A DNA stretch of 43,260 bases from Pilimelia sp. (GTDB lineage: Bacteria > Actinomycetota > Actinomycetes > Mycobacteriales > Micromonosporaceae). The position numbers and the translations under genes were made by a program. This document shows positions 1-43,260 of the stretch, piece by piece. Each line of letters starts with the position of its first letter. The first letter of the stretch is position 1. The DNA is taken from positions 1 to 43,260 of the forward strand of contig DATMJT010000312.1 in NCBI GenBank assembly GCA_035553735.1. Direction: 5' to 3'. The notes beneath the pieces were generated by a model. It did not search any database. It had not been told where the DNA came from and saw only the letters and a list, made by a program, of their open reading frames with translations.

Positions 1-9500: not shown

Positions 9501-10492
9501 TCCTCGCCGAGCCGTCGGACCGAGTACGACCTCGCGAAGAGATCGTTGTCCGCGGGCAGTAAGCCGCGCTCCTCGGCGTAGAGCAGGAAGACCACTCGCA
9601 TGACCATGATCGTGGCGGCCCGATAGACGTCGTGGGCGCTCACCGTCGTCAGGCTCGATCGGCCGTGACGTTGGGCGCGGAGATCGTCCCAGCCGATGGC
9701 GCCGACGAGCATCTCCACCGCACGGCGGACCTGGTCGCCGAGGACCCCGGTGACCTCGGCCTGCCGGTCCAGGCCTTCCCGCACCAGAGCAGGCAGCGTC
9801 TCGTCGTCGGGAACGGCGAAGAACCGCCGTCGCTCCAGGAACGAGTAGAAGGCCCGGATCACCACCCGGTCCGCGGCCTCCGGCCACGTCGCGGTGTCGA
9901 ACACCGCCGTCGAGGTCGCGGATCCAGGCGGAGCGACCACGAGCGCGAACCACCGGCCGTCGGTGACCAATCCCAACGGGACCCGGTGATGGCGGCAGAG
10001 CCGGGCGACCCGGTCGACCGGGGTGGCCGGCCATGCGTCCGCGGTGGCACGGGCGGCGGGATGACGTCCGGGCTTCAAGGTCATGCCCAGCAGTCGCGGG
10101 ATGTCAGTGGTCGGGTCTACCAGGACGAAATCCGGCTCCACTGACGTGTGGTACTCCGGTATCACCTGTCGAAGCAGCCCCATGCCGTCGCGCCGCAGCA
10201 GGTCACCCCAGCCGCAGAAGCGGCGGAGCAGGAACTCGATCCACAGATCCGGGTCGACGTCGCCATCGGCGCGCGCCACCCGCATCATCGCCCACCACGC
10301 CGGATCGATGGATTCCAGGCTCGGCCACACCCGAGTAAGGACCGGCAGGGTGAGAAACGGTCCCGACACCGCCACCAGGGCCTGCCAGTCTTGGTGGTCT
10401 CGTTCCGGTTCGGTGCGGGAATGAACGCGACGGACCACGACAACCCCCTGGCGGTGCCTCACGGCACTAGGGACGCCCGGACGAGGAGCCAC
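6422..10492 (-). CDS. drmMI: Large Eco57I/PglX-type N6-adenine DNA methyltransferase, DrmMI-like
   Basis: 1356 aa. AdoMet motif I VADIAVGSGAFLTAACRYL. Catalytic motif IV FDAVVGNQPYLGG. Long N- and C-terminal non-catalytic regions, as in DISARM/BREX methylases. The start could be slightly downstream of 10492. Confidence 0.7.
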   Translation of the reverse strand: MAPRPGVPSAVRHRQGVVVVRRVHSRTEPERDHQDWQALVAVSGPFLTLPVLTRVWPSLESIDPAWWAMMRVARADGDVDPDLWIEFLLRRFCGWGDLLRRDGMGLLRQVIPEYHTSVEPDFVLVDPTTDIPRLLGMTLKPGRHPAARATADAWPATPVDRVARLCRHHRVPLGLVTDGRWFALVVAPPGSATSTAVFDTATWPEAADRVVIRAFYSFLERRRFFAVPDDETLPALVREGLDRQAEVTGVLGDQVRRAVEMLVGAIGWDDLRAQRHGRSSLTTVSAHDVYRAATIMVMRVVFLLYAEERGLLPADNDLFARSYSVRRLGEELERRRQESSEEDLEQSRSAWLRILALCDAIHCGVRHERLSLPTYDGPMFDPTTHPWLSQIWVDDRTVLHMLHAVQYVQLGRESRRLSFRALGVEQIGHVYEQLLAFDARRASDIVVALQWGRRGSTAEVRLAELERHDRPPRSAQERAAALARAYGEKATGSIRVLAKRLTPPQGPALVEALRLLYSATGGDRDLTDRLLPYVGVLRRDLRGLPMVIPEGGLYVTASATRANTGTLYTPADFAAEVASGALEDLVYRPGPAQTSDRSRWRVRSSAELLALRVADIAVGSGAFLTAACRYLARRLVEAWAAEGDARARELVERIERDGPPDDVEADPLTIRARRAVIQRCLFGADIDPMAVEIAKLSLWLISLDPAKPFTFLDHHLVAGDSLLGVTSLAQVEELHLDPAAGRALRDRWLGDPGRGVRELVAQVARIRRELADQADDTLPDVQWKDRRWREAQERSATARLIADLVVGAALHNAGQPDRRLNRDVVATAHLAHRITTGSPGAVDDARELADRWLSADLPAGDAPRTPLHWPLVFADVFEQGGFDAVVGNQPYLGGQKITGTLGLRYRELLVRWLGGGARGSADLVAYFVLRSHEVLTDEGVTGLIATNTLWQGDTRDVALARLLARGVTIRRATKSRPWPTPSAVLQVCQVKTAMRPASSDAVCELDGAAVSGVTASLDARSRVGGSPARLAANRATAFQGSIILGQGFTMEPEPARQLIENDPRNADVLFPYLNGKDLNSRPDCSASRWVINFHDWPQARAATYPDCYRVAERLVKPERAGNHRRSYRGCWWIYAERRPALVRALAKLDRVSVITLVSKIVMPVMVPTGQVFSHMLGVFATDDAAMLGLLSSAAHYWWAIERSSTLETRVRYTPSDVFETFARPELTGGLRRLGERLDTYRRELMLARQAGLTATYNLVHDKGAHDEDIAGLRRIHVDIDHEVMRAYGWTDLALDHDFHDTRQGTRFTVGPVARQEMLDRLLELNHARHAEEQRRDDRPRQLRLDEDGGDPPPSRR

Positions 10493-10986
10493 GGTCCGCG
10501 GCCACTGACCGAACTACCAACGCCGCGAGCGGCTCGAGTCGACGCTACGGTGTGTGTGACTGCCATGACATTGCGCTATGTGTTGCGGCTATGGTTCCTC
10601 ATCGGACGCTCATGGACAAGCCTTCTTCGGGTCGGAGTTCCGGCACGGGGTCGGTCCGACATCGAGACGGTCGCCGAGTGGGCCGGTGGAAGCCGCGGAT
10701 CTGCGGTGAAGTTGATCGAGGAACAAGCGATCTCTACGGCCGTGCACCCACCGCCCTCGCCGGACTGCTGCCGTTGTTCGACCGCACGGCCCACTCCGGT
10801 TCGCCACCTCAGGTGACACCCCGACGCTCCCTCGCCACCGGAAGCCGAAGGTCGGGGCCGCTCACCCGCGCATGGGTGTTCGCATGCTGTAACCCGAAGT
10901 CCACCACACCGCTGGTCAGCCCATTGGCCCGGGCATCGCATGATTGATTCGGACCGCGTACAGCAGCGGAGTCAGCGGTAGGCCCC

Positions 10987-11430
10987 TCATCGCTCCAACG
11001 CCTCCCCGAGCCGCTTCAACGCCTGCCGGGTGGCCGTCGACGACACCACCGTGTAGATCTCCATCGTGATCGAGAACTGTGCGTGGCGGAGGAAGCGCCA
11101 CCGCGTCGCCGCGGGCCTCCCTGTACAGCGCCGTCGCCCCGCCGGCGGTGTCGACCCCGAGCCCCTGACCGACGGCGACGGCGCGGCGCCACGGTCCGGG
11201 TGCCGCGGGCCAGCGACAGCCCCTTGTCTGGTGCACCGCGATCACGGCCGAGAGGGCCTCGGCGAAAGGGCCGGTGCGCCGGCGAACTGCTCGTTGACCA
11301 CCGAGGCCGCCTCAACCTCGGCCAGGGTGTCGTCCCAGCGGGCCGAGTGGAACCGGACAGGAGACCCCTGCACCGACCGGAGGAACGCCCGGACGGCGCC
11401 AGCCGGACCGGGCGCGGCATCCACCAATCA
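10987..11430 (-). pseudogene. Frameshifted remnant of a tyrosine recombinase (phage-type integrase), C-terminal part
   Basis: My own translation of the minus strand over 10987-11088 gives RFLRHAQFSITMEIYTVVSSTATRQALKRLGEALER-stop. This matches the usual LGH(S/A)xIxxTMxxYxHV...ALxxLG integrase C-terminus, including the catalytic Tyr. The preceding GGATALYREARGDAVA segment is in a different frame. Fragments further upstream (VRFHSARWDD) are in a third frame. Confidence 0.5.
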
Positions 11431-11608
11431 TCACCTGTCGTCACTGTCGGGCAAACCTCTGCGCGGGACCCGCCCGCGAACGCCGCCGCGGGAGGCGGGC
11501 CGGCAAAGTTCGCCGGGAAATGGCGCGAAGGGATGTCGAAAACCCCCACGTGGCTCCGTCCCCGGAGCGAACACGGCCACAATGGGCCGGAGACACAGGG
11601 AGAACATC

Positions 11609-12016
11609 ATGGCCAAGTACCTGCTGCTCAAGCACTACCGGGGTGCGCCGGCGCCGGTCAACGACGTGCCGATGGAGCGGTGGACGCCCGAGGAGATCAC
11701 GGCCCACGTGCAGTACATGCGTGACTTCGCCGCCCGACTCGAGGGCACCGGGGAGTTCGTCGACAGTCAGGCGCTGTCCCCCGAGGGCGCGTTCGTCCGT
11801 TACGGCGGCGAGGGGCGGCCGCCCGTCACCGACGGTCCGTTCGCGGAGACCAAGGACCTGATCGCCGGCTGGATGGTGATCGACGTCGAGACCTACGAGC
11901 GGGCGATCGAGCTGGCCGGCGAGCTGTCCGCCGCTCCGGGCGCGGGTGGGAAGCCGATCCATGAGTGGCTGGAGGTGCGCCCGTTCTACGGCGAGCCGCC
12001 CACGGTGACCGAGTGA
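11609..12016 (+). CDS. YciI-like DGPF-domain protein
   Basis: 135 aa: MAKYLLLKHYRG...VTDGPFAETKDLIAGWMVIDVETYERAIE. GGGAGA RBS upstream of ATG 11609. Confidence 0.85.
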   Translation: MAKYLLLKHYRGAPAPVNDVPMERWTPEEITAHVQYMRDFAARLEGTGEFVDSQALSPEGAFVRYGGEGRPPVTDGPFAETKDLIAGWMVIDVETYERAIELAGELSAAPGAGGKPIHEWLEVRPFYGEPPTVTE

Positions 12017-13158
12017 ACGAGCCGCCGCTGCGGGAGCTGGTGCCCGCGGTGATCGGTGTCCTCGTCCGCCGCGGAGCCGACTTCGCGGTGGCCGAGGACG
12101 CCGTGCAGGACGCCCTGGTCGAGGCCGTGCGGGTGTGGCCGGACGACCCGCCCCGGGACCCCAAGGGCTGGCTGGTCACCGTCGCCTGGCGCAAGTTCGT
12201 CGACGCCGCCCGCGCCGACTCCTCCCGACGGCGTCGGGAGGAGCTGGTCGACACCGAGCCCGAGCCCGGCCCGGCCCAGGCGGTGGACGACACGCTCCGG
12301 CTGTACTTCCTGTGCGCGCACCCGTCCCTGACGCCGGCCTCGGCCGTCGCGCTCACGCTGCGCGCGGTCGGCGGCCTGACCACGCGACAGATCGCGCAGG
12401 CCTACCTCGTGCCGGAGGTGACCATGGCCCAGCGAATCAGCAGGGCCAAGCGAACCGTCTCGGGCGTCCGGTTCAACCAGCCCGGGGACGTCGCCACCGT
12501 GCTGCGCGTGCTCTACCTGGTCTTCAACGAGGGCTACTCCGGCGACGTCGACCTCGCCGCCGAGGCGATCCGGCTCGCCCGCCAACTGGCGGCCCGGACC
12601 CACCACGAGGAGGTCGCGGGCCTGCTCGCGCTCATGCTGCTGCACCACGCCCGGCGCCCGGCACGGACCGGCTCCGACGGCAGGCTCGTGCCCCTGGCCG
12701 AGCAGGAACGGGGCCTCTGGGACACCCGCCTGATCACCGAGGGCGTCGAGGTGCTCCAGACGGCTCTCGCCCGCGACCGCCTGGGCGAGTTCCAGGCCCA
12801 GGCCGCCATCGCCGCGCTGCACGCCGACGCCCGCACCGCCGAGGAGACTGACTGGGTGCAGATCGTCGAGTGGTACGACGAACTGGTGCGCCTCACCGAC
12901 AGCCCGGTGGCCCGCCTCAACCGGGCCGTCGCGGTCGGCGAGGCCGACGGCCCGCGGCCCGGCCTGGCCGCCTTGGCGGAACTCGACCCCGCCCTGCCCC
13001 GCCACACCGCCGCCGCGGCGTACCTGCACGAACGGGACGGTGACCCGGTGACCGCGGCGCGGCTCTACGCCGAAGCCGCCCGGTCGGCGCCCAACCTCCC
13101 CGAACGCGATCACCTCACGAGACAGGCCGCCCGGCTCAACGCGCACCTGCGCGGGTGA
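12013..13158 (+). CDS. ECF RNA polymerase sigma factor with a long C-terminal extension (ECF42-like)
   Basis: Region 2 AEDAVQDALVEAVRVWP...GWLVTVAWRKFVD. Region 4 HTH LRAVGGLTTRQIAQAYLVPEVTMAQRISRAKR. About 200-aa helical C-terminal extension. GTGA overlap with the DGPF gene. Confidence 0.85.
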   Translation: MNEPPLRELVPAVIGVLVRRGADFAVAEDAVQDALVEAVRVWPDDPPRDPKGWLVTVAWRKFVDAARADSSRRRREELVDTEPEPGPAQAVDDTLRLYFLCAHPSLTPASAVALTLRAVGGLTTRQIAQAYLVPEVTMAQRISRAKRTVSGVRFNQPGDVATVLRVLYLVFNEGYSGDVDLAAEAIRLARQLAARTHHEEVAGLLALMLLHHARRPARTGSDGRLVPLAEQERGLWDTRLITEGVEVLQTALARDRLGEFQAQAAIAALHADARTAEETDWVQIVEWYDELVRLTDSPVARLNRAVAVGEADGPRPGLAALAELDPALPRHTAAAAYLHERDGDPVTAARLYAEAARSAPNLPERDHLTRQAARLNAHLRG

Positions 13159-13690
13159 GCGTCCCGGCAGCCGGGCATTCCGGCGCCGTCACCGGGCCGC
13201 ACGCCCACCGGCCGCGTTTCTCCCCGGCGAACCTTTCGACCGTGTCGCGGACCTCACCACCCGGCGTCTAGCCGGTCGCCCAGGCACTCGTCCGGCGTGC
13301 GTACCACCACGTGGTCGGCGGTCAGCGCGTCGACCAGCCAGAAAACCTTTCCAGCCGCCGTGAGGTCGACCCAGTAGTTCAGGACGTCGAACCCACGGCG
13401 GTCCGCCTGCACCTGGCGGCCGGCTGCCCGACCGGCGCGGCCCTGTCGGCGCAACGGCTCGCCGAGACCGAACTGGCCACCGGAGACACCGGGGCGGCCA
13501 CCCGACTGCTCGGCGAGGCCGAGAAGCTGGCCATCGGTTCGCCGGCCGTGGGCCATCTGCTGGTCCGGGTCTGGGCACCCGGATCGCACGGGCCTACGAC
13601 CGCGCCGGTCGTCCGGCCGACGCGGCGCGCCGCCGCGGTGCGAGCTGACCCGCCGGCGTCCGGCCCTGGACAGCCCAGTCCGCGGAGCGG

Positions 13691-14521
13691 TCACGCGCGG
13701 AGCAGGGAGACGTCGTACGTGAACCCGGACCGGGGTTCGTCGCCCGCCTGCGGTGGGTTCGATGAGGCGGCCACCCCGCTGCGCGGTGACGCCGATGCGC
13801 CGTCACGGCCCGCCGGGTCGTCGCGCGAGCACATCCGGACCAGCAGCACTCCGTAGCACAACAGCGCCACCAGGCGCGCCGCCTCCCACCACACCGGCAA
13901 CTCCCCGGTGCTGTTCACGCTGACCCAGTTGCTGATCGCGTGCAGGAGGGCCAGCGGCCAGATGGAGATGACGTGCAGCCGGAGCGCGGCCAGGAGGAAG
14001 CCGAAGACCGAGGCGTGCAGGACCTGAAAGGCCATGTACTCCATCGAGCGGTCGAAGAACACACCGGACAGGACGTGTCCGAGTCCGAACAGCAGGCCGA
14101 CAGTCGCCGCCTGTCGCAGCGGGGACAACGCGCGCAGCAGTTCCTGCATGACACCCCGGGCGTACAGCTCCTCGCTGACTCCCACGGACACCATCAGCAG
14201 GGCGCTGGCCGCCGCCGCCTCGACGGTCACCTCGACGCCGCGCAGGAGTTCGACGCAGATGACAAGGTAGGCGGGTGCCAACAGCCAGGGCCGGCGCGGC
14301 CACCACGACGCCAGCCAGGGCGCCCGCCACCACCGCAGGGCGGCCACGACCGCGAGCGGGACGGCGCAGGCGACCAGGTTGACCAGAACGGGGCCGACCA
14401 CGTCGAGCGGTGGGAGGAGCACGGCGGCGGCGAACAGCACCAGGTGCCACCCCAGGTTGACGCCGATGGCCGCCAGGAGCGGGAAGCGGACAGGCGCCGA
14501 GGGGCACGGAAGATCGCGCAT
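13691..14521 (-). CDS. CPBP (CAAX/Abi) family intramembrane metalloprotease
   Basis: Multi-TM protein with SEELYARG, FGLGHV and LLHAISNW motifs. ATG chosen at 14521 (MRDLPCP...). The upstream 71 codons of the 347-aa ORF look non-coding. Confidence 0.8.
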   Translation of the reverse strand: MRDLPCPSAPVRFPLLAAIGVNLGWHLVLFAAAVLLPPLDVVGPVLVNLVACAVPLAVVAALRWWRAPWLASWWPRRPWLLAPAYLVICVELLRGVEVTVEAAAASALLMVSVGVSEELYARGVMQELLRALSPLRQAATVGLLFGLGHVLSGVFFDRSMEYMAFQVLHASVFGFLLAALRLHVISIWPLALLHAISNWVSVNSTGELPVWWEAARLVALLCYGVLLVRMCSRDDPAGRDGASASPRSGVAASSNPPQAGDEPRSGFTYDVSLLRA

Positions 14522-14915
14522 TGAGCCATGGTTGCACCCGGGAGCAACCAACCCCGCGACGACCGCCAGCCGCTGGCTCAGCCGCGGTGACGTGGGCGAC
14601 TTCGGCGGGGGGGACCGGCGGACCCGCCGACACGGGGTTGACCAGAGGAGTGTCAGCAGTGGCGACCGGTGCGGCGGACCCGGGCGGCACCAGCGCCGAT
14701 GTGCGCAAGCGCGCCCACAGTGGACGGTGACCACCGCGGTCGGAACGTTGATGATCTCCCGAAGGGTTGCGCTGCCCGTTACGGCCCACGAAGCGCGTTC
14801 CTGTACGGCTGGCGGACACCCTTACGCCGACCGCGTCGGCCGGTTCGCTCCACCCCGCTGGGGTGCGGTGCGCCGGTATGGTGTCCACGTGTCGACCCAC
14901 TCCGCCGAGCACCCG

Positions 14916-15275
14916 ATGTCCCCGGCACCGCTGCGCGAGCGGCTGCGGAAGGCGCTGCCCGCCGCGATGAGGGCACGCGACCGCGCGGCGGTGTCGGCGC
15001 TGCGGTCTGCGCTGGCGGCGATCGACAACGCCGAAGCCGTCGACCGCCCGACCTCGGCGGATCACGGCTTGGCGATCGGCGAGACTCCGCGCGGAGCCGG
15101 CGCCGCCGACGTCGCCCGCCGGACGCTGAGCGATGCGGACGTGGAGCGCATCGTGCGGATGCAGGTGGCCGAGTCGCGCGCGGCCGCCGCCACCTATGAG
15201 CGGGCCGGGGAGACCGCCCGCGCGGAGATCATGCGTGCCCAGGCCGCCGCGCTGGAAACCCACCTGACTGGCTGA
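14916..15275 (+). CDS. GatB/YqeY domain-containing protein
   Basis: MSPAPLRERLRKALPAAMRARDRAAVSALRSALAAIDNAEAV...; helical, about 120 aa. Alternative GTG start at 14889. Confidence 0.7.
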   Translation: MSPAPLRERLRKALPAAMRARDRAAVSALRSALAAIDNAEAVDRPTSADHGLAIGETPRGAGAADVARRTLSDADVERIVRMQVAESRAAAATYERAGETARAEIMRAQAAALETHLTG

Positions 15276-15356
15276 CGCCTCGGCGCGTGGGGACACCCGT
15301 CTGGGGGCGCCGCGGCGGACACCCGGCTCGGATCGGGTTGTTCCGGCGGGCACGTG

Positions 15357-16223
15357 CTACCGGCGGACCGCCGTGCCGATCCGGCCGGGCGGTGGTGGCG
15401 GCGGGGCCAGGAACTCCCGGGCGCCGCGCAGGCGTACCCGCAGCAGCGCCGCCGCCCGGTCCAGGCGCAGCCGGACGTCCAGCGGGCGCGGCAGGCCGGT
15501 GTCCGCGCTGCGCGCGGCGGGCAGCGTCGTGGGGTCCAGTCCGTCCCGCCGGGCCACCAGGAGGCCCAGCTCGTAGCGGCTGACCGCATCGGCGCCGGCC
15601 ACGTTGAGCACGCCCCGGTGACCGTTGTCGGCCAGCTCGACCAGCGCCTCCGCCAGGTCGTCGACGTGCACCGGCGTACGGATCTCGTCGGTGAACAGGG
15701 CGCCGCGCCACTGGCCGGCGGCCAGCCGGTGGGTGAGCAGTTCGGCGCCGCCGTGCCCGTCCCCCATGATCAGCGAGGTCCGGACCACGGCCGCGTCGGG
15801 CGCGACGGCCCGTACGGCGGTCTCGGCGGCGGCCTTGGCGGCCCCGTACGGGTTCACCGGATCGGGTAGCGCCGTCTCGTCGTAGTGCACGTCGCGGCCG
15901 GAGAACACCGCGTCGGTGGAGACGTGCACGAGCCGGACGCCCAGCGCCGCGGCGGCCACCGCGACGTGTGCGGCGCCGTCGGCGTTACTGCGCCAGTCGT
16001 TGCGGTCCCGCCCGGCCGCGGCGTGCAGCACCACATCGGGCCGCACCCGGCGCAGCAGCCGGCTGACCCCGTCCGGGTCGCGGATGTCGAGCCGCTCGTC
16101 GGCGGTGTCGGCCGGCGTGGCGAGGTAGGTGCCGACCGGGGACCAGCCGGCGGCCGCGGCGTGCCGCACCACCCGGCTGCCCAGGTAGCCGCTGGCTCCG
16201 GTGACCAGCATCCGTCCCGGCAT
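15357..16223 (-). CDS. NAD(P)-dependent sugar-nucleotide reductase/epimerase (RmlD-like extended SDR)
   Basis: N-terminal Rossmann motif MLVTGASGYLGSRV. Overall 288-aa RmlD-substrate-binding-like layout (HVSTDAVF, NPYGAAKAAAE). Confidence 0.75.
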   Translation of the reverse strand: MPGRMLVTGASGYLGSRVVRHAAAAGWSPVGTYLATPADTADERLDIRDPDGVSRLLRRVRPDVVLHAAAGRDRNDWRSNADGAAHVAVAAAALGVRLVHVSTDAVFSGRDVHYDETALPDPVNPYGAAKAAAETAVRAVAPDAAVVRTSLIMGDGHGGAELLTHRLAAGQWRGALFTDEIRTPVHVDDLAEALVELADNGHRGVLNVAGADAVSRYELGLLVARRDGLDPTTLPAARSADTGLPRPLDVRLRLDRAAALLRVRLRGAREFLAPPPPPPGRIGTAVRR

Positions 16224-16298
16224 GGACGACCCTCTCTCTATTGCGGTCGTGGCGTGCGGCGAGGCCCGTGATGGATGGCTCTCGACGAGTCGACGCGG

Positions 16299-18317
16299 TC
16301 AATCGGCGAGGTCGTGCAGCACACCGCTCAGCTCAGCGAGTCGATTGTCGGCCCGGCGGCGCCGGTGCCTGACCCATTCCTTCCCTTCGGCGGCGATCCC
16401 TTCCAACACGTGCAGGGTCTGGACGAGGCCGGCTGCGTCCAGCGACAGGTCGGCGAGCCCGGAGGGATCCTCGTCAGGACGAATGCCCTCAGTGCTCGAC
16501 TCGATGACCTCGACCGAGATTGGGTCTCCGTTGAACAACGTCAGCTCGAAGGTCTGCCGCTGGGCCGCGATGCCGTCTATGCGGACCGCGGCTACGGCGT
16601 CGAAGCGGTAGTTCAGCCGCTGCGTCGTTCGGAAGGTCCCGGCCTGGAAATCCAGGTCGATGTTGACCTGCCGTACGCCGTCGTCGGTGAGCAGAAAGAG
16701 CAGCAGATGATACCGCGAATACCGCCACGGTCCCCGGGGGTATCGAGCTCGCTTGTAGGGGGCCGCCGGGGCCTCGATGAAGGCGTGTGCGATGACCTGG
16801 CTGGGCCGGAGCCGGGCCTGCCGCATCGCGCGGTCGACCAGGAGCTTCCGGTCACACTCCAGCCAGGTCGCCATCTCCGTGTCCGTTGGCTTGTCCGCCA
16901 GTTTGCGCTGCCAACGCTCGAACGCCTGCCAGCGCGCCGCCCACTGCTCGGCTCGCTCCGACTTCTCGGCGACCACCCTTCGGCGCTCGGCCACGAGGCG
17001 GAAGCCGGAGCGCACCGTGAGGACCGCGGATGTCGCCGCGAGTAGGATCCAGGCCGCGCCAGGCAGCGGCGAGTGCAGCACGGCCGCCGGTACCGCCCAG
17101 TAGCTCCCGACCGCGATCCCCGCCAGCCCACCGAGGATCAGCAGAGTCGTCACGACAGGTGTGCGGAGCCGGTGTCGGTACGCCGTCAACGTGTTGTACT
17201 CCCACCGCCGACGGACGTCGCCCACCAGGTAGCGGATCAACCAGGCGATCTGTTCCGCCTCGATGCGCTGTTCCCGGTAGATCTGAACCAGCTCATCGCG
17301 CAGGTGCCGGCGGATGCCGGCGGTCTGGGCGAGCCAGTAGGAGCGCTCCGTCCCTGCTGGTACGTACCGTCTGAAGTACTTGGTGAAGAGCCGGTCCACC
17401 GCCCTGGCGAAGCCACCTTCGGGCGCCTCGGCGCGTTGACGGACCGGCACGGTCAACTCTGCGTCCTTGGCCCGCAGCCGCATCCGACGAGAGTGCCGGT
17501 CCGCGCCGCCGACCGCGAAGGCGGCCAGGCCGACCAGGCAGGCGACGTAGCCGACGATCCCGGGTAAGGAGCCACGGCGGAGTAGCAATGCGCCGATATT
17601 GCCCGCCGCGAGCACAAATACCGGCGCGCCGATCACCATGCGTATCCACTCGCGCAGTGGGATCGACGCCGACGCGACCGGACGCACCCGTGGGCGCGCC
17701 GGTGTGGGATGGAAGAACTTCCAGATCCGTTCCTCTCTGCCCCCTTCCGCGCGGGCCGCTCGCGCCTGCTCGACGGAGCGGTGCCACATCTGGTCCACCA
17801 TGGGACCCTCAAGTAACACGCCGAGATGGTCGTAAATCTTGTCGCGCTGGTCGAGCGGCAGGGCGTCGACCTCCTTAAGGATTCGTTCCGTCTCGACGGT
17901 GTCCAAGGAGCCGAGCAGGCGAAGAACCACTCGGAGGCCACCGCCCCACTCGTCGGGTCGATCAAGCGCAGAGATGTCGGCACAGATGGCGGTGAGTCGG
18001 TCGAAATCTGCGCTCGCCAACTGTCGCAACGTCCGTCCGCTCAGCAGGGCGAGCAAGCGATGGAAGTGGACCTCGTTGGTCCGGTAGCCCTGCGCCGCGG
18101 CCTCCTCGATGAGCGCGTGGGCCCGCTCCCGCATGCGGCCGTCCAGATACCTGACGCCGATCCGGAACTTGTCGACGGGGGAGGCATCCGGCGGCAGCTC
18201 ATAGTGAACATCGAAGTGGATCGCCTGCGCCTGGATGACGTCGCCGATGATGTCCTGTGCCTGGACGCCGACCCGGGCATCCCCTTGTGCGATGTTGCTC
18301 GCGGTCGGCGTCGTCAC
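16299..18317 (-). CDS. Four-TM membrane protein of unknown function, partner of the upstream PNP-family enzyme
   Basis: 672 aa; no P-loop seen. N-terminal NIAQGDARVGVQAQDIIGDV motif, followed by a helical cytosolic region. Two TM hairpins (about aa 225-271 and 387-441). C-terminal beta-rich domain (YHLLLFLLTDDGVRQVNIDL...TFELTLFNGDPISVEV). GTGA overlap with the upstream gene. Confidence 0.7.
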   Translation of the reverse strand: MTTPTASNIAQGDARVGVQAQDIIGDVIQAQAIHFDVHYELPPDASPVDKFRIGVRYLDGRMRERAHALIEEAAAQGYRTNEVHFHRLLALLSGRTLRQLASADFDRLTAICADISALDRPDEWGGGLRVVLRLLGSLDTVETERILKEVDALPLDQRDKIYDHLGVLLEGPMVDQMWHRSVEQARAARAEGGREERIWKFFHPTPARPRVRPVASASIPLREWIRMVIGAPVFVLAAGNIGALLLRRGSLPGIVGYVACLVGLAAFAVGGADRHSRRMRLRAKDAELTVPVRQRAEAPEGGFARAVDRLFTKYFRRYVPAGTERSYWLAQTAGIRRHLRDELVQIYREQRIEAEQIAWLIRYLVGDVRRRWEYNTLTAYRHRLRTPVVTTLLILGGLAGIAVGSYWAVPAAVLHSPLPGAAWILLAATSAVLTVRSGFRLVAERRRVVAEKSERAEQWAARWQAFERWQRKLADKPTDTEMATWLECDRKLLVDRAMRQARLRPSQVIAHAFIEAPAAPYKRARYPRGPWRYSRYHLLLFLLTDDGVRQVNIDLDFQAGTFRTTQRLNYRFDAVAAVRIDGIAAQRQTFELTLFNGDPISVEVIESSTEGIRPDEDPSGLADLSLDAAGLVQTLHVLEGIAAEGKEWVRHRRRRADNRLAELSGVLHDLAD

Positions 18318-19468
18318 GCCAGCCCCTTGGCGACCGCGATAATCGTGGCCAGCCGCGCCGCCAGCTCCGTCACGTCAGCCAACAGGCCGCGCAGACGCTT
18401 CAGTGCCACCACCAGGGTGCTCCTGCTTCGTGGGGTGTCCTCTCGGACGCACTCCCGCGCCACGTCCAGCTCCGCAGTCGCGGCCGCGTACGTCTCCTCA
18501 TCGACTTGGCCGTCACCGCGAGCCCGCTTGAGATCCTCGCGCAGGTCCGCGATGGCGACTGCAAGGTCGACCGGCTCGTTGGGGGCGGAGCTGACGACGA
18601 CATTGCCGTGAATCTGTCCAGCCTGCACTCCGACCCGTGCGTTTCCGGTGGCGATGTTCCGGTTCGTCATGCTCATTGGCTCACTCCCGTTCGCTCGGAT
18701 CGGGCGGTTGGCACCCGTCGTGCTTTCGGTGATCAGTTCCTGCGCCAGGGCCACTGCGAAGGCTGCGGCGTGGGCTGCGGCTCGCGGCTGCCAGTTCGCT
18801 CCGTCGGTGGTCGCCTTGCTCCCGTCGGCGCGGTCGCTGATCCCGCGCACGACGATCACGGGAAGGGCACGGTTGAGGTGACCGGCCTGGGCCACGCCGG
18901 CAGCCTCCATCTCGATCGCCACAGCGTCGTTGTAGTGTTGGCGCACCCACCGCGCCTGGTCGGAGACGGCCGAGTCCTGTACGACCTCCCCGGCGGCGAT
19001 GGGCCCGAAGTGGACCCTCGGAACGGGGGCCGCGAGGAGCCCGCGACTCCACTCGTCGGACCGCGCTACGTGATGTGCGAGTTGGTCGGCCTCGTGGGCA
19101 ATCTCCCATGCCTTCGGTCGGGCCTTCAATCCGTCGTCCTCGCTGGTGCCCCCGTGGTACGCGTAAATCTTGCTGGCCACCACGACGTCTCCCAGCCGGA
19201 TGTTGGGCCACAGGCCTCCGGCTACGCCGACGAAGAGCGCAGCGGCGGGGGAGAACTCCGCCATCGCCCGCTCGGCCAGTACCGCTGCGGGATGGTTGCC
19301 CTTGCCCACCAGGGTGAGCGCCACCTGGCCACTGGTCCCTCCCACGCGGCCCACCTCGAAGCGGGTGCCGGCCGGGTGCCGGTGCAGCCGCAGGTCGGTC
19401 AGGTGCTTCCGGACGGCCTGGTACTCCAGATCCAGGGCCGTAAGGATCACGACAACGCCGGTGTTCAT
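18314..19468 (-). CDS. PNP_UDP_1 (MTA/SAH-nucleosidase-like) family nucleosidase with a C-terminal adaptor-like extension
   Basis: ILTALDLEYQAV, FVGVAGG, AIEMEAAGVAQ and VVRGISDRADG motifs of the purine nucleoside phosphorylase/nucleosidase fold (aa 1-245). An extra ~135 aa contains NIATGNARVGVQAGQIHGNVVV plus a helical tail. ATGA overlap with the upstream Nudix gene. Confidence 0.8.
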   Translation of the reverse strand: MNTGVVVILTALDLEYQAVRKHLTDLRLHRHPAGTRFEVGRVGGTSGQVALTLVGKGNHPAAVLAERAMAEFSPAAALFVGVAGGLWPNIRLGDVVVASKIYAYHGGTSEDDGLKARPKAWEIAHEADQLAHHVARSDEWSRGLLAAPVPRVHFGPIAAGEVVQDSAVSDQARWVRQHYNDAVAIEMEAAGVAQAGHLNRALPVIVVRGISDRADGSKATTDGANWQPRAAAHAAAFAVALAQELITESTTGANRPIRANGSEPMSMTNRNIATGNARVGVQAGQIHGNVVVSSAPNEPVDLAVAIADLREDLKRARGDGQVDEETYAAATAELDVARECVREDTPRSRSTLVVALKRLRGLLADVTELAARLATIIAVAKGLA

Positions 19469-20199
19469 GGTTCCGCCGTCTCCCTGTCTGTCGGGCTGGT
19501 GGGTCGGGTCATGGGCGGGTGCAGCGTCCGGTGCGGGCCAGCACGGAACAGCCGCGCGGGCCGACCGATGTCGCTCTTCCTGGTCGGACCTGCCGGCACG
19601 ATGAAGCCGTCGACGCTCTGCACCTTCCGGTAGAAGTTCCGCGGGTCGAGGCGCAGACCCCAGACCGCTTCATAGACGTGCTGGAGGTCGGAGATGGTGA
19701 AGGTCGGCCCGCAGAACGCCGTGGCCAGCGCGGTGTGCTCAAGCTTTCGCCGTGCGCGGTGCACGCCGTCGGCGACGATCCGGCGGTGGTCGAACGCCAG
19801 TCGTTCCCTTCCCGACAGAACCAGGTCGGTGGGCGTCCAGCACGCGTTCGAGGCGTCGGTCCCGGCGCTGGGTTCCGGAAGCCCGGGGGCGATCGCCAGG
19901 TAGGCAACGGACACCACGCGGCCTCTCGGATCCCGCTTCGGGGCGCCGTACACCCCCAGTTCCTCGAGGTGTAGGTGCTCTGCCGTCAGACCCGCCTCCT
20001 CGGTCAGCTCCCGGTGGGCCGCGGCCGGCAACTCCTCCTCGGCGTGGCTCAGAAAGCCGCCCGGAAGTGCCATCGCACCGCGGTACGGCTCGATGCCTCG
20101 CTCAACGAGCAGCACCTGCAACTGTCCCTCGCGGAGGGTGAGGATGACCAGATCCACCGCCAAGAGCACCGCCGGAGGGACCCACGAACCGTCGGACAC
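19465..20199 (-). CDS. NrtR-like protein: Nudix hydrolase domain fused to a C-terminal winged-helix domain
   Basis: Intact Nudix box GFLSHAEEELPAAAHRELTEEAGL. C-terminal FDHRRIVADGVHRARRKLEHTALATAF...FTISDLQHVYEAVWG, as in NrtR regulators. The start is uncertain: GTG 20199 is chosen from the expected domain start, but the ORF is open to ATG 20454. Confidence 0.75.
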   Translation of the reverse strand: MSDGSWVPPAVLLAVDLVILTLREGQLQVLLVERGIEPYRGAMALPGGFLSHAEEELPAAAHRELTEEAGLTAEHLHLEELGVYGAPKRDPRGRVVSVAYLAIAPGLPEPSAGTDASNACWTPTDLVLSGRERLAFDHRRIVADGVHRARRKLEHTALATAFCGPTFTISDLQHVYEAVWGLRLDPRNFYRKVQSVDGFIVPAGPTRKSDIGRPARLFRAGPHRTLHPPMTRPTSPTDRETAEP

Positions 20200-20593
20200 A
20201 GGGGCACCGTACCCATATTGTCGTCCTGACAGGAAGTGCTTCCGGTGTCGGCTTTCGGCAGGTTGCCGCCCCTCGTCGGCTGACAGCACCTCGCCGAGAT
20301 CGTCCGTGTGGCGAACTCGTGCGTGGCCCTCCCCGAGGGCGCCGGCGCCGCCGCGTGCACCGTCGCGGGCGCGCCGCGGGTCCGTGTGTTGGTGGCGACC
20401 GAGGGCCGTGGCTGGTGCCGCAGATCCTCGCTCTCGCCGCGGTGCCAGCTCCATAGTGCTGCGTCGCCGGAGCGGCTCAGGGGGTGGCTCAGGCGGTGCG
20501 GTGGCCGGCAGCCCGGCCCCCGCTCGGCGCGGGTCGTGCAGTCGTCGCGGTGCCGGCGGACCGGCCCAAGGGCGGCGGACGGAGGAAACCGTC

Positions 20594-20643
20594 TAGAGAT
20601 CTACATATGCGAATCCCTTGACTGAACGTCAGTTAGGAATCTA
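20594..20643. promoter_or_regulatory. AT-rich divergent promoter region with two TAG-N4-CTA dyads (possible operator)
   Basis: TAGAGATCTA at 20594-20603 and TAGGAATCTA at 20634-20643, inside the only markedly AT-rich stretch between the Nudix operon and the M4 peptidase gene. TTGACT at about 20618. Confidence 0.2.
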
Positions 20644-20718
20644 AACAGATAACTGTCGTAAACCCGATCGGCACCACCCGCTCCACCCCATCACCACCAC
20701 CCACCCCTAGGAGCCTTC

Positions 20719-23121
20719 GTGAGACGCAAACTCGCGTCCTTCGGCGTCGTGGCCCTGACCACGGGTGCCGCACTCGCGGTCGGCTTCGGCACGACCGAAG
20801 CCAAGACCGTGCCGGACAGTCAACCGGCGGCCGCGGCCGCCGACCCCCAGCTGCTGGCCGCCACCGTGGCGGACCGGGCCGCCGACAGCGGCCTGGACGC
20901 CCTGGCGAAGGGGCCCGAGGACAGCTTCGTCCGCCAGGCCGTGGTTCCCGGCGCCGGCGGGCTCAACTACGTCCGCTACCACCGCACCTACCGCGGGCTG
21001 CCGGTCGTCGGCGGCGACGCCGTCGTCACGGTGGACGACACCGGCAACATCCGCGACACCACCGCCGCCGAGTACGGCCGGGTGGCGCTGAGGTCGGTGA
21101 CCCCGCGGATCACCGCGGCGCGGGCGACGGCGACCGCCAAGGCCCAGCTCAAGGTCGTCGAGCACGCCGCGGAGCCGCAGCTGGTGGTCTACGCGCTGAC
21201 CAAGACCCCGCGGCTGGCCTGGGAGGCGCTGGTCGAGGGCGCCAAGGTGGACGACCACGCCGACCATGACCACGGCCACGGCGCCGGCCTGGTGCCCAGC
21301 CGCCTGCACGTCTTCGTGGATGCGCTGACCGGCAAGGTGCTGGACACCTCCGACGACGTCAAGCACGCCACCGGCACCGGGTACTACCTCGGCCGGGTCA
21401 CCTTCGACACGTCGCGCTCCGGGTCCAACTACGTGATGACCGACCCGAACCGCAGTGGCCTGCGCTGCGGCGGACAGGACGGCCAGTCGTACACCAACAC
21501 CTCCGACACCTGGGGCAACGGGTCGGGCACCGACCTGCGCACCGCCTGCGTCGACGCGTTCTACGCCGCCCAGAAGACCTGGGACATGCTCGGTGAGTGG
21601 CTGAACCGCCGCGGCTACAACGGCAACGGCGGCGGCCCGCCGGCGCGCGTCGGACTGAACCAGGTCAACGCGTTCTGGAACGGCTCGTACACCAACTTCG
21701 GCAGGTCGCAGGACGGGCAGCGCCAGGTCACCCCGATCGACGTGGTGGCGCACGAGTACGGCCACGCCATCGACCAGTACACCGGCGGCGCGGCCCGCGA
21801 GGCGGGCCTCGGCGAGGCCACCGGCGACATCTTCGGCGCCCTGGCCGAGCACTACATCAACAACCCGAACGACCCGCCGGACTACACCGTCGGCGAGGAG
21901 GTCAACCTGGTCGGCCGGGGGCCGATCCGGAACATGTACAACCCCTCGCTGGTGAACAACGACCCGAACTGCTGGTCGTCGGCCGTGCCCGGCATGGAGG
22001 TGCACAAGGCGGCCGGTCCGCTGAACCACTGGTTCTACCTGCTGGCCGAGGGCTCCAACCCCGGCGGCGGCAAGCCGAGCAGCCCGACGTGCAACAACTC
22101 CACGGTGGTCGGCATCGGCATCCAGAAGGCCGGCAAGATCTTCATGGGCGCGATGAACAAGAAGACCTCCGGCTGGACCCACGCCCGCTACCGGGTCGCC
22201 ACGCTGCAGTCGGCGGTCGAGCTGTACGGCGCGGCCTCCACGGAGTGCAACACGGTCAAGGCCGCGTGGAACGCGATCAGCTTCCCGGCGCAGTCGGGCG
22301 AGCCGCAGTGCCAGAGCGCCCCGTCGGACAACTTCTCGATCTCGGTCAGCCCGACCGCGGGCAGCGTCCAGCAGGGACAGTCGGTGACCACCACGGTCTC
22401 GACCCGGACCACGCAGGGCAACGCCCAGACCGTCACCCTGAGCGCGTCCGGCCTGCCGGCCGGCGTGACGGCGAGCTTCAACCCGCCGTCGGTGACCTCC
22501 GGTGGCTCCAGCACGCTGACGCTGACCGCGTCGGCGAGCGCCACGGTCGGGGCCAAGGCGATCACGATCACGGGTACGGCGCCGTCGGGTAGCCACACCG
22601 CCACCTACTCGGTGACCGTGACCTCGCGGGACACCGACCCGGTGGACGACTTCTCGGTGTCGGTGTCGCCGGGTTCGGCCACGGTGGAGCCGGGCGGCTC
22701 GGCGACGGCGTCGGTGGCGACGGCCACCACGTCGGGCAACGCGCAGGCGCTGACCCTGAGCGTCTCGGGCGCGCCCACGGGCGTGACCGCCTCGATCGAC
22801 CCCTCGTCGGTCACCTCGGGCGGCTCCGCGACGCTGTCGGTGCAGGTCGCCTCCACGGTGGCGCGGGGCAGCTACCCGCTGACGGTCACCGCGTCCGGCA
22901 CCTCCGGCACCAAGACCGCCACCTTCACGGTGACGGTCCAGGGCGACGACCCGCCGGGCGGCTGCAACGGCGTGCCGGCCTGGAGCGCCACCACGGCGTA
23001 CTCCCCGGGCGCCAAGGTGTCGCACAACGGGCGGCTGTGGAACTCCACCTGGTACTCCACGGGCGCCGAACCCGGTGCGCCGCAGTCGTGGGCCGTGTGG
23101 GCTGACGCCGGAGCCTGCTGA
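20719..23121 (+). CDS. Secreted M4 (thermolysin-like) metallopeptidase with two Ig-like repeats and a C-terminal chitin/carbohydrate-binding module
   Basis: Signal peptide. HEYGH zinc motif and GEATGDIFG. Two ~100-aa repeats (NFSISVSP.../DFSVSVSP...). C-terminal AWSATTAYSPGAKVSHNGRLWNSTWYSTG (CBM5/12-like). AGGAG RBS 5 nt before GTG 20719. Confidence 0.85.
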   Translation: MRRKLASFGVVALTTGAALAVGFGTTEAKTVPDSQPAAAAADPQLLAATVADRAADSGLDALAKGPEDSFVRQAVVPGAGGLNYVRYHRTYRGLPVVGGDAVVTVDDTGNIRDTTAAEYGRVALRSVTPRITAARATATAKAQLKVVEHAAEPQLVVYALTKTPRLAWEALVEGAKVDDHADHDHGHGAGLVPSRLHVFVDALTGKVLDTSDDVKHATGTGYYLGRVTFDTSRSGSNYVMTDPNRSGLRCGGQDGQSYTNTSDTWGNGSGTDLRTACVDAFYAAQKTWDMLGEWLNRRGYNGNGGGPPARVGLNQVNAFWNGSYTNFGRSQDGQRQVTPIDVVAHEYGHAIDQYTGGAAREAGLGEATGDIFGALAEHYINNPNDPPDYTVGEEVNLVGRGPIRNMYNPSLVNNDPNCWSSAVPGMEVHKAAGPLNHWFYLLAEGSNPGGGKPSSPTCNNSTVVGIGIQKAGKIFMGAMNKKTSGWTHARYRVATLQSAVELYGAASTECNTVKAAWNAISFPAQSGEPQCQSAPSDNFSISVSPTAGSVQQGQSVTTTVSTRTTQGNAQTVTLSASGLPAGVTASFNPPSVTSGGSSTLTLTASASATVGAKAITITGTAPSGSHTATYSVTVTSRDTDPVDDFSVSVSPGSATVEPGGSATASVATATTSGNAQALTLSVSGAPTGVTASIDPSSVTSGGSATLSVQVASTVARGSYPLTVTASGTSGTKTATFTVTVQGDDPPGGCNGVPAWSATTAYSPGAKVSHNGRLWNSTWYSTGAEPGAPQSWAVWADAGAC

Positions 23122-23157
23122 ACCCGGGCCGGCTGAGCCGGCCGCAGCACGGAACCA

Positions 23158-23195
23158 GTGAGGGGCGGGTACCGACCGCGGTACCCGCCCCTCAC
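23158..23195. terminator. Perfect 16-bp stem hairpin between convergent genes
   Basis: GTGAGGGGCGGGTACC-gaccgc-GGTACCCGCCCCTCAC. No U-tract, which is common in actinomycetes. Confidence 0.55.
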
Positions 23196-23218
23196 CCGTG
23201 TCGGTGTGGGCCGCCGGT

Positions 23219-24118
23219 TCAGGGCAGCGGGCGGCCGCCGGTCACGCCGAGCACCTCGCCGGTGACGTAGCTGGACTCCTGCGAGGCGAAGAAGACGTAC
23301 GCGGGCGCCACCTCCGCCGGCTGCCCGGCGCGGCCCAGGGGGGTCTGCTCGCCGAACGACTCGACCTTCTGCTCCGGCATGGTGGCCGGGATCAGCGGCG
23401 TCCAGATCGGTCCGGGCGCCACGGCGTTGACCCGGATGCCGCGTTCGGCCAGGTCCTCGGCGAGGCTCTTGGTCAGGTTGACCAGCGCCGCCTTGGTGGC
23501 CGCGTAGTCCAGCAGCTGCGGCGAGGGCTGGTACGCCTGGATCGACGAGCTGTTGATGATCACCGAGCCGGGCTTCAGGTGCGGCAGCGCGGCGCGGCAT
23601 AGCCAGAAGGTGGCGTACACGTTGGTCTTGAAGACCCGGTCGAACTGCTCGCTGGTGATGTCGGCCAGTCCGCCGGACTGGGACATCTGGTAGGCCGCGT
23701 TGTTGACCAGGATGTCGATGCCGCCCAGCTCGGCCACCGCGCGCGAGATCAGCTCCCGGCACTGCTCCTCGCTGGTGATGTCACCGGGCACCTGCACCGC
23801 GCGCCGCCCGGCCTCCGTCACCCAGCGGGCGGTCTCCCGGCCGTCGTCCTCCTCCTCGGGCAGGTAGGACAGCAGCACGTCGGCGCCCTCCCGGGCGAAC
23901 GCGATGGCGACCGCCCGCCCGATGCCGGAGTCGCCCCCGGTGATCACCGCTCGGCGGCCGGTCAGCCGGCCCGAGCCGCGGTACGACTCCTCGCCGTGAT
24001 CCGGGCGCTGGGGCATGTCCTCCGTCCGCCCCGGGTACGGCAGCTGCGCGCCGTCCTGCTGCTCGGGCTGCCGGTACTGCTGGCGCGGGTCCTGCTGGCG
24101 GTGCTGGTCGACGGACAT
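23219..24118 (-). CDS. Classical SDR family oxidoreductase (general-stress / glucose dehydrogenase-like)
   Basis: ITGGDSGIGRA cofactor motif. NNAA and YAATKAA catalytic motifs. 299 aa. Confidence 0.85.
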   Translation of the reverse strand: MSVDQHRQQDPRQQYRQPEQQDGAQLPYPGRTEDMPQRPDHGEESYRGSGRLTGRRAVITGGDSGIGRAVAIAFAREGADVLLSYLPEEEDDGRETARWVTEAGRRAVQVPGDITSEEQCRELISRAVAELGGIDILVNNAAYQMSQSGGLADITSEQFDRVFKTNVYATFWLCRAALPHLKPGSVIINSSSIQAYQPSPQLLDYAATKAALVNLTKSLAEDLAERGIRVNAVAPGPIWTPLIPATMPEQKVESFGEQTPLGRAGQPAEVAPAYVFFASQESSYVTGEVLGVTGGRPLP

Positions 24119-24218
24119 GGCGGCTCCCGATTCTTCGGCCGTGGTGTGCGGTGGGCCGGCGCGCGACCGCGCGGCGACCGGCGCCGGCTATGTAGTGCCC
24201 CGGCCCGGCCGGCTCAAC

Positions 24219-24282
24219 CACCCGGCTCGGGAATCACCCGGCTCGGGAATCACCCGGCTCGGGAGTGGCCCGGCTCGGCGCG
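24219..24282. repeat. Intergenic 16-bp tandem repeat (CACCCGGCTCGGGAAT, about 4 copies with the last ones degenerate)
   Basis: Read directly: units at 24219-24234, 24235-24250, 24251-24266 and 24267-24282. They lie between the divergent SDR and MCP genes. Confidence 0.8.
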
Positions 24283-24540
24283 ACCCCTGCGGGCGCCCGT
24301 CGGCCCGGCCGCGGTCGCCCGGGCTACCGCGCAACCCGGTGACCGGCTCCGCCGGCATCCGCCTGAGCCCCGGTGTGTCCGAGGCCACAACGCACCGACT
24401 GCGGCCGGTGTCCAGCTCCCGGGCCGAAGTGCTCATCCCGGGCTTCCGGCCGCCGAAGGGCGCGCAGGGATAGGTGCGCTCCGGCGCCTGCCCGGCCGCG
24501 GCTACCGCGGCCACCGGTACGTGACGAAAGTGTGGCAGGC

Positions 24541-26127
24541 ATGGATGCGAGTCCGGCGGTTTCCCGCGGCCGTGGGGTACAGGCCAAGGTGCTCTACGCG
24601 TTGACGCTGGTGGCGGCGGCGGCGGTCCTGGTCGGCGGGGTGGCGATCAACCGGCTCGGCCACCTGAACAGCCAGCTGGAGCACCTCAGCCAGAAGAACG
24701 TGCAGAGCCTCTCCGACCTCAGCGAGATCCGGGGCTCCGTGGCTCTGATCAATCACTGGGTGATCCTGTGGAACGTCATGCCCGGCACCCGCGCCGACTC
24801 CCAGAGGGAGCTGATCAAGGCCGACGAGGCGCACGAGAAGGCGGTCGAGACGTACATCTCGCACGCCCAGAGCGAGGACGCCAAGGCCACCGCGGCCGAC
24901 TACCTCCGCCTGGCCCGGGCCTTCCGGGCAGCCCGGTCCGCCGACATGTGGGGCGAGCCGATCCCGCCGGACGCGCAGATGCCCGCGGGCATGGACATCA
25001 CCGGGGTCGTCGGCGGCATGGACGCCGGCGTGAAGAAGATGATCGAGATCGAGGCCCGCAACGCGGCCACCGTGGCCTCGGACGCCCGGAAGGCGTACGA
25101 CAACGCGGTCCTCACGGTGCTGCTGTCGCTGGGCCTCGCGCTGCTGATCGCGGTCTTCCTCGCCGTGCTGGTGGCCCGCCGGATCACCCGGCCGCTGGCC
25201 CGGGTCACCAGGGCCCTGGCCGCGGTGGCCGACGGTGACCTCACCCAGCAGGTGGAGGTCACCAGCCGGGACGAGATCGGGGTCATGGCGCACGCCATGA
25301 ACCGGGCCGCCGCCAGCGTGCGTCAGGCGATCGCGGACCTGGCCGTCAGCGCCGAGGCGCTGCGCGCCAGCGCGTCCTCGCTGAAGGGGTCCAGCGACGA
25401 CATCGTGCGCAGCTCCGAGCGGGCCAACGAGCAGGTCACCGTGGTGGCCACCGCGGCCGAGGAGGTCTCCCGCAGCGTCCAGGTGGTGGCCGCGGGCTCC
25501 GGTGAGCTGGAGTCCTCGATCCGCGAGATCGCCCGCAGCGCCAACGAGGGCGCCGAAGTCGCCGGCCAGGCCGTCACCGTGGCCAGCGACACCACCGGCA
25601 TCGTGGCCAAGCTGGGCGAGTCGTCGAACGAGATCAGCACCGTGGTCAAGGTGATCACGTCGATCGCCGAGCAGACCAACCTGCTGGCCCTGAACGCGAC
25701 GATCGAGGCCGCCCGCGCCGGCGACGCCGGCAAGGGCTTCGCGGTGGTCGCCGGCGAGGTCAAGGACCTGGCCCAGGAGACGGCCAAGGCCACCGAGGAC
25801 ATCTCCCGCCGGGTGGAGGCGATCCAGGGCGACACCGAGCGCGCCGTGCACGCGATCACCCAGATCGGTCAGATCATCGGCCGGATCAACGACTACCAGG
25901 TGACCATCGCCAGCGCGGTGGAGGAGCAGAGCGCCACCACCAACGAGATGAACCGCAACGTGGCGCGGGCGGCCTCCGGCAGCGCCGAGATCGCGGTGAA
26001 CATCGGCGAGGTCGCGGGCATCGTCCGGGACACCACCGAGCACATGAACTCCAGCAGCCGGACCACGGCCGGCGTGGCCAAGCTGTCCACGGAGCTCAGC
26101 AGCATCGTCTCCCGGTTCCGGGTCTGA
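24541..26127 (+). CDS. Methyl-accepting chemotaxis protein (TM, sensor, TM, HAMP, signalling domain)
   Basis: Highly conserved hairpin [39 protein letters not shown] region [24 protein letters not shown]. Confidence 0.85.
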
Positions 26128-26160
26128 CGGCGGCGGGCGGCTCGCGGGCCGCGGCGTAGG

Positions 26161-26189
26161 GACGGCCCGGGGCGCACCCCCGGGCCGTC
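26161..26189. terminator. 12-bp stem hairpin between convergent genes
   Basis: GACGGCCCGGGG-cgcac-CCCCGGGCCGTC. Confidence 0.5.
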
Positions 26190-26226
26190 CGGCGTTGCGG
26201 CCCAGGCGGACCGGCCCGTGCGGCGG

Positions 26227-26703
26227 CTACTGGGCGGTGCCCAGCCCGGTGCCGGTCAGCTGTCGGGCGACGAGGAACAGCGCGTAGCCGACCAGGATCA
26301 CCAGGATGCCCAGGCCCGCCGCCATGGCGGCCACGCCGAACGCGACGACCGAGGTGAACAGCGAGGCGCGCAGGAACGAGCCGTTCATGACGGTCGCCCG
26401 CCGAGGGTCCTCCCGGGGCAGCTCGGCGTAGGTCTTGCCGCCGCTGGCCTCCAGCGCGTGCTTCTCGATGACCGCGGCCTGCTCGAACGCCGTCAGCGGG
26501 CCGTCCACCGGTTCGCCGGCGTAGCGCTCTGCGTCCTCGGCCACCGTGACCCGCTCGTCCGCGAGCTCGCTCTGCACGGCCAACCAGGTCGCGGCCCCGG
26601 CCACCACCATGATCCCGCCGGCCACCATCAGTAGCACCGACAGCAGGCGGACGATGCGCCCGGCCGAGGTGGCGCGGCCGACGTCCGTGGGGGCTGTGTT
26701 CAC
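26227..26703 (-). CDS. Small two-TM membrane protein, function unknown
   Basis: 158 aa. Hydrophobic segments LLSVLLMVAGGIMVVAGAATWLAV and SLFTSVVAFGVAAMAAGLGILVILVGYALFLV. Good GC3 bias. Confidence 0.6.
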   Translation of the reverse strand: MNTAPTDVGRATSAGRIVRLLSVLLMVAGGIMVVAGAATWLAVQSELADERVTVAEDAERYAGEPVDGPLTAFEQAAVIEKHALEASGGKTYAELPREDPRRATVMNGSFLRASLFTSVVAFGVAAMAAGLGILVILVGYALFLVARQLTGTGLGTAQ

Positions 26704-26996
26704 GGATACTCCTCACTCGGTCTCTGATCAACCAGTCAGTGCACCTGGGCGACATGCCCCTTGCGCGGTTGTCGTCTCCTGAGCAGTATTCCGATCTTGG
26801 GGGTGCCGTGTCCCCGAAACGCGCTCTTGATCTCGCCGCCGGGTTGGTCGCGCCTGCCGCTCCCACGGAGGCCGCCGCACCGTATATCATTGCCGCGCGA
26901 CAAATACCCTCCGGTGGGGTCTCGCTCGCCCATCCGTGGCGGCAGTCCCGGACGGGTCAGTGCGATGGGCGGCGGGTCGACGTGCAGGAGGGCGGG

Positions 26997-27527
26997 TCAG
27001 GCAACCTCGTGGTTGGCGGTGTCGGTGTCGCCGGCTCTGCGACTGAACTCCTGGAGGCCGATCAGCAGGGCGCGGCGCCCTTCCGCACTCATCGCGGCGA
27101 AGACCCGGCACAGCTCGCGGTGCCGACGCTCGCGCAACTGCTGGATCAGGCGCTCGCCCTCCATGGTGGTGGTCAGTTCCACCTCCCGGCGGTCCGCGGC
27201 GTTGGTGCGCCGGTGCAGCAGACCCGCCGCCACCAGGCGGTCGCACAGCCGGCTCGCCGACGACGGAATGGCCCCGAGCTCCTCGGCGAGCTGACTCAGG
27301 TTGATCTTTCCGTGTCGGTCGATGATGCGCAGCGCCCGGAGCTGGGAGACGGACACCCGGCTGAGGACGGCCTCCTCGGCACGGCCGAAAGCGTTGACCA
27401 GCGCCTGGCTCGCACTGTCCACCGCCACGATCATCGCCGGATCGACGTTCCCCATGCCGGACAGTGTCGCCTCCCCTCTGCGGCCGCCGCGGACGGTCGA
27501 CGGGCGGACCCCCGGGGTGGTCGCCAC
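26997..27527 (-). CDS. MarR family transcriptional regulator
   Basis: wHTH INLSQLAEELGAIPSSASRLCDRLVAAGLLHRRTNAADRREVEL. Alternative start ATG 27455. Confidence 0.8.
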   Translation of the reverse strand: MATTPGVRPSTVRGGRRGEATLSGMGNVDPAMIVAVDSASQALVNAFGRAEEAVLSRVSVSQLRALRIIDRHGKINLSQLAEELGAIPSSASRLCDRLVAAGLLHRRTNAADRREVELTTTMEGERLIQQLRERRHRELCRVFAAMSAEGRRALLIGLQEFSRRAGDTDTANHEVA

Positions 27528-27594
27528 GTGGGCCCCATTATGGTCCGGCGGGCCACCGCCCGCCGGCTGAAACTGTACGACGAGGAGATAGCCG

Positions 27595-28896
27595 GTGACA
27601 TCGGTCAGCCGCTACGCTCGCGCCCTGCGCGCCATGTTCGCCGCCCCGGCGTACGGCGTCGTCGAGGCGCTGGCCACCGCCCTACGCGCCGAGTACGGGG
27701 TGACGGGTTGCGAACTGCTGCTCGTTGACTACTGCCTGACCCGGCTGCAACCGGTGCTGCGGCCGGACCCGGCCGTTCCGATCACCGGCACGCTGGAGGG
27801 ACGGGCGTTCATCGACCAGCAGGTGGTGGCGGACGAGGCCGCCCGCGGGCGGCGGCTGGTCGTCCCGGTCACCGCCCGGGGAGACCGGCTGGGCGTCCTC
27901 GTACTCCGGTGGGACCGGGGCGCGGCCGAGGCGGACGCCGTGCCGAACCCGCACGCGCCAACGGAGCCGGACGGCGCGCCCCACCCGGGCGGCGCACCAG
28001 ATCCGGACGGCGCGCCCCACCCGGACGGCGCGCCCGATCTGGAAGGTGCGCCCGATCTGGACGGTGCGCCCGACACCGCGACCGAGGTCGAGCTCGTCGA
28101 CCTGGCCGTGGCGCTCGCGCACGACCTGCGCGCCGCGGACCGGGCCACCGACCGCTACCGGCTGGCCCGCCGGAGCAAGCGGCTGACCCTGGCCGCCGAA
28201 CTCCAGTGGGACCTGCTGCCCGGCCGCGCCGTGCAGCGCCCCGAGTTCGAGCTGGCCGGACAGCTGGAGCCGGCGTACTCGGTCAAGGGGGACAACTTCG
28301 ACTGGAGCAGTGACGCGGACCAGCTCACCGTCACCGTGACCGACGGCCATGGCGACGGCGTGGAGGCGGCGCTGCTGACGGCGCTGGCGGTGACGGCGAT
28401 GCGCAACGCCCGGCTCACCGGCGGGTCCCTGGCCGACCAGGCGTGCCTGGCGGACCAGGCGGTCTACGCCCACCACCGGGGTCGGCAGCACGTCTCGACG
28501 CTGCTGCTGCGGGTGGACCTGGCCACCGCCAAGGTGGCCCTGGTGGACGCCGGCTCACCGATGCTGCTGCTCCTGCGCGGCGGTGAGGTGCGCCGGGTGC
28601 CGCTGGAGGCGCAGCTTCCGTTGGGCATGTTCGAATCCACCGTGTACGTGGAGCAGCAGCTCGCCCTGGTGCCCGGTGACCGGTTGGTGGTGCTCAGCGA
28701 CGGCGTGCACGACGCCCGCCACGGCACCGACCGCTACAGCGAGCAGGGCCGGCTGCACCGGACGATCACGGCCACCCGGCTGCTGCCGCCGACCGAGGCG
28801 GTGCGCGCCGTTCTGGCCGACCACGCGGTGTTCCGGCGCAGCGAGCCGCTCACCGACGACGCCGCCGTCGTCTGTCTCGACTGGCGCGGCCGCTGA
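27595..28896 (+). CDS. PP2C/SpoIIE-family serine phosphatase with an N-terminal GAF-like sensor region
   Basis: GDNFDW...VTVTDGHGDGVEAALL and GDRLVVLSDGV motifs. GAGGAG RBS before GTG 27595. Divergent from the MarR gene. Confidence 0.8.
   Translation: MTSVSRYARALRAMFAAPAYGVVEALATALRAEYGVTGCELLLVDYCLTRLQPVLRPDPAVPITGTLEGRAFIDQQVVADEAARGRRLVVPVTARGDRLGVLVLRWDRGAAEADAVPNPHAPTEPDGAPHPGGAPDPDGAPHPDGAPDLEGAPDLDGAPDTATEVELVDLAVALAHDLRAADRATDRYRLARRSKRLTLAAELQWDLLPGRAVQRPEFELAGQLEPAYSVKGDNFDWSSDADQLTVTVTDGHGDGVEAALLTALAVTAMRNARLTGGSLADQACLADQAVYAHHRGRQHVSTLLLRVDLATAKVALVDAGSPMLLLLRGGEVRRVPLEAQLPLGMFESTVYVEQQLALVPGDRLVVLSDGVHDARHGTDRYSEQGRLHRTITATRLLPPTEAVRAVLADHAVFRRSEPLTDDAAVVCLDWRGR
27970..28077 (+). 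repeat. In-frame 18-bp tandem repeat x6 (hexapeptide DGAPxP-type) inside the PP2C gene
   Basis: Units read at 27970, 27988, 28006, 28024, 28042 and 28060. They encode DGAPHPGGAPDPDGAPHPDGAPDLEGAPDLDGAPDT. Confidence 0.85.
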
Positions 28897-28958
28897 CCGC
28901 GACCGGACCGCCCGCGGCCCGGCGCCGCTCCGCCGACCCCGGCGCGGGCCGCGCCGCC

Positions 28959-30149
28959 TCAGAAGTAGTCGAGCAGGGCCGGGGGCGGACCGGCCGTCGC
29001 CGCCTGGAGGAAGTCGTCGGCCTCCTCGTCGCCGCCGCTCAGCAGGCCCGCCCGCCGCAGCAGCGCCGGGGACGCGGCGCCGGCGTACCAACTGGCGAAC
29101 CCGCGCGCCGACAGGCGCACCGCGGCCGGTCCGCCCGGCTCCAGTCGGCCCTGCCCGCCGGAGAGCACGAACTGGTGCGGACCGGCGTTCCACGGGCACT
29201 GCTCGTCCTCCAGGTGCAGGCCCACGCGGCCGTGCAGGTGCCGGGGCCAGCCGCGGGCGGCCACCGCGGCGGCGGCGTCGACCGCCCGCAGCATCCACGG
29301 CTGGCGGGTCTCCACCCGGGCGTCCACCGTGGAGGCCGTGACCAGGACCGGGTCGGGGTCGGGCAGTTGGAGCACCACGGTGGGCGCCACGCTCGCCCAG
29401 CTGCCGAGCATCCACAGCAGCGCCTCGACGGCCGCCGGCGTCAACGTGACCAGGTCGTCCACGGTCACCCGGCCACCGGCGTCGTACCCGGGACCGCGCT
29501 GCCAGGCGGCGAAGCCGACCACGGCGCCGGCGTCGTCCTCGGCCACGGTGACGCCGTGGTACTCGTCCAAAAACTCCTGGGCCGGCGTGTCGAACAGCGG
29601 GCCGGACCGCTCCATCATGCCGGTGCCGGTCCGGGCCACCGCCCGGTACGCCGCGCGCAGGGCCGGCACGTCCTCCACGGCCGCCGGCCGCAGCCGGACG
29701 CCCCCGACGGGGCGGACCCGGGCCAGCGAGGCGGTGGGCAGCGCCGTGCCGGTCAGCGTCCCGACCTCGGTCCAGCCGAGGCGCCGATAGGGGAAGGGCG
29801 TGGTCGGAAAGAGACTGCTGAGCGCCGCTCCGCGCGCCCGCGCCTCGGCGAGCAGCCGGGTCAGCAGCCGCCGGCCCAGGCCCGTGCCGCGCAGTTCCGG
29901 GGCCACCGCGACCCCCGCCACCCCGGCGGTGGGCACGACCCGGCCGCCGAACCACTGGCCCTGCTCCCGGTCCACCGCCTTGGCCAGCAGCCGCCCGGCC
30001 GCGTCGAAGGCGCCCCAGCAGCGGCGCCCCGGCCCGGTGGCGTTCCACTGCGCCGGGCGCGGCGTCTCGCGGTAGCCGAAGGCCGTCGCACCCAGCTCCC
30101 ATGCGGCGGCACTGTCGTCGGGGGTCAGCGCGCGGATCTCGTACGACAT
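28959..30149 (-). CDS. eis: Eis-like GNAT N-acetyltransferase (GNAT plus SCP2-like C-terminal domain)
   Basis: 396 aa from MSYEIRALTPDD. GNAT motif VAVAPELRGTGLGRRLLTRLL. About 400-aa length and a C-terminal Phe (..LLDYF), as in Eis enzymes. The longer 566-aa ORF upstream is Arg/Pro-rich junk. Confidence 0.7.
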   Translation of the reverse strand: MSYEIRALTPDDSAAAWELGATAFGYRETPRPAQWNATGPGRRCWGAFDAAGRLLAKAVDREQGQWFGGRVVPTAGVAGVAVAPELRGTGLGRRLLTRLLAEARARGAALSSLFPTTPFPYRRLGWTEVGTLTGTALPTASLARVRPVGGVRLRPAAVEDVPALRAAYRAVARTGTGMMERSGPLFDTPAQEFLDEYHGVTVAEDDAGAVVGFAAWQRGPGYDAGGRVTVDDLVTLTPAAVEALLWMLGSWASVAPTVVLQLPDPDPVLVTASTVDARVETRQPWMLRAVDAAAAVAARGWPRHLHGRVGLHLEDEQCPWNAGPHQFVLSGGQGRLEPGGPAAVRLSARGFASWYAGAASPALLRRAGLLSGGDEEADDFLQAATAGPPPALLDYF

Positions 30150-30223
30150 CCCGCCATGCTGCCACCCCGCCCGCCGGGCGCCACCGGAATTCCGGGGCGT
30201 CGGCGGCCCGGCGCCCGCCGCGG

Positions 30224-31111
30224 TCAGCCGGCCGGCAGGTCGTCGGGGCCGGTCCAGCAGTAGAGCAGGATCGCCACCGAGGTGGCCAGGTTGAGGCTGG
30301 ACACCCCCGGACGCATGGGGATGCGGACGGTGAGGTCGGCGCCCGCCCGCAGCTGCGCGCTCAGTCCGTGCCGTTCGGTGCCGAAGGCGAGCACCGCCCG
30401 GCGCGGCAGCGCGTCCGGCGCGATCCGCTCGCCGGCCGGGTCGAGCGCCACCAGCGGCCGGCGCGACCCGGGGTCGGCGGCCTGCGGTGCGGGGTCGGCG
30501 GCCTGCGGTGCGGGGTCGGCGAGCCGCGGCCCGGCGTCGGCGCCCCGAGGCCCGGTGCGGCTGCGCGTGCCGGCCGGCGGGTGGGCGAGGTGCGCCACGG
30601 GGACGGCGAAGTGCAGGCCCGCGGAGCCCCGCAGCGCGGCCGGATCCCAGGGGTCGCACCGGCCACTGGTCAGTACACCGGCGGCGCCGGCGGCGGCCGC
30701 CACCCTGATCACCGCGCCGACGTTGCCCAGGTGGCGCGGGTCTTCCAGGAACACCACCGGTCGCGCCGCGGGGTCGGCCAGGATCGCGGCCGGATCGCGG
30801 ACCGGCCGGTCCGCGATGGCCATCGTCCCGGTGTGCGGCGCCGCCCGCGCCAGCTGGCGGAACACGTCAACGGGGACCGGCTCGGCGAGCCGGCGGAACG
30901 CCCCGCACAGGTCCGGGGCGAGCGTGGCGGCCAGTTGCTCCAACGCCCCGGGGTCGACGGCCACCAGCCGGCGGGGCCGCGCGCCGAACCGCAGCGCGTG
31001 CTTGACCGCGTGGAAGCCCTCCAGCACCGCCAGGGCCGGGTTCTGGCGTGCCGCCGCGAACTCCTCGACCAGCGCCGTCACGTCGCGGGCCCCTCCCGTC
31101 GCCACCACCAC
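30224..31111 (-). CDS. TrmH/SpoU family RNA 2'-O-methyltransferase
   Basis: GNVGAVIR, AFGTERHGLS and SLNLATSVAILLY motifs. Carries an inserted low-complexity loop. Confidence 0.8.
   Translation of the reverse strand: MVVATGGARDVTALVEEFAAARQNPALAVLEGFHAVKHALRFGARPRRLVAVDPGALEQLAATLAPDLCGAFRRLAEPVPVDVFRQLARAAPHTGTMAIADRPVRDPAAILADPAARPVVFLEDPRHLGNVGAVIRVAAAAGAAGVLTSGRCDPWDPAALRGSAGLHFAVPVAHLAHPPAGTRSRTGPRGADAGPRLADPAPQAADPAPQAADPGSRRPLVALDPAGERIAPDALPRRAVLAFGTERHGLSAQLRAGADLTVRIPMRPGVSSLNLATSVAILLYCWTGPDDLPAG
30470..30521 (-). repeat. In-frame 21-bp tandem repeat (about 2.5 copies) inside the TrmH gene
   Basis: GGGGTCGGCGGCCTGCGGTGC at 30470-30490 and 30491-30511, with a partial third copy. 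Encodes ADPAPQA ADPAPQA ADPG. Confidence 0.85.
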
Positions 31112-31190
31112 CCGGCCGGACGCGCGGGCGGCCGCGGCCCGGCGTCCGTGCTGATCGTCGCACGCGCCGGCCCGCGGCCGCCCGAGGTGG

Positions 31191-32996
31191 TCAGGACTTG
31201 GTGATCTTCACGTCGTCCACGGCTGCCTCCACCAGGCTGGCGGTGCTGCCGTCGGCCGCCTGCACCAGGATGCGGACGGACTGGCCCGCGTACCCGGTGA
31301 GGTTGATGCTGCTGCTGCCCCACACCGCGTTGCGGTTGGTGGCGGCGCCGACCTGGTTGAGCACCTGGGTGGTGCCGCCGCTGTGCACGATGCTCACCCG
31401 GAAGTAGTCCGCCGAGGACGAGTTGTTGGCGTGCGCGAAGTACCAGGACAGGGACAGCGTCAGGGTGCCCGACGCGGGCAGCGTGATGGCGGGCGAGCGG
31501 ATGCTCGTCACGCCGGCGTCGACGTCGTAGTCACCCGGGTTGGCACCGGCCAGCCGGCCGGTGACCAGGTCGTTGGTGCCGCTCACGGTGGTGCCCAGCT
31601 GCTTGGGTCCGCCGTGGTTGGTGTCCTCCGGGTCGCCCCGCTCCCACCGTCCGGCCGCCGCGGCGGTGTCCGTCCCGTTCGGGTTCACGGTCCAGCCCGT
31701 CGCAGTCTCGAAGGTGTCCGAGTACACCGTCACCGGCGTCGAGCCCGTGCCCGGGTCGGCGTACAGCAGCCGGTTCGGCGAGCCGGTGCCCGGGTTCACG
31801 ACCACGCCGGTGGTGGCGACGGCGAGCAGCGCGGCCTTCGAGTTGGCCAGGGTGGCGGTCGGCACCTTCTCCAGGTGCCGGGCCACCCAGCCGGTCACGT
31901 GCGGCGCCGCCATCGAGGTGCCCGACCAGCCCGCCGCGACGGCGGTGTCCGACGCGATGCCGGCCGAGGTGATGTTGACCCCCGGCGCGAAGATGTCCAC
32001 GCAGGTGCCGAAGTTGGAGAACGACGCCCGGGTGTCGGTGTCGTCGGTGGCGGCGACCGTGATGCCGCGGGCCGAGCGCGGGTTGTTGGCGCAGGCGTCG
32101 GAGCTGAAGTTGCCCGCGATGAACACCGTCTGCACGCCGCTGTCGATCAGTGCCTCGGTGGCCGTACCGGTCGCGGTGCCGTAGCCCTGGAGGCTGAAGT
32201 TCGCCACCGAGCGGGGCGGGTGGTTGCCGACCAGCCACTCCATGCCCGCGATCAGGTGCGACTCCCAGCCGCTGTTGTCGCACTGGAGCACCCGGATGGC
32301 CCGCAGGGCGACCCCCTTCGCCACCCCGTACGCCGCTCCGCCGACCGTGCCGGCCACGTGCGTGCCGTGCCCGTGGCAGTCGTTGGTGCCGTTGCCGTCC
32401 CCGACGGCGTCGTAGACGCCCTGCGCCCGGCCGCCGAAGTCGGTGTGCGTCGCGCGGATCCCGGAGTCGAAGATGTAGGCGGTGACGCCGGCACCGGTCG
32501 AGTCGTAGCCGTAGCTGTTGTTGAGCGGACGGTTCCGCTGGTCGATGCGGTCCAAGCCCCACGACGGCGGGTTGGGCTGCACCGTGGTCGCGGCCGTCGC
32601 GGCCGGCGCGGCACCGCCACCCCGGATGATCGAGTCACGCTGCACGTAGGCGACGGCCGGGTCCGACCGCACGGCGGCCAGTGCCGCGGCCGGCAGGGTG
32701 GCGGCGAATCCGTTGAGGACGCGGGAGTAGCGTTGGCGCACCAGGCCGCCGTGGCGCTGCGCGAGGCCCTGCACCGATGGGCCGCGGTCGGCGTACGTGG
32801 TCTCCGTGCGCAGCACGACGATGTACCGGTCCGCGACGGTCTCGGGCCCGGCCGGTGCCAGCGGTGCCGGCGTGGTCCGGGCGGGTTGGCGGTCCGGGGC
32901 GGCGGCCGCGGGCGAGGCGACGGCCGCGCCGAGGCCACCGGTCACCACGGCGGTGACGGTCGCCAGAGCGAGTGCGGTTCGACGAGACGATGGCAA
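31191..32996 (-). CDS. Secreted S8 (subtilisin/proteinase K-like) serine peptidase with an I9 propeptide and a C-terminal jelly-roll-like domain
   Basis: Catalytic triad motifs AYIFDSGI, HGHGTHVAGTVGG and SGTSMAAPHVTG. Signal peptide MPSSRRTALALATVTAVV. Confidence 0.85.
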   Translation of the reverse strand: MPSSRRTALALATVTAVVTGGLGAAVASPAAAAPDRQPARTTPAPLAPAGPETVADRYIVVLRTETTYADRGPSVQGLAQRHGGLVRQRYSRVLNGFAATLPAAALAAVRSDPAVAYVQRDSIIRGGGAAPAATAATTVQPNPPSWGLDRIDQRNRPLNNSYGYDSTGAGVTAYIFDSGIRATHTDFGGRAQGVYDAVGDGNGTNDCHGHGTHVAGTVGGAAYGVAKGVALRAIRVLQCDNSGWESHLIAGMEWLVGNHPPRSVANFSLQGYGTATGTATEALIDSGVQTVFIAGNFSSDACANNPRSARGITVAATDDTDTRASFSNFGTCVDIFAPGVNITSAGIASDTAVAAGWSGTSMAAPHVTGWVARHLEKVPTATLANSKAALLAVATTGVVVNPGTGSPNRLLYADPGTGSTPVTVYSDTFETATGWTVNPNGTDTAAAAGRWERGDPEDTNHGGPKQLGTTVSGTNDLVTGRLAGANPGDYDVDAGVTSIRSPAITLPASGTLTLSLSWYFAHANNSSSADYFRVSIVHSGGTTQVLNQVGAATNRNAVWGSSSINLTGYAGQSVRILVQAADGSTASLVEAAVDDVKITKS

Positions 32997-33349
32997 GATC
33001 TAGCCCTCCCCAGAGGTGGGAAGGTCGACAGTGGACGCAGCATCGAGCGCGCGTCTGTGCGCGGCGGTCGCCACCGCCGACGCTCCCCGTGATCAGTTCA
33101 TCGAGCACCGCAACGGTGCCACGGCGGCCGTACCGGCGGGACTCGGATGATCGGCCCGCGTAGCCGGCCGGTCCGCGGTGAGGGCCCACCGTCCGGAGGG
33201 GACGTCGCAGCGTGGGCGGCGGGCACCGCGGTGTCCCGGGCCGGCGGTGTGGCGTACACCGCTTCGGCCGTGCGGTGGTCGGGTCCGCATGGGACGGTCG
33301 TGGACCACGGCCCGGCGGACCGCGCGGGACGAGCGGTGGCCGGCACCGC

Positions 33350-33413
33350 GCGTGCCAGGCTCGGCGCGTGCCAGGCTCGGCGCGTGCCAGGCTCGGCCGG
33401 CGCCGGGCTCGGC
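33350..33413. repeat. Intergenic 16-bp tandem repeat (GCGTGCCAGGCTCGGC x3 perfect plus one degenerate copy) abutting the Hsp70-like stop codon
   Basis: Perfect units at 33350-33365, 33366-33381 and 33382-33397. Degenerate unit at 33398-33413. Confidence 0.85.
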
Positions 33414-35809
33414 TAGCGCCAGGCCACCGACAGGGTGAACTCGTCGACGAGCTGCCACCACCACGACGCGGCGCGGAACCGGTCGGCGGGCGGGAGCGCG
33501 CCGAGCACCCGGGCGTCGAGGCGGCCCGCCGGCCCGGCCACCGCCAGCACCGGCGCGGTGGCGCGCTGCACCCGGCCGGGCTCCAGCAGCGGGCTGCGCC
33601 GGCCCAGGCGGGTGAACACCAGCCGCGCGAAGTCCACGTGCCGGGCGAGGTCGGCCGGCGCGGCGGCGCCGGCCGGGTCGGGGGAGACCGGCACGAACTG
33701 CCCACCGGCCGCCCGGTGCAGCGGGATCGACTCCGGCGGGCACGCCGCGGCCAGGATGCGGCCCAGCCGCAGGTAGTCGTAGCGGACCGCGGCCCCCGGC
33801 CCGAGCTGGTCCGGGCGCAGCCGGGAGAGGGCGCCGCCGCCCGGTTGGGCCCGTAGGTGGGCCAGCAGCGGCTCGGGCCTGCGGAACACCAGCAGCTGGC
33901 CGCCGGCCGTGGGCAGACCCCCACCGGGCGGACCGGCGTCCAGGGTGTGTCCGGTGGCGGCGGGCAGGGTGAGCAGGATCGGGCGCGGTCCGGCGGGAGC
34001 GGCCGGCGGGCGCCCGCCCGCCGGGCCGGCACCTCCGGCGGGCGGGCGGGGCGCCCCCATCGCCGGCGGGCCGCCCGGCGGGCCGCTGATGGGATGCCCA
34101 CCGCCGGGCGCGCCGCTGACCGGCGGCGCCGGGCTCACGGGGCGGGCCTCGCCGCCCGCCAGCCCACCGGCGGGCACCGGGGCCCGTCCCACCGTCGCGC
34201 CGTGACCCGCCGGCGGTCCGGCGGCCCCGCCGGAGGCTGCCGGGTACGGCCCGGCCGGGCCCGGAGCAGGTCGATGGCCCGCCGGACGGCCCGGCGCGGG
34301 GCCCGGGGGCGGCGCGGGCGGTGCTCCGGCGGCCCGGCCCGCTGGCTGGGCCCCGGGCGGGCGCCCGGCGGACGGACCCGGGGACCCGGACGGCCCGGCG
34401 GCAGGCCGCCCGGTGGGCGGGCCCTGCGGTTGCCCGGACGGACCAGGGTGTCCGGAGGGCCCGGCGGCAGGCCGCCCGGTGGGCGAGCCCTGCGGTTGCC
34501 CGGCGGGCACGCCCGGACGCGGCCCGCCCGGCGGCAGCCCCGGCCCCGGACGACCGTTGCCGGCGGCAGGTGGCAACCGGTGCGGCCCGCCGGGCGCGGC
34601 CGGTCCGGCGTGCGGGGGGCCGGGCGGCACCGGCCGGTGGCCGCCGGCCGGTGCGGGCGGCGGCCGATGTGCGGCGCCGGGGCCCGGCGGCGGCCGGTGC
34701 GGAACCGGGGCGACCGGCCCGGGCGGTGCAGCGACCGGTGCTCCGGGCACGCACAGGCTGCCCTCCGCCACCACCATCTCCGGCTGCTCCAGCGTGGTCG
34801 GCGCGATCTGTAGGCTGCGGTGCAGCAGCGTGGCCACCAGCGGGATGCGGCTGGACCCGCCGACCAGGAAGACCCCGGAGATCTCGCTCGGTGCGACGGC
34901 GGCCGCCCGGATCGCAGCCTGGGTCGCCAGCACGGTGCGGTCCAGGACCGGCCGGGCGAACCGCTCCAGCTGCTCGCGGCCCACCGGCGCGTCGGTGTCG
35001 AGCACCGGCACGTGGACGATGGCGGACGGGGCGCGGGACAGCATCTCCTTGGCGCCCCGCACGTCGTCCCAGAACTGCTGGCTCAGCCGCCGGTCGGCGC
35101 TGCTGGCCGGACTGATCAGGCGCTGCCAACCGGCCTCGTCCCGCTCGGCCAGCACCTCACCCAGGTAGTCCACGACCGCCGCGTCGATGTCCAGGCCGCC
35201 GGCGTCCGCCACCCCGTCGGCGGCCAGCACCTCCATGCTCGTCGCGGTACGCCGCACGACGGTCGCGTCGAACGTGCCCGCGCCGAAGTCGTACACCACC
35301 AGGTGCCCGCCGACCGGAAGCTGGTGCCGCAGCACCGTCATGAAGTATCCGGCCGCGGCCACCGGCTCCGGGACCAGCCGTACGGCGGCCAGCCCGGCCC
35401 GCGTCGCGGCCTGCGCCAGGGTGGCCCGCCGCCGCGTGCCCCAGTCCACCGGATGGGTCAGCACCACCTCGGCGGGCGGTCGGCCGCCCACCCGCACGGC
35501 CTCGGTGTGCACCTGGCGCAGCACGGCGGCGAGCAGGTCCACGACCGCCAGCTCCGCCTCGCCGAGCAGCACGGTGCCGTCGTCGATGCGGCGCTTGGGG
35601 TTGCGTTCGAACCGGTCGGGATGCACCCGGGCGTGGTGCACAGCGTCCCGGCCGACCAGCACCGCCCCGCTCGGATCGGCGTAGACGGCCGACGGCAGCT
35701 GCGGGGACCCGTCGAACAGCAGCGGGCGGGACCGGCCGTCGGGCCAGCGCAGCACGGCGACGGTGTTCGACGTCCCGAGGTCGACGCCCAGCCGGATGCC
35801 CGCCACCAT
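33413..35809 (-). CDS. Atypical Hsp70-family protein: actin-like NBD, Pro-rich linker, uncharacterised C-terminal domain
   Basis: NBD motifs GVDLGTSNTVAV, VVYDFGAGTFD and VFLVGGSSRIP. About 220 aa of P/G/A-rich sequence, then about 200 aa with no canonical substrate-binding-domain motifs. ATG at 35809. Confidence 0.8.
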   Translation of the reverse strand: MVAGIRLGVDLGTSNTVAVLRWPDGRSRPLLFDGSPQLPSAVYADPSGAVLVGRDAVHHARVHPDRFERNPKRRIDDGTVLLGEAELAVVDLLAAVLRQVHTEAVRVGGRPPAEVVLTHPVDWGTRRRATLAQAATRAGLAAVRLVPEPVAAAGYFMTVLRHQLPVGGHLVVYDFGAGTFDATVVRRTATSMEVLAADGVADAGGLDIDAAVVDYLGEVLAERDEAGWQRLISPASSADRRLSQQFWDDVRGAKEMLSRAPSAIVHVPVLDTDAPVGREQLERFARPVLDRTVLATQAAIRAAAVAPSEISGVFLVGGSSRIPLVATLLHRSLQIAPTTLEQPEMVVAEGSLCVPGAPVAAPPGPVAPVPHRPPPGPGAAHRPPPAPAGGHRPVPPGPPHAGPAAPGGPHRLPPAAGNGRPGPGLPPGGPRPGVPAGQPQGSPTGRPAAGPSGHPGPSGQPQGPPTGRPAAGPSGSPGPSAGRPPGAQPAGRAAGAPPAPPPGPAPGRPAGHRPAPGPAGPYPAASGGAAGPPAGHGATVGRAPVPAGGLAGGEARPVSPAPPVSGAPGGGHPISGPPGGPPAMGAPRPPAGGAGPAGGRPPAAPAGPRPILLTLPAATGHTLDAGPPGGGLPTAGGQLLVFRRPEPLLAHLRAQPGGGALSRLRPDQLGPGAAVRYDYLRLGRILAAACPPESIPLHRAAGGQFVPVSPDPAGAAAPADLARHVDFARLVFTRLGRRSPLLEPGRVQRATAPVLAVAGPAGRLDARVLGALPPADRFRAASWWWQLVDEFTLSVAWR
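34392..34503 (-). repeat. In-frame 66-bp tandem duplication in the Pro-rich linker of the Hsp70-like gene
   Basis: The 46-nt cores at 34392-34437 and 34458-34503 differ at one base. They encode GQPQGxPTGRPAAGPSGxPGPS twice. Confidence 0.85.
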
Positions 35810-36108
35810 GACGGCGAGTCTAGGGTCGCGGTCGCGGACCGCTCCGCTGCCAGGTCGGCGCGCCTCCCGCGTCGGATGGCGGACGGCACACACCCCGCCG
35901 GGCACCCAATCCGGTCAGGTCGGGCCGACGAGGGACATCCCGGTGATAGGAGGAAGTCGATGGGTTGCCCTTCCGGCACCGTGTGACTAGCGTCACGGTA
36001 CCCCTGTCACCCAACCCCCCTTGCGGAGTGACCCGGCCAACGGTGGCCGGCGCGCCAGCCGCGGCGTGCCGCCGGTGTCCGGGCTCGCCCCGGAAACGGA
36101 GACACGGA

Positions 36109-37620
36109 ATGCAGCGAAAGCACGCCCTGGCCGCCTGCGTGGCGGCCACCGCCCTCGGCCTCGCCGCCGCGGTCACCGCACCCGCCCTGGCCGAGCCGGA
36201 GCGCGCCGCGCCGGCTCCCGCGGCCGGTGCCGGCCTGGCCGCCGACCTGCCGGCCGGTCTGCTCAAGGCCGTCCAGCGCGATCTGAACCTGACCGCCGAG
36301 CAGGCGCTGGCCCGGCTGGCGCAGGAGGACCGGGCCGCCCGTGACCAGGCGGCCCTGCGCAAGCGCCTCGGTGCCCGCTACGGCGGAGCCTGGGTACGCA
36401 ACGGCACCCTGGTGGTCGGCGTCACCGACCCCGCCCAGGCGGCGCAGGTGCGCGCGGCCGGCGCCGAACCGCAGGTCGTGGCCCGCAGCCAGGAGCAGCT
36501 GGAGGCCGCCGTCGCCCGGCTCGACGCGGCGGCCGCCAAGGCGCCCAAGACCGTCCCCGGCTGGTACGTCGACTCCACCAGCAACTCCGTCGTGGTGCTG
36601 TCCCGGGCGTCCGGGGTCGGCGCGGCACGGGCCTTCGTGCGCTCGGCCGGCGTGGACGCCGCCGCGGTGCGGATCCAGGAGTCCACCGAGGCGCCGCGCC
36701 CGCTCATCGACGTGATCGGCGGCAACGCGTACCACATCGGCACCGGCAGCCGCTGTTCGGTCGGCTTCTCCGTCACCAACGGCGGCTTCGTGACCGCCGG
36801 CCACTGCGGCCGCACCGGGGCCAGCACCTCGAACCCGAGCGGCTCGTTCGCCGGCTCCAGCTTCCCGGGCAACGACTACGCCTGGGTACGGGTGTCCGCC
36901 GGCAACACGATGCGCCCGTTGGTCAACAACTACAGCGGCGGCACCGTGACCGTGGCGGGCTCCACCCAGGCGGCGGTCGGCGCGACGGTCTGCCGGTCCG
37001 GCTCCACCACCGGCTGGCGCTGCGGCACCATCCAGGCGTTCAACCAGTCGGTGACCTACCCCGAGGGCACGGTGAGCGGGCTGATCCGCACGACCGTCTG
37101 CGCGGAGCCCGGCGACTCCGGCGGCTCGCTGGTCGCGGGCAACCAGGCCCAGGGCGTCACCTCCGGCGGCTCGGGCAACTGCCGCACCGGCGGCACGACC
37201 TACTTCCAGCCGGTGAACGAGATCCTCCAGGTCTACAACCTGACCCTGATGACGGGCACCGGCGGCACCCCGCCGCCGCCCGGCAGCACCCCGCCGCCGG
37301 GTACGGGCTGCTCGAGCCACGCGAACCGGTTCTCCGGCTCGCTGTCCGCCGGCGGGCAGGCCATCCAGCCGAACAACAGCTACTTCCAGACCACCGGCTC
37401 GGGCACCCACTCCGCCTGCCTGACCGGCCCCACCGGCGCCGACTTCGACCTCTACCTGCAGAAGTGGAACGGCTCGGCCTGGGCCAACGTGGCCAGCGGC
37501 ACCAGCCCCGGCGCCAACGAGACCCTGACCTACAACGGCACCGCCGGCTACTACCGCTACCGGGTCCACGCCTACAGCGGCTCCGGCTCCTACACCCTCG
37601 GCTACACCCGGCCGGCGTAG
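36109..37620 (+). CDS. Secreted S1 (alpha-lytic protease/streptogrisin-like) serine peptidase with a C-terminal pre-peptidase (PPC) domain
   Basis: Signal peptide MQRKHALAACVAATALGLAAAVTAPALA. TAGHCG and CAEPGDSGGSL motifs. C-terminal FDLYLQKWNGSAW...YRYRVHAYSGSGSYTL. GGAGA RBS before ATG 36109. Confidence 0.85.
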   Translation: MQRKHALAACVAATALGLAAAVTAPALAEPERAAPAPAAGAGLAADLPAGLLKAVQRDLNLTAEQALARLAQEDRAARDQAALRKRLGARYGGAWVRNGTLVVGVTDPAQAAQVRAAGAEPQVVARSQEQLEAAVARLDAAAAKAPKTVPGWYVDSTSNSVVVLSRASGVGAARAFVRSAGVDAAAVRIQESTEAPRPLIDVIGGNAYHIGTGSRCSVGFSVTNGGFVTAGHCGRTGASTSNPSGSFAGSSFPGNDYAWVRVSAGNTMRPLVNNYSGGTVTVAGSTQAAVGATVCRSGSTTGWRCGTIQAFNQSVTYPEGTVSGLIRTTVCAEPGDSGGSLVAGNQAQGVTSGGSGNCRTGGTTYFQPVNEILQVYNLTLMTGTGGTPPPPGSTPPPGTGCSSHANRFSGSLSAGGQAIQPNNSYFQTTGSGTHSACLTGPTGADFDLYLQKWNGSAWANVASGTSPGANETLTYNGTAGYYRYRVHAYSGSGSYTLGYTRPA

Positions 37621-37649
37621 CGCCGCACCCCGCATCCTGCGCTCCACCC

Positions 37650-37682
37650 GTGGGGCGGGCGGTCACGCACCGCCCGCCCCAC
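37650..37682. terminator. Perfect 14-bp stem hairpin between convergent genes
   Basis: GTGGGGCGGGCGGT-cacgc-ACCGCCCGCCCCAC. Confidence 0.55.
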
Positions 37683-37735
37683 GCCCCTGTCCGGCGCATG
37701 CGGCGGGCGGGCGCCCTCGTGGCGCCGCCCGCGGC

Positions 37736-39220
37736 TCACGCCGTACCGGAGCGCGGCCCGCCGGGGTCGGACGGGGGCGGGTCCCCGTCCGCGGGGCCGG
37801 GCTCCGCCGTGGCCGGGCCGGACGGTACTGCCCCGGCGTCCGAAGGCTCCGGCCCGGCGGCCGCCGCCGGGCCGGTCGTGGCCCGTCCGCCGGCCGCGCC
37901 GGGTCCGCCGGTCGTGGTTGGTTCGCCGGCCGCGCCGGCGGGGGGCGTCGCGGGCAGCGGCGCGGGCTCCACCGGGATCGGTCCGGTGGGGCCGGGCGGC
38001 ACGGCCGCGGCCCTGGCCCGGATCCGCAGCAGCACCACGGCCAGCACCGAGGCGATCGCGGACGCCACCAGCACGGCGGTGGCGGCCCGCTCCTGCGCCT
38101 GCACGTCGGGGAAGGACAGCCGGGCGATCAGCAGGCTCACCGTGTAGCCAATGCCGGCGAGCACCGCCACCGGCACCACGTCCGGCCAGTGCACCCCCGC
38201 GGGCAGCCGGCCCACGCCCAGCCGGACGGCCAGCCAGGCCCCGGCCATGATGCCCAGCGGCTTTCCGACGAGCAGCCCGGCCGCCACCCCGTACGCGACC
38301 GGGTCGCCCAGCGCCGCACCGGCCGCCGCGACCGGGATCCCGGCCGCGGCCAGGGCGAACAGCGGCACCACCAGCCCGGCCGACACCGGGTGCAGCCGGT
38401 GCTCCAGCTTGCTGGCCAGACGCGTCGGCCGCCCCGGCCCGGCCCGCACCGGCACCGCCAGGCCGAGTGCGATGCCGGCCACCGTGGCGTGGACGCCGCT
38501 GGCATGGATGCAGATCCACGCCGCCACGGCCAGCGGCACCAGCAACCAGACGGCGGTCCACCCGCGCCGCATGGCGAATCCGAACCCGGCGCACAGGGCC
38601 AGGCCGCCGGCCAGCCACAGCAGGCTGAGGTCCTGGGTGAACACCGTGGCGATCAGTGCGATGGCGCCGAGGTCGTCGATCACCGCGGTGGACAGCAACA
38701 AGACCCGCACGCCGGACGGCAGGGCCGAGCCGACCAGGGCGAGCACGCCCAACGCGAACGCGATGTCCGTGGCCACCGGAATGGCCCAGGCGCCGTGCGC
38801 GGCGGCGGCCCCGCCGGAGGCCAGCAGCGCCACGCCGGCCGGCAGCACCATCCCGCCGAGCGCCGCCAGCAACGGTAGGGCCGCCGCCCGCCAGCCGGTC
38901 AGCTCGCCGACCGTCAGCTCCCGCTTGATCTCCAGCCCGGCGACGAAGAAGAACACGGCGAGCAGGCCGTCGGCCACCCAGCTGGAGAGCGGCAGGTCCA
39001 GGTGCAACCAGTCGGGGCCCAGTTCCAGCCGGGTCTCCCACACCGCCGCGTAGGTGTCGCCCGGCAGGTTGGCCCAGATCAACGCGACCGCGGTGGCCGC
39101 CAGCAGCAGCTTGCCCCCGGTGGTCTCCCGGCGCAGGAACTGCACCAGCGCGGCGGTGAATGCCTCGTCACGGCCGCGAATCGGGCCTCCCCTGGCTGAG
39201 CGGCGGAGAAACGAGGGCAT
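37736..39220 (-). CDS. nhaA: Na+/H+ antiporter NhaA with a Pro/Ala-rich C-terminal tail
   Basis: FLRRETTGGKLLLAATAVALIWANLP N-terminus. Conserved STAVIDDLGAIALIA (DD pair). About 12 TM segments. Confidence 0.85.
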   Translation of the reverse strand: MPSFLRRSARGGPIRGRDEAFTAALVQFLRRETTGGKLLLAATAVALIWANLPGDTYAAVWETRLELGPDWLHLDLPLSSWVADGLLAVFFFVAGLEIKRELTVGELTGWRAAALPLLAALGGMVLPAGVALLASGGAAAAHGAWAIPVATDIAFALGVLALVGSALPSGVRVLLLSTAVIDDLGAIALIATVFTQDLSLLWLAGGLALCAGFGFAMRRGWTAVWLLVPLAVAAWICIHASGVHATVAGIALGLAVPVRAGPGRPTRLASKLEHRLHPVSAGLVVPLFALAAAGIPVAAAGAALGDPVAYGVAAGLLVGKPLGIMAGAWLAVRLGVGRLPAGVHWPDVVPVAVLAGIGYTVSLLIARLSFPDVQAQERAATAVLVASAIASVLAVVLLRIRARAAAVPPGPTGPIPVEPAPLPATPPAGAAGEPTTTGGPGAAGGRATTGPAAAAGPEPSDAGAVPSGPATAEPGPADGDPPPSDPGGPRSGTA

Positions 39221-39447
39221 CAGTCACCACTTCCGGGTCGGGTCGACGGTCGGTCGGAACAGTGTCGCCGACCAGACTTCCCGGCACGCCGTGATCTACC
39301 TTACCGGGTGGCGCCCGGGCCGATACCCGACGTCCTGCCCCGTTTGCGGGACCGGCGCCGGGCTTCAGGCTCCCGTCCCGATACGCGGGATTTGGCAGTT
39401 CTGCGGCGGGCGCCCGGCGCGTCGGGTTCCTCGGTAGGTTGCCGCCC

Positions 39448-40632
39448 ATGAGGCTGCGGTGGATCCCCGTACTGGCCGTGTCGCTCCTCGCGGCGGGGGC
39501 GACGCCCGCCGCTGCCGGGCCCGGTCGGCCCTCCCACACCGGGGGCGCGCACCCGCGTTCCGCGTTCGCCGCGTCGGCGCACGAGCGCCCGGCCCGCCCT
39601 GCGTTCGCCGCGGCGGCGCACGAGCGCCCGGACCGCCCCGCGCCCGCCCACCGCCGGCCCGCCTGGCGGTTGTCCGAAACCGGGGTCACCGCCCGGCTGC
39701 GCGGGCTGTCGGCCGTCAGCGCCCGCGTGGCCTGGGCCAGCGGCAGCGGCGGCACGGTACTGCGTACCGTGGACGGCGGCGCGACCTGGCGGCAGGTCGG
39801 CCCGGCGGGCGCCGCCGACCTGCAGTTGCGCGACATCGAGGCGTTCGACGCCCGTCGGGCGGTGACGCTGTCCATTGGCGAGGGCGAGCAGTCCAGGATC
39901 TACCGCACGGCCGATGGCGGCCGCACCTGGCGGGAGACCTTCCGCAACGACGACCCCCGGGCGTTCTACGACTGCCTGGCGTTCTTCGACGACCGGCACG
40001 GCATCGCGCTGTCGGACCCGGTGGACGGCGCGTTCCGGGTGCTGTCCACGGCCGACGGTGGCCTTAGCTGGCGGGTGCTGCCGAACACCGGCATGCCGCC
40101 CGCGCTGGCCGGCGAGTTCGCCTTCGCGGCCAGCGGCACCTGCCTGGTGACCGCCCCGCACCACCGGCGGGCGGCGTGGTTCGCCACCGGGGGCGGCGCG
40201 ACCGCCCGGGTGTTCCGCACCACCGACCGCGGCCGGACGTGGTCGGTGGTCGACAGCCCGGTGCCCAGCGGGCCCACCGCGGGCATCTACTCGCTGGCGT
40301 TCCGCGACAGCCGTCACGGGGTGGCCGTGGGCGGGGACTACACGACACCGGCGAGCGCGCCCGGTGCCGTCGCGGTGACCCGCACCGGCGGGCGCGGCTG
40401 GGTGGCGGCGCCGCACCCGCCCGGCGAGTACCGCTCCGCGGCGGCATGGCTTCCCGGCACCCGGCGCACGGTGGTGGCGGTCGGACCGACGGGGTCGGAC
40501 GTCAGCTACGACGGGGGCCGGCGCTGGCACCGCTTCGACACCGGCAGCTTCGACGCCGTCGACTGCGCCGGACGGTGGGCCTGCTGGGCGTCTGGCGAGG
40601 CGGGCCGGGTCGCGGTGCTGCGCCGTCGCTGA
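39448..40632 (+). CDS. Secreted Asp-box/BNR-repeat beta-propeller protein (Ycf48/sialidase-like fold)
   Basis: Five to six copies of the xxS/TxDGGxTW motif (TVDGGATWRQV, TADGGRTWRE, TADGGLSWRV, TTDRGRTWSV, SYDGGRRWHRF). Signal peptide. The ORF track begins at TTG 39439; I chose ATG 39448. Confidence 0.75.
   Translation: MRLRWIPVLAVSLLAAGATPAAAGPGRPSHTGGAHPRSAFAASAHERPARPAFAAAAHERPDRPAPAHRRPAWRLSETGVTARLRGLSAVSARVAWASGSGGTVLRTVDGGATWRQVGPAGAADLQLRDIEAFDARRAVTLSIGEGEQSRIYRTADGGRTWRETFRNDDPRAFYDCLAFFDDRHGIALSDPVDGAFRVLSTADGGLSWRVLPNTGMPPALAGEFAFAASGTCLVTAPHHRRAAWFATGGGATARVFRTTDRGRTWSVVDSPVPSGPTAGIYSLAFRDSRHGVAVGGDYTTPASAPGAVAVTRTGGRGWVAAPHPPGEYRSAAAWLPGTRRTVVAVGPTGSDVSYDGGRRWHRFDTGSFDAVDCAGRWACWASGEAGRVAVLRRR
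39562..39639 (+). repeat. In-frame 39-bp tandem duplication near the N-terminus of the Asp-box protein
   Basis: Units 39562-39600 and 39601-39639 encode AFAASAHERPARP / AFAAAAHERPDRP. Confidence 0.85.
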
Positions 40633-40641
40633 CGGGTCAGG

Positions 40642-42324
40642 TCAGAGCCGGGCCAGCGCGGCCCGCAGCGGGTCGAGGCCGAGCGAGCCCAGGTTGAGCG
40701 CCTGCTGGTGGAATTCGCGCAGGTCGAAACCCGCGCCCTTGCGCGCCCGCGCGTCCTCCCGGGCCCGCAGCCAGATCCGCTCGCCGACCTTGTACGCCGG
40801 CGCCTGCCCCGGCCAGCCCAGGTAGCGGTTGAGTTCGAAGCGCAGGATCTCGTCCGGGATCCGGCAGTGGGCCCGCATGAATTCCCAGCCCAGCTCCGGC
40901 GTCCAGCGCTGCCCGGGGTGGAACCCGAACGGGTTGTCCCGGGGGATCTCCAGCTCCAGGTGCATGCCGATGTCCACGATCACCCGCGCGGCACGCATGG
41001 CCTGGCCGTCCAGCATGCCCAGCCGGTCGCCGGGGTCCGACAGGTAGCCCAGCTCGTCCATGAGCCGCTCGGCGTACAGCGCCCAACCCTCGCCGTGCCC
41101 CGAGCACCAGCCCAGCAGCCGCTGCCAGCGGTTCAGCAGCTCGGTGCGCACCTGGGTCTGGCCGATCTGCAGGTGGTGGCCCGGCACGCCCTCGTGGTAC
41201 ACCGTGGTGACCTCGCGCCAGGTGGAGAACTCGGTGATGCCCTGCGGCACGGCCCACCACATGCGACCCGGCCGCGCGAAGTCCTCGCTCGGGCCCGTGT
41301 AGTAGATCCCGCCGTCGCTGGTCGGCGCCAGCATGCACTCGATCCGGCGGATCTGTTCGGGAATGTCGAAGTGGACGCCGTTCAGGTCGGCGATCGCCTT
41401 GTCGGCCAGGGACTGCATCCAGTCCCGGAACGCCTCCTTGCCCTCGATCCGCCGGGCCGGGTCGGCGTCGAGCACCTCCACCGCCTCGTCGGCGCCGGCG
41501 CCGGCGCCGGCGATGCGCGCGGCGACCTCGCGCATCTCCTGCTGCAGCCGGGCCAGCTCGTCGAACGCCCAGGCGTACGTCTCGTCCAGGTCGATCCGGG
41601 CGCCGAGGAAGTAGCGGGAGGCCAGTTCGTACCGCTGCCGCCCGGCCGCCTGGGTCGCCCGGCCCCGCGGCGCCAGCTCGGCGCGCAGGAACTGGCCGAA
41701 CTCCGCGGTGGCCGCGGTGGCGGCGGCGGCCCCGCGCTCCAGCTCCGCGCGCAGGGCGCCGGTCGCGGTCAGCCTGGCGGCCAGGCGGTGGAAGAAGTCG
41801 TCGCCGGCCGGGTCGGTCCAGGTCGCGCACTGCTCGGCCACGGCGGCCATCTGCTGGCGGGCGGCGACACGTCCGGCGTCGGCGGCGGCCAGCAGCGACT
41901 GGCGGTAGCCGCGCAGTGCGGCGGGGAAGGCGACCAGCCGGGCGGCGATGTTCGCCACCGCCTCCTCGCCGTCGGTGGGCATCATGTCGAACACCTGCCG
42001 CGCCGCGTGCAGCGGGCTGTCGATCACGTTGATCTCGCTGAGGTACTCGCCGGCCTCGTGGCGGGCGAGCTGGAGGCTCAGCCGCTCCACCATGGCCTCG
42101 CGCGCCACCCGCTCGGACTCGGATCCAGGCTCCAGCGGGGTCAGCGCGGCGAGGGTGCGCCGAGTCAGGTCGGCCTTGGCCGCGAACCCGTCCGGGGAGT
42201 AGTCGTCGAGCCGGTCGTCGTAGCCGGCGACGCCGACGGACGTGGCGCCGACCGGGTGCAGCGCCGCCCAGTCGGTGACGTACCGATTGGCGAGGTCATC
42301 GATCTGTCCCACGGTGCAGACCAT
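40642..42324 (-). CDS. DUF885 family protein (putative metallopeptidase-like)
   Basis: 560 aa. N-terminal DDLANRYVTDWAALHPVGATSVG and YHEGVPGHHLQ motif, typical of DUF885. Confidence 0.8.
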   Translation of the reverse strand: MVCTVGQIDDLANRYVTDWAALHPVGATSVGVAGYDDRLDDYSPDGFAAKADLTRRTLAALTPLEPGSESERVAREAMVERLSLQLARHEAGEYLSEINVIDSPLHAARQVFDMMPTDGEEAVANIAARLVAFPAALRGYRQSLLAAADAGRVAARQQMAAVAEQCATWTDPAGDDFFHRLAARLTATGALRAELERGAAAATAATAEFGQFLRAELAPRGRATQAAGRQRYELASRYFLGARIDLDETYAWAFDELARLQQEMREVAARIAGAGAGADEAVEVLDADPARRIEGKEAFRDWMQSLADKAIADLNGVHFDIPEQIRRIECMLAPTSDGGIYYTGPSEDFARPGRMWWAVPQGITEFSTWREVTTVYHEGVPGHHLQIGQTQVRTELLNRWQRLLGWCSGHGEGWALYAERLMDELGYLSDPGDRLGMLDGQAMRAARVIVDIGMHLELEIPRDNPFGFHPGQRWTPELGWEFMRAHCRIPDEILRFELNRYLGWPGQAPAYKVGERIWLRAREDARARKGAGFDLREFHQQALNLGSLGLDPLRAALARL

Positions 42325-42483
42325 ACGCCAGGGGACGCGCCGCGCGCCGCGCTCCGGACCGGGGCGGGCGGTGTGCCCGTCGGCCGGGCCAGCCGTCGGC
42401 TCAGCCCTGCGGCACCCGAGCGCGCCATGCTGCTGGTCGTCGGAGTGGACTGGATCGGCCGGCGCCGCGCTCCCGCATCGCCG

Positions 42484-43116
42484 TCAGGGGAGCAGCTCAC
42501 GGGGGTCGAAGTCGATCTCGAAGGGTTCCGCGGCGCGTAGCCGCTGCCCGGACACGGCCGACGCCACCGGCTGGTAGGCCCCGTCCTCGGGCCGGTGCAG
42601 CGCCACGGATGCGTGACCGAGCCGGCGCACCAGCTCCACGCGCATGAAGTACGGCACCCCGGCCTCCGCGCAGCGGCGCGGCTTGTCGACGAAGTCCTGT
42701 TGCCGGCTGCCCGGCGACACGAACTCCACCACCATCGTGCACAGGGCGGCGGGGATCCAGCGGTCCTCCGCCTCCGTGCGCGGCAGCGTGTGCAGCACCG
42801 TCACGTCGGGCTGGATCCACCGTCGCGGCGCGAGCGACAGGTTGACCGCCCCGTAGAGATACAGACCCGCGGCCTCGACCGCCGGGCCGAGCAATCGGAT
42901 GAGCTTGGCTTCTCCGTAGCTGTTGGCTCCGACCTCGGCCGGCGTCATCACCAGTCTCCCGTCGATGCACTCGTACCGGGCTGCGGGCACCCCCGGGATG
43001 GGCAGGAAGCGCTCCGCGAGCTCCTCCGTCCAGAGTCCGGCCAGGTCGGCCAGGGGCTCGAACGCCGTCTCGGCCGGCGTCGGCGTCTGGTCGGGCTGCG
43101 GTAGCGGCATGGCCAC
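42484..43116 (-). CDS. Uma2 (DUF820) family PD-(D/E)xK endonuclease-like protein
   Basis: PDVTV...MVVEFVSPGSRQQDFVDKPRRCAEAGVPYFMRVEL matches the Uma2 D..E.K core. GGAGG lies 10 nt before GTG 43116 (ATG 43110 is an alternative). The ORF itself stays open to the window end. Confidence 0.75.
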   Translation of the reverse strand: MAMPLPQPDQTPTPAETAFEPLADLAGLWTEELAERFLPIPGVPAARYECIDGRLVMTPAEVGANSYGEAKLIRLLGPAVEAAGLYLYGAVNLSLAPRRWIQPDVTVLHTLPRTEAEDRWIPAALCTMVVEFVSPGSRQQDFVDKPRRCAEAGVPYFMRVELVRRLGHASVALHRPEDGAYQPVASAVSGQRLRAAEPFEIDFDPRELLP

Positions 43117-43260
43117 CGTGCGCTCACCTCCTCCCACCAGGTGCGGATGTGTTCTGTATATCACCGTGCCCGGGGGTGCGTGGGGGCGGAAAAGCCGGGC
43201 GACAGCGTCGTACCCGTACGGCAGAGTGTCAGGGGTGACCACGGCCGCCGCCCCTGACAC

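Follow-up and report, generated by a model that had tools for sequence, protein, structure and literature searches.

Three genes, g1, g2 and g3, lie on the minus strand at positions 16299-20199 of the window, the whole 43,260-nucleotide stretch of Pilimelia sp. DNA analysed here. They are chained by stop/start overlaps, an ATGA joining g1 to g2 (ccATGAac, 19468-19465) and a GTGA joining g2 to g3 (gcGTGAcg, 18317-18314); both overlaps, first reported in the initial annotation, are located in the sequence. The GC3 of the trio is 0.83-0.84 versus 0.92-0.96 for the adjoining genes, and AIPR and RM genes are found 6 kb away. The initial annotation could match the trio to no named system, and the defence, Pfam and NCBIfam libraries likewise give it no name.

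The g1 gene (19465..20199, minus strand) encodes a 244-aa protein that combines a Nudix hydrolase-like domain (nt ~19771-20151; Pfam NUDIX, 6e-17) with an NrtR-type winged-helix DNA-binding domain (nt ~19543-19710; Pfam NrtR_WHD, 2.3e-14). The NrtR-like winged helix noticed at the outset is thereby upheld. The Nudix box (E-x7-RELxEE-x-G-L), taken at first to be intact, is so with respect to RELxEE, which is present in 42 of 43 g1 homologues, but its spacing is G-x6-E in place of the canonical G-x5-E. A start at ATG 20454 was rejected; homologues, promoter and operator all fix the start at GTG 20199. A 21-bp palindrome upstream of g1, the putative operator TTCCTGTCAGGACGACAATAT (20215..20235, minus strand), overlaps the -35 element and spacer of the operon promoter; its GT-N7-AC core agrees with the 21-bp NrtR palindrome described by Rodionov (2008, PMC2330246). 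The pattern YTGTC-N5-GACAR occurs once in the whole window (0.10 expected). Among the 36 trio loci with the pattern, 35 have a single copy and L014 has three, directly upstream of g1 in each; the operator core begins at -32/-33 relative to the start codon in nearly all loci. A putative -10 hexamer, TACGGT (20206..20211, minus strand), conforms to TANNNT; in 42 of 42 loci this pattern starts at position -12 or -13 relative to the start codon of g1, and the geometry of operator and promoter is kept across these 42 loci. Since the -10 element ends 6 nt upstream of the GTG, the mRNA is expected to be leaderless. A generic sigma-70 scan found nothing; we infer promoter function for the -10 and -35 elements. 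The conserved operator speaks for the regulator in the "Nudix regulator or antidote" originally proposed, and g1 is predicted to be a self-repressing regulator of the trio. Like NrtR proteins, g1 has its palindrome upstream of its own operon; unlike them, it falls below the NCBIfam equivalog cut-off (NtrR model: 7.7e-32, 111 bits, against 400 bits), stands at the head of genes that are not NAD-metabolism genes, keeps the RELxEE catalytic helix, and is sometimes fused to the nucleosidase (the Nudix-WHD-PNP proteins P0207 and P0223).

The N-terminal domain of g2 (aa 1-245; 18734..19468, minus strand) has the fold of 5'-methylthioadenosine/S-adenosylhomocysteine nucleosidases (MTANs). It matches Pfam PNP_UDP_1 at 4.8e-32, its best Foldseek matches are MTANs (TM 0.8), and the MTAN catalytic residues E12, E174, R193, S196 and D197 correspond in the alignment to E15, E188, R208, S211 and D212 of g2. 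The catalytically complete-looking nucleosidase fold of the initial annotation is thus borne out at all five positions, and the domain is predicted to be an adenine-releasing N-ribosyl hydrolase. That g2 is a plain housekeeping nucleosidase (MtnN/Pfs) with incidental neighbours is the label that RefSeq and source annotations attach to its homologues, and its closest PDB and NCBIfam similarities, together with the retained catalytic residues, agree with this label. However, g2 scores below both MtnN equivalog cut-offs of NCBIfam (95.1 vs 169 bits; 53.4 vs 73.8 bits) and carries an extra module in common with TIR and SARP proteins; it is strictly linked to g1 and g3 by overlapping codons while the flanks vary, has two copies within a single genome (P0183 and P0196), is also found on a plasmid, and has left decayed relics. 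The housekeeping assignment is accordingly very improbable and close to refuted; the finding that the initial annotation had said would overturn its reading, a sole MtnN/Pfs orthologue with conserved synteny, is not what these comparisons return. The PADLOC model for Cap17 also matches a housekeeping MTAN (53 against 74 bits) and is thus no guide to whether g2 belongs to the Cap17 clade.

The remainder of g2, first described as an extra C-terminal module of ~135 aa, is indeed present and measures ~139 aa. It comprises a short motif, TNRNIATGNARVGVQAGQIHGNVVVS (aa ~267-292; 18593..18670, minus strand), with a G-φ-Q-φ-G core inside a disordered linker (AF2 pLDDT ~25 over aa 252-298), and a C-terminal four-helix bundle (aa 301-384; 18317..18568, minus strand), with helices modelled at 302-318, 324-343, 346-362 and 367-383 (pLDDT 80-90), the last of them hydrophobic. 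Motif and bundle together constitute an adaptor module. No Pfam or PDB relative of the bundle was found; a Trypco2 identity was dropped, with 3 of 18 members reaching E<1 (best E 0.005-0.009).

The third gene, g3 (16299..18317, minus strand), encodes a 672-aa protein that is hydrophobic in four stretches, at 225-247, 249-273, 384-411 and 417-435, and lacks a Walker A/P-loop, in agreement with the initial description of two TM hairpins and no NTPase motif. Its AF2 model (pLDDT 80.7, pTM 0.76) shows, after a disordered stretch (residues 1-36), a helical-repeat N-domain (aa 47-201), TM hairpin 1 (221-288), a helical domain (303-383), TM hairpin 2 (384-440), a long helix (441-500) and a β (PH-like) domain (501-605); the C-terminal helices bear an invariant motif, LEGIAAEGKEW. 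Searches of Pfam, NCBIfam, PADLOC and PDB sequences gave no match to g3, and Foldseek none at E<0.03.

Within the disordered N-terminus of g3 lies the counterpart of the g2 motif, TASNIAQGDARVGVQAQDIIGDVIQA (aa 5-30; 18228..18305, minus strand). The two share N-φ-A-x-G-x-A-x-V-G-V-Q-A-G, and profile-profile comparison (hhalign) relates them at 96% probability, E 3.6e-9. The sharing of a motif between g3 and the tail of g2 was thus rightly noticed at first, but the g2 copy sits in the linker before the bundle, not in the tail. Residues N271, A273, V279, Q282, A283 and G288 of g2 are invariant among 27 homologues; motif identity is 0.489 in cognate pairs vs 0.409 in non-cognate pairs, a value equalled in 0 of 10,000 permutations, and lineage-specific changes are paired (VGFQA/VGFQA, VGIQA/VGIQA, AIQ/AIQ, VGxQG/VGxQG, AQIG/AQIG). 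Conservation and covariation over 42 loci put the likeness far beyond chance. The Pfam RHIM model does not match the motif; judged by its sequence, the motif may be called RHIM-like, and it co-evolves within pairs.

The adaptor is also found alone or fused to TIR (TIR_2), cyclase-like or SARP (BTAD) domains: 219 adaptor representatives include ~70 stand-alone, ~28 PNP, 10 cyclase-like, 3 BTAD and 2 TIR forms. Seven stand-alone or fused contexts were examined, and in all of them the adaptor gene is followed by a g3 homologue (E-values include 2e-96, 6e-63, 4e-73 and 1.5e-90); seen from g3, the preceding gene always has an adaptor at its end. Interpreted from these sequences, the adaptor would couple g3 to interchangeable outputs, namely PNP nucleosidase, TIR, cyclase-like and SARP DNA-binding domains. 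Of the "membrane-anchored sensor or constant component" first suggested, it is the constant component that these contexts sustain: g3 behaves as a constant membrane partner beside variable effectors. The explanation that we favour, with a confidence somewhat above even, is that the trio represents one subtype within a so far undescribed family of sensor-adaptor-output systems of actinomycetes, in which g3 is constant, outputs are swappable and activation is motif-driven.

The roles may be reversed, a reading that we consider unlikely: g3 would be the executioner, permeabilising the membrane or forming a channel with its Gly/Ala-rich TM hairpins, and the upstream protein its trigger or regulator. 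PNP, TIR or cyclase domains would then make a nucleotide-derived signal or sense an insult, with the adaptor tethering them to g3 or keeping it inactive. Where TIR, PNP or cyclase domains generate a signal, the effector downstream is commonly a TM protein (Kaur 2020, PMC7159879), and Thoeris has TM effectors as well; the extracytoplasmic loops of g3 are short and its TM helices rich in small residues; and the linked regulators, NrtR and the Crp regulator adjoining the cyclase-like variant, bind nucleotides. The most diverse version of the family consists of a ~120-aa adaptor and g3 without an enzymatic output, so that g3 must have a function of its own, in line with this reading. Against it, SARP fusions are outputs and not signal generators, a large constant protein with the motif at its N-terminus looks like the receptor of known motif pairs, and g3 has no structural similarity to known pore formers by Foldseek.

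The order g1-g2-g3 is kept in ~40 of 47 loci. The loci come from Micromonosporaceae, Streptosporangiaceae, Streptomonospora, Prauserella and Actinopolymorpha (five actinomycete families), and the trio is also on the Streptomyces plasmid pLBRS. Its flanks are unrelated, 142 neighbours representing 168 Pfam families with Phage_integrase the commonest, and decayed relics occur (L042, L045-47). The co-conservation that the initial annotation had proposed examining is thus evident: the trio is strictly linked as a unit. Enrichment in defence islands, proposed along with it, gives a mixed result, in that L058 (neighbours GmrSD, a methyltransferase, a kinase-helicase and a HerA-like gene) and L050 (an EACC1-caspase system) are in clear defence islands, and the window, with its AIPR and RM genes, belongs with them, but several trio loci (L048, L049) lie amid ordinary metabolic genes, which counts against the favoured explanation.

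These observations bear on a non-immune alternative, improbable to about the same degree as the executioner reading, in which the family would serve filamentous actinomycetes as a general signal-transduction module for membrane stress or development and, in the PNP subtype, an NrtR-controlled nucleosidase tunes adenine-nucleoside, NAD or ADPR-related pools on a membrane cue. Many loci outside defence islands, occurrence limited to families with largely mycelial members, the presence among the outputs of a transcription activator (BTAD/SARP) and, beside a Crp regulator, of a possible cyclase, and the control of metabolism by known NrtR proteins (PMC2330246) are all in keeping with it. The module is, however, patchy, mobile, plasmid-borne, duplicated and often decayed; its commonest neighbours are integrases; no NAD genes were found among the 142 neighbours; TIR and PNP outputs and the L050 and L058 neighbours are typical of conflict systems; and evolution is fast in g3 and the adaptor, whose homologues are 34-65% identical vs 63-84% in the enzyme domain. 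The SARP-output and output-less variants suit signalling as well as immunity, a second point counting against the favoured explanation; they also make the family a general sensor-output module, not one specifically for nucleotide depletion.

Several known systems come close to the trio, which we take for an undescribed form of effector-adaptor conflict system. In NLR-associated amyloid pairs (BASS, a Bell effector with an NLR; fungal PP/HRAM/PUASM; E. coli Bab/Agp), as in the trio, adjacent genes share the same ~20-25-residue motif, one copy on the effector and the other at the extreme N-terminus of a larger partner, and motifs are closer within a pair than to those of other pairs. Also in common are the G-φ-Q-φ-G core, which the trio motif shares with RHIM, PP and BASS3, a lack of order in monomer models of the motif, and occurrence in filamentous bacteria. 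BASS/RHIM-like pairs are known in bacteria (10.1101/2020.01.06.895854), and in fungal PUASM a PNP_UDP effector is under such control (10.1101/2022.03.16.484565). In contrast, g3 is not an NLR/STAND protein, having no P-loop, four TM helices and a fold without relatives; the trio motif does not match Pfam RHIM; and effectors of the trio family include a SARP transcription factor. The g2 motif is internal, with a conserved, folded four-helix bundle after it, unlike that of known amyloid signalling effectors, and this too counts against the favoured explanation. The EAD-coupled conflict systems of multicellular bacteria (Kaur, Burroughs, Iyer, Aravind 2020/2021) resemble the trio family in having a constant core, a homotypic adaptor and variable effectors (PNPase, TIR, nucleotide cyclase) and in occurring in actinomycetes; an EACC1-caspase system, which is one of them, adjoins one family variant; the trio family differs in its new four-TM core, in lacking an NTPase switch (MoxR/vWA, STAND, GTPase) or peptidase, and in an adaptor that matches no Pfam EAD/Trypco model. 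PNP domains serve as ATP-nucleosidase immune effectors (bioRxiv 10.1101/2023.01.24.525353). Cap17 (CBASS) and DtcC (Detocs) share with g2 the PNP_UDP_1 fold with its catalytic Asp, tethered to a sensing or regulatory module, and the predicted outcome, in which adenine is released and adenine nucleotides are depleted; activation of g2 would come through a membrane partner and a short motif, not a cyclic nucleotide or phosphotransfer.

On the favoured sensor-adaptor-output explanation, g1 would repress the operon until an ADP-ribose-like ligand frees the promoter, and with RELxEE intact it may also hydrolyse that ligand. The membrane protein g3 would sense a membrane-proximal or cytoplasmic trigger and then self-associate, and its N-terminal motifs, once clustered, would seed joint β-sheet assembly with the motif of g2; the proximity so created would switch on the output domain. 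Dimers or oligomers are the working form of MTAN-type nucleosidases, TIR NADases, class III cyclases and SARP activators alike. In the trio, the output of g2 would free adenine from an adenine nucleotide or nucleoside, either ATP/dATP, as with Cap17 and DtcC, or an NAD- or ADPR-derived compound, and depletion of adenine nucleotides would lead to growth arrest of the abortive-infection type.

The three minus-strand genes at 16299-20199 of the window, encoding a Nudix-winged-helix regulator (g1), a PNP/MTAN-fold nucleosidase (g2) and a 672-residue membrane protein (g3), are chained by the stop/start overlaps that the initial annotation had read from the sequence: ATGA at 19465-19468 and GTGA at 18314-18317. 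The second of the encoded proteins matches Pfam PNP_UDP_1, and its AlphaFold2 model, built with 27 homologues, comprises an MTAN fold (aa 1-252), a disordered stretch that includes the motif shared with g3 (aa 252-298, pLDDT about 25) and a confidently modeled four-helix bundle (aa 302-383), an 84-aa module that comes after the motif. Thus the shared motif is not located at the tail of g2, where it had originally been placed, but between the enzyme domain and the C-terminal bundle; motif and bundle together are called the adaptor in what follows. All Foldseek and PDB-profile matches of g2 are MTA/SAH or futalosine nucleosidases (TM about 0.8, ~22% identity), and the catalytic set is indeed complete, with E15, E188, R208, S211 and D212 aligning with Glu12, Glu174, Arg193, Ser196 and Asp197 of MTAN. 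From these structural matches and the intact catalytic residues, adenine-type N-ribosyl hydrolase chemistry is to be expected of g2.

The same matches might make g2 the housekeeping MtnN of its genome, a reading that is essentially refuted. Its scores lie under the MtnN equivalog cut-offs (95.1 vs 169 bits for NF004079, 53.4 vs 73.8 bits for TIGR01704); at 384 aa, with an adaptor, it is unlike the single-domain ~230-aa housekeeping enzyme; and, as the survey below documents, it belongs to a mobile and sometimes duplicated unit with variable flanks, rather than being a sole MtnN/Pfs orthologue in conserved synteny. The expectation that defense-system models would return nothing for the trio holds for g1 and g3, which match no family in PADLOC-DB v2; g2 does match PDLC00759 ('PN-superfamily effector', 74 bits). 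That match is rejected as the sign of a defense clade such as that of the ATP nucleosidases Cap17 and DtcC, because a housekeeping MTAN, that of V. cholerae, matches the same model (53 bits) and the model is therefore non-discriminating.

A survey that scanned one genome per species yielded 47 loci. The three genes are co-conserved: the order Nudix-PNP-g3 is kept in about 40 of the 47, with genes overlapping or abutting, in Micromonosporaceae, Streptosporangiaceae, Streptomonospora, Prauserella and Actinopolymorpha. The window is high-GC actinomycete DNA, and the closest relatives of the trio's proteins come from Micromonospora; relative to the window's proteins, identity declines from the enzymatic parts toward the adaptor and g3 (g1 65-79%, PNP domain 63-84%, C-terminal module of g2 37-67%, g3 34-65%). 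Neither of the genes that flank the trio in the window, one RmlD-like and one for an M4 peptidase, is conserved at other loci, and when the nearest two genes on either side are pooled across loci they represent 168 Pfam families, of which Phage_integrase is commonest (6/142). Four loci are relics, one with an internal deletion (L042) and three with a truncated g3 (L045-47), one Micromonospora genome carries two copies (P0183 and P0196), and a complete trio resides on the 191-kb linear, mobilizable plasmid pLBRS of Streptomyces sp. M54 (L059; NZ_CP059899.1, 30006-33889). The GC3 of the window's trio is 0.83-0.84, vs 0.92-0.96 for the adjacent genes. The trio is an accessory, mobile unit, not a housekeeping operon. 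Flanking direct repeats and tRNA genes were sought around it and not found, and the Rfam gathering score is reached nowhere in the window. The pLBRS copy has an HNH endonuclease, a ParB-N protein, a PAPS-reductase-family protein and a restriction endonuclease as neighbors.

The presence of a short motif common to g2 and the N-terminus of g3 is confirmed by profile-profile comparison (96% probability, E 3.6e-9), in an alignment that extends past the motif into the first helix. In g2 homologues the conserved motif reads T-N-x-N-I-A-T-G-N-A-R-V-G-V-Q-A-G-Q-I-x-G-x-V; g3 homologues start with T-N-V-A-x-G-x-A-x-V-G-V-Q-A-x-x-V-H-G-D-V. Both contain the G-φ-Q-φ-G core that is common to the RHIM, fungal PP and bacterial BASS3 amyloid signaling motifs (10.1101/2020.01.06.895854), as VGVQAG in the g2 consensus and as VGVQA followed by G or Q in g3, and the motif has no match to Pfam RHIM. 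Over 42 loci, motif identity is 0.489 between cognate g2/g3 partners vs 0.409 between non-cognate ones, a value reached in 0 of 10,000 permutations, in a statistic that shared ancestry inflates. Co-evolution of the motif is further supported by the same joint change in both partners in several independent lineages: VGFQA/VGFQA (g2/g3) in the L030-L044 clade, VGIQA/VGIQA in Streptomonospora and L058, AIQ/AIQ in Prauserella, VGxQG/VGxQG in Couchioplanes and AQIG/AQIG in L057.

The description of g3 as a protein of four hydrophobic segments in two TM hairpins, lacking a Walker A motif and any Pfam NTPase domain, stands. Its AlphaFold2 model (pLDDT 80.7, pTM 0.76) places the motif in a disordered N-terminus (aa 1-36), followed by a helical-repeat domain (aa 47-201), the first TM hairpin (aa 221-288), a helical domain (aa 303-383), the second hairpin with a long helix that reaches aa ~500, a PH-like, β-rich domain (aa 501-605) and C-terminal helices bearing the invariant motif LEGIAAEGKEW. 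Sequence libraries and structure searches are silent on it: there is no match in Pfam, NCBIfam or PADLOC, a Pfam scan of 41 homologues gives sporadic DUF7269 and TM-type noise only, Foldseek against the PDB reaches a best E of 0.03 with TM<0.2, and PDB sequence profiles of g3, like those of the adaptor, return designed or coiled-coil noise only. The window's g3 has an insertion of ~10 aa just after the motif (18197-18226, aa ~31-40; QAQDIIGDV-I-QAQAIHFDV) that is absent from 40/40 aligned homologues. It resembles another half-copy of the motif, and the underlying DNA showed no tandem repeat.

The adaptor and g3 extend well beyond the nucleosidase. A profile of the g2 C-terminal module (motif plus bundle), compared with 1.84 billion representative proteins, finds 219 at E<1e-3. 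Among the best 150 of these 219, about 70 are stand-alone adaptors (115-145 aa), about 28 are PNP fusions, about 10 are fusions to an uncharacterized ~200-aa domain, about 3 are BTAD/SARP fusions and about 2 are TIR_2 fusions. Every retrievable adaptor context has a g3 homologue downstream, usually with overlapping codons: 665 aa (35% identity, E 2e-96) next to TIR protein P0262 (L050), 694 aa (E 4e-73) next to TIR protein P0304 (L056), 710 aa (E 6e-63) next to cyclase-like P0293 (L053) and 684 aa (E 1.5e-90) next to stand-alone P0267 (L058). The gene downstream of SARP protein P0356 (L055) begins with a g3-type motif; g3 is interrupted by a frameshift next to stand-alone P0283 (L054), and next to stand-alone P0312 (L057) only its N-terminal part is present, where the 929-bp contig ends. 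The ~200-aa N-terminal domain (VDIERSAGRGD...LHAGDVH; L053:1195-2256; P0287, P0293, P0296, P0310, P0368) belongs to no Pfam family and is weakly like a class III cyclase (PDB 3mr7, E 0.021), whence its tentative label 'cyclase-like, weak'. A profile built from divergent g3 proteins also places this variant in a Mycobacteriales MAG; that profile returned 2 proteins only, probably because of a bias of the word index to the first sequence. A transcription factor often adjoins the adaptor/g3 pair: the NrtR-Nudix regulator in the PNP subtype, HTH_31 proteins in the TIR subtype and a Crp-type cNMP-binding regulator in the cyclase-like subtype (L053). g3 is, in sum, a constant membrane protein coupled to variable outputs through a co-evolving motif and strict adjacency.

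A defense-island setting, about which the initial annotation had asked, is clear at some loci and not at others. Around the stand-alone-adaptor/g3 pair of L058 (1-14354) there is a dense island comprising a 2064-aa kinase-DEAD helicase-MZB protein, an N6-methyltransferase, GmrSD_N, a 1651-aa HerA/DUF87-like protein and an HTH_31-DUF5753/DUF397 pair; the TIR-subtype locus L050 carries an EACC1-caspase-WD40 system; and in the window a separate defense-type cluster (2589-10492, GC3 0.85-0.89) lies 6-14 kb from the trio, with a UvrD-like helicase (2589-4742, plus strand), an AIPR abortive-infection protein (4753-6522, plus) and a 1356-aa Eco57I/MmeI-like methylase-restriction fusion (6422-10492, minus). 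Such a setting is not seen at L048 and L049, PADLOC-DB v2 has no family for the g3 homologues or for the TIR, cyclase-like, SARP and stand-alone adaptor proteins, and a tblastn search for adaptor mimics encoded by phages found none among 50,697 phage records. That the family is a non-immune module for membrane-stress or developmental signaling is judged unlikely. Divergent from the trio is the gene of a secreted, thermolysin-like M4 peptidase that carries a CBM_5_12 domain at its C-terminus (20719-23121, plus strand); the 772-aa ORF opposite it (20707-23025, minus) is dismissed as a high-GC artifact because the GC3 of 0.96 falls on the plus frame. Between 33000 and 35000 the G+C content is 79-85%, and both strands are crowded with long ORFs that overlap.

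The start codon of the regulator g1 is GTG 20199, which gives a protein of 244 aa, in agreement with its homologues. It has the NrtR-like architecture, with an N-terminal Nudix-like domain (Pfam NUDIX, 62.4 bits; cut-off 21.1) and a C-terminal NrtR winged helix (NrtR_WHD, 53.7 bits; cut-off 27), and scores 110.7 bits with NCBIfam NF050029, under the cut-off of 400, so that its similarity to NrtR is not at equivalog level. Its Nudix box, first taken to be intact, keeps RELxEE in 42/43 homologues; the spacing, G-x6-E, departs from the canonical G-x5-E (E-x7-RELxEE-x-GL). Two single proteins of 625-626 aa, P0207 and P0223, combine NUDIX, NrtR winged helix and PNP_UDP_1, and are either g1-g2 fusions or joined via loss of the overlapping stop codon.

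Upstream of g1 in the window lies the 21-bp palindromic operator TTCCTGTCAGGACGACAATAT (20215-20235), with a GT-N7-AC core, and a palindrome TT(C/T)(C/T)TGTC-N5-GACAA(A/T)AA is found upstream of g1 in every locus. Exact matches to the core pattern occur in 36 loci at a fixed position relative to g1; all 36 have one copy immediately upstream of that gene, which is the single copy per ~22-kb locus in 35 of them, and L014 has two extra copies. The 43-kb window has 1 occurrence vs 0.1 expected. The window's operator agrees with the NrtR consensus, a 21-bp palindrome with GT-N7-AC core (Rodionov 2008, PMC2330246), and the PNP subtype sits under an NrtR-type operator. A TANNNT hexamer starts 12-13 nt ahead of the g1 start codon in 42/42 loci and the palindrome core starts at -32 or -33 in nearly all; because of these conserved positions we infer a leaderless transcript with the operator covering the -35 and spacer. 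This layout is the classic geometry of autorepression, with g1 as presumed repressor and a ligand as presumed effector. In characterized NrtRs the ligand is ADP-ribose. The control of NAD biosynthesis and salvage that is typical of NrtR is not in evidence: there are no NAD-metabolism genes among the 142 flanking genes of the trio loci. That g2-g3 are nrtX-nrtY (Rodionov 2008) is unlikely because nrtX-nrtY are present in Proteus and Hahella too. About 10 nt upstream of the operator is a second conserved element, GAAAGCCGACAC (20245-20256, minus strand), common to most Micromonospora loci and replaced by an inverted GTGTCG...CGACAC in the L030-L044 clade; it may be a second regulatory site.

Like the amyloid motif pairs (BASS/RHIM/PP/PUASM), the trio has the same short co-evolving motif on an effector and on the N-terminus of its partner. 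In those pairs an NLR/STAND NTPase acts as partner and the effector ends in the motif, whereas g3 is not an NTPase and the g2 motif precedes the bundle. EAD-coupled conflict systems (Kaur et al.) likewise link a constant core to variable effectors through a homotypic adaptor, but their core is an NTPase (MoxR-vWA, STAND, GTPase) and the trio family has none; no known EAD model matches the adaptor, and an identity of the g2 C-terminus with Trypco2 is rejected (3/18 members at E<1, best E 0.005-0.009). The 'EAD principle' and the amyloid-motif pairs are described for NLR/STAND and MoxR-vWA systems of multicellular bacteria and fungi (PMC7159879, PMC8195603, Dyrka 2020); the logic of the trio family matches them, minus the defining NTPase core. 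A precedent for amyloid control comes from fungi, in PNP_UDP effectors that bear PUASM motifs (10.1101/2022.03.16.484565), from which the trio differs in its internal g2 motif and non-NLR partner, and adenine release as predicted for g2 would be analogous to the ATP nucleosidases Cap17 and DtcC (10.1101/2023.01.24.525353). Identity with Thoeris type XI (actinobacterial scaffold) is rejected, its effector being an unrelated HIT hydrolase. The adaptor and g3 belong to no described family in the libraries searched, and their pairing is undescribed in the Aravind, Saupe/Dyrka, ATP-nucleosidase, TIR/Thoeris and NrtR-regulon papers, an incomplete library that leaves room for an earlier description elsewhere.

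The account that we favor, by a modest margin over even odds, makes g3 a sensor or scaffold: upon activation its N-terminal motifs would cluster, recruit the adaptor protein by templating its matching motif, and turn on the fused output domains by induced proximity. All four outputs would fit this mode of activation: MTAN-type enzymes form dimers that share active sites, self-association is required by TIR NADases, class III cyclases work only as dimers, and SARP activators bind repeats as oligomers. In the window's trio this would free adenine from an adenine nucleotide or nucleoside and so arrest growth, with g1 keeping the operon off as long as no ADPR-like ligand is present. The opposite assignment, with g3 as membrane executioner and the enzymes as signal generators or triggers, seems rather improbable. 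A more specific form of the sensor account, which we regard as doubtful though worth stating, is that g3 represents an NTPase-free, membrane-embedded receptor family signaling via prion-like templating of a RHIM-type motif. On this view the RHIM-to-MLKL, PP-HELL and BASS-Bell cell-death executioners would have their counterpart in bacteria in the stand-alone adaptor, and the PNP, TIR, cyclase-like and SARP domains would be add-on outputs. If so, necroptosis-like amyloid signaling would extend past NLRs to a membrane sensor, with the NrtR-like g1 adding an ADP-ribose-gated transcriptional layer.

The module is tractable, with two or three genes and naturally swappable outputs (nucleosidase, TIR, SARP), and is therefore suited to testing activation by induced proximity. 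Hundreds of actinomycete genes now labeled housekeeping MTA/SAH nucleosidases should be relabeled. NADase immune effectors produce ADP-ribose, and an operator of NrtR type points to a possible link from this product to induction of a second effector. To our knowledge, the couplings of sensor to effector described so far run through soluble NLR/STAND, MoxR-vWA and GTPase switches; if the sensor account is true, the family would add a new class of sensor, membrane-bound and without an NTPase, coupled to cell-suicide or signaling effectors, in which a RHIM-like co-evolving motif works outside the NLR context.

Follow-up and report, generated by a model that had tools for sequence, protein, structure and literature searches.

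The locus described here comprises three overlapping genes on the minus strand of a 43,260-nucleotide stretch of Pilimelia sp. DNA, to which we refer as the window. The NUC gene (positions 18314-19468, minus strand) encodes a protein of 384 amino acids that combines a PNP_UDP_1 nucleosidase domain with a linker, a short motif and a helical tail. It is followed by the MEM gene (16299-18317, minus strand), which starts with GTG and encodes a membrane protein of 672 residues from an unannotated family. The stop codon of NUC and the start codon of MEM share the four nucleotides GTGA (18314-18317, minus strand), an overlap that points to translational coupling. On the other side of NUC, a maximal open reading frame (19465-20454, minus strand) that overlaps the NUC start by four nucleotides codes for an NrtR-like regulator with a Nudix and an NrtR winged-helix domain (Pfam NUDIX, 6e-17; NrtR_WHD, 2.3e-14). 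The true start of this regulator is probably located downstream of the start of the maximal frame.

NUC ends at the start of MEM in all 77 actinomycete genome loci with upstream DNA, and in most related loci its frame ends three to four nucleotides past the first MEM codon. In 34 metagenome loci, a module consisting of the motif and the tail likewise terminates where MEM begins. Directly upstream of NUC, 73 related loci contain the NrtR-like gene; the similarity starts near residues 66-86 of the frame, and the regulator is fused to a PNP domain in two proteins (P0230 and P0246). The genes common to the loci are those for the NrtR-like regulator, NUC and MEM only, and the flanks differ every time. 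Searches with Pfam and NCBIfam revealed no NTPase among these three conserved genes, and the compared loci have neither a protease nor a chaperone gene in common.

NUC is a predicted nucleosidase with a helical tail

The catalytic domain of NUC (residues 6-241; 18746-19453, minus strand) belongs to the PNP_UDP_1 family and is MTA/SAH-nucleosidase-like (Pfam, E = 4.8e-32). It also matches the PADLOC model PDLC00759 'Effector, PN-superfamily' (E = 1e-20). The solved structures nearest to it are those of MTA/SAH nucleosidases (E = 4e-16), and the active-site strings EME and ISD align: IEMEAAGVAQ and VRGISDRAD of NUC correspond to VEMEASAIAQ and VRAISDVAD of 4wkb. After the E. coli enzyme MTAN, we take the glutamate of EME and the aspartate of ISD to be the catalytic residues. 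The cut-offs of the NCBIfam equivalog models were not reached, indicating that NUC is not the housekeeping MtnN. Judged from its sequence, NUC is predicted to be an adenine-type nucleosidase.

The tail (residues 302-383; 18320-18565, minus strand), which was delimited with AF2 and by profile search, is modelled as a block of four helices with pLDDT values of ~78-92. Residues 253-298, including the motif, lie between the two folded domains with pLDDT below 50; the motif is conserved in 76 NUC orthologues. Trypco2/Pepco (PF19631) was considered as a family for the tail and rejected: residues 300-345 scored 17.5 bits at a cut-off of 24.2 (E = 0.005), neither Trypco2 nor any other Pfam family was matched by ten stand-alone copies of the module, and the cassette lacks a protease. 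A possible internal ribosome-binding site, GGGAG, together with an in-frame ATG (Met265) is located six codons before the motif (18674-18688, minus strand). An in-frame ATG at most 12 codons upstream of the motif is present in 75 of 75 NUC orthologues, and a Shine-Dalgarno-like core precedes it in 58 of the 75, as compared to 10.6% at random codon positions of the same genes. The sequence suggests a possible translation start at this site.

MEM has four TM segments and belongs to an unannotated family

The motif at the N-terminus of MEM is followed by a helical domain (residues 47-201), a transmembrane hairpin (~221-288), another helical domain (303-383), a second transmembrane hairpin (~388-440), a long helix extending to residue 475, a beta-rich domain (508-605) and C-terminal helices; a cytoplasmic location is predicted for the soluble parts. 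The AF2 model, built from a 55-sequence alignment, has a pLDDT of 82.8 and a pTM of 0.77, and residues 1-36, which include the motif, have pLDDT values below 50. The model has no significant fold match in the PDB, and comparison to Pfam, NCBIfam and PADLOC yielded no consistent family. An assignment of MEM to the NLR proteins (STAND NTPases of the NB-ARC/NACHT type) was rejected in the light of the four-TM helical model with its beta-rich C-terminal domain and the lack of a match in these three collections. The N-terminal motif is conserved in all full-length MEM homologues.

NUC and MEM share a short linear motif

The shared motif is a linear stretch of about 20-25 residues that is rich in glycine, asparagine and glutamine. 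Both copies were identified by sequence, BLASTP and a motif HMM: The copy on the nucleosidase covers residues 271-292 (18593-18658, minus strand) and reads, from the DNA, NIATGNARVGVQAGQIHGNVVV, with NIATGNARVGVQAGQIHGNV for residues 271-290; the copy at the N-terminus of MEM covers residues 8-27 (18237-18296, minus strand), NIAQGDARVGVQAQDIIGDV, or NIAQGDARVGVQAQDIIGDVIQA if residues 8-30 are considered (18228-18296). These are the peptides that had been quoted in the initial annotation of the window, and the two proteins indeed have no other significant similarity. In BLASTP, the single significant segment between NUC and MEM is the motif (16 of 28 residues identical, E = 4e-5), and all remaining segments have E values above 1. 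Comparison of the family profiles with hhalign gave a match of 96% probability (E = 3.7e-9) that is confined to the motif region. The annotation had also placed both copies next to the gene junction, which holds for the MEM copy only: the NUC copy is followed by ~92 further residues, i. e. the four-helix tail, before the stop codon, and therefore lies ~276 nucleotides upstream of the junction.

Glycine, alanine and valine, in which this short motif is rich, are common in high-GC proteomes. A chance or compositional feature devoid of function therefore had to be considered, and the initial annotation had itself named random low complexity in high-GC proteins as a result that would refute its reading. 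A motif HMM trained exclusively on sequences from other genomes, with the window excluded, recognised exactly two sites in the six-frame translation of the window, the NUC site with 37.8 bits and the MEM site with 22.9 bits, and the third-best match had 4.1 bits. In the composition-matched six-frame reading frames of 80 related high-GC loci (1.9 million residues), a single, weak off-target match of at least 8 bits was found. This specificity indicates that the motif is not a low-complexity artefact. Together with the hhalign result and the position of the motif, which is conserved in the NUC as well as the MEM family in several genera and families of actinomycetes, it contradicts a chance origin, to which we assign a practically negligible probability.

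Each of the 76 fully extractable NUC/MEM pairs has the motif on both sides. In 65 orthologous pairs, Gln12 is invariant on both sides, and Asn1, Gly5, Gly10, Gly14 and Gly18 are invariant or predominant, and strictly invariant on the NUC side. Other conserved residues are side-specific: Asn6, Arg8 and Asn19 in NUC versus Asp6, His8 and Asp19 in MEM. As read from the DNA, the second half of the MEM motif, VQAQDIIGDV, is followed by a tandem copy, IQAQAIHFDV (residues 28-37; 18207-18236, minus strand); the 30-nucleotide units are identical at 20 of 30 positions as counted manually. In a complete alignment of 17 homologues, this insertion is confined to the MEM protein of the window. Half-motif duplications do, however, recur: they are found in the MEM protein of the window and in two further loci (L107 and L085). 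Relative to the remainder of the proteins that carry it, the motif is enriched in Asn (5.1-fold), Gln (2.1-fold), Gly (2.1-fold), Val (2.1-fold) and Ile (1.8-fold) and depleted of Lys (0.19-fold), Pro (0.04-fold) and Leu (0.08-fold).

Partner motifs co-vary in register

Among 64 non-redundant pairs, the alignment score of partners was 56.0 versus 46.8 for non-partners (permutation p = 5e-5). Moreover, 62 non-redundant pairs contained 60 mirrored non-consensus residues, i. e. the same exchange at the same position of both copies, as compared to 27.7±5.1 after shuffling (none of 2000 shuffles reached 60), an excess to which relatively few independent events contribute, some of them common to whole subfamilies. 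There was no excess at register offsets of ±1 to ±3, nor in antiparallel registers once the self-paired central column was set aside. Examples are Q12M (L105), V9F (L117) and V11F (L097), each present in both partners, and insertions and deletions are mirrored as well: QQIG is duplicated in both partners of L085, and one residue is missing from both in L036. Close NUC/MEM orthologues show no pair-specific similarity (11.0 versus 10.9 identities of 20, p = 0.25), and the covariation thus stems from the more divergent pairs.

Mirrored changes could also result from gene conversion between the adjacent copies, or from one site shared by both of them. In the latter case, the copies would not touch each other but would both bind a third site, such as a cytoplasmic pocket of MEM, a protease or a chaperone, where they would compete or be processed alike, and they would co-vary because the shared site changes. 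Two ligands of one site are indeed expected to acquire in-register substitutions, and the internal ATG with its Shine-Dalgarno-like sequence could provide a free competitor of 120 residues with a MEM-like N-terminus. The matched insertions and deletions of L085 and L036, however, are more easily accommodated by strands stacked on strands than by a fixed pocket, the MEM model docks its own poorly modelled motif nowhere, and the cassette has no conserved protease or chaperone gene. We therefore regard a common third site as improbable.

The motif is combined with interchangeable outputs

The motif and the tail form a module of ~120 residues that is also found as a stand-alone protein. Its profile matched 216 representative proteins, and verified fusion partners include PNP, TIR_2, Trans_reg_C with BTAD (SARP) and a cyclase-like domain; the cyclase-type locus has a Crp-like regulator. 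A MEM homologue is encoded directly downstream of the module in every case examined save one truncated contig, and even there the next gene opens with the motif. In four loci (L031, L044, L121 and L125), PNP or TIR proteins end in the motif, without the tail, and MEM is still the next gene, suggesting that the motif alone suffices. The coupling logic of the initial annotation, in which one element is present on a constant core protein and on effectors, is thus borne out: the element resides on the constant MEM and on interchangeable effectors of the adjacent gene, and partner copies co-vary.

The annotation had gone further and compared the motif to effector-associated domains (EADs) or Death-like adaptors. 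EADs are small globular, mostly alpha-helical domains on NTPase-centred cores (Kaur et al. 2020, PMC7159879), and bacterial Death-like domains have been described as well (Kaur et al. 2021, PMC8195603). According to the 'EAD principle', one copy resides on the core and others on variable effectors, adjacent copies are most alike, and homotypic coupling is proposed (PMC7159879). The architecture of the NUC/MEM loci is just of this kind: one copy is located on a constant core protein and others on PNPase, TIR and cyclase-type enzymes encoded by the adjacent gene, and adjacent copies are more alike than non-adjacent ones. The element itself, however, is a linear motif of ~20-25 residues with pLDDT below 50 in both models rather than a small globular domain, the similarity stops at its borders, and four lineages have kept the bare motif alone. 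The core is a membrane protein, and the cassette contains no NTP-dependent core component of the VMAP/vWA-MoxR, iSTAND, GAP1 GTPase or Ubl type or any other NTPase. Finally, when NUC, members of the MEM family, the fusions and ten of the stand-alone modules were compared to Pfam-A, no effector-associated-domain family among the models of the release used was matched, and no Pfam family matched the motif region of the scanned proteins. Membership in the EAD or Death-like families is thus very unlikely.

Discussion

Our work suggests that the motif couples the two components of a conserved signalling core encoded by adjacent genes. The reading that we favour, and to which we give about an even chance of being correct, is that it acts by direct, in-register and probably amyloid-like beta pairing between MEM and its interchangeable outputs. 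The motif copies of MEM and the output would bind each other as parallel, in-register beta strands, with Gly5, Gly10, Gly14 and Gly18 as turns and Asn1 and Gln12 as ladders, in an amyloid-like cross-beta or beta-arch geometry as in the bacterial and fungal amyloid signalling motifs. The flexible N-terminus of MEM, the presumed sensor, carries the motif, and once MEM is triggered at the membrane, the exposed motif might recruit or template the motif of the output; the output domains would then be clustered and activated. In the window, this output would be the nucleosidase with its motif and four-helix bundle, elsewhere a TIR, cyclase-like or SARP protein or the bare module. It is tempting to speculate that the NrtR-like regulator, or the Crp-like one in the cyclase-type locus, senses a nucleotide product and adjusts the expression of the operon. 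Physical contact, amyloid character, the direction of signalling and a role in defence or stress are what we infer from sequences and models. The disorder of the motif beside confident domains in both monomer models and the matching composition would make such a pairing physically plausible. Several points speak against it: in the window and in most other members, a folded helical bundle comes after the effector motif, unlike what is typical of the known effectors of amyloid signalling, and MEM is neither an NLR nor another recognised sensor. The missing pair-specific similarity among close orthologues, the small number of independent covariation events and the poor match to BASS2 (see below) count against it as well. 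The co-assembling beta segment proposed in the initial annotation agrees with the residue composition, with the conservation of four glycines and with the covariation in register.

A stable, direct pairing that does not involve amyloid is a less probable but serious contender. Here, a short beta-zipper or beta-augmentation would tether the output to MEM in a sequestered, inactive state, similar to the hold of an anti-sigma factor on its sigma factor, and a signal would release the nucleosidase, TIR or SARP output in the absence of any polymer. The linkage of the genes, the modularity and the in-register covariation fit this idea equally well, membrane sequestration and release would naturally explain the SARP fusions, and the folded four-helix bundle as well as the side-specific conserved residues would suit the interface of a defined heterodimer better than an open-ended polymer. 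In contrast, the N/Q/G/V/I-rich, K/P/L-poor composition with its glycine spacing is the published signature of amyloid signalling, and the repeated duplications of half-motifs recall the pseudo-repeats of HET-s and BASS. Moreover, parallel in-register stacking favours identical residues mirrored at the same position, and an antiparallel zipper would not give such a pattern.

The relation of the NUC/MEM pair to known systems can be considered at the level of the effector and at the level of the motif. PNP-superfamily domains serve as ATP or nucleotide nucleosidase effectors in the CBASS and Detocs systems, where cyclic nucleotides or a phosphorelay activate the PN-superfamily immune effectors. 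NUC resembles these effectors in that it matches the PADLOC model and keeps the active-site strings of MTA/SAH nucleosidases; to our knowledge, no PN-superfamily effector with this motif, a helical tail, a MEM partner or an NrtR-like regulator is known. In fungi, PNP_UDP effectors bear the amyloid motif PUASM that pairs with the N-terminus of a NACHT NLR (Wojciechowski et al. 2022, PMC9815663). As in NUC, a short glycine- and glutamine-containing motif follows the phosphorylase domain of a PNP_UDP-family enzyme, and side-specific flanking residues suggest charge complementarity, in our case between Arg8 of NUC and Asp6/Asp19 of MEM. PUASM differs by its consensus FxGxGxQxxGxGxF, its fungal hosts, the NLR partner and its C-terminal location.

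BASS11, the motif of the antiphage system Bab/Agp of E. coli (Ibarlosa et al. 2024, bioRxiv 10.1101/2024.11.07.622273), has four glycine beta-breakers and is also reported on TIR and other immune domains. Four glycines are also found in the NUC/MEM motif, and in both systems one copy is N-terminal on a protein that is not an NLR, which is the sensor in Bab/Agp, while the second is carried by the product of the neighbouring gene, a small protein in Bab/Agp. This indicates that amyloid signalling is possible without an NLR. The sequences are unrelated, and amyloid formation and defence are experimental for Bab/Agp, whereas our proposal is based on sequence and models.

The BASS1 to BASS10 motifs are known from filamentous Actinobacteria and Cyanobacteria, in which they occur in Bell-domain/NLR gene pairs (Dyrka et al. 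2020, bioRxiv 10.1101/2020.01.06.895854). They differ from the motif studied here in the following ways: (i) The partner is an NB-ARC/NACHT NLR, i. e. a STAND NTPase with repeats, rather than an unannotated four-TM protein. (ii) The effectors are of the Bell/HeLo-like type, whereas NUC is a PNP_UDP_1 protein and its counterparts are PNP, TIR, cyclase-like, SARP or helical modules. (iii) The effector motif is C-terminal, whereas in the window and most members it is followed by the four-helix bundle, with the exception of the four tail-less lineages. At the sequence level, BASS2 is nearest: the C-terminal half VQAGxVHGD is common to our motif and BASS2 instances such as HNELSGTVHGVAVQAGVVHGD, and the N-terminal half, N-[IV]-A-x-G-x-A-x-V-G, is different and one residue shorter. 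Membership in BASS2 was rejected: an HMM rebuilt from 55 published instances (Table S2 of Dyrka et al. 2020) rather than the original pHMM matched the VQAGxxHGG half only, with 5-9 bits and E values of 0.2-3 for ~2,100 sequences.

The likenesses to BASS are nevertheless extensive. In both cases, a motif of ~20-25 residues is present on an effector and at the receptor-like N-terminus of the product of the adjacent, often overlapping gene, the hosts are filamentous actinomycetes, conserved Gly, Asn and Gln residues and pseudo-repeats occur, and Asn, Gln, Gly, Val and Ile are enriched at the expense of Lys, Pro and Leu (bioRxiv 10.1101/2020.01.06.895854). Partners are more alike than non-partners in the broad set, though not among close orthologues. 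By analogy, an amyloid signalling motif pair thus appears to be the closest known counterpart of the NUC/MEM pair, in which a previously unannotated family of membrane proteins would provide the docking site for interchangeable outputs.

Results

On its minus strand, the window contains three overlapping genes that all run in the same direction: an NrtR-like regulator with a Nudix and an NrtR winged-helix domain (19465-20454, -), the nucleosidase NUC (18314-19468, -; 384 amino acids) and the membrane protein MEM (16299-18317, -; 672 amino acids), whose GTG start lies within the stop of NUC (GTGA). NUC consists of a PNP_UDP_1 domain (aa 6-241; Pfam E = 4.8e-32), a linker, one copy of the motif (aa 271-292) and a C-terminal tail. 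It is matched by the PADLOC model 'Effector, PN-superfamily' (E = 1e-20), and its nearest solved relatives are MTA/SAH nucleosidases, with which the EME and ISD active-site strings align. MEM opens with the second copy of the motif (aa 8-30). The protein has no match in Pfam, NCBIfam or PADLOC, and a comparison of its fold with the PDB gave no significant match (best E = 0.04, TM-score at most 0.16). Its model contains two TM hairpins, and the distribution of positive charges suggests that the soluble domains may all be cytoplasmic. Directly downstream of MEM lies a gene for an RmlD/SDR-type reductase (15357-16223, -) that is unlinked to the cassette in other genomes. An ORF of 800 amino acids (20719-23121, +) diverges from the cassette. 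Between a signal-peptide-like N-terminus and a Trp-rich C-terminal segment, it has the zinc-metalloprotease motif HEYGH and repeated modules rich in Ser/Thr. No homologue was found in the related loci, apart from one weak match at L036 to the ORF that overlaps it on the opposite strand.

The initial annotation had reported that NUC and MEM share a short motif, and this is confirmed by our comparisons: The motif is the sole significant segment in a BLASTP alignment of the two proteins (16/28 identities, E = 4e-5), and when the two families are compared profile to profile, the match has a probability of 96% (E = 3.7e-9) and is confined to the motif region. Moreover, a 20-column motif HMM built from other genomes only has exactly two matches in the six-frame translation of the window (37.8 and 22.9 bits; the third-best score is 4.1 bits); in six-frame ORFs of matched composition, amounting to 1.9 million residues, it has one off-target match of at least 8 bits. 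Thus, the motif is not a common low-complexity feature of high-GC proteins, the objection raised when it was first noticed. Of the two copies, only that of MEM lies just beside the gene junction; in NUC, about 92 residues follow the motif. We do not claim homology between the NUC tail and the helical domain of MEM beyond the motif, since hhalign extends the alignment only weakly and over the first helix.

The consensus reads N-[IV]-A-x-G-x-A-x-V-G-V-Q-A-G-x-[IV]-[HY]-G-x-[VI], with T/K4, N6, R8 and N/G19 preferred on the NUC side and Q/D4, D/S6, H/Y8 and D19 on the MEM side. In the MEM protein of the window, the second half of the motif occurs as a 10-residue tandem duplication (aa 18-37; 18207-18266, -; units VQAQDIIGDV and IQAQAIHFDV) whose DNA units are identical at 20/30 positions by hand count and which is unique among 17 homologues aligned in full. 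Comparable events are a half-motif duplication in the MEM of the related loci L107/L108 and a QQIG duplication in both partners of L085.

The MEM family is widespread in actinomycetes. Relatives of MEM in the database number 146; almost all have about 660 amino acids and are labelled hypothetical, and the full-length relatives start with the motif. In 185,579 species genomes, scanned at one per species, we identified 292 relatives; the neighbourhood counts rest on 80 loci retrieved from these, 77 of which have upstream DNA. In all 77, a full-length NUC orthologue terminates at the start of MEM, and in 73 loci an NrtR-like gene directly precedes NUC. The NrtR-like and PNP domains are even fused in two database proteins, P0230 and P0246. 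The hosts include Micromonospora, Actinoplanes, Dactylosporangium, Streptosporangium, Nonomuraea and Actinomadura. Beyond the three genes there are no conserved flanking genes, with each flanking family present in at most six loci, which is how a self-contained cassette of the mobile or island type should look. The surroundings of two related loci are island-like and of the conflict-system type: a TIR-type cassette (L083, 1139-3611) adjoins an EACC1 and caspase (Peptidase_C14)-WD40 system, an HTH_31 regulator and TniB-like genes, and an IS110 transposase is located close to L082. In three further loci (L114, L115 and L118, approximately 2935-4161), the similarity to MEM begins only at profile position 256, and the motif, the helical domain and the first TM hairpin are absent or replaced; these could be truncated or decayed copies.

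In the AlphaFold2 model of NUC, a PNP fold is followed by a low-confidence region that holds the motif (aa 253-298) and by a confident four-helix bundle (aa 302-383). A profile of motif plus bundle, which we call the module, has 216 matches among 1.84 billion representative proteins. Many of them are about 120 amino acids long with the motif at the start. In the draft genome of L081 (GCA_000715975.1), the gene calls for the cassette are fragmented, with a 120-aa tail and a 265-aa piece of MEM, which points to frameshifts. This accounts for part of the 120-aa entries in the databases and cautions against treating every one of them as a separate gene. As a frameshifted draft genome is the source of at least one of the 120-aa database proteins, we left them out of the evidence for a separate gene. 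Stand-alone modules were verified by true upstream gaps or stop codons at L082, L117, L136, L137 and the locus of the database protein P0352. No Pfam family matches the stand-alone modules, and an assignment of the NUC tail to Trypco2/Pepco was rejected, as the weak Pfam match on NUC is absent in ten of them. The MEM homologue of L137 (1637-4060) has 807 amino acids, with an extra C-terminal extension for which a DnaJ_C match is on record; the partner gene of P0352, compared by length, is of a similar size (801 amino acids).

Other matches are fusions of the module to a PNP_UDP_1 domain, to TIR_2, to the Trans_reg_C and BTAD domains of SARP transcription factors, or to an unannotated N-terminal domain for which the top five sequence matches in the PDB are, without exception, weak ones to class III cyclases (E = 0.03-0.13). 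Wherever we examined the context, the module is followed by a gene for a MEM homologue that starts with the motif or, on the truncated contig L086, by a gene that starts with the motif. Similarly, the module terminates at the start of MEM in 34/49 loci found in a metagenome scan seeded with divergent MEM proteins. Four lineages carry the bare motif without the bundle at the C-terminus of PNP or TIR proteins (L031, L044, L121 at 2251-2952 and L125 at 2030-2917), again directly upstream of MEM homologues, and the 4-nt overlap with MEM is intact in both genome loci among them (L031 and L044). These tail-less variants have the canonical layout of known amyloid signalling pairs, with a C-terminal motif on the effector and an N-terminal motif on the partner. 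As fusions and bare-motif proteins alike are encoded ahead of MEM, we conclude that the motif is the constant link and MEM the constant partner, and that the output is variable. At the cyclase-type locus (L085), a divergently transcribed cNMP-binding Crp-type regulator (4174-4851) takes the place of NrtR. This parallels the ADP-ribose-type NrtR regulator beside the nucleosidase and suggests that the regulators sense what their neighbouring enzymes produce.

Six codons ahead of its motif, NUC contains an in-frame ATG (Met265) that is preceded by GGGAG (18674-18688, -). An ATG is found at the equivalent position in 75/75 NUC orthologues, and a Shine-Dalgarno-like core precedes it in 58/75 as compared to 10.6% at random codon positions of the same genes. 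To the eye, the codons that spell this core (AGG, AGT, GGG) look unusual for a high-GC genome. From its sequence context, the site may be an internal start that yields a 120-aa protein of motif and bundle with an N-terminus mimicking that of MEM; alternatively, it may be a relic of gene fusion.

Do the motifs of partner proteins co-vary? For 65 unique close pairs, the motifs of partners resemble each other no more than those of non-partners (11.0 vs 10.9 identities/20, p = 0.25), and a pair-specific signal is seen only once divergent pairs are added: For 64 non-redundant pairs, the local-alignment score is 56.0 for partners and 46.8 for non-partners (permutation p = 5e-5). We then anchored 62 pairs on Gln12 and counted the positions at which both partners deviate from the consensus with an identical residue. 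There are 60 such mirrored residues as compared to 27.7±5.1 in shuffles (0/2000 shuffles reach 60); some of the events were inherited by several pairs, so that the number of independent events is about 10 rather than 60. No excess was found at offsets of ±1 to ±3, nor in antiparallel registers after the self-paired centre column had been discounted. Independent examples of mirrored changes are Gln12 to Met (L105/L106, VGVMAG and VDVMAG), Val9 to Phe (L117, NARFGFQIG and NARFGLQVG), Val11 to Phe (L097), Gly10 to Thr (L137) and Ala13 to Val together with His17 to Asn (L086). Moreover, both partners share the QQIG duplication at L085 and a one-residue deletion at L036, and a whole subfamily ends with NSTV[VY]M on both sides (L087-L098). 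Gene conversion between the adjacent copies could contribute to this mirroring.

Discussion

Several lines of evidence lead us to favour an amyloid-like, or at least cross-beta, hetero-association of the two motif copies, as judged from the sequences and structure models. First, the mirroring is position by position and extends to matched indels, as predicted for parallel strands that stack in register. Second, four conserved glycines split the motif into strands of 3-4 residues, and Asn1 and Gln12 are almost invariant. Third, the motif is enriched fivefold in N and twofold in Q, G and V, and P, L and K are nearly absent; the same bias has been reported for bacterial amyloid signalling motifs (10.1101/2020.01.06.895854). 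Finally, AlphaFold2 leaves both copies disordered beside confident domains, and half-motif duplications are recurrent (MEM of the window, L107 and L085). The cross-beta model has one serious rival, a non-amyloid but stable tether by which the output is sequestered at the membrane. A weaker rival is that both copies are recognised by a third site. With cross-beta association, the N-terminal copy of MEM would recruit or template the copy of the output and cluster the attached enzyme or regulator. MEM would be the upstream component, a role that we assign to it because the sensor of known systems is the large protein bearing the N-terminal copy, and because transcription-factor outputs exist.

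It is tempting to go further, to a reading that we regard as possible but rather unlikely: MEM would represent a new class of NTPase-less, membrane-embedded sensors that act by prion-like templating, with the N-terminal motif seeding interchangeable outputs. These would be nucleotide-degrading or -generating enzymes (PNP, TIR and cyclase-like) and SARP transcription factors, and the enzyme products would feed back through the matched regulators NrtR and Crp. An internal start in NUC would provide a free 120-aa protein of motif and bundle that acts as a cap or seed and thus tunes the threshold. If this were true, the SARP case would be the first in bacteria in which transcription is under the control of amyloid-type templating.

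Coupling by a short motif common to adjacent genes is an emerging principle in bacterial and fungal immunity. To our knowledge, it has been known so far almost only for NLR-type receptors and one TPR-PIN protein. The cassette would extend it to a widespread, unannotated family of actinomycete membrane proteins, and would add an unusually broad range of outputs: nucleosidase, TIR and cyclase-like domains, transcription factors and the bare helical module. Several hundred proteins now labelled 'hypothetical' or mis-annotated as 'MTA/SAH nucleosidases' would also gain a testable role. Specificity swaps could draw on the mirrored variants found in nature (Q12M, V9F and the matched indels) as ready-made material, and the system offers a tractable way to ask if templating of the amyloid-like kind can be initiated at a membrane.

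The searchable literature holds no account of this cassette, which does not prove that none exists. Its layout is that of the amyloid signalling pairs formed by Bell/NLR proteins with the bacterial amyloid signalling motifs BASS1-10 (10.1101/2020.01.06.895854), by Bab/Agp with BASS11 (10.1101/2024.11.07.622273) and by fungal PNP_UDP/NLR proteins with PUASM (PMC9815663). BASS2 is the nearest in sequence and has the VQAGxVHGD half in common with our motif; membership was rejected, as a profile rebuilt from 55 published instances matches only this half, below significance. BASS1 was rejected as a different sequence type (ASGSARIYQAGRDQHITER). In contrast to the known pairs, the partner is not an NLR but MEM, the motif on the effector side is usually internal, and the helical bundle is without counterpart there. 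The initial annotation had likened the arrangement to effector-associated or Death-like adaptor domains. The motif very probably does not belong to that domain family, as it is modelled as disordered rather than globular, matches no Pfam family in the proteins scanned and is not paired with an NTPase core. The coupling logic proposed with it, the same element on a constant core and on variable effectors encoded by adjacent genes, holds in view of the linkage between module and MEM, and the 'EAD principle' (Kaur et al., PMC7159879) fits the architecture of the cassette well.
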